The notes beneath the pieces were generated by a model that made no database searches, was not told the DNA's origin, and was given only the letters and a program-made list of their open reading frames with translations. Source: Alphaproteobacteria bacterium (lineage in GTDB: Bacteria > Pseudomonadota > Alphaproteobacteria > UBA828). Taken from it: DNA of 64,000 nucleotides. The position numbers and the translations under genes are program-made. Shown here piece by piece: positions 1-64,000 of the stretch; the stretch's first letter is position 1; every line of letters begins with the position of its first letter. Where the stretch lies: positions 2,368,001-2,432,000 of the forward strand of contig OZ243972.1 of NCBI GenBank assembly GCA_965214705.1. Reading direction: 5' to 3'.

Positions 1-109
1 ACTTGGTAGGCCATCGGTGACTCCCTGTGGCGCGGCGCCTGCGCTTCCCTTAAGGCGGGGGGATTAGACCGAAATGCGCCGGGCGAGACAACACCTGCGT
101 TGCCGCCGG

Positions 110-1636
110 TCAGCGTTCCGGGGCGCCCCCTTCGGCGGCACGCCGCGCCACGAACGCGTCGAGCTCCTCGGCGATGGCGGGGTCGAGCGGCGGTGCTTCG
201 TAGTCGGCGAGAAGCTGCTTCCAGATGCGCGTGGCACGGTCCGAGGTCTCGACCGCGCCGGCGTCGCGCCAGTTCTCGAAGTTGCGCCAATCCGAAAGCA
301 TCGGCCGGTAGAAGGCAGTCTCGTACCGTGCCATCGTGTGGTCGCAGCCGAAGAAGTGACCGCCGGGGCCGACCTCGGCGATGGCGTCGAGACCCAGCTC
401 TTCCTCGCTGGTATCCAGCGGCTTCAGAAACGCCTGCATCATCTGGACCATTTCGGCGTCCATGATGAATTTCTCGTATGACGCGCAAAGCCCGCCTTCG
501 ATCCAGCCGAACCCGTGGATGATGTAGTTGGCTTGGGCGAGGACGACTGGCCAGATGGACATCTGCGATTCGTATGCCGCCTGGGCGTCGGCCGCGTTGG
601 ACGCTGTGGCGTTGGACGAGCGCCACGGGATGCCGTAGCGCCGCGCGAGTTGGCCGGTGGCGATGGTCGCCTTGGCGTATTCCGGCGTTCCGAAGGCGGG
701 CGAGCCGGACTTCATGTCCACGTTCGAGGTGAAGCTGCCGTAGACGGCCGGCGCACCGGGATTGACGCATTGCGAGAAGACGATCCCGGCAAGCGCTTCG
801 GCGTTCTGGAGCACGAGTGCGCCTGCGACGTTGATCGGCGCCATGGCGCCCGAGAGAGTGAACGGGGTGTAGACCACCGGCTGGTTCAGCTCCGCCATCA
901 CGATCGCGCCTTCCAGGAGCCCACCGTCGTAGATCAACGGAGAGTTGGAATTGACGACCGTGTGGATCGAAGGCTGGCGCAAGAGGTCGTCGCGGCTGAT
1001 GCCGCGCGCGATCCGCGCGATCTCGATCGCATCCGCCATGCGCTCGCGGCCGATCGCGTAGCCGAAGACGGGCTTGTCCGTGAGCGTGACCGACGCGGCC
1101 ACCGCGTGCAGATGGCGCGTGCGAACCGCCAGGTCGACGGGCTCCACGGGGTAGCCCGCCAGAGCATGCACCGCGTTGAGCGCGTGACAGAGCCGGATGA
1201 GATTCTTGTAGTCTTCAAAGTTGCCGGTGACCCGGCCTCGCTCTCGATCCGACACATTGGGCGCGGAGCCGACGCTGCCCCAGATGGCGTGGTTGCCGCC
1301 GAATTCGAGATCCCGATGGCTGGAGCGGCCGTGCAGGGTAAACCTGCGTGGCACTGTCTCGAGTTTCTCCTCGATGAACGCGGGGTCGAAGCGGACCCGC
1401 TTGCCATCCTCGCCGACCGTTGCACCGGCCTTTCGCAGGATGTCCACCGCGCGCGGTAGCTGGAACTCCATGCCGTTGTCACGGAGAACCCGCAGCGAGG
1501 CATGATGAAGGGCCTCGACCTGGTCGTCGGAGAGCACCCTCATCGGGGCGTAGGGATTGGAGACCTGCCCGAAGGGCGATTGCTCGACAGCGTTCCGGTC
1601 TGTGACCCGCCTGCCTCGGCTCCTGGCTCTAGCCAT
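110..1636 (-). CDS. Trimethylamine methyltransferase (MttB superfamily), non-pyrrolysine type
   Basis: About 508 aa; motifs INSNSPL-like (VNSNSPLIYD), FTLSGAMAP, YGSFTSNVDMKSGSPAFGTPE, VGPGGHFFG; no in-frame amber codon. ATG at 1636 with GAGGG upstream. Confidence 0.9.
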   Translation of the reverse strand: MARARSRGRRVTDRNAVEQSPFGQVSNPYAPMRVLSDDQVEALHHASLRVLRDNGMEFQLPRAVDILRKAGATVGEDGKRVRFDPAFIEEKLETVPRRFTLHGRSSHRDLEFGGNHAIWGSVGSAPNVSDRERGRVTGNFEDYKNLIRLCHALNAVHALAGYPVEPVDLAVRTRHLHAVAASVTLTDKPVFGYAIGRERMADAIEIARIARGISRDDLLRQPSIHTVVNSNSPLIYDGGLLEGAIVMAELNQPVVYTPFTLSGAMAPINVAGALVLQNAEALAGIVFSQCVNPGAPAVYGSFTSNVDMKSGSPAFGTPEYAKATIATGQLARRYGIPWRSSNATASNAADAQAAYESQMSIWPVVLAQANYIIHGFGWIEGGLCASYEKFIMDAEMVQMMQAFLKPLDTSEEELGLDAIAEVGPGGHFFGCDHTMARYETAFYRPMLSDWRNFENWRDAGAVETSDRATRIWKQLLADYEAPPLDPAIAEELDAFVARRAAEGGAPER

Positions 1637-1716
1637 CCCCAACGTCCCTCAAGAACCCCGCGCAGACACTAGGCTAAGCCGCGCCAAGAGCTGTCCAGAA
1701 TTCATAATATTCTGCA

Positions 1717-1741
1717 AATACATGAACATATTTCATGTATT
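1717..1741. promoter_or_regulatory. Probable LysR binding site between divergent mttB-like and lysR genes
   Basis: Perfect 10-bp inverted repeat AATACATGAA-CATAT-TTCATGTATT containing T-N11-A (T1723, A1735) in an AT-rich intergenic patch. Confidence 0.7.
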
Positions 1742-1860
1742 GTCGGGTGACGGTGCAGGGAGGGGGCGCCGTTGCTGTCCGTGATTCTGAATTCGGGGTG
1801 TTTGATGACAAGCCAAGATAGACCCGGCGTCCGCGAAGCGCCCGCCACGGGCCTCGCTGC

Positions 1861-2784
1861 ATGACACGGTTGGAGCTTCGCCACTACCGCGCCGTGTTGG
1901 CCCTGCGTCACCACCATTCCGTCACCGCCGCCGCCGCGGCGCTCGGCGTGACCCAATCGGCGATCAGCCATCGCTTGACCGAGGTGGAGCGGCGCCTTGG
2001 GCGCAAGGTGACGGTGCGAAGCGGGCGCAAGGTGTGGCTGAACACGGCGGGCGAGCTCCTGGCGTCGAGCGCCGAATCAATCCTGAACGAAGCCCATCAC
2101 GTCGAAGCCCACTTGCTTTCCGGCAGCGAACGCGAGGAGAGCCAAATCGTTCGGATCGCGACCTTCGCCTACAACTCGTATCGCTGGCTGCCTGCATTCC
2201 TGAAGATCGTGAAGGAGAAGCGGCCCAACCTCGCCTTCGAGTTCGTTGCGAGTGCGCCCGGCCTGCCCGTGCGAACGATCGAGAGCGGGGAGGCCGATCT
2301 TGGCATCATGGCGGGGCAGATCACGTCCAAGCAGGTCGAGACCGTGACGCTGTTCGATGACGAGCTGGTCTGCGTTTGCCCCAAGGATCATCCATTGGCC
2401 GCCAAGCGTTTTCTCGAAGCCGACGATTTCATGGACTACCCGTACATCACCTACTCAGCTCACAAGGAAGACGGGTTCGAGCAGGACCAACTATGGCGGC
2501 GGTCGGGAAAGCGGCCGAGTGTGATGTTGAATGCGGGTCATACCGAGGCGGTGATCGAGCTCGTGCGGGCCGAGTTCGGCTTGTCGATCCTGAGCCGGTG
2601 GGCGGTCGCGCACTTCCAGTTTCGAGACGATATCGCGCAGATCAAGGTGACCGAAGAGGGGCTGCCGCTCAGGTGGCACGCCGTCTATCGCGGGGTCCAT
2701 CTGGACCGCGACGTATTAGCCGAAATCAGCCATTCGCTGCGGGACTGGTGCCGGAACTCGACGCTGGTTCGGAACGCCGTTTGA
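1861..2784 (+). CDS. LysR-family transcriptional regulator
   Basis: N-terminal HTH (SVTAAAAALGVTQSAISHRLTEVERRLG) plus substrate-binding domain, 307 aa. Confidence 0.95.
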   Translation: MTRLELRHYRAVLALRHHHSVTAAAAALGVTQSAISHRLTEVERRLGRKVTVRSGRKVWLNTAGELLASSAESILNEAHHVEAHLLSGSEREESQIVRIATFAYNSYRWLPAFLKIVKEKRPNLAFEFVASAPGLPVRTIESGEADLGIMAGQITSKQVETVTLFDDELVCVCPKDHPLAAKRFLEADDFMDYPYITYSAHKEDGFEQDQLWRRSGKRPSVMLNAGHTEAVIELVRAEFGLSILSRWAVAHFQFRDDIAQIKVTEEGLPLRWHAVYRGVHLDRDVLAEISHSLRDWCRNSTLVRNAV

Positions 2785-2800
2785 TCTGCAGCGGGCCGGC

Positions 2801-3607
2801 CTATTCGCCGCGCTCCAGCCGCCGCCGTCGTTGGACGATCAGGAACATGTAGCCGCCGAAAAGAATGACGATGGCGCCGAACACCGAGAGCGCGCCCATG
2901 GTCGGAATCATCGGCGTGTAGCCGGAGCCCATCTTGGTATAGAGCCATTCGGTGACCGTGCTGTCGGCGCCGGTGGTGAAGGTCGAGAGCGGGAAGTTGC
3001 CCCAGGAGAGCAGAAAGGCGAAGAGCGCGCCGGAGAAGAGGCCGGGCGCGAGCGCTGGGAGCGTCACTTCGCGGAAGGCCTGCCAGCGGCTGGCACCAAG
3101 GTCGTAGGCGGCCTCCTCCTGCGCGGCATCGAAGCCGTAGACCTGGATCGAGATGACCAGCGTCACGATCGGCACGATCCAGACCAGATGGGCGAAGACC
3201 GCCGCCTCCCAGCTCGGCAGCACGCCGACGTAGGTGAACCAGAGCAGCAGCGCGAGGCCGAGCACTGCCTGCGGGAAGAAGATCGGCAGCATGATGAGGC
3301 GCTGATAGAACTGCCGCCCGCGCCAGTTGTAGCGGGCGAACGCCAAGGCGCCGAAGAAGCCCAGCACGACCGCGATCAGCGCGACGCAGCCCGCGACATA
3401 GAACGAGGTGAGGTGCAGGTCCGTGGTCAGGTTGGCGCCGAGGGTCTGGTCGTACCACTTGTCGCTCCACGCTTTCACCGGGAAGCGGAAGTAGCGCGAC
3501 TTGCCGAACGAGCTCGTGATGACCGAGAAGATCGGGATGTAGAGGAAGAGCGCGATCACGCCGGTCCAGACCGCGATCAGGCTTATGACCCAGCGCTTGC
3601 TTTCCAT
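2801..3607 (-). CDS. ABC transporter permease, PotC-like
   Basis: Hydrophobic 268 aa, EAA motif EEAAYDLGA; last gene of ABC operon. Confidence 0.9.
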   Translation of the reverse strand: MESKRWVISLIAVWTGVIALFLYIPIFSVITSSFGKSRYFRFPVKAWSDKWYDQTLGANLTTDLHLTSFYVAGCVALIAVVLGFFGALAFARYNWRGRQFYQRLIMLPIFFPQAVLGLALLLWFTYVGVLPSWEAAVFAHLVWIVPIVTLVISIQVYGFDAAQEEAAYDLGASRWQAFREVTLPALAPGLFSGALFAFLLSWGNFPLSTFTTGADSTVTEWLYTKMGSGYTPMIPTMGALSVFGAIVILFGGYMFLIVQRRRRLERGE

Positions 3608-3628
3608 CTCAGAGTCCGCCTACGCGCG

Positions 3629-4543
3629 TCATCGTCGGCCCAGCAGCCGGTCAAGGTCGAGCCGGCGCATCACCAGCACCACGAGGAAGCCGGTGACCAC
3701 GATGGCCAGCACGGAAATCGCCGAGCCCAGCGGCCAGTTCTGGGCGTAGGTGAACTCGTGCTGGATGTCCTGGGCGATCACCGGCGTGTTCTGGCCGCCG
3801 AGCAGCTTGGCCTCCGAGATTGCGCCCACCGCCAGCACGAAGGTCAGCAGCGCCCCGATCAGGATGCCCGGCATGGCGATCGGCAGCTCGACCTCGCGAA
3901 ATATCTGGAAGCGGCTCGCGCCGAGATCGCGCGAGGCCTCCACTTGGTCGCGCGGCACCATGGAGAGCCCTAAAACGATGGGGAAGAGGGTGAAGGGCAG
4001 ATAGACGTAGATCATGCCCATCAGGATGGTGCCGGGCTCGTAGAGCAACGTGCCGGTGTCGATGCCGAAGGCGGTCTTGAGGCCGCCTGCCAGGATGCCG
4101 CCGCCCTTGATCAGGAAGAGGTACCAGCCGAAGAGCCGAACGTTCTCGGAAACGAAGAGAGGGATGACAAGCACCAGCATGACCGGCGCCGCCCAGCGGC
4201 CGAACAGCTTGGAGAGGCCGTAGGCGATCGGGTAGCCGATCATGAGGTTGCAGAGGACGGTAAGCCCAGCCAGCGCAAACGACCAGATGAAGGAGATGTA
4301 GTAGCTCTCCGTGAAGATGTGCTCGTAGTTCTCGGTGGTGAAGCCGGCGCCGAGGTCGAAGGTGCGCTCCGGCGTGAAGCTGAAGGCCAGCACGATCACC
4401 AGCGGGCCGACGAAGCCGATCAGGAAGAAGATCAGAACGGGCGTGGCATTGAGCACGCCGGGCGAGCGCAGCCAGCTAATAAGAAGCGCACCGACCCCTG
4501 GCTGCCGGATGATGGGTGCGGGCGCCGCTGCTTGGTCGGCCAT
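3629..4543 (-). CDS. ABC transporter permease, PotB-like
   Basis: EASRDLGA motif, NWPLGSAIS C-terminal motif typical of PotB. Confidence 0.9.
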   Translation of the reverse strand: MADQAAAPAPIIRQPGVGALLISWLRSPGVLNATPVLIFFLIGFVGPLVIVLAFSFTPERTFDLGAGFTTENYEHIFTESYYISFIWSFALAGLTVLCNLMIGYPIAYGLSKLFGRWAAPVMLVLVIPLFVSENVRLFGWYLFLIKGGGILAGGLKTAFGIDTGTLLYEPGTILMGMIYVYLPFTLFPIVLGLSMVPRDQVEASRDLGASRFQIFREVELPIAMPGILIGALLTFVLAVGAISEAKLLGGQNTPVIAQDIQHEFTYAQNWPLGSAISVLAIVVTGFLVVLVMRRLDLDRLLGRR

Positions 4544-5613
4544 CAGTCGGTCACGAGCACGCTGTCTTTAGCGTCCCAGCCGATCAGCACGTCGTCGTTG
4601 AGCGAACCCCGATAGGCCTGCTCGCGGAGCTTCTCGACGACGAACATCGAGCCGCCGGCGCTCACGTGGTACTGCACCCGGGAGCCCAGCGCGTACTCGT
4701 TGAAGAGCGAGCCCTCCAGATGGTTCTCGGCCTCGGAGGGGTCGTTGAGGAAGCGCATCGATTCGGGCCGGATCACGAGATAGCCGTGGGAGAAGCCGTC
4801 CGGCCGCCGGGTCGGGCTGGTGAAGCGGCGCTCGAAGGCGGGGCAGTCGATGCCGCCGTCCGCGCCAGCCTGCACCGCGAGCGTGTTCACCTCCCCCATG
4901 AACTCCGAGACGAACTTGTTGCGCGGGCGCAGATAGATTTCGTTGGGCGAGCCGATCTGGATCAGTCGCCCCTCCTGCATGATCCCGATGCGGTCGCTCA
5001 TCACCATCGCCTCTTCGAGGCTGTGGGTGATGTAGACGAAAGTCTTGCCCGTGGTGCGGTGGAGGTCCTTGAGCTCGACCTCCAGCAGCTTGCGCAGCCG
5101 ATAGTCGATGGCGGATAGCGGCTCGTCGAAGAACAGGATGTCGGGATCGGAGGCCAAGGCACGGGCCAGCGCCACGCGCTGACGCTCACCGCCCGAGCAC
5201 TTGGTGACGGACTTGTCGTAGTAGTCCTCTGGTAGCTGCACCACGTTCATGAGCGAGAGGCCGCGCTCGCGGCGGGCGCGGCGGCTCTCGCCCCGCATCT
5301 TCAGCGAAAACTCGATGTTCTGGCCCACCGTCTTGTGATTGAAGAGCGCGAGCGACTGAAAGACCATGCAGGTCGGCCGCCGGTTCGCGGGCACTTGGTT
5401 GACCCGCTCGTCGCGCAAGTAGATGTCGCCCGCGGTCGGCTTCTCCAGCCCACCCAGCATGCGGAGCAGCGTGGTCTTGCCGCTGCCGGAGGGGCCGACG
5501 ATGGTGAAGAACTCGCCCTCCTGGATGTCGAGGGTGACGTCGTTCACGGCGACCAGTCGGCCGAACTGCTTGGTCAGGCTGACCATGCGCAGGATGGGCG
5601 CGGCATCCACCAT
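4543..5613 (-). CDS. ABC transporter ATP-binding protein, PotA-like
   Basis: Walker A GPSGSGKT, signature CSGGERQR, Walker B LFFDEP, TOBE-like C-terminus. Confidence 0.95.
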   Translation of the reverse strand: MVDAAPILRMVSLTKQFGRLVAVNDVTLDIQEGEFFTIVGPSGSGKTTLLRMLGGLEKPTAGDIYLRDERVNQVPANRRPTCMVFQSLALFNHKTVGQNIEFSLKMRGESRRARRERGLSLMNVVQLPEDYYDKSVTKCSGGERQRVALARALASDPDILFFDEPLSAIDYRLRKLLEVELKDLHRTTGKTFVYITHSLEEAMVMSDRIGIMQEGRLIQIGSPNEIYLRPRNKFVSEFMGEVNTLAVQAGADGGIDCPAFERRFTSPTRRPDGFSHGYLVIRPESMRFLNDPSEAENHLEGSLFNEYALGSRVQYHVSAGGSMFVVEKLREQAYRGSLNDDVLIGWDAKDSVLVTD

Positions 5614-5730
5614 GGCGCTCGTCTCGATCCTCTCTCCGCAAATGCGCCGCCCGGCCGGGTGCGGCCGGGCGTGCGATCAAAGCGGGGGCGCGCGGTAGCT
5701 GCCGCGCGCCCCCATCGCTGCCGGCCGGGC

Positions 5731-6924
5731 TTAGGACTTCTCGCGCCGCGCCGCCGTGTAGATGTCGTAGAGCCGGTTGTAGTCCGGCACCACGTCGTAC
5801 TCGACGGAGTGCGAGATGCGGTAGTCGAACTCGTCCCACTGGAAGGAGTCGAGCTCTTCCGCCGTGAACTTGGCGAGCAGCTCCGGCTGCGACATCTGCC
5901 CCACCGGGAGCAGGAAGCCACCGGCGGTCGCCACCGCGTAGGAAGTGTCGGGCTGGAGGATGTACTCCATCCAGTCGAAGGCCTTCGGGTGCAGGTCGGG
6001 ATTGTTGACCACCGAGCTGAGTTCGATCCAGTTGATCCCGCCCTTGCCGTCGGCAGGCCCGCTCTTTGGCACCACGTGATAAAGGTTGGTGAGCCCGTCG
6101 AGGCGCGCCGCCGAGATGGAGTAGGTGCCGCCACCGAAGTACATGTCGATCTCGCCGTTGACCACGGCAAGGTTCACGGCGACGAAGTCGTCCGAGACCA
6201 TCTTCGCGCCGTTGATGAGACGCCGCGCCGCCTCCTCGAAGGTGGCGACCTCGTCGTCGGACTTCATCTTGAACGGGTGCAGGCCGGCGGCCATGCAGAT
6301 GTGCATGATGTTCCAGTTGTCGTAGGCGAGAATGCCGTAGCGGCCGGCCATGTCGGGATTGTTGAACAGATCCCAGCCTTCGTCCTTCCCCATCTCCGCC
6401 GAGATGACGTCGGTGTTGACGACGAAGTCGAAGGTGTCGACTCGCTGGCAGACCCCCAGCAGGTGCTCATTGTCGAGGCTCATCGCCCACTTGTAGGGCG
6501 GATGGAACATCGGCAGCATCGCCTCGAAATAGGGCTCGAAGCGGGCCCGGTCGAGCTCGACGATGAGCCCCTCGGGCCACATCATCTCGCGCGCCCACGG
6601 GTTGTTCAGGTTGATGATGTCCCAGATCGCGGTCTCGCCGGCGCGGAGCTTGTTGACCGAATCCGGGTCCGACGTGTGCAGCTCGTACTTGATCCCCGTG
6701 TCGTACTGATCGGTGAAGCCGTCGAGCACGCGCGGGTCCACGTAGCCGTCCCACGTCAGCATCGTCAGTTCGTCAGCGGCACGGGCCCGGCCCGCGAGGG
6801 CGCCGCCCGCTCCCAGTGCCAACGCGCCTGCACCGATCCCTTGAAGCACCTGACGCCGAGTGGCGGCCGCGCCGCGCACCGGGTCGCGCTTCACCATCTG
6901 CTTGAGAAGTTTGTCCTCGTTCAT
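5731..6924 (-). CDS. Polyamine-type (PotD/F-like) extracellular solute-binding protein with Tat signal
   Basis: ATG at 6924 after GAGGAG; twin-arginine TRRQVLQ; TWDGY motif; first gene of ABC operon. Confidence 0.85.
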   Translation of the reverse strand: MNEDKLLKQMVKRDPVRGAAATRRQVLQGIGAGALALGAGGALAGRARAADELTMLTWDGYVDPRVLDGFTDQYDTGIKYELHTSDPDSVNKLRAGETAIWDIINLNNPWAREMMWPEGLIVELDRARFEPYFEAMLPMFHPPYKWAMSLDNEHLLGVCQRVDTFDFVVNTDVISAEMGKDEGWDLFNNPDMAGRYGILAYDNWNIMHICMAAGLHPFKMKSDDEVATFEEAARRLINGAKMVSDDFVAVNLAVVNGEIDMYFGGGTYSISAARLDGLTNLYHVVPKSGPADGKGGINWIELSSVVNNPDLHPKAFDWMEYILQPDTSYAVATAGGFLLPVGQMSQPELLAKFTAEELDSFQWDEFDYRISHSVEYDVVPDYNRLYDIYTAARREKS

Positions 6925-7111
6925 GGTCTTCTCCTCTGTGGCGCCGCGCGATGGGGCCCGCGTCCAGCCCCGTGAAGGCGGCAACTAAAGGTCGTGACGC
7001 GCTGGCCGCACTCCGCACGATTGCAGAGGCGGCAATCCCGTCAATCTAAGCATAATCGTGGCGGCGCCTCACCCCGAATTCGGCGAACACCACCTGCAGC
7101 AGGGGTATTGC

Positions 7112-7831
7112 TTAGCCGGCGCTGGCCAGCAGGTCGGCGCGGGCGCGGTCCATGTGGGCGGAGAGCACTTCAACGGCGCGCTCCGCATCGCGGCGGGAGA
7201 GCGCCGCGAGCAGTGCGCGGTGCTCTGCGTTGTAGGCGATGATCTGCTCCGGCGTCAGGATCTTGTTCTTAATCGAGTCCCATTGCTGGTGGGCGCGGAC
7301 GTGGTTGATGCGGTGATAGATCTCGACGATCAGGGGATTGTGGGTCGCCTCTGCGAGCCTCAGGTGGAACATTTCGTCGGCCAGCGAGAAGCTCTCGGCG
7401 TCCTCCACCCCTTCCATCTCGGCGACCGCACGCTGCAGCGCGGCCATGTCGCGCGCCGTGGCATTGCGCACCGCGAGCCGGGCCATCTGCGGCTCGATGG
7501 CGGCGCGAACTTCGACCAGCTCCAGCGGCGAGGTAATTTCGGAGACATCGGTCTCGCCCGCGTCCGGCTCGTAGATGACGAATGTGCCGCTGCCCACCCG
7601 GCGTGCCACCAGCCCGCGCGCCGAGAGCGAGCGCAGAGCCTCACGCACCGTGCCGCGCGAGGCCGAAAACGACTCGGCGAGGCTGCGTTCCGGCGGCAAT
7701 CGGTCGCCCATCGCGAGCGACCCGTCGAGAATGCGTCGGGCGAGCTGCGCCGCGATCACATCAGCCGCCGAATCGGCCGGCCTTGGAATTCCGCCGTTCT
7801 GGTTGCCGACCTGTGTGCCTTCGATCTCCAT
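7112..7831 (-). CDS. GntR/FadR-family transcriptional regulator
   Basis: wHTH GDRLPPERSLAESFSASRGTVREAL...GSGTFV plus FCD domain; ATG at 7831 preferred over 7891. Confidence 0.93.
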   Translation of the reverse strand: MEIEGTQVGNQNGGIPRPADSAADVIAAQLARRILDGSLAMGDRLPPERSLAESFSASRGTVREALRSLSARGLVARRVGSGTFVIYEPDAGETDVSEITSPLELVEVRAAIEPQMARLAVRNATARDMAALQRAVAEMEGVEDAESFSLADEMFHLRLAEATHNPLIVEIYHRINHVRAHQQWDSIKNKILTPEQIIAYNAEHRALLAALSRRDAERAVEVLSAHMDRARADLLASAG

Positions 7832-7973
7832 GGCGCCAGCCCATTTCTTGTTGCGCGCCGCCCGCCGGCCCGTGACCCAATCGCCTCCCAAAACGCCTTA
7901 CGCCACGACGCAGGCCGCATGCGGGCTTCTTTGCTTTAATCAATTTTGACGTGACGTTCAACCATTCATTCAT

Positions 7974-8024
7974 ATTGGTTCACAATTGGTCCCGCCGATT
8001 GGGCGACAATTGGCTTGACAAATC
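7974..8024. promoter_or_regulatory. Tandem FadR-type operator boxes overlapping a TTGACA -35 element
   Basis: AATTGGT-CCC-GCCGATT (7984-8000) and AATTGGC-TTG-ACAAATC (8008-8024) resemble the PdhR/LldR box AATTGGTnnnACCAATT; TTGACA at 8015-8020. Confidence 0.6.
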
Positions 8025-8086
8025 TCGGGGCGGGGGCTTGAGTCCGCCCCCGAACATCGGCCGATCAAGGTCGGGGAGAGGAACAC

Positions 8087-9430
8087 ATGACGCTTCCGCG
8101 GCACGTCAAGTATCTGATCATCGGAGCCGGAATCCACGGCCTCAGTACCGCCTATCACCTCGCCTCCTCGCTCAAGGCAAAGGGCAACGGCGCCGCCGCA
8201 GACATCTTGGTGGTGGACAAGACCGACATCGCCGCCGGAGCCTCCGGCATCGCCTGCGGCGTCGTCCGCAACAACTACTATCAGCCGGCCATGCGCGAGC
8301 TGATGGCGGCCTGCGTGGAGGAGTGGGAGAGCGATCCCGAGGCCTACCACTACCATTCCGTTGGCTACATGCAGATCAGCCCCGAGAGCATGCATGCGGA
8401 TGTTGCCGAGATCGCCGCGCAGCAGCGGGCGATCAGCTACGAATCCGAGTTCATCGAGGGCGAGGCCGACTGCACACGCTACATGCGGGGTCTGTTCGAC
8501 GACTGGCAGGCGCCCGGCATCACCTCCGTCCTGCACGAGAAGAGGGGCGGCTACGCCCACAACAAGGCGTCTATCCTCGGGCTCGCGGACAAGGCGAGGG
8601 GCGCCGGTGCGCGCATCCTCACCGGAGTCGAGGTCAAGGGCTTCGGTTTCGGCGCCAACTCCAAGGCGGTGACCTCGGTGGAGACCGACCAGGGGTCCAT
8701 CGACGTCGATCAGGTCATCGTCGCGGTCGGGCCCTGGGTGCCGCGCATCTGGGAGATGCTCGACCTGCCGGAACGGATCGACGTCAAGGACCTGGAAGGC
8801 ACCCTGCACCGCGATGTGGACATGTGGCGCTTCTGGTGCCTGCAGGAAGGAACGATTGCGGTCGAGCCCTCCTACGGCATGGCGGACGACGGCTCCATGC
8901 CGCCGGTCATTCACGTCGATTCCGACGAGCCGCTTTACTCCGACGTGGACGGCAAGCTGATCACCGACGAGATGTGGGGCATCTACTACAAGCCGGACTT
9001 CAACTTCGGCGGCGTCCAGGGCGGCGCCACGCCTTACAAGGTGAAGACGGCGGTGCCCGAGGTGGCGATCGATCCCTACGGGCCGGAGTCGCCGGAATTC
9101 GTGGTCGACGAGGCGTTCAGGGAGATGTGGTGCTCGGCGCTCGCCCACTGCCAGAGCCGCTACAAGGGCCAGATCGGACACTGGCTCGATGAGCCCTCCG
9201 GCGGCATCGGCGCGTTCGCCGCCGACAACTTCCCCGTGTTCGATCGCTTCCGCGAGAACTGCTACGTGATCGCGGATTCGAACCACGGCTACAAGATGAT
9301 GGCCGTCGGCAAGCTGGTCGCCGACGAGCTGATGGGCCGCGAAAGCGCCCTGCTCGAGCCTTTCCGCTTCTCGCGCTTTGCGGAGGGCCGCCTTCACCCG
9401 GTTTCGAACAGCCCCTTCCCGTGGAGCTGA
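8087..9430 (+). CDS. FAD-dependent oxidoreductase (DAO / sarcosine oxidase beta / MgdA-like)
   Basis: IIGAGIHG dinucleotide-binding motif, GASGIACGVVR, C-terminal HGYKM; 447 aa. Confidence 0.88.
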   Translation: MTLPRHVKYLIIGAGIHGLSTAYHLASSLKAKGNGAAADILVVDKTDIAAGASGIACGVVRNNYYQPAMRELMAACVEEWESDPEAYHYHSVGYMQISPESMHADVAEIAAQQRAISYESEFIEGEADCTRYMRGLFDDWQAPGITSVLHEKRGGYAHNKASILGLADKARGAGARILTGVEVKGFGFGANSKAVTSVETDQGSIDVDQVIVAVGPWVPRIWEMLDLPERIDVKDLEGTLHRDVDMWRFWCLQEGTIAVEPSYGMADDGSMPPVIHVDSDEPLYSDVDGKLITDEMWGIYYKPDFNFGGVQGGATPYKVKTAVPEVAIDPYGPESPEFVVDEAFREMWCSALAHCQSRYKGQIGHWLDEPSGGIGAFAADNFPVFDRFRENCYVIADSNHGYKMMAVGKLVADELMGRESALLEPFRFSRFAEGRLHPVSNSPFPWS

Positions 9431-9464
9431 CGGGACCAGCCGGATCGTCAGGGAGGATGCGGAG

Positions 9465-10934
9465 ATGACCGATCTTGAAGCCCATGTGAACAGGGAGGGC
9501 CGCGACGAGCTGGTGCGGCAGGTGCGCGCCAAGATCGAGGAGCTCGGTGTCACCTACATCTACTACCAGTTCGTCTCCGTCACGGGCCGGATCGTGGGCA
9601 AGGGCATGCCCGCCGATCACTGGGAGCAGATCGCTGAGCGCGGCTTTCAGCTGGTCTACGGTTCGACCGCAAACCTCTTCACCGACCGCCACTCCAACTA
9701 CATCGGCTACGGGCCGGAAGCGTCGGAATTGGTCGGCATCCCCGACCCCGAGACCTTCGTCCAGCTACCCTGGGACAAGCGCGTCGCCCGCGTCTTCTGC
9801 ACCTGCTTCCGCAACCGGGAGGAGCGGGAGAACCCCGGCGGCCACCTGACCTCGGACTGCCGCGGCAACCTGCGGATCATCCACGACGAGTTCCAGGCCA
9901 AGCACGGGATGCAGATGCGCCACGGCACCGAGCCCGAGATGATGTGGCTCAAGCGCGGCGCGGACGGTGGCACCGACGGCGGCGTGACCAAGCCCAACTG
10001 CTATCACATCGACCAGTTCGAAGAGCTCCGGCCGATCTTCATGCAGGTGATCGAGTACGGCCAAGCCATGGGGCTCGACATGATCCAGGGCGATCACGAG
10101 GACGCGCCCGGCCAGCTTGAGCTGAATTTCACCTTCGACGACGCGCTCAGGACCGCCGACCGGCTCACCACGTACCGCCAGATCTGCGCCCAGGTGGCGC
10201 GCGAGCACGGCGTCATCGCCTGCTTCATGTCGAAGCCCTTCATGGGGGTCTCGGCGAGCGGCTGCCACCACAACGTCTCGCTCTGGACCGGTGGATCCCA
10301 GCAAGTCAACGCGCTGCACCAGGACCCGATGCCCGGCCTGGAGGACACCTTCAGCTACTGGAAGGGCGGCGAGAACCTGTTCATGCCGGACCCGTCGATC
10401 GACGACCACAAGCCCGGCCCGGTCGGCCTCAAGTGCATCGGCGGCGTGATGGAGCACCTTGCGGCGCTCACCGCGCTCGGCTCTTCGACGGTGAACTCCT
10501 ACCGCCGGCTCTGGGACACCGGCTTCTGGGCGCCGGTCTTCGCCGACTGGGGCTATCAGAACCGGACCTGCGGCCTGCGCGTCTCGGCCCCCGGCCGCTT
10601 CGAGTACCGCTCGGTCGATTCGATGGTCAACCCGTACCTGATGGCCGGCGCCATCATCAAGGCCTTCGACGACGGCATCGCGCGCGATCTGGACCCCGGC
10701 GAGCCGGAGGAGCGCAACATCTACCAGGCCATGGAGGCCGGCAAGCTGGTGAAGAAGCTGCCGATGTCGCTCGGCGAGGCTCTCGATGCGCTGGAGCGCG
10801 ACGAGGTGATCAAGGCCGCGATGCCGGACGAGATGCTCAAGGTCTTCATGCACTACAAGCGCGACGAGTGGGAGCGCTTCATGTCTACGGTCACCGAGTG
10901 GGACGTCGAGACCTACCTCGACTGCCTGCCTTAG
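9465..10934 (+). CDS. Glutamine synthetase-family ligase, likely gamma-glutamyl-amine synthetase (GmaS-like role)
   Basis: GTEPE, HEDAPGQLELN, FMSKPF, SGCHHN, NRTCGLR, RFEYRSVD motifs; ATG at 9465; directly upstream of mgs-like genes. Confidence 0.88.
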   Translation: MTDLEAHVNREGRDELVRQVRAKIEELGVTYIYYQFVSVTGRIVGKGMPADHWEQIAERGFQLVYGSTANLFTDRHSNYIGYGPEASELVGIPDPETFVQLPWDKRVARVFCTCFRNREERENPGGHLTSDCRGNLRIIHDEFQAKHGMQMRHGTEPEMMWLKRGADGGTDGGVTKPNCYHIDQFEELRPIFMQVIEYGQAMGLDMIQGDHEDAPGQLELNFTFDDALRTADRLTTYRQICAQVAREHGVIACFMSKPFMGVSASGCHHNVSLWTGGSQQVNALHQDPMPGLEDTFSYWKGGENLFMPDPSIDDHKPGPVGLKCIGGVMEHLAALTALGSSTVNSYRRLWDTGFWAPVFADWGYQNRTCGLRVSAPGRFEYRSVDSMVNPYLMAGAIIKAFDDGIARDLDPGEPEERNIYQAMEAGKLVKKLPMSLGEALDALERDEVIKAAMPDEMLKVFMHYKRDEWERFMSTVTEWDVETYLDCLP

Positions 10935-10966
10935 CCTGCCCAACCAACGGATAAGACGAGGCGCCC

Positions 10967-11923
10967 ATGTGCGGGATAGCAGGACTGATCCATCGCGGAT
11001 CGAGCGGCGACATCGGGGCGGAGATGACCACGATGCTCCAGGCGCTCAAACACCGCGGGCCGGATTCCACCGGCTTCGCCATATACGGCATCCCGGTCGA
11101 GAGCGACCACGTGATGCGCTTCAAGGTGGCGGAGCAGGAGGACATCGGCAAAGGCTTTGAAATCCACCAGCAGATCAAGGACCGCAAGGCCGAGGTGGAC
11201 AAGCGCATCCGCAGTATGGATGTGGAGATCGTCAGCGAGGAACAGGCGACCGAGTACGCGTATCGCTATCGCCTGCGCTTCCCCGCCGATGACGACGGCG
11301 GCCAGCAGCGGCTCAAGCGCTTCGCCGACTACATCGAGGATGTCGAGGGCGCGGAGATTCTCTCCCTCGGGCGCGCGCTGGAGCTGATCAAGGATCTCGG
11401 CGACGCCGGCATCGTGAGCGAGCAGTACGACCTCGCCGGCTTCCAGGGCACCCACGCCATCGGCCATACGCGGATGGCCACGGAATCGGATGTCGATATC
11501 CGCTCGGCCCATCCCTACTGGGCCTATCCCTTCAACGACATCTCGGTGGTCCACAACGGCCAGCTCACCAACTACTGGAAGTTCCGCCGGGCGCTGGAGC
11601 ACCGGGGCCATCGCTTCATGTCGAACTGCGATTCCGAGTTGATCGCCGTCTACCTGGCGGATCGCATCGAGCGGGGCGACTCGCTCAAGGAGGCGATGGA
11701 CCGCTCGGTGGGCGAGCTCGACGGCGTCTTCACCTATCTGGTGGCGACGGCGGACAGCCTGGGCATGGCCAAGGACACCATGGCCGCCAAGCCCATGGTG
11801 CTCTACGAGAGCGACGATTTCGTCGGCCTCGCCTCCGAGGAGGTCGCGATCCGCGGCATCATGCCGGACGAGATCGACACCTGGGATCCCTACGAAGGGG
11901 AGGTCAAGGTATGGCAGAACTGA
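10967..11923 (+). CDS. Class II glutamine amidotransferase (N-methylglutamate synthase subunit A / GlxB-like)
   Basis: N-terminal MCGIAG, HRGPDS, GHTRMATES, HNGQLTN, DSE motifs. Confidence 0.9.
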   Translation: MCGIAGLIHRGSSGDIGAEMTTMLQALKHRGPDSTGFAIYGIPVESDHVMRFKVAEQEDIGKGFEIHQQIKDRKAEVDKRIRSMDVEIVSEEQATEYAYRYRLRFPADDDGGQQRLKRFADYIEDVEGAEILSLGRALELIKDLGDAGIVSEQYDLAGFQGTHAIGHTRMATESDVDIRSAHPYWAYPFNDISVVHNGQLTNYWKFRRALEHRGHRFMSNCDSELIAVYLADRIERGDSLKEAMDRSVGELDGVFTYLVATADSLGMAKDTMAAKPMVLYESDDFVGLASEEVAIRGIMPDEIDTWDPYEGEVKVWQN

Positions 11924-12762
11924 GCCCCGACGACCGGCACAAATCCCATGACATGGGGCTGCACGCGGAGCAGCTCGCCGGCCGCACCCAGCAGGTCTTC
12001 TTCTATCCCGAGGAGGGCGACAACTACACCTATCCCGAGGGCTTCGATGTCGATTTCACCAAGAAGGCGACGATCGACGCAGCCGAGATGGACGGGCCCG
12101 AGGTCAACCTCCGCATCCGTGAGCTGATGGGCGAGGGCTACGGCCACATCGTGGTCCAGAATCCGCTCGCCAAGCACTCCCTCGGCGTCGGCATCCTCAA
12201 TCGCCTCAAGCTCGATTTCGAGGGCAGCCTCGGCTACTTCGGCTGCGGTCTGGTCGACGGCCCCAACATCCACATCAAGGGCCGCGTCGGCTGGTCCTGC
12301 GCCGAGAACATGATGGCGGGCGTCGTGGTGATCGAGAAGAATGCAGGCTCCACCTTCGGCGCAGCGCTCAGGGGCGGCGACCTGGTCTGCAAGGGCGACG
12401 TGGGCTCACGCACCGGCATCGACATGAAGGGCGGCACGATCATCATCGGCGGCCGCGCCGGCGCGTTCACCGGCTTCATGATGCAGCGCGGGCGCATCGT
12501 CATCCTCGGCGACGCCGGTATCAACCTCGGCGATTCCCTCTACGACGGCACGATCTTCGTGGGCGGCACCATCGCCTCCCTCGGTGTCGATGCCGTCCCC
12601 GGCGAGATGACCGACGTCGAAGCGCGCTGGCTCGAAAACAAGCTCGCGACCTACGGCCTGGAGGCGCCCAACGGCGTCGCGAACCTGACCAAGATCATAG
12701 CCGGCAAGCAGCTCTGGAACTACGACAACCTCGAGCCGACCGAGAAGAAGATCGCGCTCTAG
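11911..12762 (+). CDS. GXGXG glutamate synthase/FwdC-like subunit (MgsB / GlxC-like)
   Basis: Gly-rich beta-helix repeats (AENMMAG, GSRTGIDMKGG, GDSLYDG), C-terminal LWNY. Confidence 0.88.
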   Translation: MAELSPDDRHKSHDMGLHAEQLAGRTQQVFFYPEEGDNYTYPEGFDVDFTKKATIDAAEMDGPEVNLRIRELMGEGYGHIVVQNPLAKHSLGVGILNRLKLDFEGSLGYFGCGLVDGPNIHIKGRVGWSCAENMMAGVVVIEKNAGSTFGAALRGGDLVCKGDVGSRTGIDMKGGTIIIGGRAGAFTGFMMQRGRIVILGDAGINLGDSLYDGTIFVGGTIASLGVDAVPGEMTDVEARWLENKLATYGLEAPNGVANLTKIIAGKQLWNYDNLEPTEKKIAL

Positions 12763-12800
12763 CCGAGCGCAGCCTCTCGCTACCCTGCAAGGAGCCCGCC

Positions 12801-14168
12801 ATGGCCAGCGACAGACGCGAAGCCGTCGCCAACCGGCCCAGCCGCAACCGCCACATCCTGGGGCGGAGCCGCATCTTCTCGCCGGAGGTGATCGACGACA
12901 TCCACATCAAGGCGGAGCTCGGCCGCTACCGGATGCGCGGCTTCTCGCTCTTCAAGAACATCCCGACCTTCGACGATCTCACATTCCTGCCGGGCACGCT
13001 CACCCGCTTCGTCATCGAGGGCTACCGCGAGAAGTGCACGACCACGACCGTGATCGGGCCCAAGGCCAAGCGTCCGCTGGTGCTCGACATCCCGGTCTAT
13101 GTCACCGGCATGAGCTTCGGCGCGCTCTCCTACGAGGCCAAGACCGCGCTCGCGCGCGGCGCCACCATGGCCGGCACCGCCACCTGCTCCGGCGAAGGCG
13201 GCATGATCCCCGACGAGCGGCGCTATTCCGAGAAGTGGCTCTACCAGTGCATTCAGTCCCGCTACGGCTTCAACCCCCACCACTTGCGGCTCGCTGATGC
13301 CTGCGAGTTCTTCATCGGCCAGGGCTGCAAGGTGGGCCTCGGTGGCCACTTGATGGGGCAGAAGGTCACCGACCAGGTGGCGGAGATGCGCTCGCTGCCG
13401 GCCGGCATCGACCAGCGCTCGCCGGCGCGCCATCCCGACTGGCTGGGGCCTGACGACCTCGCGCTCAAGATCAACGAGATCCGCGAGGCCACCAACGCCG
13501 AGATTCCGATCCAGCTCAAGCTGGGCGCCGCCCGCGTCTATGACGACGTGCGCATGGCGATCAAGACCGGACCGGACAGCATCTACATCGACGGCATGGA
13601 GGGCTCCACCGGCGCCGGCCCGCACCTCGCGACCGAGGAGACCGGCGTGCCCGGCATCGCGGCGATCCGCCAGGCGCGCAAGGCGCTCGACGACCTCGGC
13701 GCCTCCGGCAGCATCAGCCTCGTTTACGCCGGCGGCGTGCGCAACGGCGGCGACATCGCCAAGGCGCTCGCCCTGGGTGCCGACGCGGTTGCCATCGGCC
13801 ACTCGGTGATGATGGCGCTCAACTGCAACAAGGACATCCCGGAGGCCGACTTCGAGGCCGAGATCGGGGTCGAGGCCGGCTACTGCTACCACTGCCACAC
13901 CGGGCGCTGCCCCGTGGGCGTCGCCACCCAGGACCCGGAGCTGCGCAAGCGGCTCGACCCTGACGAGGCGGCGGAGCGGGTCTACAACTTCCTCCACACG
14001 CTCACGCTGGAGTGCCAGATGATGGCGCGCGCCTGCGGCAAGACCGATGTGCACAGCCTGGAGCCGGAAGATCTCGCCGCGCTCACCATGGAGGCCTCGG
14101 CCATGGCCCAGGTGCCGCTCGCGGGCTCCCAGCACACCGTCGGCCGCCCCGACATGAACCGCTACTAG
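12801..14168 (+). CDS. FMN-binding glutamate synthase family protein (MgsC / GlxD-like)
   Basis: GMSFGALS, SGEGGM, GQGCKVGLGGHL, RSPARHPDW, Fe-S motif CYHCHTGRCPVGVATQ. Confidence 0.92.
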   Translation: MASDRREAVANRPSRNRHILGRSRIFSPEVIDDIHIKAELGRYRMRGFSLFKNIPTFDDLTFLPGTLTRFVIEGYREKCTTTTVIGPKAKRPLVLDIPVYVTGMSFGALSYEAKTALARGATMAGTATCSGEGGMIPDERRYSEKWLYQCIQSRYGFNPHHLRLADACEFFIGQGCKVGLGGHLMGQKVTDQVAEMRSLPAGIDQRSPARHPDWLGPDDLALKINEIREATNAEIPIQLKLGAARVYDDVRMAIKTGPDSIYIDGMEGSTGAGPHLATEETGVPGIAAIRQARKALDDLGASGSISLVYAGGVRNGGDIAKALALGADAVAIGHSVMMALNCNKDIPEADFEAEIGVEAGYCYHCHTGRCPVGVATQDPELRKRLDPDEAAERVYNFLHTLTLECQMMARACGKTDVHSLEPEDLAALTMEASAMAQVPLAGSQHTVGRPDMNRY

Positions 14169-14190
14169 AAGCCCGGACCGGAGAAGCGCC

Positions 14191-14583
14191 ATGAGCGACA
14201 AGACCGGCGACGTCGACTACTTCCTGAGCCAGAGCGGCCTCGACAGCGAACGCGAGAAGGAGATCGGCCAGCACATCGGCTATCGTTACGATGTGAACCT
14301 GGTGCCCGATTACGAGCGGCTCACGCCCTTCCTCAAGCGCTACATCGAGACCATGGGCTGGACCGACCTGAACTGGCTGGAAGACGTGCACATGGGCTAC
14401 GAGGAAGGCCGGCCGGCGGTGTTCGACCGCAACATCAACGGCTGGGTCACGGTGCCCGAAGACCTGGAACTGCCCGACAATCAGCAGGACCGCGACATGC
14501 TCGCCCGCGAGCTATTGGTGAAGTTCCAGATGTCGCCCCGCCACCCGATGTCCGACCTCAACGGGGCCTATCGGAAGTTTTAG
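14191..14583 (+). CDS. Hypothetical protein (130 aa), last gene of the mgs-like operon; 3' end duplicated downstream
   Basis: GGAG upstream, strong GC3 codon bias, operon position; no family recognised. Confidence 0.8.
   Translation: MSDKTGDVDYFLSQSGLDSEREKEIGQHIGYRYDVNLVPDYERLTPFLKRYIETMGWTDLNWLEDVHMGYEEGRPAVFDRNINGWVTVPEDLELPDNQQDRDMLARELLVKFQMSPRHPMSDLNGAYRKF
14516..14583 (+). repeat. Direct repeat copy 1 (3' end of the 130-aa gene; attL-like)
   Basis: TGGTGAAGTTCCAGATGTCGCCCCGCCACCCGATGTCCGACCTCAACGGGGCCTATCGGAAGTTTTAG; 66/68 identical to 20783-20850. Confidence 0.95.
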
Positions 14584-14586
14584 GTT

Positions 14587-14610
14587 GGCTGGCTCGTTCG
14601 AGCCTTGCCA
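14587..14610. terminator. Short hairpin between convergent genes
   Basis: TGGC-T-GGCTCG-TT-CGAGCC-TT-GCCA directly after the stop at 14583; no clear U-tract. Confidence 0.35.
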
Positions 14611-14653
14611 CTCCCCACTGAAGCGCTCCGGAGTTTGTTGATCGCGGCAAGCG

Positions 14654-15088
14654 TCAGACGATCTCGTATTCCTGGACTGCGCCGCTGCTATAAATGCCAG
14701 CCACGAACGGCGGGGGCGTCTTGGCCGCAAAGCGCGCGATACGTCGCCTTCCCTTCACCAGCAGCTCGGCGATGTCCGGCCCGGTCGCGTTCTTCATCCG
14801 GATTACGATGACCCGTGCCGAATGCCGCCGGATCGCTTGTAGCTCCGCGGCACGATAACGAACGCCCCTGTCCTTGGTGATCGCCACCCAGCCCATTCGT
14901 CCGACGAGCGCGATCCACTCCTCGTCCGGCGCGTCCTGCGGGAGATGGTCGTCATGCACCTCGACCGCCATTCCCTCGGTGCGAAGACGGTCGGCGATGA
15001 TGTGCCTTCCGAGGCTGCGATCGATGAAGAGCGTGCGCTCAGGCTGCGGCTTGGAGCTCGCACCGGATCGCTTCTTCGATTTCCTCAT
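14654..15088 (-). CDS. PIN-like domain toxin (VapC45-like)
   Basis: LFIDRSLG, DEEWI, GWVAITKD motifs; overlaps upstream DUF433 gene. ATG at 15088 chosen; start uncertain. Confidence 0.85.
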   Translation of the reverse strand: MRKSKKRSGASSKPQPERTLFIDRSLGRHIIADRLRTEGMAVEVHDDHLPQDAPDEEWIALVGRMGWVAITKDRGVRYRAAELQAIRRHSARVIVIRMKNATGPDIAELLVKGRRRIARFAAKTPPPFVAGIYSSGAVQEYEIV

Positions 15089-15731
15089 GCCCACGCTCAT
15101 AGTCGTGCGCCAGGTCGCTGATGGCTTCACCTGCCTTGTAGCGTTCGGCGATGAGCTGAGTGGCGAGGCCGGTGCCGGCGATGACAGGCCGCCCGGCGGA
15201 GAGCGTCGGATCGATGACGATCATCGCGGGCGTGTCGTCCATGGCGCTCCGGGTGAACGGATAGAGCTTGATTGGGACACCGGCGGGATCGCGATCGATC
15301 CGGCGGAGCGCCGCGCTGATGATCTCCCGCATGGCTGTCTGGCCCGCCTGGCTGATATTGATCAGTTGCCCGTATTGCTCGGTGAACAGGTCCAGCCCGT
15401 CCGTCTCAAGCTCGCGACTGATCAGCGGATGACGCTTGTCCATCTCCTGACGCGCATTCGCCGCCAAGAATTGGATCGCCCTGCGAATGCTCGGCATCTT
15501 CACTTCGTGCTTGCGCCGAATGGCGGCGAGAACGTGAAGCTCCGTGAGATTGAGGAAGGAGAGCTGCGTCGGTACGTGTGCAGGTATTTCGATCAGCGGC
15601 GCGTACTCGTCGCGGCCCACCGACCAATAGCGAATGGTCGCCGCGGGCACGGCGAGGTAGTGGGCGGCTTCCGAGATCGTGTAAGCGGGAAGTTCTCGGG
15701 GATCGTTGGTCCCCGTGCGCAGTCTGGCCAT
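15039..15731 (-). CDS. HTH-DUF433 antitoxin (VapB45-like)
   Basis: PAYTISEAAHYLAVPAATIRYW HTH, LSFLNLTELHV, C-terminal IVIDP..AGRPVI.GTG...AGE.I.DLA.DY (DUF433). Confidence 0.88.
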   Translation of the reverse strand: MARLRTGTNDPRELPAYTISEAAHYLAVPAATIRYWSVGRDEYAPLIEIPAHVPTQLSFLNLTELHVLAAIRRKHEVKMPSIRRAIQFLAANARQEMDKRHPLISRELETDGLDLFTEQYGQLINISQAGQTAMREIISAALRRIDRDPAGVPIKLYPFTRSAMDDTPAMIVIDPTLSAGRPVIAGTGLATQLIAERYKAGEAISDLAHDYERGHEEIEEAIRCELQAAA

Positions 15732-15760
15732 CGGGCTCTCTCCCGGATGCCATGATGGAA

Positions 15761-15773
15761 TTTTGAGTCAAAA
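15761..15773. promoter_or_regulatory. Palindrome upstream of antitoxin gene, possible autoregulatory operator
   Basis: TTTTGA-G-TCAAAA, 30 bp upstream of the antitoxin start. Confidence 0.4.
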
Positions 15774-15912
15774 GCGCCCATAGCATGAACGCTGTCTGCA
15801 ATCCATGCCGGCTGTAGCCATCGACGCTCCGAATTGGGATCGACGCCGCAGACGGAAACACCAAGGGTCGAACCCGGCCAAGGGTAACTCTTTGCTTCAG
15901 CGGGATAAAAAT

Positions 15913-15968
15913 CTCCTCACTCCGGTCCCTCTCCGCCCGCAGGGGCGGAGAGGGACCGGAGTGAGGAG
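15913..15968. repeat. Perfect 26-bp inverted repeat (REP-like hairpin, possible terminator)
   Basis: CTCCTCACTCCGGTCCCTCTCCGCCC-GCAG-GGGCGGAGAGGGACCGGAGTGAGGAG, about 40 bp downstream of the autotransporter 1 stop. Confidence 0.9.
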
Positions 15969-16009
15969 GGAAGCGTCCGCTCGTTAGAGCGAACGCCAAC
16001 CCTGCGGTG

Positions 16010-18559
16010 TTACCAGCGCAAGGCGCCGCGCAGCATCAGCCCGTGTCCGGGCCTGTTGTCGTTGGCGGCCTCGTACAGGCTGCCCTCGACGCTCACGCTC
16101 GCCGCTGGCGCAAGCTGCCAGCGCGCACCCATGCGCCACCATTGCGCACCTTCGCCCGCGAGCCCGAGCCCCGCATAGGGCGTCACCACGCCCAGGCCGT
16201 GCGGCGCACCGAGACCGTAGCCGACCTCCGTGTGCAGGCGCGCCTGGTTGTCAGGTGACACTCCAGCAGTGACGCCATTCTCCCACAGCTGGTTTACACC
16301 GCTGCCCGTCTGGCCCCACGCCGGCTGCACCACGAGCGCAAGACCCTGGCCCGACCCGCCCGGTGCAAGGCGCACCAGACCGCTTACCCCCGTCTCCTCG
16401 TAGTCGCCGCTGTGGCTGAGCAGGGTCCGGACACGGCCCTCGACGGTCAGCCCCGACGCCTCGTCGGCATAGCGCAAGGCGCCCCCGGCCTCGATGCTGG
16501 TGCCGGTCTCGCCGTCCCCGCCGTCGTTGCGCACGCCGAGCTCAAGCGAGGGCGTGAATGTCGACCCCGAGGCGAGCTTCTGGACGTGCGCCCCTTCCAG
16601 CAGCAGACGCTGCCGGCTGGCACTCAACGACGTGCTCTCAATGCTCCCGGAGCCATCGACATCAGCCGACGTGAAGGCCACCTCGCCCTTGAGGTTCAGC
16701 GTCGTGGTGCCGCCCGCGATCATCTCGTCGCTGGACATCAGCGGCCCGCTCACGCCTGCCGCCACCATCCGCTGCGTCAGGTCGCTCGACTGCGCTCCCG
16801 CCGAGTCATCATCAAGCTCCACCTCGCCCGAGCCAAGGCCGGCCATGGCCCACAGGTTCATGCCACCCGCCATCTGCCAGCCCACGTAGGGGTTGACGCT
16901 GGTCAGAGAGGTCGTGAGCTCGCCTGACGCGTTGGAGGCCGTGTAATCCACCGTCCCTCGCGCCTGCGACACCGCCAGGCCCGCCAGCATGTCGTCACCC
17001 AGCTTTGTATCGATCCCCAGGTTGGCGCTCACCACGCTGCCGTCGTAGTCGACGGACTGCGGGTTGCCGCCGGCGATGTTGCGGTAGTCCCCGCTGCCCC
17101 AGAGCGTCAAGTCTCCGAAGAGGCCACTGCCCCCGTTACCCGCCGCGTTGAGCGTCATGGTGAAGGACGAGCCCGCCAGCAGCCGGCTGAAATCCAACGT
17201 GCCGTTGCCTAGGGCATGTCCGTTGGCCAGCAGGGCATCGGAGAGGGTGGAGGCACCGCCGAAGCCGAAGCTGAACGCTGCGTCCGGCGCAGTGTCTGAG
17301 GTTGCCCGCTCGATGCGGCCCGAGACGGCATCGACCGTGCTCGCGGTCATGGCACGCATCACCTGGGGCAGCACGGCCTCGATGACCGCGTTGCCGCCCT
17401 CGGCAACCACTTCCGGCGCGCTCCCGTAAAAGCCCGACCCGACGATGAGCCCAATTGGCAATGCGCTTCCGTCTGGTCTCCTGACTTCACCGGTGAACTG
17501 GCGGGCGTAGCCCACCTTGGGAATGTCGGCGCTGTCGCTGTCGTCGGTGGGATCGTCGTAATAGTATTCCACGAAGCCGCCTTCCGGGCCGCTTCTCGCC
17601 GCAGCGAGGACCTGCGGCAGAATGAGCTCTCCGGTACGGCCGTCCCGGGCAATCCCTACCAGAGGTTGAAGCTCGAATTTGCCCGGTTCCGTTGCGTGAA
17701 ACAGGACTACGTTGCTGACGGTATCCAGGACGTAGAGGTACACGGAGCCGTGCCGCCAGGGCCCGTTCGGGTCCCGCAGGGCGATCCTGGCTTGCGACGC
17801 AGCGGCCGGATTGCCGCTCTGCTGGTGTGCGAGAATGAATTCCCCCGCCTGCGTGACGAAGGCCTTCAAGGTTGCTCGGTCTACCACGTCCGCGGCGGTA
17901 ATCTCCGGGTCACCGTAATCGATGTCTTCCTGAGCCAGGTGAGACGAGTTGAGATCGAATCCCGCAAGCAGCACGAGCGGGAGTCGAAAACTTGCCGACA
18001 AATACATGACGGCATAGCCGGAGGCGCCTGGGACATTGGGCACATTGAATGGGCCGCCATTCCCGGCTACTGCCGCTCCAAAGGCGGCCTGGGCCGCAAC
18101 GGGGTCGGCCAGGTCGGCCGGGTTGATTCCCAATGCCTGAAGGATCGCTCCATAAATCAAGGGGTCGAGCAGCCGGCCCGACAATGCCATGTCCTTCGCG
18201 TGAACCAATACCCGGCCGTCGGGCGTCAGTTGCACGAGATAGGTGTCACCGGAACGCCAGGGACTCCCTTCCTGCCTGACGAGACATCCAAGATGCGCCA
18301 CGTCCTCCAAACTCGTTACCGATTGGCCGATCTCCCGATTCAGATCTCTCACGGCCAGCGCGAAGTCCCTCAGGCTGGCGCTGCCGTCCTCCACTTGCGG
18401 CGCCGTCACCCGCGGGTGCGCAGGAGGAGTCCCGCCGGCGGGGAGTGGGCAAGCGTCCTGCGCCGAGGCGGGGAGCCCGTTGGAAAAGACGCCGGCCAGC
18501 GCGAACAGGCCAGCCACAAGAATTAGGGAAATCCTGGGTTTCCATGTCGCGGTATTCAT
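16010..18559 (-). CDS. Autotransporter 1 with tandem Cache-like passenger (849 aa)
   Basis: ATG at 18559 after GAGGAG and matching the paralog start; Sec signal peptide; amphipathic beta-strand C-domain ending LMLRGALRW; passenger has sCache_2-like motifs GPWRHGSVYLYVLD, GGFVEYYYDDP, PKVGYA, IVGSGFY. Confidence 0.85.
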   Translation of the reverse strand: MNTATWKPRISLILVAGLFALAGVFSNGLPASAQDACPLPAGGTPPAHPRVTAPQVEDGSASLRDFALAVRDLNREIGQSVTSLEDVAHLGCLVRQEGSPWRSGDTYLVQLTPDGRVLVHAKDMALSGRLLDPLIYGAILQALGINPADLADPVAAQAAFGAAVAGNGGPFNVPNVPGASGYAVMYLSASFRLPLVLLAGFDLNSSHLAQEDIDYGDPEITAADVVDRATLKAFVTQAGEFILAHQQSGNPAAASQARIALRDPNGPWRHGSVYLYVLDTVSNVVLFHATEPGKFELQPLVGIARDGRTGELILPQVLAAARSGPEGGFVEYYYDDPTDDSDSADIPKVGYARQFTGEVRRPDGSALPIGLIVGSGFYGSAPEVVAEGGNAVIEAVLPQVMRAMTASTVDAVSGRIERATSDTAPDAAFSFGFGGASTLSDALLANGHALGNGTLDFSRLLAGSSFTMTLNAAGNGGSGLFGDLTLWGSGDYRNIAGGNPQSVDYDGSVVSANLGIDTKLGDDMLAGLAVSQARGTVDYTASNASGELTTSLTSVNPYVGWQMAGGMNLWAMAGLGSGEVELDDDSAGAQSSDLTQRMVAAGVSGPLMSSDEMIAGGTTTLNLKGEVAFTSADVDGSGSIESTSLSASRQRLLLEGAHVQKLASGSTFTPSLELGVRNDGGDGETGTSIEAGGALRYADEASGLTVEGRVRTLLSHSGDYEETGVSGLVRLAPGGSGQGLALVVQPAWGQTGSGVNQLWENGVTAGVSPDNQARLHTEVGYGLGAPHGLGVVTPYAGLGLAGEGAQWWRMGARWQLAPAASVSVEGSLYEAANDNRPGHGLMLRGALRW

Positions 18560-18686
18560 CGTGATGCGTGTCTCCTCGTGCCGGGAAAGTCGGGCGAGAT
18601 TTGGTCGCAAGTGGCTTTCCAGGTGGTTGAATCTCGCGACGTGTCTCCGCCAAATTCGAGTTGCGAGAGACACGCGTTCGGCTAAA

Positions 18687-20657
18687 CCGAACTTCCCCCA
18701 GAATTTCGCTGATTTTCGGGCATAAGTCTTTGTTTTTGCGGACGTATCGGCCGTTGGTGCGGATGCAAAGTGTACCCATGTAAATGAGGATGGGGCGTTG
18801 ATATTTTGCGGGTCAGGCACTATGATCCGTCCCCATGTATATCGAAAGCGTCCCAAACCGGAACTCACCCCCCGCAATCCTCCTGCGCGAATCATGGCGC
18901 GAAGGCGGAAAAATCAGAAAGCGCACCCTCGCCAACCTCTCCAGGTGGCCCCCGCACCTGGTCGAGGGCCTGCGCATCCTCTTGCGCGGCGGAACCGCTG
19001 TGCCCCGCGGCGAGAAGCGCCGCGAGGACGACGGCTTCGACATCACCCGCTCGCGTCCCTTCGGCCATGTCGCAGCGGTGCTCGGGGCTCTGCGCGGCCT
19101 CGGTCTGGAACGGCTGATCGCGGCCAGGCGCTCGCGGCTGCGCGACCTCGCGGCGGCGATGATCGTCGCCCGCATCGTGGCGCCGCGCTCGAAGCTCGCC
19201 ACCGCACGCGGGCTCAGCGGCGACACCCTGAGCTGCGGCCTCGGCGAGGCCCTCGACCTGGGCGAGGTCGACGAAGACGAACTCTACCAGGCGATGGACT
19301 GGCTGCTTGAGCGCCAGGGCAGGATCGAACGGCGTCTGGCCGAGCGTCACCTCGAGGACGGCGCTCTGGTACTCTACGACGTCACCTCGACATGGCTGGA
19401 GGGGCGCTGCTGCCCGCTGGCGCATCACGGCTACTCCCGCGACGGCAAGCGCGGCAAGCTGCAGATCGTGTTCGGGCTCCTGTGCAACGCGCAGGGCTGC
19501 CCGGTGGCGGTGGAGGTGTTCGAGGGCAACACCGCCGATCCGGCCACCCTGGGCTCCCAGATCGACAAGCTGCGCCGGCGCTTCGGCCTCTCGCGGGTGG
19601 TGCTGGTGGGCGATCGCGGCATGCTCACCGAGGCGCGCATCCGCGAGGAGGTGAAGCCGGCCGGGTTGGAGTGGATCAGCGCGCTGCGGGCGCCGGCGAT
19701 CCGGGAGCTGGCCTCCAGCGGAACGCTGCAGCCCTCGCTCTTCGACGAACGCGACCTGGCCGAGATCCATCATCCCGACTTCCCCGGCGAACGCCTGATC
19801 GCCTGCCGCAACCCGCTGCTCGCCGTCGAGAGGGCGCGCAAGCGCGAGGCCCTGCTCCAGGCCACCGAGGGCGACCTCGACGAGATCCGAGCGGCAACAC
19901 GGCGCGCCAAGCGCCGCCTCGCCGGCAAGGACAAGATCGGCCTGCGCGTGGGCAAGGTCATCGGCAAGCACAAGGTCGCCAAGCACTTCGAGCTGGAGAT
20001 CGCCGATGACGGCTTCACCTGGCAGCGCAACCGGGAGCGGATCGCCGAGGAGGCGGCGCTCGATGGCCTCTACGTCATCCGCACCAGCGTGCCCGAGGGC
20101 GAGCTCGGAGCCGAGGACACGGTGCGCGCCTACAAGGGATTGAGCCGCATCGAGCGCGCCTTCCGCAGCGTCAAGACCGTCGACCTCAAGGTGCGGCCCA
20201 TCCACCACTACCGCCCCGAGCGCGTGCGCGCCCACGTGCTGCTGTGCATGCTCGCCTACCACGTCGAATGGCACATGCGCCAAAGGCTCGCCCCCATCCT
20301 GTTCGACGAGGACGACCCGGCCGCTGCGGACGCCGCGCGCGCTTCCATCGTCTCACCGGCAAAGCCCTCGCCCTCCGCCCGTCGCAAGGCCGCCGGCAAA
20401 CGCACGCCAGACGGGATGCCGGTGCACAGCTTCCGCACGCTCCTCGATGATTTGGCGACCATCGCCAGGAACCGCGTTCAACCGAAACTCGCCGGAGCAC
20501 CGCCCTTCGATCTGGTCACCAAGCCGACGCCGGTACAGCGCCAGGCGCTCGATCTGCTTGGCGTCAGCCTGTAGCGTACCCAGTACGCGACTCCGCGAAA
20601 CGGTGGTTTGGAAAGCCACCGCAACAACTTAGCTCAATATCTGCTGGGGAAGTTCGG
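18687..20657 (+). mobile_element. IS1634-family insertion sequence
   Basis: 12-bp perfect terminal inverted repeats CCGAACTTCCCC (18687-18698) / GGGGAAGTTCGG (20646-20657) flanked by 6-bp direct repeat GCTAAA (18681-18686, 20658-20663); one DDE transposase. Confidence 0.92.
18835..20574 (+). CDS. IS1634-family transposase
   Basis: LLRESWREGGKIRKRTLANLS, LYDVTSTWLEG, GYSRDGK, LVGDRGM, IERAFRSVK, RPIHH motifs; 579 aa intact. Confidence 0.95.
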   Translation: MYIESVPNRNSPPAILLRESWREGGKIRKRTLANLSRWPPHLVEGLRILLRGGTAVPRGEKRREDDGFDITRSRPFGHVAAVLGALRGLGLERLIAARRSRLRDLAAAMIVARIVAPRSKLATARGLSGDTLSCGLGEALDLGEVDEDELYQAMDWLLERQGRIERRLAERHLEDGALVLYDVTSTWLEGRCCPLAHHGYSRDGKRGKLQIVFGLLCNAQGCPVAVEVFEGNTADPATLGSQIDKLRRRFGLSRVVLVGDRGMLTEARIREEVKPAGLEWISALRAPAIRELASSGTLQPSLFDERDLAEIHHPDFPGERLIACRNPLLAVERARKREALLQATEGDLDEIRAATRRAKRRLAGKDKIGLRVGKVIGKHKVAKHFELEIADDGFTWQRNRERIAEEAALDGLYVIRTSVPEGELGAEDTVRAYKGLSRIERAFRSVKTVDLKVRPIHHYRPERVRAHVLLCMLAYHVEWHMRQRLAPILFDEDDPAAADAARASIVSPAKPSPSARRKAAGKRTPDGMPVHSFRTLLDDLATIARNRVQPKLAGAPPFDLVTKPTPVQRQALDLLGVSL

Positions 20658-20782
20658 GCTAAAGAGGCAGGATGTGCCGCAAAAGTTATATATATGCTAA
20701 TTTGTAATATATATTCCCGAGCAGCGCTAGCGGAAGCTTCAGACCCTCTCTCGGATTTTCTGCGGGCTGGGGCACGAGATTC

Positions 20783-20850
20783 TGGTGAAGTTCCAGATGT
20801 CGCCCCGTCACCCGATGTCCGACCTCAACGGGGCGTATCGGAAGTTTTAG
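20783..20850 (+). repeat. Direct repeat copy 2 (junction between units 1 and 2)
   Basis: 66/68 identical to copy 1; both differences synonymous in the 130-aa gene frame (CGC/CGT, GCC/GCG); keeps the TAG stop. Confidence 0.95.
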
Positions 20851-20873
20851 ACCGGGTATACCGCGACGGCCGC

Positions 20874-20899
20874 AACCCGCGCCCGGTGTGACGCGGGTT
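20874..20899. terminator. Hairpin downstream of autotransporter 2
   Basis: AACCCGCG-N10-CGCGGGTT, 14 bp from the stop at 20914. Confidence 0.45.
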
Positions 20900-20913
20900 A
20901 CGACCCTGCGGCG

Positions 20914-23520
20914 TTACCAGCGCAAGGCGCCGCGCAGCATCAGCCCGTGCCCGTGCCCGTCATCGTTGGCGGCCTCGTACAGACTGCCCTCGACGCTCAC
21001 GCTCGCCGCTGGCGCAAGCTGCCAGCGTGCGCCCATGCGCCACCACTGCGCACCTTCGCCCGCAAGCCCGAGCCCCGCATAGGGCGTCACCACGCCCATG
21101 CCGGGCGCCACGCCGAGACCGTAGCCGACCTCCGTGTTCAGGCGCGCCTGCTTGTCCGGTGACACTCCGGCAGTGACGCCATTCTCCCACAACTGGTTTA
21201 CACCGCTGCCCGTCTGGCCCCACGCCGGCTGCACCACGAGCGCGAGACCCTGGCCAGACCCGCCCGGTGCGATCCGCACCAGACCGCTCACGCCTGTCTC
21301 CTCGTAGTCGCCGCTATGGCTGAGCAGGGTCCGGACCCGGCCCTCGACGGTCAGCCCCGACGCCTCGTCGGCATAGCGCAAGGCGCCCCCGGCCTCGATG
21401 CTGGTGCCGGTCTCGCCGTCCCCGCCGTCGTTGCGCACGCCGAGTTCAAGCGAGGGCGTGAATGTCGACCCCGAGGCCAGCTTCTGGACGTGCGCCCCTT
21501 CCAGCAGCAGACGCTGCCGGCTGGCGCTCAAGGACGTGCTCTCAATGCTCCCGGAGCCATCGACATCGGCCGATGTGAAGGCCACTTCGCCCTTGAGGTT
21601 CAGCGTCGTGGTGCCGCCCGCGATCATCTCGTCGCTGGACATCAGCGGCCCGCTCACACCTGCCGCCACCATCCGCTGCGTCAGGTCGCTCGACTGCGCT
21701 CCCGCCGACCCATCGTCGATCTCAACCTCGCCCGAGCCGTAACCGGCGATGGCCCACAGGTTCATGCCACCCGCCATCTGCCAGCCCACGTAGGGGTTGA
21801 CGCTGGTCAGAGAGGTCGTGAGCTCGCCTGACGCGTTGGAGGCCGTGTAATCCACCGTCCCTCGCGCCTGCGACACCGCCAGGCCCGCCAGCATGTCGTC
21901 ACCCAGCTTTGTATCGATCCCCAGGTTGGCGCTCACCACGCTGCCGTCGTAGTCGACGGACTGCGGGTTGCCGCCGGCGATGCTGCGGTAGTCCCCGCTG
22001 CCCCAAAACGTCAAGTCTCCGAAGAGGCCACTGCCCCCGTTGCCCGCCGCGTTGAGCGTCATGGTGAAGGACGAGCCCGCCAGCAGCCGGCTGAAATCCA
22101 ACGTGCCGTTGCCCAGCGCATGTCCGTTGGCCAGCAGGGCATCGGAGAGGGTGGAGGCACCGCCGAAGCTGAACGCTGCGTCCGGCGCAGTGTCTGAGGT
22201 TGCCCGCTCGATGCGGCCCGAGACGGCATCGACCGTGCTCGCGGTCATGGCCCGCATCACCTGGGGCAGAACCGACTCGATGACCGCGTTGCCGCCCTCG
22301 GCAACCGCCTCGGGAGCAGTCCCGTAGAAGCCCGAGCCTACGATGAAGTCAACGTCTCGGATTACGCTTCCGCCCGGCCCCAATATTTGGCCGGAGAACT
22401 CGCGGGCGTAGCCCACTTTGGGGATGTCGGCTCTGTCGCTGTCGTCAGCGGGATCGTCCCAGAAATACTCCACGAAGTCGCCTTCCGAGCTGCGTCTCGC
22501 CGCAGCGAGGACTTGCGGCAGAACGAGCTCTCCGGTTACGGCATCTCGGACGGTCGGCACCAGTGGCCGATTCTCGAATCTGTTCGGGAACGCTGCGTGA
22601 AACGTGATGATGTTGCTGTTGAGGTCCAAGACGTAGAGATACACGGAACCGTGCCGCCAGGGCCCGTTCGGATCGCGCAAGGCGATCCTGACTTTCGCGG
22701 CAGCGGCTGGATCGCCAGTTCTCAGGATCTCAAGAAAGTAATTTCCCGCTGCCGAGACGAAGGCCTTCAGGGTTTCGCGGTCCACCACGTCCCTGGCGGT
22801 AACGGTCGGATTTTCGTGAACGATTGCTTCATCAATCAAGTGAGATGCGTTGATATCGAATCCCGCAAGCAGCACGATTGGAGACCCCAATTCCGGTGAA
22901 TTATAGACGGCGGCGTAGCCGGAAGCGCCGGGTATGCCTGGACTCACGCCCGGAATAGGGGTGGTCGCATCGAACGGAGCATCCGGTTCTTGCGACAATG
23001 TGGCAACGAAGGCTTGGTAAGCGCGTCCGGCGACAGCAGGATCAGAAGACGCCAAGTTAACCAAATCGGCTTGGGAGACACCCAACGCAGTAAGAATCTG
23101 CCCGTAAATCAGCGGGTTGAGCAGCCGGCCCGACAACGACATGTCCTTTGCGTGAACGAACACACGACCGTCGAGCGTCAGGGTCACAATGTAGGTATTG
23201 CCGGAACGCCAGATCCCATCGTCCTGCCTGATTGCGCATCCGATATAGAGCCCCTCTTCGACGGCCGTGGCCTGTTGGGAATGTTCTCTGGACCGCTCTC
23301 TCACGGCGAGCGCAAAGTCCACCAAAGCAGCGCTGCCGTTTGTTACCTGTTGCGCCGTCACAGTCGGGTCCGCAGGAGCAGTCACGCCGGCAGGGAGTGG
23401 ACAAGGAGGTTCCTGCGTCTGCGCCGAGGCGGGGAGCCCGTTGGATAAGACGCCGGCCAGCGCGAACAGGCCAGCCACGAGAGTTAAGGAAATCCTGGTT
23501 TTCCATGTCTCGGTGCTCAT
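20914..23520 (-). CDS. Autotransporter 2 with tandem Cache-like passenger (868 aa), paralog of 16010-18559
   Basis: Same signal peptide, same Cache-like motifs (GDFVEYFWDDP, PKVGYA, IVGSGFY), near-identical C-terminal beta domain ending GALRW. Confidence 0.88.
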   Translation of the reverse strand: MSTETWKTRISLTLVAGLFALAGVLSNGLPASAQTQEPPCPLPAGVTAPADPTVTAQQVTNGSAALVDFALAVRERSREHSQQATAVEEGLYIGCAIRQDDGIWRSGNTYIVTLTLDGRVFVHAKDMSLSGRLLNPLIYGQILTALGVSQADLVNLASSDPAVAGRAYQAFVATLSQEPDAPFDATTPIPGVSPGIPGASGYAAVYNSPELGSPIVLLAGFDINASHLIDEAIVHENPTVTARDVVDRETLKAFVSAAGNYFLEILRTGDPAAAAKVRIALRDPNGPWRHGSVYLYVLDLNSNIITFHAAFPNRFENRPLVPTVRDAVTGELVLPQVLAAARRSSEGDFVEYFWDDPADDSDRADIPKVGYAREFSGQILGPGGSVIRDVDFIVGSGFYGTAPEAVAEGGNAVIESVLPQVMRAMTASTVDAVSGRIERATSDTAPDAAFSFGGASTLSDALLANGHALGNGTLDFSRLLAGSSFTMTLNAAGNGGSGLFGDLTFWGSGDYRSIAGGNPQSVDYDGSVVSANLGIDTKLGDDMLAGLAVSQARGTVDYTASNASGELTTSLTSVNPYVGWQMAGGMNLWAIAGYGSGEVEIDDGSAGAQSSDLTQRMVAAGVSGPLMSSDEMIAGGTTTLNLKGEVAFTSADVDGSGSIESTSLSASRQRLLLEGAHVQKLASGSTFTPSLELGVRNDGGDGETGTSIEAGGALRYADEASGLTVEGRVRTLLSHSGDYEETGVSGLVRIAPGGSGQGLALVVQPAWGQTGSGVNQLWENGVTAGVSPDKQARLNTEVGYGLGVAPGMGVVTPYAGLGLAGEGAQWWRMGARWQLAPAASVSVEGSLYEAANDDGHGHGLMLRGALRW

Positions 23521-23768
23521 TGCGAGGGCTCCTGCTGGGGAAAGGCGGGAAACCTAAAGTCGAAAACGACTCAATGAGGAGCCGAGTCGTACGGCGTGTT
23601 CTTGCCGAAATCAAGTTTTCTAAATCACGATTTCGACAAAAAGGGCGTAGTTTGCATCAATAATAGTATGTAAGCCTGCTGAAACTGCATGTGAAAGTGA
23701 TAACGTGCGCCCCTCGGCAAAACCCGCGCGGGTTTTGGAACCTCACACGGTCCTTCTGCGGGTTTGAA

Positions 23769-23846
23769 CGCGAGCTTCCGGCGGTGCTCCAGATGTCGCC
23801 CCGCCACCCGATTGCCGACCTCAACGGGGCGTAAATGGAGATTTCC
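23769..23846 (+). repeat. Direct repeat copy 3, degenerate (attR-like, probably oldest)
   Basis: Core 23788-23833 matches copies 1 and 2 at 43/46; colinear without gaps from CGCGAGCT (23769 vs 14506); premature TAA in the gene frame. Confidence 0.88.
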
Positions 23847-23850
23847 GTCG

Positions 23851-24429
23851 TTACCGAGCCCCGTCCGGATCGGGATTGGCGGTTGCCTCCAGCCAACGGG
23901 GCGCGAAGACCAAGACCGGGATGTCGGGCGGCAACTGCGAGTTGAACAGCGCGTTGTGCCACCAGGTCTCCTCGCGACGCGGGTCGTCGCGCCCGAGCCT
24001 CTGGACGGTGCAGGGCAGCGAGTAGCGCTGGCTGTCCTGGGCGAAGGCCAAGACACAGCGCCCCTCACGCTCCAGGTCGGCGGCAAGCGGTGAAGCGGCC
24101 GCGAACGTCGCCGTCAACAGGTCGCTAAAATCGCGCGCATATTGGTAGTAGCGCTCGGCCAGCAGGGCCAGTGCTGCGTCGCGCCGGTCGCGCGGGTCGT
24201 GGGTGCGCCGCGCCAGGTGGCGGAACTCGGGCGCGAAGGACTCCGCCTCCCGCCGAACCAGCAGCGTGGTCATTGCCGGCGCGAGCTCTTCGCCTGCCGC
24301 GCTCAGCACCTGTGGCCGCATCCCCGGCGACGGCTGACCGGCGCGGCGGCGCATGGCGTCCGCACGTATGCGGCACTGCCAGCCGACGAAGTGATCGCGC
24401 AGGCGCTCGGCCCGCGGCGCGGCACTCAC
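23851..24429 (-). CDS. Conserved-looking hypothetical protein (possible split-barrel fold)
   Basis: 192 aa, GAGGGG upstream of GTG, motifs F.GWQCRIR and WHNALFN; function not recognised. Confidence 0.7.
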   Translation of the reverse strand: MSAAPRAERLRDHFVGWQCRIRADAMRRRAGQPSPGMRPQVLSAAGEELAPAMTTLLVRREAESFAPEFRHLARRTHDPRDRRDAALALLAERYYQYARDFSDLLTATFAAASPLAADLEREGRCVLAFAQDSQRYSLPCTVQRLGRDDPRREETWWHNALFNSQLPPDIPVLVFAPRWLEATANPDPDGAR

Positions 24430-24596
24430 CGCCCCTCAGCCCCGATTCGAAAGGTTTGTCCGCATGGTTTCTTCGCCATGGTAGCCGCGGCCTTGGCCCC
24501 CGGCCACGGGGATCGGCACCGCGCGCGTCGTTGTCGCCGATGGTTGGTAGGCCTAGGATCGATCGCACTTATCCCACAGACACGAACGAGGCCCCC

Positions 24597-26162
24597 ATGT
24601 CCCGCGGTCCGGAACTTCCCTCCGTCAACCAGCTCGCCGCCGTCGCCCAGGACTTCATGCTCGACATGACGCTGGAGGATGTGACGAACCAGCGGGAGGC
24701 CATGCGGGGCGCCATCGCGAGCCTGCGCCATATCGACGACATGCCGGAGGAGCGGCCAGCCGTCACCTATCCGCGCACCTCCGGCTACCGGCCGCACCCG
24801 GACGAGAACCCCTACAACGCCTGGTATTGGCGGGCCGAGGTCAAGGGTGCGGACTCAGGGCCGCTCGCGGGCGAGGAGATCGGCGTCAAGGACGTGGTCT
24901 CGCTCGCCGGCGTGCCGATGATGAACGGCTCGCGCGCCCTCGAAGGCTACGTGCCCACCATTGACGCCACCATCGTGACCCGCATGCTCGACGCAGGCGC
25001 CACCATCGTCGGCAAGACGGCCTGCGCCGACTTCTCCTTCTCGGGCGGCGGCCACACCAGCGGCTACGGGCCCGTGCGCAATCCGCGCAAGCCCACCCAT
25101 GCGCCCGGCGGCTCGTCCAAGGGGAGTGCCGCGGCGGTGGCCGCTGGCGACGTGGCGATGGCGATCGGCGGCGATCAGGGCGGCTCGATCCGCATCCCCG
25201 CGTCCTGGTGCGGCGTGGTCGGCCTCAAGGCGACCTACGGCCTCATCCCTTATACCGGGTGCCTCGCGATCGAGATGACCCTCGATCATATCGGCCCTAT
25301 GACGAACACCGTCGAGAACTGCGCCCGCATGCTCTCGGTCCTCGCCGGCCCCGACCCACTCGATCCGCGCCAGCGGGGCGTGATCCCGGCCGATTACGTG
25401 CAGGACTACATGCCGGCGATCGGCGCGGGCTGCGAAGGCGTGCGGATCGGCGTGCTCACCGAGGGCTTCGGCCAGACCGAGGAGACCTGGCCCGAGTTCG
25501 GCCTGCCGGGGAGCGTACCGGCGGTGGACGATGCGGTCCGCGCCACGGTGCGCTGGCTGGAGGAGCGGGGCGCCCAGGTCACCGAGGTCTCGGTGCCCGA
25601 GCACTACCACGGGCTCAGGCTCTGGTTCGCGATTGCGGCCGAGGGCGCAACCGAGTTCATGCTGAAGAATGCCGGGGTCGGCACCGGCTGGTTCGGCTAT
25701 TACGACACGCAGTTCCTGGAGCATGCGTCGCGGGCCGCGAAGACCCGCCAGAACGACTATCCGCATACCGTGAAGAACGTGCTGCTGCTGGGCGGGTACC
25801 TCAAGCGCTACTACCACGGCACCTATTACGCGAAGGCGCAGAACCAGCGCGGGCGGCTGACCGCAGCCTACGACAAGGCGCTCGCCGACGTGGACGTGCT
25901 GGTGCTGCCCACCATCCCGCACCTGGCCGCGCCGATCCCGAGCCTGGATGCCGACTTTGGAGAGTACATGTCGCGCGCGCTCGGCATGATCAACAACACG
26001 CCGCAGTTCAACCTGACCGGCCATCCCGCGATCAGCGTGCCCTGCGGCGTGAGCGACGACCTGCCCATCGGCTTCCAGGTCGTCGGCCGCCACTTCGACG
26101 ACCTCACCGTGCTCAAGGTCGCGGATGCGGTGGAGAAGAGCGCGGATTGGCAGAGCGTGTAG
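24597..26162 (+). CDS. Amidase signature family enzyme
   Basis: Catalytic K (GVKDV), GGSSKGS, GGDQGGSIRIPASWCG; ATG at 24597. Confidence 0.93.
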   Translation: MSRGPELPSVNQLAAVAQDFMLDMTLEDVTNQREAMRGAIASLRHIDDMPEERPAVTYPRTSGYRPHPDENPYNAWYWRAEVKGADSGPLAGEEIGVKDVVSLAGVPMMNGSRALEGYVPTIDATIVTRMLDAGATIVGKTACADFSFSGGGHTSGYGPVRNPRKPTHAPGGSSKGSAAAVAAGDVAMAIGGDQGGSIRIPASWCGVVGLKATYGLIPYTGCLAIEMTLDHIGPMTNTVENCARMLSVLAGPDPLDPRQRGVIPADYVQDYMPAIGAGCEGVRIGVLTEGFGQTEETWPEFGLPGSVPAVDDAVRATVRWLEERGAQVTEVSVPEHYHGLRLWFAIAAEGATEFMLKNAGVGTGWFGYYDTQFLEHASRAAKTRQNDYPHTVKNVLLLGGYLKRYYHGTYYAKAQNQRGRLTAAYDKALADVDVLVLPTIPHLAAPIPSLDADFGEYMSRALGMINNTPQFNLTGHPAISVPCGVSDDLPIGFQVVGRHFDDLTVLKVADAVEKSADWQSV

Positions 26163-26202
26163 CGCACCCGGCGCTCGGCCCGAGGGACTGCGAGTTGAAG
26201 CG

Positions 26203-27768
26203 ATGACGGAGAGGCCGGAACGCTGGCTCGTGCGCAAGCCGGCCGTGACGAGCCGCGGCGGCGTGGTCGCGACCCAGCACCAGGCCGCATCGGAGGTTGG
26301 TGCGCGGGTGCTGGCCGACGGCGGCAATGCGGTCGACGCCGCCATCGCCGCGAGCCTTGCGCTGGCTACGGTCGAGCCTTGGATGAGCGGGCTCGGCGGC
26401 GGCGGGTACCTGCTCGTCCGCCCCGCAGGTGAGGCCCGGACCCAAGCCGTCTCCTTCGGAATGGTGGCGCCGGGCACTCTGGACCCGGCGGACTATCCGC
26501 TTACCGGCGAAGCGGGCGCCGACCTGTTCGGTTGGCCGGCGGTGCTGGAGGACCGCAACACGCGCGGCCCGTTCGCGGTGGCGGTGCCGGGTCAGGTCGC
26601 GGGCCTCGGGTTGGCGAATGAGCGCTTCGGCACGTGGGATTGGGCCGACCTGGTGGCGCCCGCGTGCGCGCTGGCGGAGCGGGGCATGGAAGTGGACTGG
26701 CACGCCACCGTCGCGATCGCAGCGTCGGCGCCGGAGCTTGCGCAGGACACCGGCTGCGACGCCGCGTATCTGGCGGACGGATTTCCGCTGGCCGCGCCCT
26801 GGACCGGGGACGCGCCGCGCATCCGGCTGGGTCGGCTTGCTGAGACCCTGCGCCGGCTCGCCGAGGCCGGGCCCGCCGACTTCTACACGGGTGAAATCGC
26901 GCAGGCCATCAGTGCCGACATGGCGGCGCTCGGCGGGCGTCTCTCCGCCGCTGATCTCGCGAACTACGAGGCCACCATCGAGGAGGCGCCCGAGACCAGC
27001 TACCGCGATGCTTGGGTCGGGACGGCACCGGGGTTGACCGCAGGGCCGACGCTGGTGGACGTGCTGGACCGTCTCACGACCTCACTCGATCCGGGCGCGG
27101 CACTCCCCGGCGGCGCCGCCTACGTGGCATACGCCGAGGCGCTACAGGCGGCCTACGCTGAGCGGCTTCGGGGCATGGGCGCGGGCACCGATGCCGAGCG
27201 CGCGTCCTGCACCAGCCATCTCGGCGCGGCCGACCGGGACGGCACCGTCGTCGCGCTGACCCAGACCCTGCTCTCGCCCTTCGGCGCCAAGGTGATGCTG
27301 CCTGAGACCGGGATCCTGATGAACAACGGGATCATGTGGTTCGACCCCCGACCGGGTGGCCCTAACTCCATCGCACCCGGCAAGCGGCCGCTTTCCAACA
27401 TGTGCCCGACGATCGTCGAGTTCGCGGACGGCAGGCGTGCGGCGCTCGGCGCCTCCGGCGGCCGCCGCATCCTCCCTGCCGTCGCACAGCTGCTCTCTTT
27501 CCTCGTGGACTTCGGCATGAGCCTGGACGACGCCGCACATCGCCCGCGCATCAATGTGGATGGCAGCGACCTCGTCGAGGCGGATACCCGGTTATCGGCG
27601 GAGACGCTGGCCTCGCTCGAGGCCCGGTTCCCGCTCGCGGTACGGCCGCACGGCGTGCATCCGTCCGCCTACGCCTGCCCCAACGCGGTGGTCTGGGAGC
27701 CGGAGAGCGGCACCGCGACCGGCGCCGCCCACGTCATGTCCCCCAACGCCAGCGTCGGCTCGCCGTAG
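26203..27768 (+). CDS. ggt: Gamma-glutamyltransferase family protein
   Basis: GGNAVDAAIA, SGLGGGG, nucleophile Thr in CTSH, PGKRPLSNM, GASGGRRI; no signal peptide. Confidence 0.9.
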   Translation: MTERPERWLVRKPAVTSRGGVVATQHQAASEVGARVLADGGNAVDAAIAASLALATVEPWMSGLGGGGYLLVRPAGEARTQAVSFGMVAPGTLDPADYPLTGEAGADLFGWPAVLEDRNTRGPFAVAVPGQVAGLGLANERFGTWDWADLVAPACALAERGMEVDWHATVAIAASAPELAQDTGCDAAYLADGFPLAAPWTGDAPRIRLGRLAETLRRLAEAGPADFYTGEIAQAISADMAALGGRLSAADLANYEATIEEAPETSYRDAWVGTAPGLTAGPTLVDVLDRLTTSLDPGAALPGGAAYVAYAEALQAAYAERLRGMGAGTDAERASCTSHLGAADRDGTVVALTQTLLSPFGAKVMLPETGILMNNGIMWFDPRPGGPNSIAPGKRPLSNMCPTIVEFADGRRAALGASGGRRILPAVAQLLSFLVDFGMSLDDAAHRPRINVDGSDLVEADTRLSAETLASLEARFPLAVRPHGVHPSAYACPNAVVWEPESGTATGAAHVMSPNASVGSP

Positions 27769-27787
27769 CGCCGGAACGGAGAAGTCC

Positions 27788-28546
27788 ATGAGCAATCACA
27801 CGCGCCTCGGCATGATCACGCCGTCACTCAACACGGTGTTGGAGCCCGTGACCTACGCCTTGCTTGCGGACCTGCCCGACGTGACGGCGCATTTCAGCCG
27901 AGTGCGGGTGTCCCAAATCTCGCTCGGCGAGGACTCGGCGGCCCAGTTCGGCGACGAGCCCATGCTCGCCGCTGCGCGCATGCTGGCCGACGCCCGCGTC
28001 CACGCAATTTGCTGGAACGGCACCGCCGGCAGTTGGCTCGGCCCCGACTTCGACCGCCGGCTCTGCGAGGCGATCGCACGAGAGACCGGCATTCCGGCGA
28101 CGAGCGCGACGTTGGCGCTGGCCGAGCTTTTCCGCAGCCGGGGAGTCAAGCGCTTCGCCCTGGTCACGCCGTTCGAGGACGCACTGCAGGAGGCCATCGT
28201 CGAGACCTACGGGCGCGAGGGCTTCGAGTGCGTGGCCGAGCGTCACCTCGACAGCGACGATACCTTCGGCTACGCATCCATCCCGCCTGCGACGACCGAG
28301 GGCATGATCCGCGAGGTGGTGGGCGCGGGGCCCGAGGCGATCGCTGCGGTCTGCACCAACTTGAAGGGCGCGCCCCACGCCCAGGCGCTGGAGGCGGAAT
28401 GCGGCCGGCCTGTCTACGACAGCGTGGCGGCAGCGCTGTGGGGGACGCTCGCGCTTGCCGGCGTCGACCCGAGCCGTATCGCCGGCTGGGGCGAAATCTT
28501 CTCCGTCGCCCCGGCCTCGCTGGAGCGCCTCGGCGCCCTGGCTTAG
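27788..28546 (+). CDS. Asp/Glu racemase superfamily protein (maleate isomerase / arylmalonate decarboxylase-like)
   Basis: RLGMITPSLNTVLEP, WNGT, LVTPF, VCTN motifs; ATG at 27788. Confidence 0.85.
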   Translation: MSNHTRLGMITPSLNTVLEPVTYALLADLPDVTAHFSRVRVSQISLGEDSAAQFGDEPMLAAARMLADARVHAICWNGTAGSWLGPDFDRRLCEAIARETGIPATSATLALAELFRSRGVKRFALVTPFEDALQEAIVETYGREGFECVAERHLDSDDTFGYASIPPATTEGMIREVVGAGPEAIAAVCTNLKGAPHAQALEAECGRPVYDSVAAALWGTLALAGVDPSRIAGWGEIFSVAPASLERLGALA

Positions 28547-28658
28547 AGCGAGTCCGTCATCGACGGACTCGCGACAGGCCGCGACCGCGGCCCGCCGCTC
28601 TGCGGCGCGCCCGCGCAGGCGCCGGCCAAAGGCCGGCTGCCGTGAGCGATAAAGCCTG

Positions 28659-29591
28659 CTAGGCGCTCGCGGCCTGCTCTTCTTCGGACTCCAGCAGGTC
28701 GGCCACCGGCGTCGAATGCCAGCCGTCTGCGCGCTTGGCCCAGTAGAGGTCGGAGAGCCGCCCGGTGGTGATGCCCGGCGCACCGTTGCCGATGGGCTTG
28801 TCGTTGACGCGGACGACCGGGACGACTCCGCCGGCCGAGGACGAGATGAAGGCCTCGCCGGCTTCCTCCAGCTCTTCGGGCCGAAGGTCGGTCGCCTCGG
28901 CTTCCAGTCCGATGTCCTGGCAGAGATCGAACACGGTCTTGCGGGTGATCCCCTCCAGCAGGTTGTCGCCGGGAGTGAGCGCCTTGCCGTCCCGGATGAT
29001 CCAGACGTTGAAGCCGGGTCCTTCGGTGACATAGCCGTCGGTCGAAAGCAGCACGGGCTGGTCCGCGCCGGCGTCGAGCGCCTCGAAGTGGGCCGCGGTA
29101 AGATCCATCCGGTTGAAGTTCTTGCACTTCTGGTTGATGGCGGCGTCAGGCGCGCGGCGGGTCTGGGCGATCCAGAGGTGGGCGCCTGACTTCATCTTCG
29201 GCTCGGCGACGATGGTGTAGAAGGGCACCGCGTAGGCGATCAGCTCGTTCTCGGCGGTGCGCGGGTCGCCAAAGGCGGCGCCGCCGGCGTAGCGTCCGCG
29301 CGTGCAGAGCACGTAGACAATCGAGTCCGAGAGGCCCGCGCGGTGGACGCATTGCGCCATGACGCTCCTGATCTGCGCATCGGACATGGGCGGCGTGAGC
29401 CGGACGTGCTCACACGAGGCGTAGAAGCGGTCCATGTGATCGTCGAGGCGGAAGAACGCGTCGTCACACACCGTGACCGCGTCGAACACCACGTCGCTCT
29501 TGTGGAAGGCCGGGTCGAGGATGGGTATCGATGCCTCCTCGATCGGCATGTATTGTCCGTGGCAATAGGCGATTCCCTTCGATTCCGACAT
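28659..29591 (-). CDS. PLP fold-type IV aminotransferase
   Basis: FRLDDHMDRF, PLP lysine in KCKNFN, TEGPGFNV, LEGITR, IGNGAPG. Confidence 0.92.
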   Translation of the reverse strand: MSESKGIAYCHGQYMPIEEASIPILDPAFHKSDVVFDAVTVCDDAFFRLDDHMDRFYASCEHVRLTPPMSDAQIRSVMAQCVHRAGLSDSIVYVLCTRGRYAGGAAFGDPRTAENELIAYAVPFYTIVAEPKMKSGAHLWIAQTRRAPDAAINQKCKNFNRMDLTAAHFEALDAGADQPVLLSTDGYVTEGPGFNVWIIRDGKALTPGDNLLEGITRKTVFDLCQDIGLEAEATDLRPEELEEAGEAFISSSAGGVVPVVRVNDKPIGNGAPGITTGRLSDLYWAKRADGWHSTPVADLLESEEEQAASA

Positions 29592-29830
29592 GGTTGCAGC
29601 CTCCCTGGCGGCGTTGCGCGGTTCGATGCGGACGGTAAGGCGGTGCGGGCCTTGCCGTCAATGTGTTGCGTTCGGGGGCTGAAATCGCCCCATGAGAAAT
29701 TCGCACTGAACCGTTCGAAATACGCAGAATCGGATGGGGAGGCGGCGCGGAAGCCGCTATGATGGGTCATCTAAACGAAGCGGGGCAACCCGCCGAAGCG
29801 CCCGTCCCACAGAAAATAAGTTGGTCCATC

Positions 29831-30379
29831 ATGTCAGACATCGGTTCGCCGCCCAGCGAAGGCGGCTCAATCACGGCCCAGGTCAAGTGGTTCAACCCGA
29901 CCAAGGGGTTCGGCTTCCTCGTACCCGACGACGGCTCGCCAGACGTCTTCTGCCACGTCTCTGCGGTCGAGCGGGCGGGCTTCGACACGCTGCCCCAGGG
30001 GGCCACCGTCAGCTGCGAGGTCGTGCAAGGGCAAAAGGGCCCCCAGGTTTCGCAAATCCTCAATGTCGACACTTCGACCGCGACCGTCATGCCCCCGCGG
30101 GGCGACCGACCGCGCCGCCCCGGCCCCGGAGGCTTCCAGGCCCGGCGCTACAACGAGCCCATGGGCCCGACCGAGGAGATCGAGGGCACGGTCAAGTTCT
30201 ACAACGTCGGCAAGAGCTACGGCTTCGTGACGCCGGACAGCGGCGGGCAGGACGTCTTCGTCCATGCCAAGGTCCTCGCCCGGTCCGGTCTCGACGATCT
30301 GGAGCCTCAGCAGCGCGTGCGGCTGGAGATCACGCAAGGCCCGCGCGGGCCGCAGGCAACCAGCATCGAGCTGATCTGA
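29831..30379 (+). CDS. Cold-shock protein with two CSD domains
   Basis: VKWFNPTKGFGF...DVFCH and VKFYNVGKSYGF...DVFVH. Confidence 0.93.
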   Translation: MSDIGSPPSEGGSITAQVKWFNPTKGFGFLVPDDGSPDVFCHVSAVERAGFDTLPQGATVSCEVVQGQKGPQVSQILNVDTSTATVMPPRGDRPRRPGPGGFQARRYNEPMGPTEEIEGTVKFYNVGKSYGFVTPDSGGQDVFVHAKVLARSGLDDLEPQQRVRLEITQGPRGPQATSIELI

Positions 30380-30467
30380 AGCCGTTCGCCAACGGCGCGC
30401 GGCCCGCCTCGTCAGGCCGCGCCGTCGGACGTTACAGGGGGCTTTGCCCCGCCACAGGCCGACCGCG

Positions 30468-32282
30468 ATGATACGGAATCCGGTCGCCACGCCCATCCTC
30501 GCGCGCCGTTTCGACGCCATCGTGCGCGAGATGTCGAATGCGCTGCTGCGCTCGGCGCGCTCCAGCGTCATCGCCGCCGCCAAGGATTTCTCCTGCGCCC
30601 TCCTGACCCATGACGATCGGCTGATCGCCGCCGCCGAAGGCCTGCCCGTGCACGTGCTCGGGTGCCACCTGCAGACCCGTTCGATGCGTACTCTTCATCC
30701 GGACCTGCGGGAAGGCGATGCCTTCCTCCACAACGATCCGTACCTCGGCAATACCCATGCGGCCGATCACGCCATTCTGGTGCCGGTTTTCATCGACGGG
30801 GTGCACGTGTTCACCGCCTGCGCCAAGGCGCATCAGGCCGATATTGGCAATAGCGCCCCCACCACTTATCACGCCTTCGCGCGCGATGTGTACGAGGAGG
30901 GCGCGCTCATCTTCCCCTGCGTCCTCGTGGAGCGCGGGGGCACGATCAACGACGATATCGTCCGCATGTGCGAACGTCGCATCCGGGTGCCGGCACAGTG
31001 GCGCGGCGACTTTCTCGCGCTGATCGGCGCCGCGCGGATTGGCGAGCGGCGCCTCAAGGAGCTGTGCAGGACGCTTGGAGCCGAGGCTGTTGCGGCCTCC
31101 GTCGAAGACTGGCTGGACTACTCCGAGCAGCGCATGGCACGGGCGATCGCGGGGCTGCCGGGCGCGTCGCTGGTCTCGGAAAGCGCGCACGATCCGGTGG
31201 ACCCTATCTTGCCCGACGGCATTCCGGTCAGGGTCGGAATCGAGGTGGACCCGAGCGCAGCCAAGATCACGGTCGATCTGCGCGACAACATCGATTGTGT
31301 CGATTGCGGCCTGAACCAGACGGAGGCCTGCTGCCTCGCGCACGTCTTCACGGCGATCTTCAACTGCCTCGACGACGACGTGCCGCGCAACGAGGGCGCG
31401 TTTCGCCGCGTCGAGGTGCTGATGCGAGACGGCTGCGCGGTCGGGCGCCCGGCCTTCCCCCATAGTTGCTCGGTTTCGACCACGAATGTGGCCGAGCGCC
31501 TCATCTACGCCATTCACAGCGGCTTCGCGCGTCTCGGCGAGGGGAGGGGTCTCGCCGAGGGCTCGGCAAGCATGGGCGGGGCGATGGCCGTGATCTCCGG
31601 CACCGATGCCCGCCGGGGCGATGCCCCCTTCGTCAATCAACTGTTCCTCGGGGTCGGCGGCGGCCCTGCCGCCCCCGGTGCCGACGGGTGGCTGACCTAT
31701 TGCCTGCCGACGGCGGCGGGCCTCGTTCACCTGGATAGCGTCGAGTTGGTGGAGAGCCGCTACCCGATCGCCGTGGACTCGGCGCGCATCGTCGCCGGCA
31801 GCGGCGGCGCGGGGCGTCGGCGTGGGGCGCCGGCAACGGAGGTCGTCTATGGCCCGACGCACGGCTCCCTTACCGCAGTCATTCCGTCGGACGGTCACCA
31901 TGTTGCACCGCGCGGTGTGTGCGGGGGCGCCGATGCGACGGCGGGCCGCACTGCCAAGCTCGACCGCGACGGCCGGGAGACCGTGCTTCCCAATTTCGTG
32001 CAGTTCACTCTCGAGTCCGGCGAGTGGCTGCGGGCGGTGGAAGGAGGCGGAGCCGGTTATGGCGATCCGTTGACGCGGGATGTTGAGCGCGTGCTGCACG
32101 ACGTGGCCGAGGGTTGGGAAACGCGCGACCGCGCGCTGAACGCCTACGGCGTCGTTCTTTCGGAGCCGGGCTGTGGCGGCCCGCTTGCTGTCGACGAGAC
32201 GGCGACCGAGGCCCGGCGGCAGGCGCTCACTCGGCGCGGATGGTGCGCCGGCGAGACAGAACCGATCCGATCACCATCATGA
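30468..32282 (+). CDS. Hydantoinase B / oxoprolinase family protein
   Basis: RSARSSVI..AKDFSC, NDPYLGNTHAAD, AHQADIG, SGGAGRRRG, GGGAGYGDP. Confidence 0.9.
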   Translation: MIRNPVATPILARRFDAIVREMSNALLRSARSSVIAAAKDFSCALLTHDDRLIAAAEGLPVHVLGCHLQTRSMRTLHPDLREGDAFLHNDPYLGNTHAADHAILVPVFIDGVHVFTACAKAHQADIGNSAPTTYHAFARDVYEEGALIFPCVLVERGGTINDDIVRMCERRIRVPAQWRGDFLALIGAARIGERRLKELCRTLGAEAVAASVEDWLDYSEQRMARAIAGLPGASLVSESAHDPVDPILPDGIPVRVGIEVDPSAAKITVDLRDNIDCVDCGLNQTEACCLAHVFTAIFNCLDDDVPRNEGAFRRVEVLMRDGCAVGRPAFPHSCSVSTTNVAERLIYAIHSGFARLGEGRGLAEGSASMGGAMAVISGTDARRGDAPFVNQLFLGVGGGPAAPGADGWLTYCLPTAAGLVHLDSVELVESRYPIAVDSARIVAGSGGAGRRRGAPATEVVYGPTHGSLTAVIPSDGHHVAPRGVCGGADATAGRTAKLDRDGRETVLPNFVQFTLESGEWLRAVEGGGAGYGDPLTRDVERVLHDVAEGWETRDRALNAYGVVLSEPGCGGPLAVDETATEARRQALTRRGWCAGETEPIRSPS

Positions 32283-33129
32283 CGAAGGCGGCGAGCATCA
32301 GCGCCGCCGCTCCCCACACGTAGGTCGAATGGGTCTCGCCGAAGAAGAGAATGCCCCATCCGATGCCGCCGACCACGCCGATGATGTTCATGACGGAAAA
32401 GAGCGAGGCCCCGGCGCGGCGCACGATCACGTAGAACATCGGCCACATGATGGCGTTGATGACGACCGCGGCGACGAGCGAGAGGTCGCCGTCCAGGTCC
32501 GGCCCGGGGAAGAGGTAGAGCTGCCCGGTTGCCGGCAAGAAGGGGACAAGAAGCAGCGCGCCAGCGAAGAGGTTGCCGATCGCAAGGCCGAGCGAAGATG
32601 ACTCAGGCGGACGGAAGCGCTCGACGAACACGTTGAGTGCGCCGAACCCGAAGGGAATCAACAGCGCGATGACGAACCACACTGCCATGTTGGGTGCAGG
32701 CAGGCTTTCCCCCGGAATGACGATTAAAAGGACACCTGCGACGGCTGTCAGCAGGCCCGCCGCACTGATCAGGCGAAAGCGATCGAGCCGGAAAACAACC
32801 GCGAGCGCATAGGTGAAGACCGGGGTCAGCGTAAGAAGTAGCACGGTGACGCCGGAGGGCAGCTTGGTCACGACAAAGGCGAGCAGCGCGAAGGGAAAGG
32901 CGAAGCCCAGGGCGGCGCTCACGAAATAGAGCCTGATGTGGGGCCAGGTGAGTTGCGGTAGCTCGCGCCGGGCGATTGCCGGTCCCAGAAGAACTAATCC
33001 AGCGCCGAGTGCGTACCAAAACACGTAGGCGAAATTGGGGAAGCCGGCGTCGCCCGCAATCTTGTTGACCGGGATCAGCAGACTGAAATTGATGCCGGCG
33101 ATGAGGATGAGGACGAGAGAAAGTGCCAT
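32227..33129 (-). CDS. DMT/EamA family transporter
   Basis: About 300 aa, roughly 10 TM segments, WGILFFGE motif; ATG at 33129. Confidence 0.85.
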   Translation of the reverse strand: MALSLVLILIAGINFSLLIPVNKIAGDAGFPNFAYVFWYALGAGLVLLGPAIARRELPQLTWPHIRLYFVSAALGFAFPFALLAFVVTKLPSGVTVLLLTLTPVFTYALAVVFRLDRFRLISAAGLLTAVAGVLLIVIPGESLPAPNMAVWFVIALLIPFGFGALNVFVERFRPPESSSLGLAIGNLFAGALLLVPFLPATGQLYLFPGPDLDGDLSLVAAVVINAIMWPMFYVIVRRAGASLFSVMNIIGVVGGIGWGILFFGETHSTYVWGAAALMLAAFVMMVIGSVLSRRRTIRAE

Positions 33130-33137
33130 TGCGGGCG

Positions 33138-34328
33138 TCAGGTTGCGGTGTGGCTCTGCCGGTGCCCCGCGCCGGCTTCGATCAGGTTCAGGACGACCTC
33201 GGCGGCACGCTCGCTCGGTGGCGTTCCGCCGCGCCCGAGCCGGGCAGCGATCTCGCGAAAGCTCTCGATCTGCTCGCACCGAAGCTCGGCATCACGCAAT
33301 AGCTCCTCGACCGCGGGAACCAGACGCCGCGGAGAGCATTTGCGCTGCACGAATTCCGGCGCCGCGCGGCGATTGGCGATGATGTTGGGCATCGCGATGT
33401 GATCCACCAGGAGGATGCGCTGTGCGATCGCCGCGGTGAGCGGATTCGCCCGGTAGCAGACGATCATGGGAACGGCCGCGAGCGCGAGCTCCAGCGTCGC
33501 CATGCCGGAGACCGTGAGCGCCGCGTCGCTCGCGGCGAAGGCGGCGTATTTCTCGGCCTTGCCCTCCACCACGGTCACGGGTGCGGCCCATGACGCGGTC
33601 TTGGCGGTTACGACTGCGCGGTTCTGCGGCAGCGTCGGCACGAGGATGTGGAGACCGTCTATGCGCCGGCCGAGAGTGCGCACGGTCTCCGCGAATACCG
33701 GCTCGTGCCGGCGCAGCTCGCTCGCCCGGCTGCCCGGCAGGACGGCAAGCACCGGCTGGTCGGATGCCAAGCCATGTCGCTTGCGGAAGTCCGGCCCGTC
33801 GGCGCTCTCGATGGGCTCCTGGACCAGCGGATGGCCGACGAAGCTGGCATCCAGGCCCACGGCCTCAAAATAGGACGGCTCAAACGGGAACAGGCAGAGC
33901 ACGTGGTCGAGATAACGCGCGATCTCGGCCGCGCGCCCCGGCCGATAGGCCCAAACGGTTGGCGCCACGTAGTGGATCAGGGGAAAACCTGCCCCCTTCA
34001 GCTTTGGCGCGACCCGGAGCGAAAATCCCGGCACGTCGACCGAGACAAAGGCCGCCGGCCGCAACCGGCGGGCCGTGCGCGCCGTGGCCCGAATGCGCCC
34101 GAGAATCCGTGGCACGTGGGGGACGATTTCTAGAAGTCCCATCAACGACAGCTCGGAGTAGGGAAACAGGCTCTCCAGCCCCTGCTCGGCCATGAGAGGG
34201 CCGCCGATGCCGGCGAAACGGACTCGATCGCCCGTGTGCCGCCTGAGCGCTTCCATCAGGCGGGAAGCGATGAGGTCGCCGGACGGCTCGCCCGCGATCA
34301 GGAAGATCAGCGGCGCGTCGCGCTCCAT
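33138..34328 (-). CDS. lpxB: Lipid-A-disaccharide synthase
   Basis: AGEPSGD, HYVAPTVWA, LFPFE, FVGHP, LPGSR. Confidence 0.97.
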   Translation of the reverse strand: MERDAPLIFLIAGEPSGDLIASRLMEALRRHTGDRVRFAGIGGPLMAEQGLESLFPYSELSLMGLLEIVPHVPRILGRIRATARTARRLRPAAFVSVDVPGFSLRVAPKLKGAGFPLIHYVAPTVWAYRPGRAAEIARYLDHVLCLFPFEPSYFEAVGLDASFVGHPLVQEPIESADGPDFRKRHGLASDQPVLAVLPGSRASELRRHEPVFAETVRTLGRRIDGLHILVPTLPQNRAVVTAKTASWAAPVTVVEGKAEKYAAFAASDAALTVSGMATLELALAAVPMIVCYRANPLTAAIAQRILLVDHIAMPNIIANRRAAPEFVQRKCSPRRLVPAVEELLRDAELRCEQIESFREIAARLGRGGTPPSERAAEVVLNLIEAGAGHRQSHTAT

Positions 34329-34336
34329 TCCGCCCG

Positions 34337-35158
34337 TCAGCTCACGCCGACCAAGAACACGCCATGCTCGTCGGCGCGCGCGACCGCCCGATCGCGCTCC
34401 AGGATCAGCGTCTCGCCGGCTTCGACCGCGACCCCCCTGAAACCGGCTTCGGCAAGCCTCTCGATCGTGTCCGCTCCGATCGTCGGCAGGTCGGCCCGAC
34501 GCTCCTGACCGGGCTTTTTCATCTTGACCAGCACGGCGCCGGGCCCCGCCTCCTGCAGCGCAGCGCAGCGTTCGATCAGCCCGTCCGTCCCTTCGACGCC
34601 TTCGACGCCGAGGACGCGGCCCGCCTGTACGACCACGGCCTGCCCGATGTCCTGCGCGCCGAGGGCGCGCGCAGCCTCGATGCCGACGGCGATGTCGCGT
34701 TCGGCGTCTTCGTCGGGAGCACGCTGGCCAATCACGCTGGCGGGCGCGCAGAGCGTTGCAATCAGGTCGTCGGCGCCGACGACGGTGAAGCCCTCGTCTT
34801 CAAGCTCGGCAATCACGAGGGAGAGGAGCGCATCGTCGCCCTTGGTCTTTGCGCGCGCGATACGCCCCATGAGGCGCATGCCGCGCAGGTCGACCTTGAG
34901 AGAGGAGAGGGAGGGCCGGCGGATCGAGCCGGCAAGCACAACCTCGCGGCAACTCGCTTGCCTCAGCGACTTGAGCAAGGCGCCGACCGCACCGAGCCCG
35001 AGCCAACGGTGGGGGACGCCAACGCACGTCTCCGGGTCCGTCTCGCCCTCGAAGGCAATGACCAGGACTTCGCGGCCTTCGCCCCTGCACGCCCGCGCGA
35101 TGAGGCTCGGCAGCGGCCCGCCGCCGGCAATAATTCCTAGGCTACTCGCCGCCATCAT
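34337..35158 (-). CDS. lpxI: UDP-2,3-diacylglucosamine diphosphatase LpxI
   Basis: LGIIAGGGPLP, DIGQAVVV, EGVEGTD, KPGQERRADLPTIG; between lpxA and lpxB. Confidence 0.95.
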   Translation of the reverse strand: MMAASSLGIIAGGGPLPSLIARACRGEGREVLVIAFEGETDPETCVGVPHRWLGLGAVGALLKSLRQASCREVVLAGSIRRPSLSSLKVDLRGMRLMGRIARAKTKGDDALLSLVIAELEDEGFTVVGADDLIATLCAPASVIGQRAPDEDAERDIAVGIEAARALGAQDIGQAVVVQAGRVLGVEGVEGTDGLIERCAALQEAGPGAVLVKMKKPGQERRADLPTIGADTIERLAEAGFRGVAVEAGETLILERDRAVARADEHGVFLVGVS

Positions 35159-35942
35159 CCCGTGGCTGGCAAATCGAGCGTTCGCGGTCGACCCGCATGA
35201 AGTCGACGATATCCATGACCGGCTCGTTGTCCTGGAACAGCTCGGTGACGTCCGCGAGACGCTCGGTCATGGTCCCTTCCTGCGCGAAGAGCAGCCGGAA
35301 AGCCCGCCTGAGATCGTGGACGATGTCGCGGCTGAAGCCACGGCGCTTGAGCCCGACCAGGTTGAGCCCGGTCAGGCGCGCGCGGTCGCCCATGGCCGAG
35401 CCATAAGGAATGATGTCGTGCTCGACCCCGGACATGCCGCCGACGATCGCGTGGCGCCCGATGCGGACGAATTGATGAATACCCGCGAGGCCACCGATAA
35501 TGGCCCAGTCGTCCACCGCTACGTGGCCGCCCAGCGTCGCGTTGTTGGCCATGACGACGTGGTCGCCGACGATGCAGTCGTGAGCGACATGGGTCGCGAT
35601 CATGAACAGGCAGTTGTCGCCGACGCGTGTCAGCATGCGGCCGTGGGGCGTGCCCGGATTCATGGTCACGTGCTCGCGGATGACATTGTCGTGGCCGATC
35701 TCGAGACGCGAGGGCTCACCTCGGTACTTGGTATCCTGTGGCGGGTGGCCGATGGAAGCGAAGGGATAGATGCTGGTGCGTGGGCCGACCGTCGTGCGCC
35801 CGGTGACGATCGCGTGAGAGACCAGCCGCACCTCGTCGCCGAGGACGACGTTGGGCCCTACGATGCAGTAGGGGCCGATGCTGACGCCGTCGCCGAGTTC
35901 CGCGCCCGGCTCTATAATGGCTGTCGGGTGGATGTCCGCCAC
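35142..35942 (-). CDS. lpxA: UDP-N-acetylglucosamine acyltransferase
   Basis: IHPTAII hexapeptide repeats, PQDTKY, HVAHDC, HQFVRIG. Confidence 0.97.
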   Translation of the reverse strand: MADIHPTAIIEPGAELGDGVSIGPYCIVGPNVVLGDEVRLVSHAIVTGRTTVGPRTSIYPFASIGHPPQDTKYRGEPSRLEIGHDNVIREHVTMNPGTPHGRMLTRVGDNCLFMIATHVAHDCIVGDHVVMANNATLGGHVAVDDWAIIGGLAGIHQFVRIGRHAIVGGMSGVEHDIIPYGSAMGDRARLTGLNLVGLKRRGFSRDIVHDLRRAFRLLFAQEGTMTERLADVTELFQDNEPVMDIVDFMRVDRERSICQPRDDGGE

Positions 35943-35943
35943 G

Positions 35944-36414
35944 TCAGGTGTCTTCCAGGATCATCGCCGAATATGTGGCCTCCGCCACCGCCTCGCCCTC
36001 AACTTCGGCTCTGGCCTCGAACTTCCACACGTTCCGGCGGCGGTGCTTCTTGGTGACGTGAATGAAGAGCTGATCGCCCGGCACCACGGGCCGGCGGAAA
36101 CGGCAGTTCTCGACCGACATGAAGTACACGAGCTTGCCGGCCATGGCAGGGCCGAGGGTTGCGACCACCAGCACGGCCGCGCTTTGCGCCATCGATTCGA
36201 TGATCAGCACGCCCGGCATGACCGGCATACGCGGAAAGTGCCCGTGGAAGTACGATTCGTTGATCGACACGTTCTTGATGCCGATTGCGCTCACGTCGGG
36301 GATCACGTCGACCATGCGATCGATCATGAGGAACGGGTATCGGTGGGGGATCGCTTGGAGGATATCCTCGATGTCCATGCGTTCCACTGTTGGCATGGGT
36401 GCCGTTTCGTTCAT
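35944..36414 (-). CDS. fabZ: 3-hydroxyacyl-ACP dehydratase
   Basis: [28 protein letters not shown]. Confidence 0.97.
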
Positions 36415-37439
36415 TCCGGGGCCACCTTGCCTGTTGCCAGCCGCGCCAGATGCGCGCTTTGGCGGTGCCATTGTCGGATCGGCACGGCGGGCGTGCCGCC
36501 GTAGGTCCCGCCCGGCTCGATATCGCGGGTCACGCCCGTCTGGCCTGCGAGCCGGACGCCGTCGCCGATCGTGCGGTGATCCGCAACGCCCACTTGGCCC
36601 GCGATCTGAACGAATTCACCGACCCTCGCGCTGCCGGCGAGCGCGCTTTGGGCCGCAATCACGCTGCCCCGCCCGACGCGGACGTTGTGGGCGATTTGCA
36701 CCAGATTGTCGATCCGGCATCCTTGGGCGATCACCGTGTCCGGGCCGGATCCGCGGTCGATGGTGGTGTTGGCACCGATTTCGACGTCGTCCTCGATCAG
36801 GACACGGCCGAGCTGCGGTATCTTCACGTGGCCGCCCCGATCGATCGCGAAGCCGAATCCCTCCTGGCCGATGCGGACGCCGGGGAAGATCGCCACCCGG
36901 GCGCCGATCAAACAGTGGCTGAGAGAGGCGCCAGCGCCGATCCTCGTGTCATCACCGATCTCGACAGCGGGACCCACGGTGACGTTGGCTCCGATGAGGC
37001 AGCGGGCTCCGATACGCGCACCGGCGCTGATGACGGCACCCGCCTCAACCCGGCATCCGGTGCAGAGAACCGCCGCGGGATCGATCACCGCCGCAGGGTG
37101 CACCCCCGGCTCTGGAACTGGAATCGGATGAAACAGCTGGGCGGCCAGCGCGAAGGACTTGTAGGGGTTATCGCTGGTCAGGACCGCCACGTCCGCGGGA
37201 GCGTGGTCAGCCAGCGAAGCGGGCGCGATGCAAGCGCCGGCGCGGCAGGCGGCGAATGCGTCGACATATTTTGAATTGACGAGGAAGCTCAGGTGCTGCG
37301 ATGTGGCGTGGCTGAGGGGTGCCACGTCGGAGAGCCGCCTTGCTGGGTCAGCGCCCGCCGCGAGCTCTGCCTCTGCAGCTTCGGCGATTTCGGCCAGCGT
37401 GAACGGTCCCGCCACGGCGTAAAAGCGTGGATCGGGCAT
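36411..37439 (-). CDS. lpxD: UDP-3-O-(3-hydroxymyristoyl)glucosamine N-acyltransferase
   Basis: [29 protein letters not shown]. Confidence 0.97.
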
Positions 37440-37999
37440 CAGTTCTCGTCGAACGTCAGCGCAATCTCGGGATACGCCTCGTTCAACCGTTCGATTATCA
37501 AGTCGGTCAGATTGAACTCGGCGACGGCAAAAATCGCCTCGTGAACCGGCAGCACGATTTCAATTCCCTGCTCGGTCGCGATCTCTTCGACAACAATACC
37601 CAGGACTTCGCGAAAACGAATTTCGCCATTAGCCACGGCGCGCTGTAGGATTTCGCCACGCGCTTTCGCCCTCTGGTCGGCTGCCGCGACTTCGGCGTTG
37701 AAGGTGCGCTGGCGCTCCTCCAGCACCGCGGGCGTTAGCAGCGTCGCCTGCTGTTGGAGCTCGTCGCGCACGCCACGCAGCCGCACCGACTCTCGCTGCG
37801 TATCTTCGGCATAAGTCTTGCGCTGCGCCTCGCCCTGGGTCCGGATCGAGTGAATCGCCGTCGCTTCGCCGAGAATCCGTGCCATCTCGATAACCGCGAC
37901 ACGCGTCCCATGCTCGTCTGCCCACGCTCTCGTATTACCGCCCACCCCGCAGGCAACGGCCAGCGCGAAGACAAGCCAGATCCGGCTCAATCCCTGCAT
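37439..37999 (-). CDS. skp: OmpH/Skp periplasmic chaperone
   Basis: Signal peptide, coiled-coil body, position between bamA and lpxD. Confidence 0.85.
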
Positions 38000-38001
38000 T
38001 T

Positions 38002-40317
38002 CTAGAACCTCGTTCCGAAACTGAAGCGGAAGTTCTCGGTCCGGTCGAAGTCTTCTTTGATGAGGGCTCGTGAGAAGTCCAACCGAATTGGGCCGATCGG
38101 TGAACGGAATTTTAGCCCCACACCAACCGAAAGCCGCGGCGAGGCCTCGTCCAGGAGTTCCGGTCCAGAAACGTCGATCTCGGTGAGACTGCCGATATCG
38201 GTGAAGGTCGCGCCCCGCAGGTCGAGCTCTTCGGCCAGCCCCAGCGGGAAACTCAGCTCGCCCGTCACCGAATAGAAGAGATTGCCGCCGAGCGAATCGT
38301 CGGTCTCGGCATCGCGCGGGCCCACGCCACTAGGCTCGAAGCCCCGCAGACTTCGGCCACCGAGGAAGAACCGGTCGACAATACCCACGTCGTCGTCGAG
38401 GCCGGCGATATAGCCGCTACGAAGCAACCCGCTCAGGATCCATCCATCGGCTATCGAAAAGTAGTGGCCGTAGCGAAGGGTATGCTTGATGTATCGGTTG
38501 TCGCCGCCAAGCCCGGCGAGCTCTTGCCCGAAGCGGACAACATACCCTTCGGTCGGGTCGATGATGCTGTCGCGCAGATCGTAAGTCAGCCGGTGCGAGA
38601 TGGCCGAGGTCGTCGTCTCGCCTTCCTGCTCACGGATAAATCGCGACGTGGTCGGCGAGACATCGCTGACTTCATCGTTCTTGAACGTGTAGGCGACAGA
38701 ATGCCGCAACCGCTCGGACAATGGATAGCCTAAGCGCAACGAGAGACCGACGGTTTCGCGATCGAAAGAGCTCTCGTCTTGTAGATCGGCAGTCCGACGA
38801 AAAACGTCGAATCCCGCCGCGACGTCCCGGTCCATGAAATAGGGCTCGGTGAAACTCAGGTCGATCTCCTGGCGGCTATCCGAGGCCGTGAGCCCGAGCC
38901 TGAGGTCCTGTCCTCGGCCGAGAAGATTGCGCTCACGGATGGCAATGTCGCCGAGCACGCCTTCAGCCGATGAGACGCCGGCGCCAAAGCTGATCTCGCC
39001 CGTGGGGACCTCGCTGACCTCTACCGTGAGGATCGAGCGGTCCGGCGCCGAGCCCTCGCTGGTGCTGATGTCGACCTTGTCGAAGAAGCCGAGGTTCATG
39101 ATGCGCTGTCGCGAGCGGCGGATCAGGGCCGAGCTGAAGGCATCGCCTTCCACCAACCGGAACTCGCGGCGGATCACCTCGTCGAGGGTGCGGACGTTGC
39201 CCACGATGTCGATACGCTCGACATAGACCCGCGGGCCCTCGTCGATCTCGAAGGTGACGTCGACGGTTGTCGCCTCCCGGTCTCGCTCGATGCGGGGCTG
39301 GACGTCGACGAACGCGTAACCGCGGCTGCCGACGACCTCGGTGAGCGCGACCAGCGTCTCCTCGACTTGCTCCGCGTCATACCAATCACCCGTTTCGATC
39401 TCGACGATGGGGAATAGCTCATCCGGCGCCAGATCCCGCAGCTGGCTTTCGATATCGATGGCGGCCACTTGATAGCGATCTCCTTCCTCCAACGAGAAGG
39501 TGACGATGAAATCGCTGCGGTCGGGCGTGAGCTCGGCGACCGCTGAGACGACGCGAAAGTCGACGTAGCCGTTGGCGAGATAAAACCGGCGGAGCAGTTC
39601 TCGGTCGAAGGTCAGCCGGTCGGGATCGTAGTTATCGGCGGTCGTGGCGAAGCGATACCACGCGCTTTCTCGGGTCTGGATGACGTCTCTGAGAGCGCTG
39701 TCGCTGAAGTGGGCGTTGCCGATGAAGTTGATCCGCCGGATTCCTGTAACCGGGCCTTCATTCACTTCGAAGACGAGGTCGACCCGGTTTTGCGGGAGCT
39801 GGATGACCTTGGGCTCGATGGTGGCGGCGAAGCGACCGCTACGCCGGTAGATATCGGTCAACCGCTGCAGGTCCGACTGCACCCGCGGCCGAGTGTAGAC
39901 CACCCTCGGTTGGAGCTGAATCTCCGACTCCAGATCGTCGTCCTCGATCGCGTCGTTACCTTCGAAGAGCACGCGATTGATGATCGGGTTCTCGACCACG
40001 CTGACGATGAGGGCGTCTCCCTCCCGCCGGATAGCCACATCGGCGAACAGGCCGCTTTCGAAAAGACTCTTGAGGGACTCGTTGAGCGCGTCGGCATCGA
40101 ACGCATCGCCAGGGCCCACCGCCATGTAGGACCGCACAGTGTCCGCTTCGATACGCTCGTTGCCCTCGACGAGCACGGATTCGATCAACCATTCCTGCGC
40201 CGTGGCAGCACCCATCCACAGGCCGAGGATGACCGCTGCCAGCCAGACGACGTGTCGCGTCCGGCCCCTTGCACCCGCCGCTGTCGCTCCGCGCATCTGC
40301 TTCGCTCGCTGGGTCAT
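38002..40317 (-). CDS. bamA: Outer membrane protein assembly factor BamA
   Basis: POTRA repeats (VEGNERIE, GNVRTLDEVIRRE), LRGF, C-terminal FSFGTRF; start trimmed to ATG 40317. Confidence 0.97.
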   Translation of the reverse strand: MTQRAKQMRGATAAGARGRTRHVVWLAAVILGLWMGAATAQEWLIESVLVEGNERIEADTVRSYMAVGPGDAFDADALNESLKSLFESGLFADVAIRREGDALIVSVVENPIINRVLFEGNDAIEDDDLESEIQLQPRVVYTRPRVQSDLQRLTDIYRRSGRFAATIEPKVIQLPQNRVDLVFEVNEGPVTGIRRINFIGNAHFSDSALRDVIQTRESAWYRFATTADNYDPDRLTFDRELLRRFYLANGYVDFRVVSAVAELTPDRSDFIVTFSLEEGDRYQVAAIDIESQLRDLAPDELFPIVEIETGDWYDAEQVEETLVALTEVVGSRGYAFVDVQPRIERDREATTVDVTFEIDEGPRVYVERIDIVGNVRTLDEVIRREFRLVEGDAFSSALIRRSRQRIMNLGFFDKVDISTSEGSAPDRSILTVEVSEVPTGEISFGAGVSSAEGVLGDIAIRERNLLGRGQDLRLGLTASDSRQEIDLSFTEPYFMDRDVAAGFDVFRRTADLQDESSFDRETVGLSLRLGYPLSERLRHSVAYTFKNDEVSDVSPTTSRFIREQEGETTTSAISHRLTYDLRDSIIDPTEGYVVRFGQELAGLGGDNRYIKHTLRYGHYFSIADGWILSGLLRSGYIAGLDDDVGIVDRFFLGGRSLRGFEPSGVGPRDAETDDSLGGNLFYSVTGELSFPLGLAEELDLRGATFTDIGSLTEIDVSGPELLDEASPRLSVGVGLKFRSPIGPIRLDFSRALIKEDFDRTENFRFSFGTRF

Positions 40318-41660
40318 GAGGTCAGGCCGATGATGTCCTTCGTCGTCACCCATACCATCAATGCGATAACGAGCGTTAGCCCCACCGTCGCGCCGATCTG
40401 CTGAAGCCGTGCGTTCAGCGGGCGCCGGAACAGGGCTTCGATGCCGTTGTATAGCAGGTGGCCGCCGTCGAGCGGCGGGATCGGAAACAGATTGATCAGG
40501 CCGAGGGCGATGGAAATCAACGCTGCGAACTCGATGAACCCAGAGACGCCGCGCTCGAGCACGCTCCGCGACATGACGGCGATGCCGACGGGACCGCTCA
40601 ATTGCTCGGTGGAGCGGGTGCCGGCGATCATCTGCCCGATTGCACGCAAGTTGGCGGCGGCGAGCGCATACGTGTGTTCGACCCCTGCCCAAATTGACTC
40701 ACCGACTCCAAGATTGCGGAACGCCGTCTGCTGCTCGGGGTAGACACCGATCCGCCCCGTCCCGTTCGCGTCGTCCGGGGTGACGGTCAGCGTCTCCTCG
40801 CCGCCGCTCCGTTCGACGACGAAAGTGAGCGGCACGCCCGCGTTCCGCTCCGCGATGGTGCGAAGGTGGTCGAAGCTCTCGATCGCCACATCGCCGATAC
40901 GGACGATGCTGTCGCCGGCCTGGAGGCCGCCCCGCTCAGCCGGGCTGCCCGCCACCACCTGCGAGACAGAAGCTGGTGTGAACGGCCGGACCCCGATATC
41001 GCCCAGTTGCTGCGGCCGGTCGAAGGCGTCCAGAACCTCGATGATCTCCGGCTTGACCGTGAATTCGAGCAACTCACCGCTTCGTTCGACTGCGAGCGTG
41101 AGCGGCTCGCCCACGCTCTGGAGGAGGGTGAAGTCCAGCTCCTCGAAGCGTTCGACGCGACTGCCGTTGAGCTCGACCAGTCTGTCGCCCGGCTGGAGCC
41201 CGGCAACGGCGGCAGGGCTGCCCGCGCGCACGGTGCCGATCTCCACCGGCGTGTAGCGCTGGCCGACCACAATGAAGAAGACGGCGAAGATCGCCGCTGC
41301 GAGCAGGAGGTTGGCGAACGGACCCGCGAACGCGATGGCCGAGCGTTTCCCCACCGACTTGGCGAAGAACGAATCGGGCGGGGGCGGCGCGTCGTCATCC
41401 TTGGCCGACGTGCTGGTGACATCGGCGTCGCCGTGGAACTTCACATAGCCGCCGAGCGGCAGCGCACACAGCTTCCAGCGTGTCCCGTGGCGGTCGTCGA
41501 TGCCGACGAGCTCCGGCCCGAAGCCGACAGCGAACACCTCCACGCGCACGCCGTTGATCCTGGCCACGAGGTAATGGCCAAGCTCGTGGAAGAACACCAC
41601 GGGCGTGATCACCGCGAGAAACGGCCAAATATAGTTTAGTTTGTCGACAAGCAGGTCCAT
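40314..41660 (-). CDS. rseP: RIP metalloprotease RseP (two PDZ domains)
   Basis: HELGH, PLGGYVKF, NLFPIPPLDGGH. Confidence 0.96.
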   Translation of the reverse strand: MDLLVDKLNYIWPFLAVITPVVFFHELGHYLVARINGVRVEVFAVGFGPELVGIDDRHGTRWKLCALPLGGYVKFHGDADVTSTSAKDDDAPPPPDSFFAKSVGKRSAIAFAGPFANLLLAAAIFAVFFIVVGQRYTPVEIGTVRAGSPAAVAGLQPGDRLVELNGSRVERFEELDFTLLQSVGEPLTLAVERSGELLEFTVKPEIIEVLDAFDRPQQLGDIGVRPFTPASVSQVVAGSPAERGGLQAGDSIVRIGDVAIESFDHLRTIAERNAGVPLTFVVERSGGEETLTVTPDDANGTGRIGVYPEQQTAFRNLGVGESIWAGVEHTYALAAANLRAIGQMIAGTRSTEQLSGPVGIAVMSRSVLERGVSGFIEFAALISIALGLINLFPIPPLDGGHLLYNGIEALFRRPLNARLQQIGATVGLTLVIALMVWVTTKDIIGLTS

Positions 41661-41912
41661 GGTGGCGAACAAGTGGCTATGATCGGACGTCGGCGCAAGG
41701 CCAAGCTACGCCGGGCGATCGGTTTGGCGGGGCGATCGCGGCGGCGCCCGGGATTATACATGACCGCGCCGCCCGCGCCCCGCAATTCCCTGTGAGCTTG
41801 CGGGCGTCCGGCAATAGGGGGCAAGTAGCGAGACGATGGGACCCGGCTCGGCGAGCGGTTTGCGTTGCGGCGAGAGACGGCCCAGGGTGGCCGGCTTCCC
41901 GAGCGTGCGGCG

Positions 41913-44657
41913 ATGAACGCACCTGACTCTCCGCCGGACCTCTTCGACCGACGGACTCTTGCAGATGCGATCCACCGGCTCCGTCGCGACGACCGGAAGA
42001 GCGTGCTCGAAGTTATGCGGCGCGCCCGCGATCAAGGCCGTGAGGCGCTTCGGCGACGCCTCGAAGCCGGAGCGTCGGGTGCCGAGATCGTTGCAGCCCA
42101 GACCACTCTGATCGACCAGCTTCTGCGCGTGCTGCTGGATCGGGCGGCCGAGGTCCTCTACCCGCTGCCCAACCCGACCACGGCCAACCGTCTTTCGCTG
42201 CTGGCGGTCGGCGGCTACGGCCGGGGCGATCTGTCGCCCCACTCCGATATCGATATCCTCTTCCTGCACCCCTACAAGCTCACCGCCCGCAGCGAGCAGA
42301 TCATCGAGCATCTGCTCTACATGATGTGGGACCTCGGCTTCACGGTCGGCCATGCGACCCGTTCGGTCGCCGATTGCCTTGGGCGGGCACGGGACGACAT
42401 GACGATCCGCACCGCGGTGCTCGAATCGCGCCGCGTGTGGGGCGACCAGGCGCTCTATGACGGGTTCCGCCATCGATTTCTTGCCGAGCTGGTGCCTGGC
42501 ACCGAGGCCGAGTTCGTGGCCGCCAAGATGCGCGAACGCGATGAGCGACACGTGCGCGCAGGCGATTCGCGTTATCTCCTGGAGCCTAACGTGAAGGACG
42601 GCAAGGGTGGCTTGCGCGACCTCCACGTGCTGTTCTGGATCGCCAAGTATCTCTTCCGTGTCGAGCGTTTCGGCGAGCTGGTGGAGCGCGGCGTGCTCAA
42701 TCAGCACGAATACGATCGCTTTGCGCGGGCTGAGGACTTCTTGTGGCGGGTTAGGGCGCACCTCCACATCGTCTGCGACCGCGCCGAGGATCGCCTCACC
42801 TTCGACCGGCAACCCGAGATCGCAGCGCGCATGGGCTACGGGCCGCGCCGCGGCAATCTCGCCGTCGAGCGGTTCATGAAGCACTATTTTCTGGCTGCGA
42901 AGGAGGTGGGCGAGCTCACGCGGGTCTTCTGCGCGGTGCTGGAGGCAGAGCGGCTCCACAGCGCTCCGGTCCACCGCTCCGGGACGGTGACGGGCCCTGC
43001 CCGCGACGGGCTGTTCGTCTCCGGTGGACGCATCGCGGCGGTCAGCGTGGACACCTTCATGGAGCGCCCGGTGCGTCTCGTGACGATCTTCCGCCGCGCC
43101 CAGATCGAAGGCCGCGACATCCATCCCGCCACTGCGCGCTTGATCCACCAGGGCCACGGTCTGATCACCGCCGAGGTGCGCGACGACCCCGAGGCCAACC
43201 GCGCCTTCCGCGCGATCCTCACCGACAGGCGCGATCCCGAAAAGATTCTTCGGATGATGAACGAGGCCGGCGTGATGGGGCAGTTTCTGCCGGACTTCGG
43301 CCGCGTCGTCGCGCAGACCCAACTCGATCTGTATCACGTCTATACGGTCGACGAGCACAGTATTCGGGCCATCGGCGTGCTCGCCGCGATCGAAAGAGGC
43401 GACCATGCCGACGAGCTGCCGCTCGCCAGCACCCTGATTCACCAATTGCGGATGCGCGATGTGCTCTATCTCGCGCTTCTCCTGCACGATGTCGCGAAGG
43501 GACGGGGCGGCGACCATTCGGAGATCGGCGCCGAGATCGCACGCGAGGTCGCCAACCGGCTACAATTCACACCGGATGAGGTCGAGACCGTCGCCTGGCT
43601 CGTCCGCTGGCATCTCCTGTTCAGCATGACCGCGTTCAAACGCGACCCCAACGATCCGCGCACCATTGACGATTTCGTCGGCCGGGTCCGCTCGCTCGAG
43701 CGCCTGCGGCTCCTGCTGGTGCTGACCGCCGCCGACATCACCGCCGTTGGGCCGGGGCGCATGACGGCGTGGAAAGGCTCGCTCCTGCGCATGCTCTACC
43801 ACCGGGCCGAGGCGGTGCTGGCCGGCGGCCGCGAGGCCGAGGACCGGGAGGCGCGCGTGACGAATGCCCGGCAGGCTCTGCATGCCCGCCTATCGGACTG
43901 GACCGAGGCAGAGGTCGCGCAATTCGAGGCCAGACTTCCCGAGAACTATTGGCTCTCCACCGACAGCGCGATGCAGGAACGCCACGCCCGCCTCGTGCAA
44001 GGCGGGGACAGGGGGCCCCTGGTCGAGACCCGCATCGATCAGACCAGGGAAGCGACGGAGATGACGCTCTACACGCCCGATTACATCGGCCTGTTCGCCG
44101 CCATTGCCGGCGCAATGGCCAATTCGGGTGCGAACATCATCGACGCCCGCGTCTTTACCACCAGTGACGGGATGGCCATCGACACGATCTGGATTCAGGC
44201 CGCAGGCGGCGGCGCGATCCGCGACGAAGAGCGCCTGGAGCGGCTCGAGCAAAGCGTGGTGCGCGCGCTCTCCCAAGATGACGCGGGTGCCGAACGCGCG
44301 GATGAGGCGGCCTTCGTGGCCGCACCTCTGCCAGCGCGCTCTGCCCCGATCGCGCTCGAGCCCCATGTCCTCGTCGATAACGGTGCGAGCATCGGCTACA
44401 CCGTAATCGAGGTGAGCGCGCGCGATCGCCCAGGGCTCCTCTACGACATCACGCGGACGCTCAGCGCCTGCGGCGTCTCGATCGGCTCGGCGCACATTTC
44501 GACTGTGGGCTCCCGCGCCGTCGACGTCTTCTACGTGAGGGACCGTTTCGGCCTGAAGCTTTCCCGCGAAGCGCAGATCGCGCAGGTGCAGGGCCGCCTG
44601 ACCGAAATGCTCTGGCGCCAGTCCGGCGATGCGACGCGCCGCCGCGCGGCCGGCTAA
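41913..44657 (+). CDS. glnD: [Protein-PII] uridylyltransferase
   Basis: AVGGYGRG.L.PHSDID, EPNVKDGKGGLRD, HVYTVDEH, LLHDVAKGRGGDHS, two ACT domains. Confidence 0.97.
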   Translation: MNAPDSPPDLFDRRTLADAIHRLRRDDRKSVLEVMRRARDQGREALRRRLEAGASGAEIVAAQTTLIDQLLRVLLDRAAEVLYPLPNPTTANRLSLLAVGGYGRGDLSPHSDIDILFLHPYKLTARSEQIIEHLLYMMWDLGFTVGHATRSVADCLGRARDDMTIRTAVLESRRVWGDQALYDGFRHRFLAELVPGTEAEFVAAKMRERDERHVRAGDSRYLLEPNVKDGKGGLRDLHVLFWIAKYLFRVERFGELVERGVLNQHEYDRFARAEDFLWRVRAHLHIVCDRAEDRLTFDRQPEIAARMGYGPRRGNLAVERFMKHYFLAAKEVGELTRVFCAVLEAERLHSAPVHRSGTVTGPARDGLFVSGGRIAAVSVDTFMERPVRLVTIFRRAQIEGRDIHPATARLIHQGHGLITAEVRDDPEANRAFRAILTDRRDPEKILRMMNEAGVMGQFLPDFGRVVAQTQLDLYHVYTVDEHSIRAIGVLAAIERGDHADELPLASTLIHQLRMRDVLYLALLLHDVAKGRGGDHSEIGAEIAREVANRLQFTPDEVETVAWLVRWHLLFSMTAFKRDPNDPRTIDDFVGRVRSLERLRLLLVLTAADITAVGPGRMTAWKGSLLRMLYHRAEAVLAGGREAEDREARVTNARQALHARLSDWTEAEVAQFEARLPENYWLSTDSAMQERHARLVQGGDRGPLVETRIDQTREATEMTLYTPDYIGLFAAIAGAMANSGANIIDARVFTTSDGMAIDTIWIQAAGGGAIRDEERLERLEQSVVRALSQDDAGAERADEAAFVAAPLPARSAPIALEPHVLVDNGASIGYTVIEVSARDRPGLLYDITRTLSACGVSIGSAHISTVGSRAVDVFYVRDRFGLKLSREAQIAQVQGRLTEMLWRQSGDATRRRAAG

Positions 44658-44691
44658 TCTGCCGGCCCTCTACCGGCCACCCGTGTAACCG

Positions 44692-46269
44692 ATGGCACTC
44701 GCCCGCTGGGCCGCGACGGTCGGCGGCTACACCATGGGCTCGCGCGTTCTCGGCTTTCTGCGCGACATCCTGATCGCGTCCGTTCTCGGCGCGAGCCCAG
44801 TCGCCGATGCCTTCTTCGTCGCATTCAAGCTGCCCAACTTCCTGCGGCGGCTGTTCGCCGAAGGCGCATTCAACGCTGCCTTCGTGCCGCTCTTCGCGGG
44901 CACACTGGAGCGCGACGGGCGCGAGGCGGCCAAATCGTTCGCCGAAGACGTGCTGACCGTCCTGCTATGGACGCTGCTGGTGCTCGTCATCGCGGCGCAA
45001 GTCTTGATGCCCTGGCTCATGCACGTGCTGGCGCCGGGCTTCGCGGACGAGCCCGGCAAGCTCGATCTGACCGTGCAGCTCACACGCCTCACGTTCCCCT
45101 ACATCCTCCTGATTTCGCTCGTCTCCCTCCTCGGCGGCGTGTTGAATTCTCTCTACCGCTTCGCCGCCGTGGCGGCGACGCCGATCCTGCTTAATCTCTG
45201 CCTGATCGGGGCCTTGCTCGGGCTCGCGCGCTGGACCGAGACGCCGGGGCATGCGCTGGCGGTGGGTGTCACGGTCGGCGGCATCGTTCAGTTCGTCTGG
45301 CTGGTGGTCGCCGCCTCGCGCGCAGGGATGTCGCTCCGCCTGCGCCGGCCCCGGCTCACACCGGGGGTCAAGCGACTGCTGATCCTCGCCGCACCGGCGG
45401 CGCTCGGCGCCGGCGTCGCCCAGATCAATCTGGTCGTCGACATCATCATCGCTTCGCTCTTGCCCACCGGCTCGGTCTCCTACCTCTATTACGCCGACCG
45501 CGTAAATCAGCTTCCCCTCGGCGTCGTCGGGGTCGCGGTCGGGACCGCGCTGCTGCCGCTGCTGAGCCGCCAGCTGCGGGCGGGCGAGACGGACGAGGCG
45601 TCGAACAGTCTGAACAGGGCGATCGAGATGGCGCTGCTCTTGGCAGTGCCGGCGGCGGTCGCGCTCATCGTCATCGCTGGCCCCGTGATCGCGGTCCTGT
45701 TCGAGCGCGGCGCCTTCGGCGTGACAGAGAGCGACGCCACGGCCGGCGCGCTGGTCGCCTATGCCGCCGGGTTGCCCGCGTTCGTCCTGATCAAGGTGCT
45801 GGCGCCCGGCTATTTCGCGCGCCAGGACACCAGGACGCCGGTGCGGATCGCCATCCTCTGCCTCGCGGTGAACGTCGTGCTGAACCTCGCCCTCATGGGC
45901 CCGCTCGCCCACGTCGGGATCGCGTTGGCAACCACGCTCGCCGGCTGGCTCAATGTCGGTCTTCTGGCTGCGGGCCTGGCCCGACGCGGCTTCCTCAAGC
46001 CGGACCGCAGGCTTAGGCGCCGATTGCCGCGCATGATCGCGGCGTCGGCCGGCATGGCGGTCGTGCTCTGGGCGCTCGCGCTGGCCCTGGAGATGGCGCT
46101 GGAAGTGGCGGGCTTGCGCATCGCAGCGCTCGCCGCCCTCGTCGCCGCTGGTCTCGTCGTCTACGGCGCGCTCGCCATCGTCACAGGAATCGTTTCGGTG
46201 GGCGAAATGCGCGCGCTGTTGGCCCGGCAGCAACGGCAAGACAAAGGGCAAGACCAAGGCCAAGGTTGA
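44692..46269 (+). CDS. murJ: Lipid II flippase MurJ
   Basis: [38 protein letters not shown]. Confidence 0.97.
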
Positions 46270-46321
46270 CGGCGGCGCGCGAGGGCGCGATAAGGCGCGC
46301 CCCCGGTGGAGCGTTCCTGAC

Positions 46322-47314
46322 ATGAAGCGGGTCTTTTCCGGCGTACAGCCGACCGGCAACCTGCACCTCGGCAACTACCTCGGCGCGATCAAGAACTGGG
46401 TCGCGATGCAGCAGGAGTACGACTGCATTTATTGCATCGTCGATCTCCACGCGATCACGGTGGCGCAGGATCCGGAAGAGCTCACGAACAACACGCGCGA
46501 GGTCACGGCCGGGCTGATTGCCGCCGGGCTCGACCCCAAGACCTGCATCATCTTCAACCAGAGCAGCGTGACGGGACACGCGGAGCTTGCCTGGATTCTC
46601 AACTGCTTCACTCCGCTCGGCTGGCTCAACCGCATGACGCAGTTCAAGGAGAAGGCGGGGAAGAAGCGGGATAGCGCGCTCCTCGGCCTCTATGCCTACC
46701 CGGTGCTGATGGCCGCCGACATCCTGCTCTACCACGCGACGGCCGTGCCGGTGGGCGAGGACCAGAAGCAGCACCTGGAGCTTTCGCGCGATATTGCGAG
46801 CGCGTTCAATCGCGCCTACGACGTGGAATTCTTTCCCCTGCCCGAGCCGATGATCTTCGGCGCCGCGACGCGGGTGATGAGCCTGAGAGACGGGCGCAAC
46901 AAGATGAGCAAGTCGGACGGGTCCGACTACGCGCGAATCAATCTGACCGATGATGCCGACACGATCGCGCTCAAGATCAAGCGCGCCAAGACCGATTCCG
47001 AGCCCGGCCTGGCCCACGACCTCGAGTGGCGTCCCGAAGCGGCGAACCTGCTGAGCATTTACGCGGCGCTCGCCGACGAGCCCATTGAGAGGGTGGCCGC
47101 CGAGCATTCCCTGATGGGTTTTGCCGACTTCAAGGGCAAGCTTGCCGATCTCGCAATCGAGACGCTCGGCCCGCTCGCTGCACGCATGCGTGAGCTGTTG
47201 GCGGACCCCGGCTACATCGACGAGGTGCTCGCCGACGGCGCCGAGCGCGCCCGGCACATCGCCGACGCCAACCTTGCCGAAGTGCGGCGCATTATGGGGC
47301 TGCTCGACGCCTGA
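46322..47314 (+). CDS. trpS: Tryptophan-tRNA ligase
   Basis: [31 protein letters not shown]. Confidence 0.98.
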
Positions 47315-47445
47315 GCGGCTCCAGGCAGCGCTTTGCGGCCCAAGTCAGCGACAAAACTGCACGATTACAGACTTTTCGCTTGCGCTACTTGAGCGGGAGG
47401 CGCATGTAACGTGCGCATCCCCATACGCACGACGCTGTTTTCCCG

Positions 47446-48360
47446 ATGGAGATCTATCTCCCAATCGCCGAGCTTTCAGCCAATGCGCTGATTCTGCTCG
47501 TTCTCGGCGGCGGGGTGGGCTTGCTGTCGGGTATGTTCGGCGTGGGCGGCGGCTTTCTGATGACACCCCTCCTGATCTTCCTCGGGGTGACGCCCTCGGT
47601 CGCCGTTGGAACCGGTACCAACCTGATCATCGCGTCGTCGGTCTCCGGTACGATGGCGCACTGGCGCCGGGGCAACGTCGACTTTCTGATCGGTGCGCTG
47701 ATCTCCTGCGGCGGCGCGGGCGGCGCCTGGCTCGGCGCCTTCCTCTTCAAGCTGCTCAGCGACGCGGGCCAGATCGACCTGGTGATATCGCTCTCCTACG
47801 TGCTGTTTCTCGGGGTGGTCGGCTGCCTGATGGCGGTGGAGAGCGTGAGGGCGACGGTGCGGCGCCAGCGCACGGCGCACCGCAAGGCGCACCACCACAC
47901 CTGGATTCACGGGTTGCCGCTCAAGCTGCGCTTCCGCCGCTCGCGCCTCTACGTCAGTGCGATCCCGCCGTTCGTCCTTGGCTTCCTCATGGGCATCATT
48001 GCCTCCATCATGGGCGTCGGCGGCGGGTTCTTCATGGTGCCGGCGATGATCTACCTCATCGGCATGCCGACGGCGGTGGTGGTGGGCACCTCGTTGCTCG
48101 GGATCATCGTGATCAGCTCGGTTTCCTGCTTCGCCCACGCCATCAACAACAACAACGTGGACATCATCCTCGGCCTTCTGCTGGCGGTCGGCGCCGTCAT
48201 CGGCGCCCAATACGGCACGCGGCTCGGCGGGCGCATCCGGGCGGAGCATCTCCGGGGCCTGCTTGCGCTTATGGTGCTCGCGGTGGGTGGCCGGCTGGCA
48301 TACTCGCTGGTGGTGATGCCCGACGATCCCTTCGCGGTCGCACCGCTGTGGGGGAACTGA
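47446..48360 (+). CDS. TauE/SafE family permease
   Basis: MEIYLPIAE start, duplicated GVGGGF motifs. Confidence 0.9.
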   Translation: MEIYLPIAELSANALILLVLGGGVGLLSGMFGVGGGFLMTPLLIFLGVTPSVAVGTGTNLIIASSVSGTMAHWRRGNVDFLIGALISCGGAGGAWLGAFLFKLLSDAGQIDLVISLSYVLFLGVVGCLMAVESVRATVRRQRTAHRKAHHHTWIHGLPLKLRFRRSRLYVSAIPPFVLGFLMGIIASIMGVGGGFFMVPAMIYLIGMPTAVVVGTSLLGIIVISSVSCFAHAINNNNVDIILGLLLAVGAVIGAQYGTRLGGRIRAEHLRGLLALMVLAVGGRLAYSLVVMPDDPFAVAPLWGN

Positions 48361-49115
48361 TGCGGCGCGTGCTCCAACTGCTCGGGATGGTCTTCGCCGT
48401 CGGCGTCGCGGCAGTGCCCGCCGCGGCACAGGAGCACGACGAGCCCTTGCTGATCGCGCTCTCGACCCAGCGCATCGAGATCGACTCGAACTTCGCCGGC
48501 ACCTCGATCCTGCTCTTCGGTGCGACCGACATGGCGGGCGACGTCGTGGTCTCCGTGCGCGGGCCGGAGGAGCCGGTGGTGGTGCGCCGCAAGCTGCGGT
48601 CCGTCGGCGTCTGGGTCAACCAGGAAGCGATCGCCTTCCGCAACGTGCCCGGCTACTACTTCGTCGCTGCCTCAAGCCCGCTCGAGGACATCGCCCCGGA
48701 AGAGTTTCTCAATCGCGAGCAACTGGGCTCGAAGCGTCTGCTGCTCGAGGCGATCTGGTTCGACACGTCGGGCGATGCGGACGAGTTCCGCGCCGCCCTG
48801 CACCGCCACAGGGAACGCGACTCGCTGTACAGGTCGGAGCCGGGCGTGGTCGAGTTCATCGACGAGCGATTGTTCCGCACCACGATCGACCTGCCCGCCC
48901 ACGTGCCGACCGGCGAATACCTGGTGGAGGGGATGCTCCTGGTCGACGGCCAAGTGCTCAGCACGCGTTCGGCGGCGCTCACCATCGAGAAGGCGGGCTT
49001 CTCGGCGGACATTTCCACCTTCGCGCGGACGGACGAAGCCCTCTACGGCATCATTGCTATCGCGCTCGCGCTGGTGGCAGGATGGTTGGGCAGCTTCGCC
49101 TTCCGCAAGGGCTGA
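48360..49115 (+). CDS. TIGR02186-family membrane protein
   Basis: I.IDSNFAG..ILLFG, VVRRK...GVWVN, LFRTTI.LPA.VPTG.Y; ATG overlaps tauE stop. Confidence 0.85.
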   Translation: MRRVLQLLGMVFAVGVAAVPAAAQEHDEPLLIALSTQRIEIDSNFAGTSILLFGATDMAGDVVVSVRGPEEPVVVRRKLRSVGVWVNQEAIAFRNVPGYYFVAASSPLEDIAPEEFLNREQLGSKRLLLEAIWFDTSGDADEFRAALHRHRERDSLYRSEPGVVEFIDERLFRTTIDLPAHVPTGEYLVEGMLLVDGQVLSTRSAALTIEKAGFSADISTFARTDEALYGIIAIALALVAGWLGSFAFRKG

Positions 49116-49136
49116 GGACGCGGCGGGATCGATGCG

Positions 49137-49643
49137 ATGACCGAGCAGGCGCCGCCCGAAACGGACGCGGCCCACGTCGCCGGGCAGGTCACCTTCCTGG
49201 TCTGCGTCGCGGACGACGGCCATTCCGAAGTGGCGGCGCGGTTCGCCGCGCTGCGCGCCCGCAATTCCGGCGGCCGCGTGGCACTCATTCACGTGGTGCA
49301 GCCGCCGGAGTTCCAGCATTGGGCCGCGGTCGGCGAGCTGATGCGGCAGGAGACGCGGGAGGAAGCGGAAGCCCTCCTCCAGTCCATCGCCGCCAAGGTG
49401 GAGGACGTCACCGGAGAGTCGCCGAGCGTGGCGGTGCGCGAGGGCGGCATCGGTGACGAGATTCTGGGCCACGTGGCCGAGAACGAAGCGATCAACCTGT
49501 TGGTCGTCGGCGCGGCCCCGCCCGATCAGGGGCAGGGATCGCTGATTTCCTGGCTGGCCGGGCAGCTCGCCGGCCAGCTCAATATCCCGCTCGTGGTCGT
49601 CCCCGGCAACCTGAACGATCAGCAGCTCCAGGATTTGACTTAG
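49137..49643 (+). CDS. Universal stress protein
   Basis: FLVCVADD, EFQHWAAVG, LLVVGA, IPLVVVPG. Confidence 0.9.
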   Translation: MTEQAPPETDAAHVAGQVTFLVCVADDGHSEVAARFAALRARNSGGRVALIHVVQPPEFQHWAAVGELMRQETREEAEALLQSIAAKVEDVTGESPSVAVREGGIGDEILGHVAENEAINLLVVGAAPPDQGQGSLISWLAGQLAGQLNIPLVVVPGNLNDQQLQDLT

Positions 49644-49802
49644 CCGGCTGTGCAGCCTCGGCAAAGGCGCAATTGCGGCTGTGCATAAGCTGTGGAATAT
49701 CGCCAAAATCGCTTATATTCAGATAGTTAGCCAATGGGCTTGACCTCGCAGGGAGTCTGCACCACGTTTTAGGCGCCCACTTTGGGCAGGGTTGGGAAAA
49801 GC

Positions 49803-50360
49803 ATGTTCATCCAGACCGAGCGGACCCCGAACCCGGCGACATTAAAATTCCTGCCCGGAGAGGCGGTGATGTCGTCTGGGACTGTGGACTTCCGCGATGT
49901 CGAATCGGCGGAGCGTTCGCCGCTTGCGCGGCGGCTGTTTCAGGTCGAGGGCGTCACCGGCGTTTTCTTCGGTGGCGACTTCGTCTCTGTCTCCAAGTCC
50001 GATGATGCCGACTGGCAGTTGCTGAAACCCGTGATCCTCGGCGTGATCATGGAGCACTTCGTGGCGGGCCATCCACTCCTCCTCGACGATGCCGCGCAGA
50101 CGGCTGAGGAGGCGGCGGACGAAGGCGCCGATGCGGAGATCGTCGGCCAGATCAAGGAGCTGCTCGATACGCGGGTGCGGCCCGCCGTCGCACAGGATGG
50201 CGGGGACATCATCTATCGCGGATTCCAAAACGGCATCGTGATGCTTCAACTGCAGGGATCGTGTCAGGGCTGTCCCAGCTCGACCATGACCCTGAAGATG
50301 GGCATCGAGAACATGCTGAAACACTACATCCCGGAAGTCGTGGAGGTGCGCGCCGTCTAG
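49803..50360 (+). CDS. NifU/NfuA-type Fe-S cluster carrier
   Basis: MFIQTERTPNPATLKFLPG, VRPAVAQDGGDI, GSCQGCPSS. Confidence 0.95.
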   Translation: MFIQTERTPNPATLKFLPGEAVMSSGTVDFRDVESAERSPLARRLFQVEGVTGVFFGGDFVSVSKSDDADWQLLKPVILGVIMEHFVAGHPLLLDDAAQTAEEAADEGADAEIVGQIKELLDTRVRPAVAQDGGDIIYRGFQNGIVMLQLQGSCQGCPSSTMTLKMGIENMLKHYIPEVVEVRAV

Positions 50361-50408
50361 TGCGGCTCGTGCGCTCCCGGCGAAGCCGGGGGAGGGAGTT
50401 AGGGCGTT

Positions 50409-51866
50409 TTGATAAGTGCCGAGGGGCGGGCCCCTGCGCGCGCGCGCAGGGGGAGTGCCCGGTGTTCCCGGCGAAGCGCGCTTGACGCGCCGGCGGAATC
50501 GGCAGGCGGTCAGGGGGTCGCTTCCCTGTCAGTGCCTGGCGTATGGGGAGTTGCGGCACTCGCGGCTCTCGTCTTGACTGCTGCCGGCGCTGAACCGATC
50601 AAGCCGGCCGCTGCCCGAGACGCATCGCCGTTAGGTTTCCTCGCCGCCGGGCCAGTGTCGATGACCGATGCCGCGGCGGAAGCGCCCGCACCCGCAGCCG
50701 ATTCACCGTCCGTGCTCGACCGCTTCGATTTGGTCTTCTCTCTGTCGGAGGCTGCACCTCAGGACATCCTCCCGCTCGCAGTGGTTGACCGGCTTCTTTC
50801 ACTGGCACTCGTTCCTCCCGGTGGTCCGCAGGAAGCCGCGTGGCAAGTGACGGCTGCGGTGCCGGATCGGCCGATCACCGCGTCGCCCCGCTACGCGCCG
50901 ACGATCATGCGGCTCGGGACGCTGCAGGCTGAAGATCCGCCGCCGCTACCCCCGCTGGTGTCGAAGCCGCGCAAGCTGGCACATACCGGCACGAGCGACG
51001 CGATACCGTTGGTTGTGCTCAAGCCTCCAATAAGGGGCACGTCGGCCAACGCCGTCATCGCGCGCTTCGAGTCGATCGGCTACGACCTCGACCAGGTGCG
51101 GAGGGCGGCCAGTCCCGTGCCGCGCTTCTATCTCGATGCGCTCCCGCGCGATCTCGCCGGCATGTCGCCGATCAGTGCAAAGAAGCGGCTTTTCTTCCAG
51201 GCGGTCCTCCCGATCGTTCTCCAGGTCAACGAGGAGATCACCGTCGACCGCTGGCGGCTGGAGCGACTGGCAGACAGGTTCACGCGGGCCGACACGCCTT
51301 CACCTGCCGACGCGATCTCGTCCGCTGACCGGGAATGGCTCGCCACAATGGCCGACCTCTACGGAACGGCCCCGTTCGACGTGCGGGAGCTTCTGAACCG
51401 GATGGATGTCGTGCCGCCCTCGCTGGCGCTGGCACAGGCGGCGGAAGAGTCGGGGTGGGGTACCTCCCGCTTCGCGCGGCAGGGCAACGCGCTCTTCGGT
51501 CAATACACCTACAAGTCCAAGTCCGGCATCCTGCCCGCGCGGCGCGACGCGGACAGAAGGCATCGCGTGCGCAGCCATGACAATCTGCTCGCGGCGGTGC
51601 GCGCCTATGTCCACAACCTCAACAGCCATTGGGCCTATGATGACTTCCGCCGCCGGCGGGCTCAGCTACGCCGGGATGGTGGCCAAATTAGCGGCTACGT
51701 TCTGGCCGGCGAGCTGCGGACCTATTCAGAGCGACGCGGGGCTTACGTAGAGAGCATCCGCCGGATCATTCGGCAGAACCGGCTCGGCGACTTCGACCGG
51801 GCGTGGTTGTACAACCGCCAGTGGACGACGGTGGTCGGCCCGCCGAGCAGGCGGCCGCCCATCTGA
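50409..51866 (+). CDS. Bax-like glucosaminidase (GH73) with long N-terminal extension
   Basis: VPPSLALAQAAEESGWGTSRFA..GNALFG, Y.HNLNSH.AY, YSER; true start uncertain, may be downstream. Confidence 0.85.
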   Translation: MISAEGRAPARARRGSARCSRRSALDAPAESAGGQGVASLSVPGVWGVAALAALVLTAAGAEPIKPAAARDASPLGFLAAGPVSMTDAAAEAPAPAADSPSVLDRFDLVFSLSEAAPQDILPLAVVDRLLSLALVPPGGPQEAAWQVTAAVPDRPITASPRYAPTIMRLGTLQAEDPPPLPPLVSKPRKLAHTGTSDAIPLVVLKPPIRGTSANAVIARFESIGYDLDQVRRAASPVPRFYLDALPRDLAGMSPISAKKRLFFQAVLPIVLQVNEEITVDRWRLERLADRFTRADTPSPADAISSADREWLATMADLYGTAPFDVRELLNRMDVVPPSLALAQAAEESGWGTSRFARQGNALFGQYTYKSKSGILPARRDADRRHRVRSHDNLLAAVRAYVHNLNSHWAYDDFRRRRAQLRRDGGQISGYVLAGELRTYSERRGAYVESIRRIIRQNRLGDFDRAWLYNRQWTTVVGPPSRRPPI

Positions 51867-51917
51867 CCAGTCGGCTGCGTGCGCAGGCGGTTAGTGGGAA
51901 CCGCCAGTCGCGCGCCG

Positions 51918-52946
51918 TCAAGGCACAACGAACTGCAGGCCGAACCAGCGCCAGCGCCCCTCTTCGGCGGGGGCGGTGCAATTGAGCCGGGCCCGGCCGG
52001 GCGGGAAGGGCCCGTCAAAGTTGACCTGCACGCGTCCACCTTCCTCGTGCTCGATGGTGGCAACGACGCCGCCCGACGCGAAGCAGGCGAGGGCGTTGCG
52101 GTTCGCCAGCGGCGGCTCGATCGTAAAGCCGATCACCGGCGGGTTCTGCTCCAAGATCTGATCTGCCGGCGTCACGTCGCGGGCGCCAAGCGACAGGGTG
52201 TCCACGATCAGCTTGAAGCGGTCGAACTCGCCGTAGCGCTGATTTAGCGCAAAGCGCGGCAAGTTGAGCGTGTCCGAATGCGCTCCGACGGCGCCGGAGT
52301 GTTGGCCGAAGGCCGCGGCGAAGCCCAACTCCGCGACGAGCGTTCGCAGGGCGCCGTTCCATTCGCCGTAGGGGTAGGCGAAGAGCGCGGCGTCCAAGCC
52401 GAGCTCCTCCTGAATTCGTTGGCGTGCCTTCTCAAGGTCTTCTCTGTTTGCAGCGTCGTCGTTCTGCCACATGCGTCCGTGCGCGGCGCCGTGATTGCCG
52501 ATGGTCACGCCGGCCGCGACCAGCTGACGGAGCTCGTCCCAGCTCATGATGCTCGCGTGGCCCTGGTCGACCGGATCGGTGGAGACGAACACGGTGAAAG
52601 GGAAGCCCGCGGCCTCGAATCGCGGCCATCCCTCGACGAAGGTCGAGCGCGTTGCATCATCGACGGTGATGCCGATGGTGCGATCCGGCAGAGACCGGCC
52701 GGCGTCGAGAGCGGCAAGAATCTCCGGAACCGGAAGCACGGTGTAACCGCCGGTCGAAAGGTGCTCGATGTGCGCCTCGAACTGCTCGATGGTGACGCTC
52801 GTCGACGGATACGCGTCCTCGCCGAAGCGGTGATATTGCAGGATGACGGCCGAATCTGCGGCGACTGCCGGCCCGATGCCGGCCGCAATCGTGGCGGTCA
52901 TCGCCCAGCCGATGCATATGGTGCGGAGGAGCCGACGAGCGCTCAT
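51918..52946 (-). CDS. Exported polysaccharide deacetylase
   Basis: Signal peptide, ILQYHRFG, ITVDD, NHGAAH, FAYPYGE; ATG at 52946. Confidence 0.9.
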   Translation of the reverse strand: MSARRLLRTICIGWAMTATIAAGIGPAVAADSAVILQYHRFGEDAYPSTSVTIEQFEAHIEHLSTGGYTVLPVPEILAALDAGRSLPDRTIGITVDDATRSTFVEGWPRFEAAGFPFTVFVSTDPVDQGHASIMSWDELRQLVAAGVTIGNHGAAHGRMWQNDDAANREDLEKARQRIQEELGLDAALFAYPYGEWNGALRTLVAELGFAAAFGQHSGAVGAHSDTLNLPRFALNQRYGEFDRFKLIVDTLSLGARDVTPADQILEQNPPVIGFTIEPPLANRNALACFASGGVVATIEHEEGGRVQVNFDGPFPPGRARLNCTAPAEEGRWRWFGLQFVVP

Positions 52947-53506
52947 GGGCTCATGAGCCCGGTGCCGGCGGCGGAGTCCCAGAGCAAGGGATAACGGCGC
53001 GGTGTGAACATCTGATAGTGCCACCATTCGTTGAGATAGTGATCCCAGCCGGCAGACGCCATCAGGCCGAGAAGCAGCATACGGTTGCGCTGGGCCGCCG
53101 ACGTCGGCGCGGTGCTACCGTGGAACGCGCGTGGCGTCAGGTCGTCGAAACCGGTGCCCATGTCGAGCGGCACCCCGGTCTCCCGGTCCGCGAGGCTGAG
53201 ATCGACCGCGACGCCACGCGAATGCGGCGATCCGCGCCGCGGGTCCGCGAGGAAGGTCGGGTCCGGACACTGCCGCCAGAGAGCCCATTGCGCCTCCACC
53301 GGACGATAGCCGTCGAAAACGACCAGCTTCAGGCCCTGGGTGTCGGCGAGTCCAATGGCGCGTTCCAACAGCGCTGCGGCTTCGCGGTGCAGGTAACACG
53401 CCGCCCGGCGGTAGATGGGGTGGCCGGTGACGTTGTCGTCGGTGGCGTAGGCGAGCGCCAGCGATACGTCGAAGCGCGGCGGTGCGATCTCGACCAGGTC
53501 GGTCAT
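52943..53506 (-). CDS. ddpX: D-alanyl-D-alanine dipeptidase
   Basis: FDGYRP, SPHSRGVAVD, DMGTGFD, EWWHY; ATG at 53506. Confidence 0.93.
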   Translation of the reverse strand: MTDLVEIAPPRFDVSLALAYATDDNVTGHPIYRRAACYLHREAAALLERAIGLADTQGLKLVVFDGYRPVEAQWALWRQCPDPTFLADPRRGSPHSRGVAVDLSLADRETGVPLDMGTGFDDLTPRAFHGSTAPTSAAQRNRMLLLGLMASAGWDHYLNEWWHYQMFTPRRYPLLWDSAAGTGLMSP

Positions 53507-53638
53507 GAACCCCAGGGTGTCGCGGACGTGGGCAGGGGCAACAACAATAGCACCGGCATGCCCGGCGTTGCATGGTTGCGGGTACGGCCGGACGGGTGCT
53601 AGAGCCGCGGACGACGGGAAGACGGCACAGCTCGGCTC

Positions 53639-54361
53639 ATGACCTCGGATGGATTGACGATACTCGGGTTCGACACGGCGACGACGGCCTGCTCCGGCGC
53701 GCTTTGGGCGGGTGGGGAGGTGATCGCCCACAGGCGCGTCGAGGCCGGGGGCCGGCACGCCGAGACTCTCGTCCCCATGCTGCGCGAGGTCGCGGCCGAA
53801 GGGAACACGACGCTTGCGGCGGTGGACCAGTTCGCGGTCACGGTCGGCCCCGGCTCGTTCACCGGCATCCGAATTGGCCTTGCGACCGCCCGCGGCCTCG
53901 CCCTCGCTCTGAAGCGGCCCTTGGTCGGCCTCTCGACGCTGGAAGTTCTTGCCGCCGGCGTTCCCAAAGCAGAGCGCGGCGGGCCAATCCTCGCCGCGCT
54001 CGATGCCAGACGGGGGCGTCTCTACGCCCAACTCTTCGATCGCTCGCTAAGCGCGCTTTCTGAACCCCAGGCCCTCCACGTGGAGGCGTTGCCCGGCCTT
54101 GTGGCGGCGGCAGGGAACGAAGAGCCGCTTGTCGTGGTGGGGACCGGGCAGGCCGCGGCGGTCGCGGCGCTCGCGCCAACGATCGACGCGCTCCAGGCGA
54201 CCGGCTCGCCCACGCCCGATGCCCGCGTGCTCGTGCGCCGTGCCGCTACCCGCATCGAAACGGGAGGCGGTGAATGCAACGCCGTGCGACCTCTCTATCT
54301 CCGGGAGGCGGGAGCGCGGCCGCGTACGCGGCCGGCTGCAGGGGGACCGCCGCATGCGTGA
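53639..54361 (+). CDS. tsaB: tRNA threonylcarbamoyladenosine biosynthesis protein TsaB
   Basis: ILGFDTA, HAETLVP, GPGSFTGIRIG, DARRG, PLYLR. Confidence 0.95.
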   Translation: MTSDGLTILGFDTATTACSGALWAGGEVIAHRRVEAGGRHAETLVPMLREVAAEGNTTLAAVDQFAVTVGPGSFTGIRIGLATARGLALALKRPLVGLSTLEVLAAGVPKAERGGPILAALDARRGRLYAQLFDRSLSALSEPQALHVEALPGLVAAAGNEEPLVVVGTGQAAAVAALAPTIDALQATGSPTPDARVLVRRAATRIETGGGECNAVRPLYLREAGARPRTRPAAGGPPHA

Positions 54362-54380
54362 GCGGTTTGGCGAAGTAGCG

Positions 54381-54431
54381 ATGACCATCCAGGTGTTGCG
54401 TCCCGGCGATTTGCCGGCGGAAGCAAGTTAG
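54381..54431 (+). pseudogene. Possible N-terminal stub of a RimI-like acetyltransferase
   Basis: MTIQVLRPGDLPAEAS* immediately after tsaB, where rimI usually lies; resembles a GNAT beta1-alpha1 start. Only 16 aa, so weak. Confidence 0.35.
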
Positions 54432-55237
54432 GCGGGGCGCGGGGCCCAGAAACGTTTTCTGATCGGCGGGGTGAGTTTGCCGCTGATCGCGCGGGAGACC
54501 CCATCGGCGATCGCGGCCTGGCAGGCTTCGGCCATCTCCTTGCGGGAGCCGAACTGCTCGATGGTCACGGGCTCGTGGAACTGGATGGCGATGGTGGCAT
54601 TGCCGAGACCGGCCACCTTCCAGAGATGGCTCGCGAGCTCCATGTCCCCGTACCAGGCGTAGAACGGGCGGTAGGGCCGCCCCATGGGAATTCCGTTCAG
54701 CCGTGTGTAGGCGATCGAGACCGGCTGGACCGTGAGCGGTTTGCCCCTGACCGGCTTCTCGGCAATGCCGAAGAAGGCGCTCTTGAACGGCAGCACCCTG
54801 TTGCCGTCGTTGCTGGTGCCTTCCGGGAACAGGATCAGGTTGTCGCCGGCTTCGAGCCGGGCGGTCATGTTGTCGCGGTGATGGGCGGTCCGCGACGCGC
54901 GGCGCTCCACGAACACGGTCCGCTGCAGTTTGGCGAGGAAGCCGAACAAGGGCCAGTTCCGCACCTCGGCTTTGGCGACGAAGCTCCCCGGCACCACGGC
55001 GCCCAGCGCGCTGATGTCGAGATAAGAGGTGTGATTGCACACGAAGAGGGTGGGCACGGTCCGCGACGCCGTGCCGTACCGCTCGATCCTGAACCCGAAG
55101 ATGCGGCACACGCCCCGGTGCCAGACCATGGGCAGACGCTTGGCGAGCGGCGCCCGGATCGCCATGAGGACCAGTTGAAACGGGACCAGACTGATGGTCC
55201 AGCCGAAGAAGCGAAGCAACACCACGAACGCGATCAT
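54428..55237 (-). CDS. olsA: Lysophospholipid / lyso-ornithine lipid acyltransferase (PlsC/OlsA family)
   Basis: NHTSYLD, FVAKAEV, LFPEGTS; coupled to olsB; ATG at 55237. Confidence 0.85.
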   Translation of the reverse strand: MIAFVVLLRFFGWTISLVPFQLVLMAIRAPLAKRLPMVWHRGVCRIFGFRIERYGTASRTVPTLFVCNHTSYLDISALGAVVPGSFVAKAEVRNWPLFGFLAKLQRTVFVERRASRTAHHRDNMTARLEAGDNLILFPEGTSNDGNRVLPFKSAFFGIAEKPVRGKPLTVQPVSIAYTRLNGIPMGRPYRPFYAWYGDMELASHLWKVAGLGNATIAIQFHEPVTIEQFGSRKEMAEACQAAIADGVSRAISGKLTPPIRKRFWAPRPA

Positions 55238-56013
55238 GTGAGCTTGTCCCGGTAGCGTTGGGTCACGAGGTCGGTCTTGACGACGATGCTGACATCGACG
55301 CTGCCCCATTGCCAGTCGATCACCCCGCCGTCGCCGACGAAGCCGTTGAGCCTGAGATAGCCCTTGATCAGAGGCGGCACAGCCTTGAGCGCGGCCCGCC
55401 TGTCCAGCGCCTCCTTGGGTATCAGGTCCATGTTGACGTAGTGCTCGTCCCTGGCGCGCGGGCGGAGCGCCGGCGGCGCAAGGTAGTTGTGGTAGAGGTA
55501 GGAAAGCGGCTCGGCGTGCTCCTGAGGATCGGTGCCCGGAAAACTGGCGCAGCCGAACATGACCGGCACGTCGTAGTGCAGCACATAGGCCGCGTTGCCC
55601 CGCCAGAGCAAGGTCATGGTGGTGCCGTTGCGGTAGGCGGGGTCGACGCAGGAGCGGCCAAGCTCCAGGATCTCGCCGGGTTGGGCGACGATCGTATCGA
55701 TGTCGTACTCCCAGGACGAGTAGAAGCCGCCGTGGGCGTCCGCCACCGAGCGCCGAAGCAGGCGGTAAGTGCCGACCACCTTGTCGGCGGCGCTGCGGTC
55801 GTGGTCGATCACCATGAGATGGTCGCAATAGGTGTCGAAGCGGTCGAAGTCGCGCTCGCGCGCCGCCATCTCGCCGCTCGGGTCGGCCGCCATCTCCTCG
55901 TAGAAGACGCGATAGCGCAGCGCTTGGACGGCGTCCACGTCCGCCGCCGAGCGGGCCAGGCGAACCTCAAGGCTACCGGCGACGATCCCGGCCATGAAAT
56001 CATCGTCGGTCAT
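55234..56013 (-). CDS. olsB: Ornithine-acyl-ACP N-acyltransferase (GNAT)
   Basis: LRYRVFYEE, DRFDTYCDH, VGTYRLL, ELGRSCV, PPLIKGYLRL. Confidence 0.9.
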   Translation of the reverse strand: MTDDDFMAGIVAGSLEVRLARSAADVDAVQALRYRVFYEEMAADPSGEMAARERDFDRFDTYCDHLMVIDHDRSAADKVVGTYRLLRRSVADAHGGFYSSWEYDIDTIVAQPGEILELGRSCVDPAYRNGTTMTLLWRGNAAYVLHYDVPVMFGCASFPGTDPQEHAEPLSYLYHNYLAPPALRPRARDEHYVNMDLIPKEALDRRAALKAVPPLIKGYLRLNGFVGDGGVIDWQWGSVDVSIVVKTDLVTQRYRDKLT

Positions 56014-56028
56014 GGGCTCTCGCTTGCG

Positions 56029-56451
56029 CTAGTCCTCGGGCGTGTCCAACGGGACCGCGTAGAGCTCCAGCCGGTGATCCACCAGCTTGTAGCCGAGCGC
56101 CTTGGCGACGGCGGCCTGGAGCGCCTCGATCTCTTCGTTCTGAAACTCGATCACCTTGCCCGACGTGAGGTCGATCAGGTGATCGTGGTGCTCGTCGGGA
56201 TGCTCCTCATAGCGCGCCCGCCCGTCGCGGAAGTCGTGGCGTTCCAGCAGCCCGCATTCCTCGAAGAGCCGCACCGTGCGATAGACCGTCGCCAAGCTGA
56301 TGCGCGGATCGATGGCGGTCGCGCGCTGGTAGAGCCCCTCCACGTCGGGATGGTCCTTGGCGTCCGAGAGGACGCGCGCAATCACGCGCCGCTGCTCGGT
56401 CATCTTCAGACCGATTTCGGCGCATCGCTTTTCGAGGTTCGATGCCGGCAC
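56029..56451 (-). CDS. fur: Fur/Mur family transcriptional regulator
   Basis: MTEQRRVIA, DHPDVE, ATVYRT, HHDHLID, HRLELY; GTG 56451 chosen because a TATAAT lies at 56488-56493 on the minus strand; start uncertain. Confidence 0.92.
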   Translation of the reverse strand: MPASNLEKRCAEIGLKMTEQRRVIARVLSDAKDHPDVEGLYQRATAIDPRISLATVYRTVRLFEECGLLERHDFRDGRARYEEHPDEHHDHLIDLTSGKVIEFQNEEIEALQAAVAKALGYKLVDHRLELYAVPLDTPED

Positions 56452-56614
56452 GGGGGCCTGCTTCTCCACGGCCGTGTGACTCACGGCATTATAAGCCAGT
56501 GCGCGGGGCGTGGCGACCACTGCGGCCCAGAATCGGCTTCCAGCGGTGGCAATCGAACCGCGATTGCCCTAGGTTTCCTGCACTGGAGCGCCACGCACCC
56601 GGCGAAGCGGGTCC

Positions 56615-56953
56615 ATGACCAATCAAAAGCCCGACCTTTCGAAGCAGCAGATCCTGGAGTCGATCGGCCGCATCGTCGCAGACGGCGAGGGGCGCGAGCC
56701 GGACCCCGGCGAGGACGACGACATCCTCGACCTGATCGACGTGGTGGACGAGCAGGGCAACGCGATCCATCTGGATCAGGAGCGTGGAGGCGCGCCGGAA
56801 GTCGCGGAGGACGGCCGGGCCAGCGAGGAGCAGGTGCTGGAGACGCTCCGGCCGATGCTGCAGACGTGGCTCGACACCCACATGCCTCCGATGGTCGAGC
56901 GCTTGGTCAAGCGCGAGATCGAACGCGTGTCGAGCCGCGCCGAGCCCGAGTAA
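56615..56953 (+). CDS. popZ: PopZ-like polar organising protein (DUF2497)
   Basis: ILESIGRIV N-helix, acidic linker, LRPMLQTWLD..MP.MVERLV.REIERV C-terminus; upstream of valS. Confidence 0.8.
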   Translation: MTNQKPDLSKQQILESIGRIVADGEGREPDPGEDDDILDLIDVVDEQGNAIHLDQERGGAPEVAEDGRASEEQVLETLRPMLQTWLDTHMPPMVERLVKREIERVSSRAEPE

Positions 56954-57026
56954 GCCGCTCCCGCAAGGTGCCATTCCACCTGCCGCCACACTAGCCCCAT
57001 CTCCCTGAAACGGTTACGAGACGACG

Positions 57027-59678
57027 ATGCTGGAGAAGACCTATCGGCCTGCCGATTTCGAGGGCCGTCTTTACGATCTTTGGGAGAAGAGCGGCGGTTT
57101 CGCCGGGAACCCAGGCGGCGGTACGCCCTGGTGCGTGATGATGCCGCCGCCGAATGTCACCGGCAGCCTGCACATGGGGCACGCGCTCAACAACACGCTG
57201 CAGGACGTGCTCACCCGCTACCGGCGCAAGACCGGCCGTAACGCGCTCTGGCAGCCGGGCATGGACCACGCGGGCATCGCGACGCAGATGGTGGTCGAGC
57301 GCCAGCTGGCCGAGGAGGGGACGGATCGGCGCAGCCTCGGCCGCGATGCCTTCATCGATCGGGTCTGGTCCTGGAAGGCGGAATCCGGCGGCGCCATCGG
57401 GCGCCAGCTCCGCCGCCTCGGTGCTTCGCCCGACTGGTCGCGCGAGCGCTTCACCATGGACGAAGGCTTGAGCCGGGCGGTGATCGAGGTCTTCGTCACC
57501 CTCTACCGGCAAGGCCTGATCTACCGCGACAAGCGCCTGGTCAACTGGGACCCGGTATTGGGCACTGCGATCTCCGATCTGGAGGTCGAGCAGCGCGAGA
57601 TGCGGGACGGCAAGCTCTGGCACATCCGCTATCCGCTGGAAGGGCGGCCCGGCGCGCACATCGTCGTCGCCACCACCCGGCCCGAGACCATGCTGGGCGA
57701 TACCGCCGTCGCCGTGCACCCGGAGGACGAGCGCTATCGGGGTCTCATCGGCAGCCGCGCCGTGTTGCCCCTCGTCGGTCGCTACCTGCCGATCGTTGCC
57801 GATGACTACGCCGACCCCGAGCAGGGCTCGGGCGCGGTGAAGATCACGCCGGCCCACGACTTCAACGACTTCGAGGTGGGCCGTCGTCACGACCTCGAGA
57901 TCGTCAACGTGTTCGACGCCGAGGCCCGGATCAACGAGAACGCGCCCGAGGCCTACCGCGGCCTCGACCGGATGGAGGCGCGCGAGCGCGTGCTTGCCGA
58001 CCTGGAAGCGCAAGGCCTGATCGAGGCGGTCGAGCCCCACGTCCACGCCGTGCCCCACGGCGACCGTTCGGGCGCGGTGATCGAGCCGTGGCTCACCGAC
58101 CAGTGGTACGTCGATGCCGAGACGCTGGCCAAGCCTGCGATCGAGGCGGTGGAGGACGGCCGCATCCGCTTCGTGCCGGAGCGTTGGGCCAACACCTATT
58201 TCGAGTGGATGCGCAACATCCAGCCCTGGTGCATCTCGCGCCAGCTCTGGTGGGGCCACCGCATCCCGGCGTGGTACGGGCCCGACGGCCAGGTCTTCGT
58301 CGCCGCCACCGAGGCCGAGGCGGAGGAGCAGGCAGCGCTACATTACGGCCGAGCCGAGCCGCTCACGCGCGACGAAGACGTGCTGGATACCTGGTTCAGC
58401 TCGGGCCTCTGGCCCTTCTCGACCCTGGGCTGGCCCGAGCGTACCGACGCGCTGGAGACCTACTACCCCAACAGCGATCTGATCACGGGCTTCGATATCA
58501 TCTTCTTCTGGGTCGCCCGGATGGTGATGTTGGGAATGCACTTCATAAGCGATGTCCCCTTCCGCACGGTCTACATCCACGCACTCGTGCGCGACGAGAA
58601 GGGGCAGAAGATGTCGAAGAGCAAGGGCAACGTGATCGACCCGCTCGCGCTCATCGACAAGTACGGCGCCGATGCGCTGCGCTTTACGCTGGCGGCGATG
58701 GAGGCGCAGGGGCGCGACATCAAGCTCGCCGAGAGCCGCGTCGCCGGCTACCGCAACTTCGCCACCAAGCTCTGGAACGCGGCGCGCTTTTGCGAGGCCA
58801 ACGGGTGTACGCCCGTCGCCGGCTTCGATCCCGCCGAGGCCGAGGGCCAGGTCAATCGCTGGATCGTGGGCGAGGCCGCCCGCGCGGCCCGCGAGGTGAC
58901 GGACGCGCTCGACGCCTATCGCTTCGATGCGGCGGCGGGCGCGGTCTACCATTTCACCTGGGATGTCTTCTGCGATTGGTATCTTGAATTTTCCAAGCCC
59001 ACGCTGTCGGGTCCCGACGGACCGGCGAAAGCGGAGACTCGCGCTACTGCCGCCTGGGTGCTGGATACGATTTTGGGTCTGCTCCATCCCTTCATGCCCT
59101 TCGTCACCGAGGAGCTTTGGGGCCGGATCGACGAGAGCCGCGCGGGCACGCTAATCACGGCGTCCTGGCCGGCGCTCGACGAGAGCATCGGCGATACCGA
59201 TGCCGCGCAAGAGATGGACTGGGTGGTGCGACTGGTCACGGCGGTGCGCGCCGTCAGGGCCGAGATGAACGTGCCGGCCGGCGCCCGCATCGCTCTCGGA
59301 TTGCGCGGGTGCGCGCCGGAGACGGCAGCGCGCCTCGATCGCCACCGTGAGGTCATCGCTCGGCTCGCCCGCCTCAGCGAGGCCGAGGCGCTGGACGGCG
59401 ACGTGCCATCTGGCTCGGTGCAGATGATGCTGGACGAAGCGACCGTCGTGCTCCCGCTCGCGGGTGTGATCGAGTTCGACAAGGAACGCGCAAGGCTCGA
59501 CCGGGAGCTCGGCAAGGTGGGCATGGAGCGGGCCAAGCTGGAGCGGAAGCTGGAGAACGAGCAATTCCTGTCGCGGGCGCCGGCCCACGTCGTCGAAGAG
59601 CAGCGCGGACGCCTCGACGAGGCGTGCACGGTAGAAGCCCGGCTCAAGGCCGCGCTGGAGCGCATCGCCGCGTCGTAA
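57027..59678 (+). CDS. valS: Valine-tRNA ligase
   Basis: [35 protein letters not shown]. Confidence 0.98.
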
Positions 59679-59825
59679 CGGTGCCGCGACGACGCGCGCC
59701 GCTTGACCGCGGCCCACCGGGGCGAGTAAGCCGTGCGCCGTCGGGCCGGGGCTGGGTAGGTCGGCCCGCACTGCAAATACCGCACCGCCCCGCAACCGAG
59801 GGCGGCGCGTAGGGGGAAGGGCGCC

Positions 59826-61547
59826 ATGAGCACGAAATTCGACAAGTCGAAGCTGCCGAGCAGGCACATCACCGAAGGGGCGAAGAGCGCCGCGCACCGG
59901 TCGTTCTTCTATGCCATGGGCGTCTCCCGCCAGGCGATGAGCCGGCCCATCGTGGGCGTCGCCACCACCTGGAACGAGACCGCGCCCTGCAACATCACGC
60001 TGCGCCGCCAGGCGCTGGCGGCGAAGGCGGGTGTGGACGAGGCCGGCGGCACACCGCGGGAGTTCACCACGATCACGGTGACCGACGGCATCGCCATGGG
60101 CCACCAGGGCATGAAGTCTTCGCTGGTCTCTCGCGACGTGATCGCGGATTCGGTGGAGCTCACCATGCGCGGCCACTCCTACGACGCGCTGGTGGGCATC
60201 GCCGGCTGCGACAAGTCGCTGCCCGGAATGATGATGGCGTTGGTCAGGCTCAACGTGCCGGGCGTCTTCCTCTATGGCGGCTCCATCCTGCCGGGGCGCT
60301 TCCGTGGCAAGGACGTCACGGTGATGGACGTCTACGAGTATTACGGCAAGCTCAACCAGGGCGACGTCACCGAGAAAGACCTTGAGGAGATCGAGGCGGC
60401 GGCATGCCCCTCCGGCGGCTCCTGCGGCGGCCAGTTCACCGCCAACACCATGGCCTGCGTCTCCGAGGCCATCGGCCTCGCGCTGCCGCATTCGGCGGGC
60501 GCGCCGGCGGTCTACGAATCCCGCGACGAGTTCGCCGTGGCCTCCGGCACGTGCGTCATGGACCTGATCGAGAAGAACCTTCGCCCGCGCGACATCGTGA
60601 CCCGCAAGGCGATGGAGAACGCGGCGACGGTGGTGGCGGCGACCGGCGGCTCGACCAACGCGGGGCTGCACCTGCCGGCCATCGCGAACGAGGCGGGGAT
60701 CGACTTCGATCTCGCGGCGGTGGCGGAGGTGTTCAAGCGCACCCCCTACATCGCCGATCTCAAGCCGGGCGGCCGCTACGTCGCGAAGGACCTGTTCGAG
60801 GTCGGCGGCGTGCCCATCGTGCTCAAGGCGCTGCTCGAGGGCGGCTACCTGCACGGCGACTGCGTGACTGTGACCGGCCGCACGCTCGCCGAGAACCTTG
60901 CGGACGTGAAGTTCCCCACCGAGCAGGACGTGGTGGTGCCGACGTCCGCCCCGCTCTCGCCCACCGGCGGCGTGGTGGGGCTCAGCGGCAACCTCGCGCC
61001 GGAGGGCGCCATCGTGAAGGTGGCCGGCCTCTCGCGCCTCCGCCACGTCGGGCCCGCGCGCTGCTTCGACACCGAGGAAGAGGCGATGAAGGCCATCGTC
61101 AGCCGCGACTACAAGTCCGGCGACGTGATCGTCATTCGCTACGAGGGGCCGAAGGGCGGCCCCGGAATGCGCGAGATGCTGGCCGTCACCTCGCAGATCT
61201 ATGGCCAGGGCAAGGGCGAGGAGGTCGCTCTCATCACCGATGGCCGCTTCTCCGGCGCGACGCGGGGCTTCTGTATCGGCCATGTGGGGCCCGAGGCCGC
61301 GGTGGGCGGCCCCATCGCGCTCTTGCGCGATGGCGATCAGGTGACCGTCGATGCGACCAGCGGCGAGCTCAGCGTGGCCCTCTCCGACGCGGAGCTTGCG
61401 GAGCGTCGCAAGTCCTGGACGGAGCGCACGCACGACTACCAGGCCGGCGCGCTCTGGAAGTACGCGGCGACCGTCGGCCCGGCCTATCAAGGTGCGGTGA
61501 CGCACCCCGGCGGTGCGGCGGAAACCCATTGCTTCGCCGACATTTGA
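59826..61547 (+). CDS. ilvD: Dihydroxy-acid dehydratase
   Basis: [35 protein letters not shown]. Confidence 0.97.
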
Positions 61548-61572
61548 GCGATCGTCCGGGCGGTCACAGGCC

Positions 61573-62796
61573 ATGACCAAGGATGACGGCGACAAGGGGC
61601 GCTACCGGGACGAGACCCTGCTCTCGGTGCTCGGCCGAGACCCCGCGGCGAACCACGGCGTGGTCAATCCGCCCGTCTATCACGCGTCCACGATCCTGCA
61701 CGAGACGGCGGCGGCGCTGAGGGAAGCCACTTTCGGCGCGCGCCAGTACGGCAAGACCTATTACGGCCGCTACGGCACGCCCACGACCTTTCCGCTCCAG
61801 GATTCCATTGCCGCGCTGGAGCGGGGTCACCGCTGCTATCTGTTCGGCTCCGGCAAGGCGGCGATCGTGGCGGCGCTGCTCGCCTTCGTGAAGAGCGGCG
61901 ACCACGTGCTGATGACCGACAGTGCCTACGGCCCGACGCGGGGCCTTGCGAACGGGCTGCTCAAGCGCATGGGGGTCGAGACCACGTTCTACGACCCCTG
62001 TCTCGGTGTCGGCATCGCCGACCTGATGCGCCCCGAGACCAGCGTGGTGGTGGGCGAATCGCCGGGCTCGATCACCTTCGAGATCCAGGACTTTCCGGCG
62101 CTTGCCGAAGCGGCGCACGCGAATGACGCCGTGCTGATCGTGGACAACACCTGGGCCTCGCCCCTCTTTTGCCAGCCGCTTGCGTTGGGGGCGGACGTCT
62201 CGATCCAGGCCTGCACCAAGTACATCGTGGGCCATTCGGACGCGATGCTGGGCGCGGTCACCACCACCGAGGCCCACGTCGAGCCGGTGCGTCGCATCTT
62301 CGAGGAGCTTGGCGCCGCGCCCGGACCGGACGACTGCTATCTGGGCTTGCGCGGCCTGCGCACGCTCTCCGTCCGCCTGCACCGGCACCAGGAGACCGGC
62401 CTTGCGCTCGCCCGCTGGCTGCAGGCGCGCCCCGAGGTCCGCCAGGTGCTCCACCCCGCGCTGGAGGACGACCCCGGCCACGCGCTTTGGAAGCGCGATT
62501 TTTCCGGCGCCTCCAGCCTCTTCGGCGTGATACTGGAGCCGGTGCCGGAGTCTGCGGTCGATGCCTTCCTCGACTCGCTTGCGCTGTTCGGCCTCGGCTA
62601 CTCGTGGGGCGGCTACGAGAGCCTGGCGCTCCCCACCTATCCGTGGAAGCTTCGGGACGCGACCCGTTGGGACCCGGCCTATCCGCTGCTCCGCATCTAT
62701 GCGGGGCTGGAAGACCCGGACGACCTCATCGCCGACCTGGAAAAGGGATTCGAGCGCATGGCGGCAGCCCGAGACACCGCGACCATGGCCGATTGA
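61573..62796 (+). CDS. metC: Cystathionine beta-lyase
   Basis: VNPPVYHAST, YGRYGTPT, DNTWA, TKYIVGHSD, SWGGYESL. Confidence 0.95.
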   Translation: MTKDDGDKGRYRDETLLSVLGRDPAANHGVVNPPVYHASTILHETAAALREATFGARQYGKTYYGRYGTPTTFPLQDSIAALERGHRCYLFGSGKAAIVAALLAFVKSGDHVLMTDSAYGPTRGLANGLLKRMGVETTFYDPCLGVGIADLMRPETSVVVGESPGSITFEIQDFPALAEAAHANDAVLIVDNTWASPLFCQPLALGADVSIQACTKYIVGHSDAMLGAVTTTEAHVEPVRRIFEELGAAPGPDDCYLGLRGLRTLSVRLHRHQETGLALARWLQARPEVRQVLHPALEDDPGHALWKRDFSGASSLFGVILEPVPESAVDAFLDSLALFGLGYSWGGYESLALPTYPWKLRDATRWDPAYPLLRIYAGLEDPDDLIADLEKGFERMAAARDTATMAD

Positions 62797-63139
62797 AGCG
62801 CCGAGCCCGCGCCTACCCTTGGCGTCCCGCCTCGCGCTTCCCAGCCCGCAATTCCCACCAGGGTCATGGTCTGCGCGGCGCTGTCCGGCCGCCAGGGTAG
62901 GAACGGCGCGCAGCGCGATGCGGGGACATCGGGGGAGTGGCTTGACGCACTCTGTCGGCCGGAGAGCGCCGCCCTTCGGGTCGCGCCCAGGCGCCCGCCC
63001 GCGTCGTCGCGGGCCTCAACCGTATTCCCTGATACGCCTTTCGGCCCGCTCCTCGCGGATCGAACACCTGAGCGCGACGCAGGCCGTGACCGTGGTGAGA
63101 ATTACGGGCTAGATTAGTCACTCGCCATCAGGGGTTCCC

Positions 63140-63607
63140 ATGTACAACTGGTATTTTGAAGACCTGACGCCCGGCGCGCGTTTCGAGAGCCTGGGCAAGA
63201 CCTTGAGCGAAGCCGAGATTCTGGACTTCGCCTTCCAGTACGATCCGCAGCCCTTTCACATCGACATCGAGTACGCCGAGGCCGGTCCCTACGGCGGGCT
63301 CATCGCGAGCGGCATCCAGACCATCGCCGTGGCGCTCCGCATGATGGTCCAGACGCGGGTGTTCGCGCCCGAGATCGTCATGGGCTCGCCGGGAGTCGAG
63401 GAGCTGCGCTGGCTGCAGCCGGTGCGCCCCGGCGACACCATCCGCTCCACCGGGGAGATCCTCGAGACGCGGGTGTCGCGCTCCAAGCCAGAGCGGGGCC
63501 TCGTGCGCTATCGACTGGACGTGCTCAACCAGCGCGACGACGTGGTGATGACCATGACCAGCACCACGATCGTGCGGCGCGAGCCGGCGGCGGGCGGCGC
63601 CGCGTAG
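63140..63607 (+). CDS. MaoC-family dehydratase
   Basis: YFEDL, DPQPFHID, GGLIASG, PVRPGD. Confidence 0.92.
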   Translation: MYNWYFEDLTPGARFESLGKTLSEAEILDFAFQYDPQPFHIDIEYAEAGPYGGLIASGIQTIAVALRMMVQTRVFAPEIVMGSPGVEELRWLQPVRPGDTIRSTGEILETRVSRSKPERGLVRYRLDVLNQRDDVVMTMTSTTIVRREPAAGGAA

Positions 63608-63610
63608 ACC

Positions 63611-64000
63611 TTGGTCGCGACGCTGCAGCGGTGGGTGGGCGCGCGCGCCATCCCGCTCCTCGTCGCGGCGGCCAGCGCCGGCCTGCTGCTCGGCGCCTAT
63701 CTCTCCCAACATGTGGGCGAGCTTCATCCTTGTCCGCTCTGCCTGATTCAGCGCTATCCCCACTTCGCCGTCATTGGGCTGGGCCTCGTCGCCGCCATCG
63801 TCGCGGGCGGCCGGGCGCGGATGGCGCTGCTCGCGCTCTGTGGCCTCGCGCTCCTGGTGACGACCGGCTATGGCGTCTACCATGTCGGCGTCGAGCAGGG
63901 CTGGTTCGCGAGCGCGTGCGCCGCGCCGATGAGCGGCGGCACCATCGAGGACATCAGGGCCCAGGTCATGAACGCGCCGCTCACCCGCTGCGACGAGGTT
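63611..64000 (+). CDS. dsbB: Disulfide bond formation protein B (partial, runs off window)
   Basis: Own translation from TTG 63611 gives ...LHPCPLCLIQRYP...YHVGVEQGWF..C...RCDEV; absent from the ORF track because no stop in window. Confidence 0.9.
   Translation, partial: MVATLQRWVGARAIPLLVAAASAGLLLGAYLSQHVGELHPCPLCLIQRYPHFAVIGLGLVAAIVAGGRARMALLALCGLALLVTTGYGVYHVGVEQGWFASACAAPMSGGTIEDIRAQVMNAPLTRCDEV

Follow-up and report, generated by a model that had tools for sequence, protein, structure and literature searches.

The tandem array lying between a conserved 130-aa gene and its convergent 192-aa neighbour is best understood as a variant of insertion with long target duplication rather than as a cassette system based on att sites. 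Capture of the gene end through such an insertion, followed by expansion and contraction by homologous recombination, is the best explanation and, in our judgement, a probable one. In this regard, ordinary recombination between the repeats seems to underlie the gain, loss and exchange of surface-protein variants among related marine bacteria, and its likely effect would be variation of a predicted surface-exposed small-molecule-binding protein.

In the window (the whole stretch of 64,000 nucleotides analysed), the insertion target is the 130-aa gene (14191..14583, plus strand), of unassigned family and without match in Pfam or NCBIfam, which closes a GmaS/MgsABC-like methylamine module with GS, GATase, GXGXG and Glu_synthase genes upstream (Pfam) and is present in 27 of 41 related genomes. 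The conserved 192-aa gene (23851..24429, minus strand), also of unassigned family, is its direct convergent neighbour at empty sites. The first-pass annotation had described three copies of the last 68 bp of the 130-aa gene, and sequence comparison reproduced the 66/68 match between copy 1 (14516-14583) and copy 2 (20783-20850), with both changes synonymous (14541 and 14568; CGC/CGT and GCC/GCG) and the stop codon retained in copy 2, as well as the 43/46 core identity of the decayed copy 3. The homology is longer than this core and extends back to ~14499 (~85 bp in total). By alignment, copy 1 (14499..14583, plus strand) is the functional gene end and copy 2 (20766..20850, plus strand) is a hybrid that joins an arm-linked left part to a gene end of the type found in the sister genome G017. 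Copy 3 (23769..23846, plus strand) is an old, decayed gene end displaced to the right, as proposed, which keeps the empty-site junction with the 192-aa gene and abuts its stop with a gap of 4 bp. A BLASTN search of the 68-mer against the 7.9-Mb genome gave these three copies alone among the matches listed, the extra copies at E values of 2e-26 and 7e-14 and the next match at 0.002. All 12 extra copies in 21 genus genomes sit at this locus, which ruled out a dispersed element. An ncRNA or promoter role was discarded because Rfam gave no match, a sigma-70-like site is absent and the copy is missing from the left unit of G017.

Two autotransporters (ATs) occupy the array, both on the minus strand (PF03797) as first noted: AT1 (16010..18559), with 849 aa comprising a signal peptide, two Cache-like domains and a beta-barrel, and the chimeric AT2 (20914..23520; 868 aa). 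Their start-to-copy distances calculated from the coordinates are alike, about 246 bp for AT1 once the insertion sequence is subtracted and about 258 bp for AT2. The insertion sequence reported in unit 1 belongs to the IS1634 family (18687..20657, plus strand; NF033559 above cut-off) and lies in the AT1 upstream region, showing the family transposase, terminal inverted repeats and a short target duplication of 6 bp (18681-18686 and 20658-20663); three further full copies exist in the genome, and it is missing from the relatives' alleles of the site. Mobility genes other than that of IS1634 were not found in the locus, in agreement with the integrase-less array originally described. A type II toxin-antitoxin (TA) pair, composed of a PIN-domain toxin (14654..15103, start codon approximate, minus strand; PF18478) and an HTH/DUF433 antitoxin (15039..15731, minus strand; PF04255, PF21321), had been counted as cargo of unit 1, a view that does not hold since a TA pair resides at the same intergenic site without any repeat or AT in G013, G018 and G019. 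The TA pair and IS1634 are independent residents of the site.

Copies 2 and 3, and not the 130-aa gene, share a 25-bp upstream arm (20742..20766 and, for unit 2, 23738..23762, both plus strand), which forms the distal end of the AT upstream region. A whole-genome search found the arm at this locus only, which ruled out an IS end or a MITE. Extra copies are carried by 9 of the 21 genus genomes, each adjoining the 192-aa gene or falling between ATs, and the arm keeps one register, that is, one left junction, in 14 of 14 aligned copies (the 12 from the genus plus two metagenome loci). Empty alleles with the 130-aa gene beside the 192-aa gene, which had been predicted, were found in G002, G011 and G015, and empty, one-unit and two-unit alleles coexist among the 21 genomes, revealing the site as a variable array. 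The proposed outward ageing was also observed, with internal copies matching their own gene at 63-67 of 72 positions versus 51-59 of 72 for terminal ones. A 300-bp spacer in G004 was ruled out as a decayed copy because its similarity did not rise above shuffles (p 0.34-0.78), and the joins 14584-20868 and 14596-20874 in run X7 were ruled out as excisions because different letters lie between them, pointing to other alleles. Neither circles nor exact excision joints turned up in the contigs of runs X1, X3, X5 and X7, a kind of data that would not reveal them.

A single shared left junction could fit a conserved attP equally well. The units might be decayed integrative elements (CIME-like) or cassettes that are moved in trans by a recombinase of the tyrosine or serine type, with the arm and the gene end as attP/attR. 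Such site-specific accretion, which we consider unlikely, agrees with the constant junction and conserved arm, and its 3′-end restoration and tandem geometry resemble CIME accretion as presented in the available part of PMC5704250. Moreover, the genome is rich in recombinases (at least 150 tyrosine-recombinase and 11 resolvase matches as possible actors in trans), one AT paralogue of G018 lies ~2.7 kb from two integrases, and a crossover window at another gene of this genome (SDR) spans 8 bp, as an integrase overlap would. However, ~33 bp of SDR gene homology stand to the left of that window, an integrase is absent from every examined allele, and the arm runs on into the AT upstream region, being missing at the other AT loci (by eye) and from the rest of the genome. 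The internal copy is also only 22 nt long in G008 and has gone in G017. Among 80 genome-collection loci with the 130-aa gene, mostly from other genera, a duplicate end was seen in a single one (L117), with another junction, another cargo and no integrase. A cognate integrase-bearing element with the same att was not found in a sample of 21 genus genomes and 85 further loci, and six target genes with repeats of 62-237 bp would each need their own lost integrase. Of the earlier reading, the empty sites, variable unit number, displaced end, ageing and RecA are supported, whereas the att site and the integrase acting in trans are not, given that all copies derive from one junction. Nor is the special cassette hotspot supported, since TA pairs and ATs occupy the site without a repeat, ATs occur at 7 other loci and the scar is present at five other genes. 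As a caution, a duplicated 3′ gene end alone does not make an att site.

Homologous recombination after a gene-end capture finds support in mosaics. Copy 2 unites arm-type left alleles with the gene end and spacer of G017: one crossover could be mapped, to a central window of 26 bp in the repeat (matching 14542-14567), and the spacer after copy 2 is 25/25 identical to that found 3′ of the gene in G017. As for AT2, most of its barrel windows are 94-97% identical to the left AT of G017, versus 80-86% to the right one in the first half, and it is the right AT that its N-terminal windows match, at 96% identity; judged by these windows, AT2 is a chimera with a barrel like the left and an N-terminus like the right AT of G017. 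Barrels cluster by genome, and monophyly of one genome's passengers was rejected in 3 of 3 tests (p-AU 4e-7 or lower). According to the favoured explanation, a Cache-domain AT with its upstream region would have entered once at the 130-aa/192-aa junction, in an ancestor of part of the genus, when DNA that carried the cargo together with the gene's final ~85 bp underwent recombination with the gene end; the gene would have stayed whole, leaving the old end adjoining the 192-aa gene and making a dedicated recombinase unnecessary. Homologous recombination would then have used two kinds of repeats: crossovers in the 1.4-kb barrels may cause unit loss and passenger shuffling, and exchange of a terminal copy with a gene end in the DNA of a related strain, by unequal crossover or through a popped-out circle, would add units and leave a fresh hybrid copy between them. 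Unit 2 may be what remains of a two-gene allele like that of G017 after its collapse to a single chimeric AT; to this array a unit with TA and AT like that of G006 was presumably added afterwards, the IS insertion being later still. RecA acting across the repeats, already proposed, would be the best mechanism, although for RecA a homology of 85 bp at 80-97% identity is on the short side. The genome encodes recA, comEC and dprA, the last two being also present in 10 of 14 control genomes and therefore no sign of competence, and a search for a gene transfer agent as vehicle gave one phage-tail match, in a prophage-like block.

Some of these data would also be expected from an old tandem duplication of the AT unit in place, inherited vertically and with internal copies rejuvenated by gene conversion from the gene end, without accretion between strains. 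Left-position passengers of G001, G008, G009 and G017 form a position-linked clade, suggesting that the two-gene array of those genomes is old and inherited; barrels are homogenised within genomes, indicating that conversion acts at the locus, and the terminal copy of G017 has a refreshed 3′ end. On the other hand, the AT1 passenger of this genome falls outside the left-type clade, conversion of the 68-mer alone would not yield the post-gene spacer of G017 behind copy 2, and empty and single-unit alleles are interspersed among the same genomes as arrays. Vertical duplication as the sole history is thus improbable. Poor resolution of the species trees leaves the order of events in the favoured explanation unproven. 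Far less credible is an assembly artefact joining two strain alleles in tandem across the repeats. A contamination estimate of 8.72%, one TA contig at half the AT depth in run X3 and a copy 2 unbridged by any contig piece shown would speak for it, but passenger depths are similar (12.9 and 9.4 in X1, 50.2 and 55.3 in X3), the shared barrel has roughly their summed depth (19.8 and 111.2, respectively), and the two-AT arrays of G008, G009 and G017 each lie on one contig.

Insertion with long target duplication was described for restriction-modification genes by Furuta, Abe and Kobayashi in 2010 (PMC2853133). According to the available part of that paper, inserts are under 20 kb, direct repeats exceed 30 bp and vary in length, relatives keep an empty site and an integrase is absent; repeats often cover a start or stop codon while the gene stays intact, the majority of cases come from competent species, and units amplify via the repeats. 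Breakage of DNA by the restriction-modification genes is suggested there, and experimental evidence for release and re-infection is not reported in that part. Likewise, 9.3 kb separate copies 1 and 3 here, with repeats of ~85 bp at this site and other lengths in other events, a single-copy empty site in relatives and nothing among the genes found, integrase or otherwise, that would account for mobility of the insert. The restriction-modification cargo used to select the published cases is replaced at this site by AT and TA and, more widely, by autotransporter, ParE-type TA, binding proteins and others, which extends this type of insertion past restriction-modification cargo. Chimeric repeats moreover add comparative evidence, at the sequence level, that units enter from relatives and stack by homologous recombination. 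The CIMEs of PMC5704250, in the portion available, likewise consist of integrase-less units arrayed in tandem at the 3′ end of a gene, their internal sites being hybrid, and differ in that neither a parent ICE or IME nor an integrase remnant is found here and unrelated genes bear the same scar. In the available text on the Staphylococcus aureus lpl cluster (PMC2568036), tandem surface-protein paralogues likewise recombine at a conserved region and their parts give incongruent trees; in the present array the barrel takes the part of the conserved region, and expansion would be driven in addition by a second repeat outside the paralogues, the end of the neighbouring gene. In transformation-triggered unequal crossover (PMC3784515, as far as its available part describes it), incoming DNA pairs with an alternative short repeat to give a tandem duplication, as may happen here, but the demonstration was in pneumococcus, with IS-derived repeats and duplications of 100-900 kb.

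The same scar, ending at the stop codon and followed by unrelated cargo, was found at five other genes in a scan of this one genome, with repeats of 62, 83, ~85, 146, 185 and 237 bp when this site is included. The scan gave 10 downstream-direct matches, 3 of them discarded (an 898-bp paralogue remnant, a 91-bp local repeat and a 305-bp tail in a mobile island), and no integrase match was obtained across 36 loci. At the SDR gene, all 5 differences between gene and copy are synonymous and form a reciprocal chimera relative to the empty-site relative G006; as read from these positions, this scar records a crossover that was reciprocal and fell within the repeat. Only SDR and copy 2 gave a clear result in the chimera test, with pyc, CMD and LysR giving no informative signal, and at CMD G003 differs in both cargo and junction (129 vs 185 bp). 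A tentative idea, to which we would give somewhat less than an even chance, is that this genus has a routine integrase-free route in which small circles, whatever their cargo, carry the final 60-240 bp of a related species' housekeeping gene, integrate by one crossover, pop out and re-enter other strains. If true, such a route would supply without restriction enzymes the release-and-reinfection step missing from the long-target-duplication model, and at this site it would cycle the alleles of a secreted ligand-binding module with two Cache domains, ~70% identical across unrelated phyla.

The ATs follow the type Va pattern, with a hydrophobic N-terminus, a passenger, a C-terminal barrel (PF03797 above cut-off) and a terminal Trp, read from the sequence. 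The passenger, which shares ~70% identity with proteins assigned by their labels to other phyla, is likely a double Cache-domain module and a predicted surface-exposed small-molecule-binding protein. A PDB sequence search with its profile gave 0 matches, and the top Foldseek matches of its model were sCache_2 chemoreceptor ligand-binding domains (2QHK/4EXO, 5G4Y and 4K08; E 7e-5 to 3e-4). Those matches are periplasmic sensors, whereas here two such domains, at 21-24% identity, constitute an autotransporter passenger; a literature search for Cache autotransporters in sponge symbionts found nothing. The cargo would be an uncharacterised exported module, common to several phyla and subject to rapid allele shuffling, and a candidate host- or metabolite-interaction factor. 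Long duplications flank 1 of 7 close dispersed AT paralogues (in G002, where 224 bp from the 5′ end of a porin are repeated) and 0 of 2 distant ones, and none surrounds the AT that G020 carries at this site without a repeat. In runs labelled sponge or coral the share of words was only 0.23-0.29, with one RNA run at 0.07, and these runs do not establish a habitat. A 26-bp perfect hairpin (15913..15968, minus strand) is terminator-like for AT1, and REP-like relatives of this hairpin occur elsewhere in the genome.

The gene-end repeat array of the window is genuine. As the first-pass annotation had read, the 3′-terminal 68 bp of the 130-aa gene (14191..14583, + strand) recur at 20783-20850 with 66/68 matches, both changes being synonymous, and a decayed third copy lies at 23769-23846 (core 43/46). 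The check it proposed, of the 68-mer against the whole 7.9-Mb genome, returned only these three gene-end copies, which do not form a dispersed repeat. Homology between the copies extends to ~85 bp, beyond the 68-bp core, and copies 2 and 3 are preceded by a 25-bp arm that is unique to them in the genome. Between the copies there are a PIN/DUF433 toxin-antitoxin (TA) pair, two autotransporters (AT1, 16010..18559, and AT2, 20914..23520, both on the - strand) and an IS1634 element bounded by a separate 6-bp duplication. The target is the final gene of a module that is presumably GmaS/MgsABC-like. In two sequencing runs available as contigs (X1 and X3), depth was alike for both passengers and about twice that for the shared barrel, which fits a true two-gene array, none of the contig pieces shown spanning copy 2; the window may derive from the samples of these runs. 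In X3, depth over one contig with the TA pair (14654-15731) is roughly 50% of that over the autotransporters, which hints at a mixture of strains that have and lack the pair. IS1634 (18687-20657) lies 127 bp upstream of the AT1 start and may silence or drive this gene, and a sigma-70-like site (18798-18826) is directed into its transposase.

The 130-aa gene is present in 19 of the 20 other genomes of the genus. The empty allele anticipated for the locus does exist: the gene directly abuts the convergent 192-aa gene (23851..24429, - strand) in G002, G011 and G015, and both genes are also close together in several other genera. The expected variation in cargo and unit number was likewise borne out, with empty, TA-only, one-autotransporter and two-autotransporter alleles among relatives. 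In G004 there is a 300-bp spacer; the TA pair occurs in G013, G018 and G019, where autotransporter and gene-end copy are both absent; G020 has an autotransporter without a copy; a single autotransporter and a terminal copy are present in G005, G006 and two metagenome loci (L067 and L070); in G012 the arm and copy remain but the autotransporter is missing; G008, G009 and G017 hold two autotransporters, each on a single contig, and G001 probably two, spread over two contigs. Extra gene-end copies occur in 9/21 genomes (12 in total), every one at this locus. The arm register is identical in all 14 aligned copies, which therefore descend from one junction. Compared with the gene of the same genome, internal copies agree at 63-67 of 72 positions (two genomes having both types) and terminal copies at 51-59/72; only 22 nt of the internal copy are left in G008 and none in G017. 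In G001 (L053:17-4041) an autotransporter adjoins what is left of the 192-aa gene, a decayed 3′ half, after which comes the TA pair; this arrangement suggests a further one-sided recombination at the locus. G018 has an ERG4/ERG24 sterol-reductase-family gene directly after the 130-aa gene (L043:18181-19335), and an ORF judged by eye to resemble it seems to lie at the same place in L069. The left autotransporter of G017 is broken near codon 90 by ~4.5 kb including an IS1595-family transposase (L031:12500-16900).

The history of the window's allele was read from its mosaics, species trees being weak. Copy 2 (20766..20850) is a hybrid, arm-type on its left and equal to the gene end of G017 on its right, with the switch point mapped to 14542-14567; the spacer that follows it is identical to the one after the G017 gene (25/25), and after the window's 130-aa gene come a spacer (21/25) and the TA pair, both G006-like. 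AT1 and AT2 share 446/463 barrel residues but only 106/180 and 109/169 in their two Cache domains, and barrels cluster by genome whereas passengers do not. AT2 itself is a chimera, combining the barrel of the left G017 autotransporter with the N-terminus of the right one, as expected from deletion between barrels. From this chimera and the hybrid copy 2 we infer that the array lost units by way of the barrels and gained them by way of the gene-end repeat. In four other genomes passenger clades are linked to position, suggesting that their two-gene state is old.

The sequences directly show the repeats and their hybrid forms, empty sites, variation in copy number and mosaic autotransporters, and no local integrase was found. 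The locus probably arose by an initial insertion with long target duplication, followed by putative RecA-type crossovers with DNA of related strains; recA, comEC and dprA are in the genome, yet are common in control genomes too. An integrase acting in trans could instead move the units, a reading we consider improbable; the genome is rich in recombinases. Neither Pfam searches of 66, 49 and 44 selected ORFs nor tblastn with four integrases on 36 loci found an integrase at the 130-aa site or at the other tested scarred genes. Among known classes, insertion with long target duplication (PMC2853133) comes nearest, and repeats across stop codons and amplification through repeats were already noted for it; in the accessible part of that paper the cargo is restriction-modification only, whereas here it is autotransporters and a TA pair. 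As far as the available portions of the sources go, accretion of CIMEs, integrase-less elements at gene ends, has a like geometry (PMC5704250) but differs in that no cognate element was found for the window array, and the lpl cluster resembles the shuffling of the autotransporter array (PMC2568036).

The duplicated-gene-end scar is general, extending beyond the 130-aa gene. Scanning 5409 heuristically called genes, with 4324 low-copy ends, for 3′-end copies ≤20 kb downstream yielded 10 non-coding direct copies, compared with five upstream (longer paralogue remnants), two inverted downstream and one for mid-gene segments. Three of the 10 were dropped, leaving seven matches at six genes, two of them at the 130-aa gene. 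The others were a CMD gene (185-bp repeat; binding protein and GntR), an SDR gene (62 bp; serine hydrolase and IS), pyruvate carboxylase (pyc, 83 bp; ParE-type TA), a LysR gene (237 bp; DUF4143 ATPase and others) and a 196-aa gene (146 bp; one gene). At the six genes repeats end -2 to +10 nt from the stop, with extension permitted to +60. Relatives with an empty site are G006 for SDR (98% after the copy) and G012, G007 and G004 for pyc, and the CMD gene of G003 bears an independent insert differing in junction and cargo. All five differences between the SDR gene and its copy are synonymous; the gene is G006-like on the left and G001-like on the right, and the copy the reverse, the signature of one crossover inside the repeat with a relative's allele. 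The same comparison at three other scarred loci gave no informative pattern. Outside the scanned genome, a Cache autotransporter paralogue of G002 (L056:6390-9600) lies between two copies of a 224-bp stretch with a porin promoter and 5′ end, the only such case among seven close paralogues, and L117 has a separate duplication of the 130-aa gene end around a 2-kb insert; both fit a general scar. Besides the 130-aa locus, the five integrase-free islets with a duplicated 3′ end stopping at the stop codon are L152, L154, L155, L156 and G000:C3:178191-180100, G000 being the genome under study.

Regarding the cargo, the passenger model (mean pLDDT 85) comprises two Cache-like domains whose top structural matches are sCache_2 chemoreceptor domains. 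Of 8000 candidates scored in a search, 1237 were relatives; the top matches (68-73% identity) include proteins with the labels Gemmatimonadota, Paracoccaceae, Deltaproteobacteria and Rhodospirillales, in which barrels, FlgD-Ig/T9SS-type tails or LRRs are joined on. Given ~70% identity to proteins with labels of several phyla (P0001-P0120), the double-Cache passenger is possibly a horizontally shared secreted module with predicted ligand binding; it is sometimes repeated several times. No Cache autotransporter of sponge symbionts was found in the literature searched, mostly without subscription papers.

Elsewhere in the genome under study there are at least 150 tyrosine-recombinase matches, including ~90 frames of 360 aa that are near-identical and 11 frames of 293 aa with identical scores, which represent a predicted very high-copy mobile element encoding a recombinase. 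L153:675-7240 holds three tandem P4-type integrase genes, one broken by IS66, beside a DruA-domain transposase, and L157:6396-13497 encodes large BON/pilus-domain proteins of 192-bp-period repeats, with dispersed fragments nearby.
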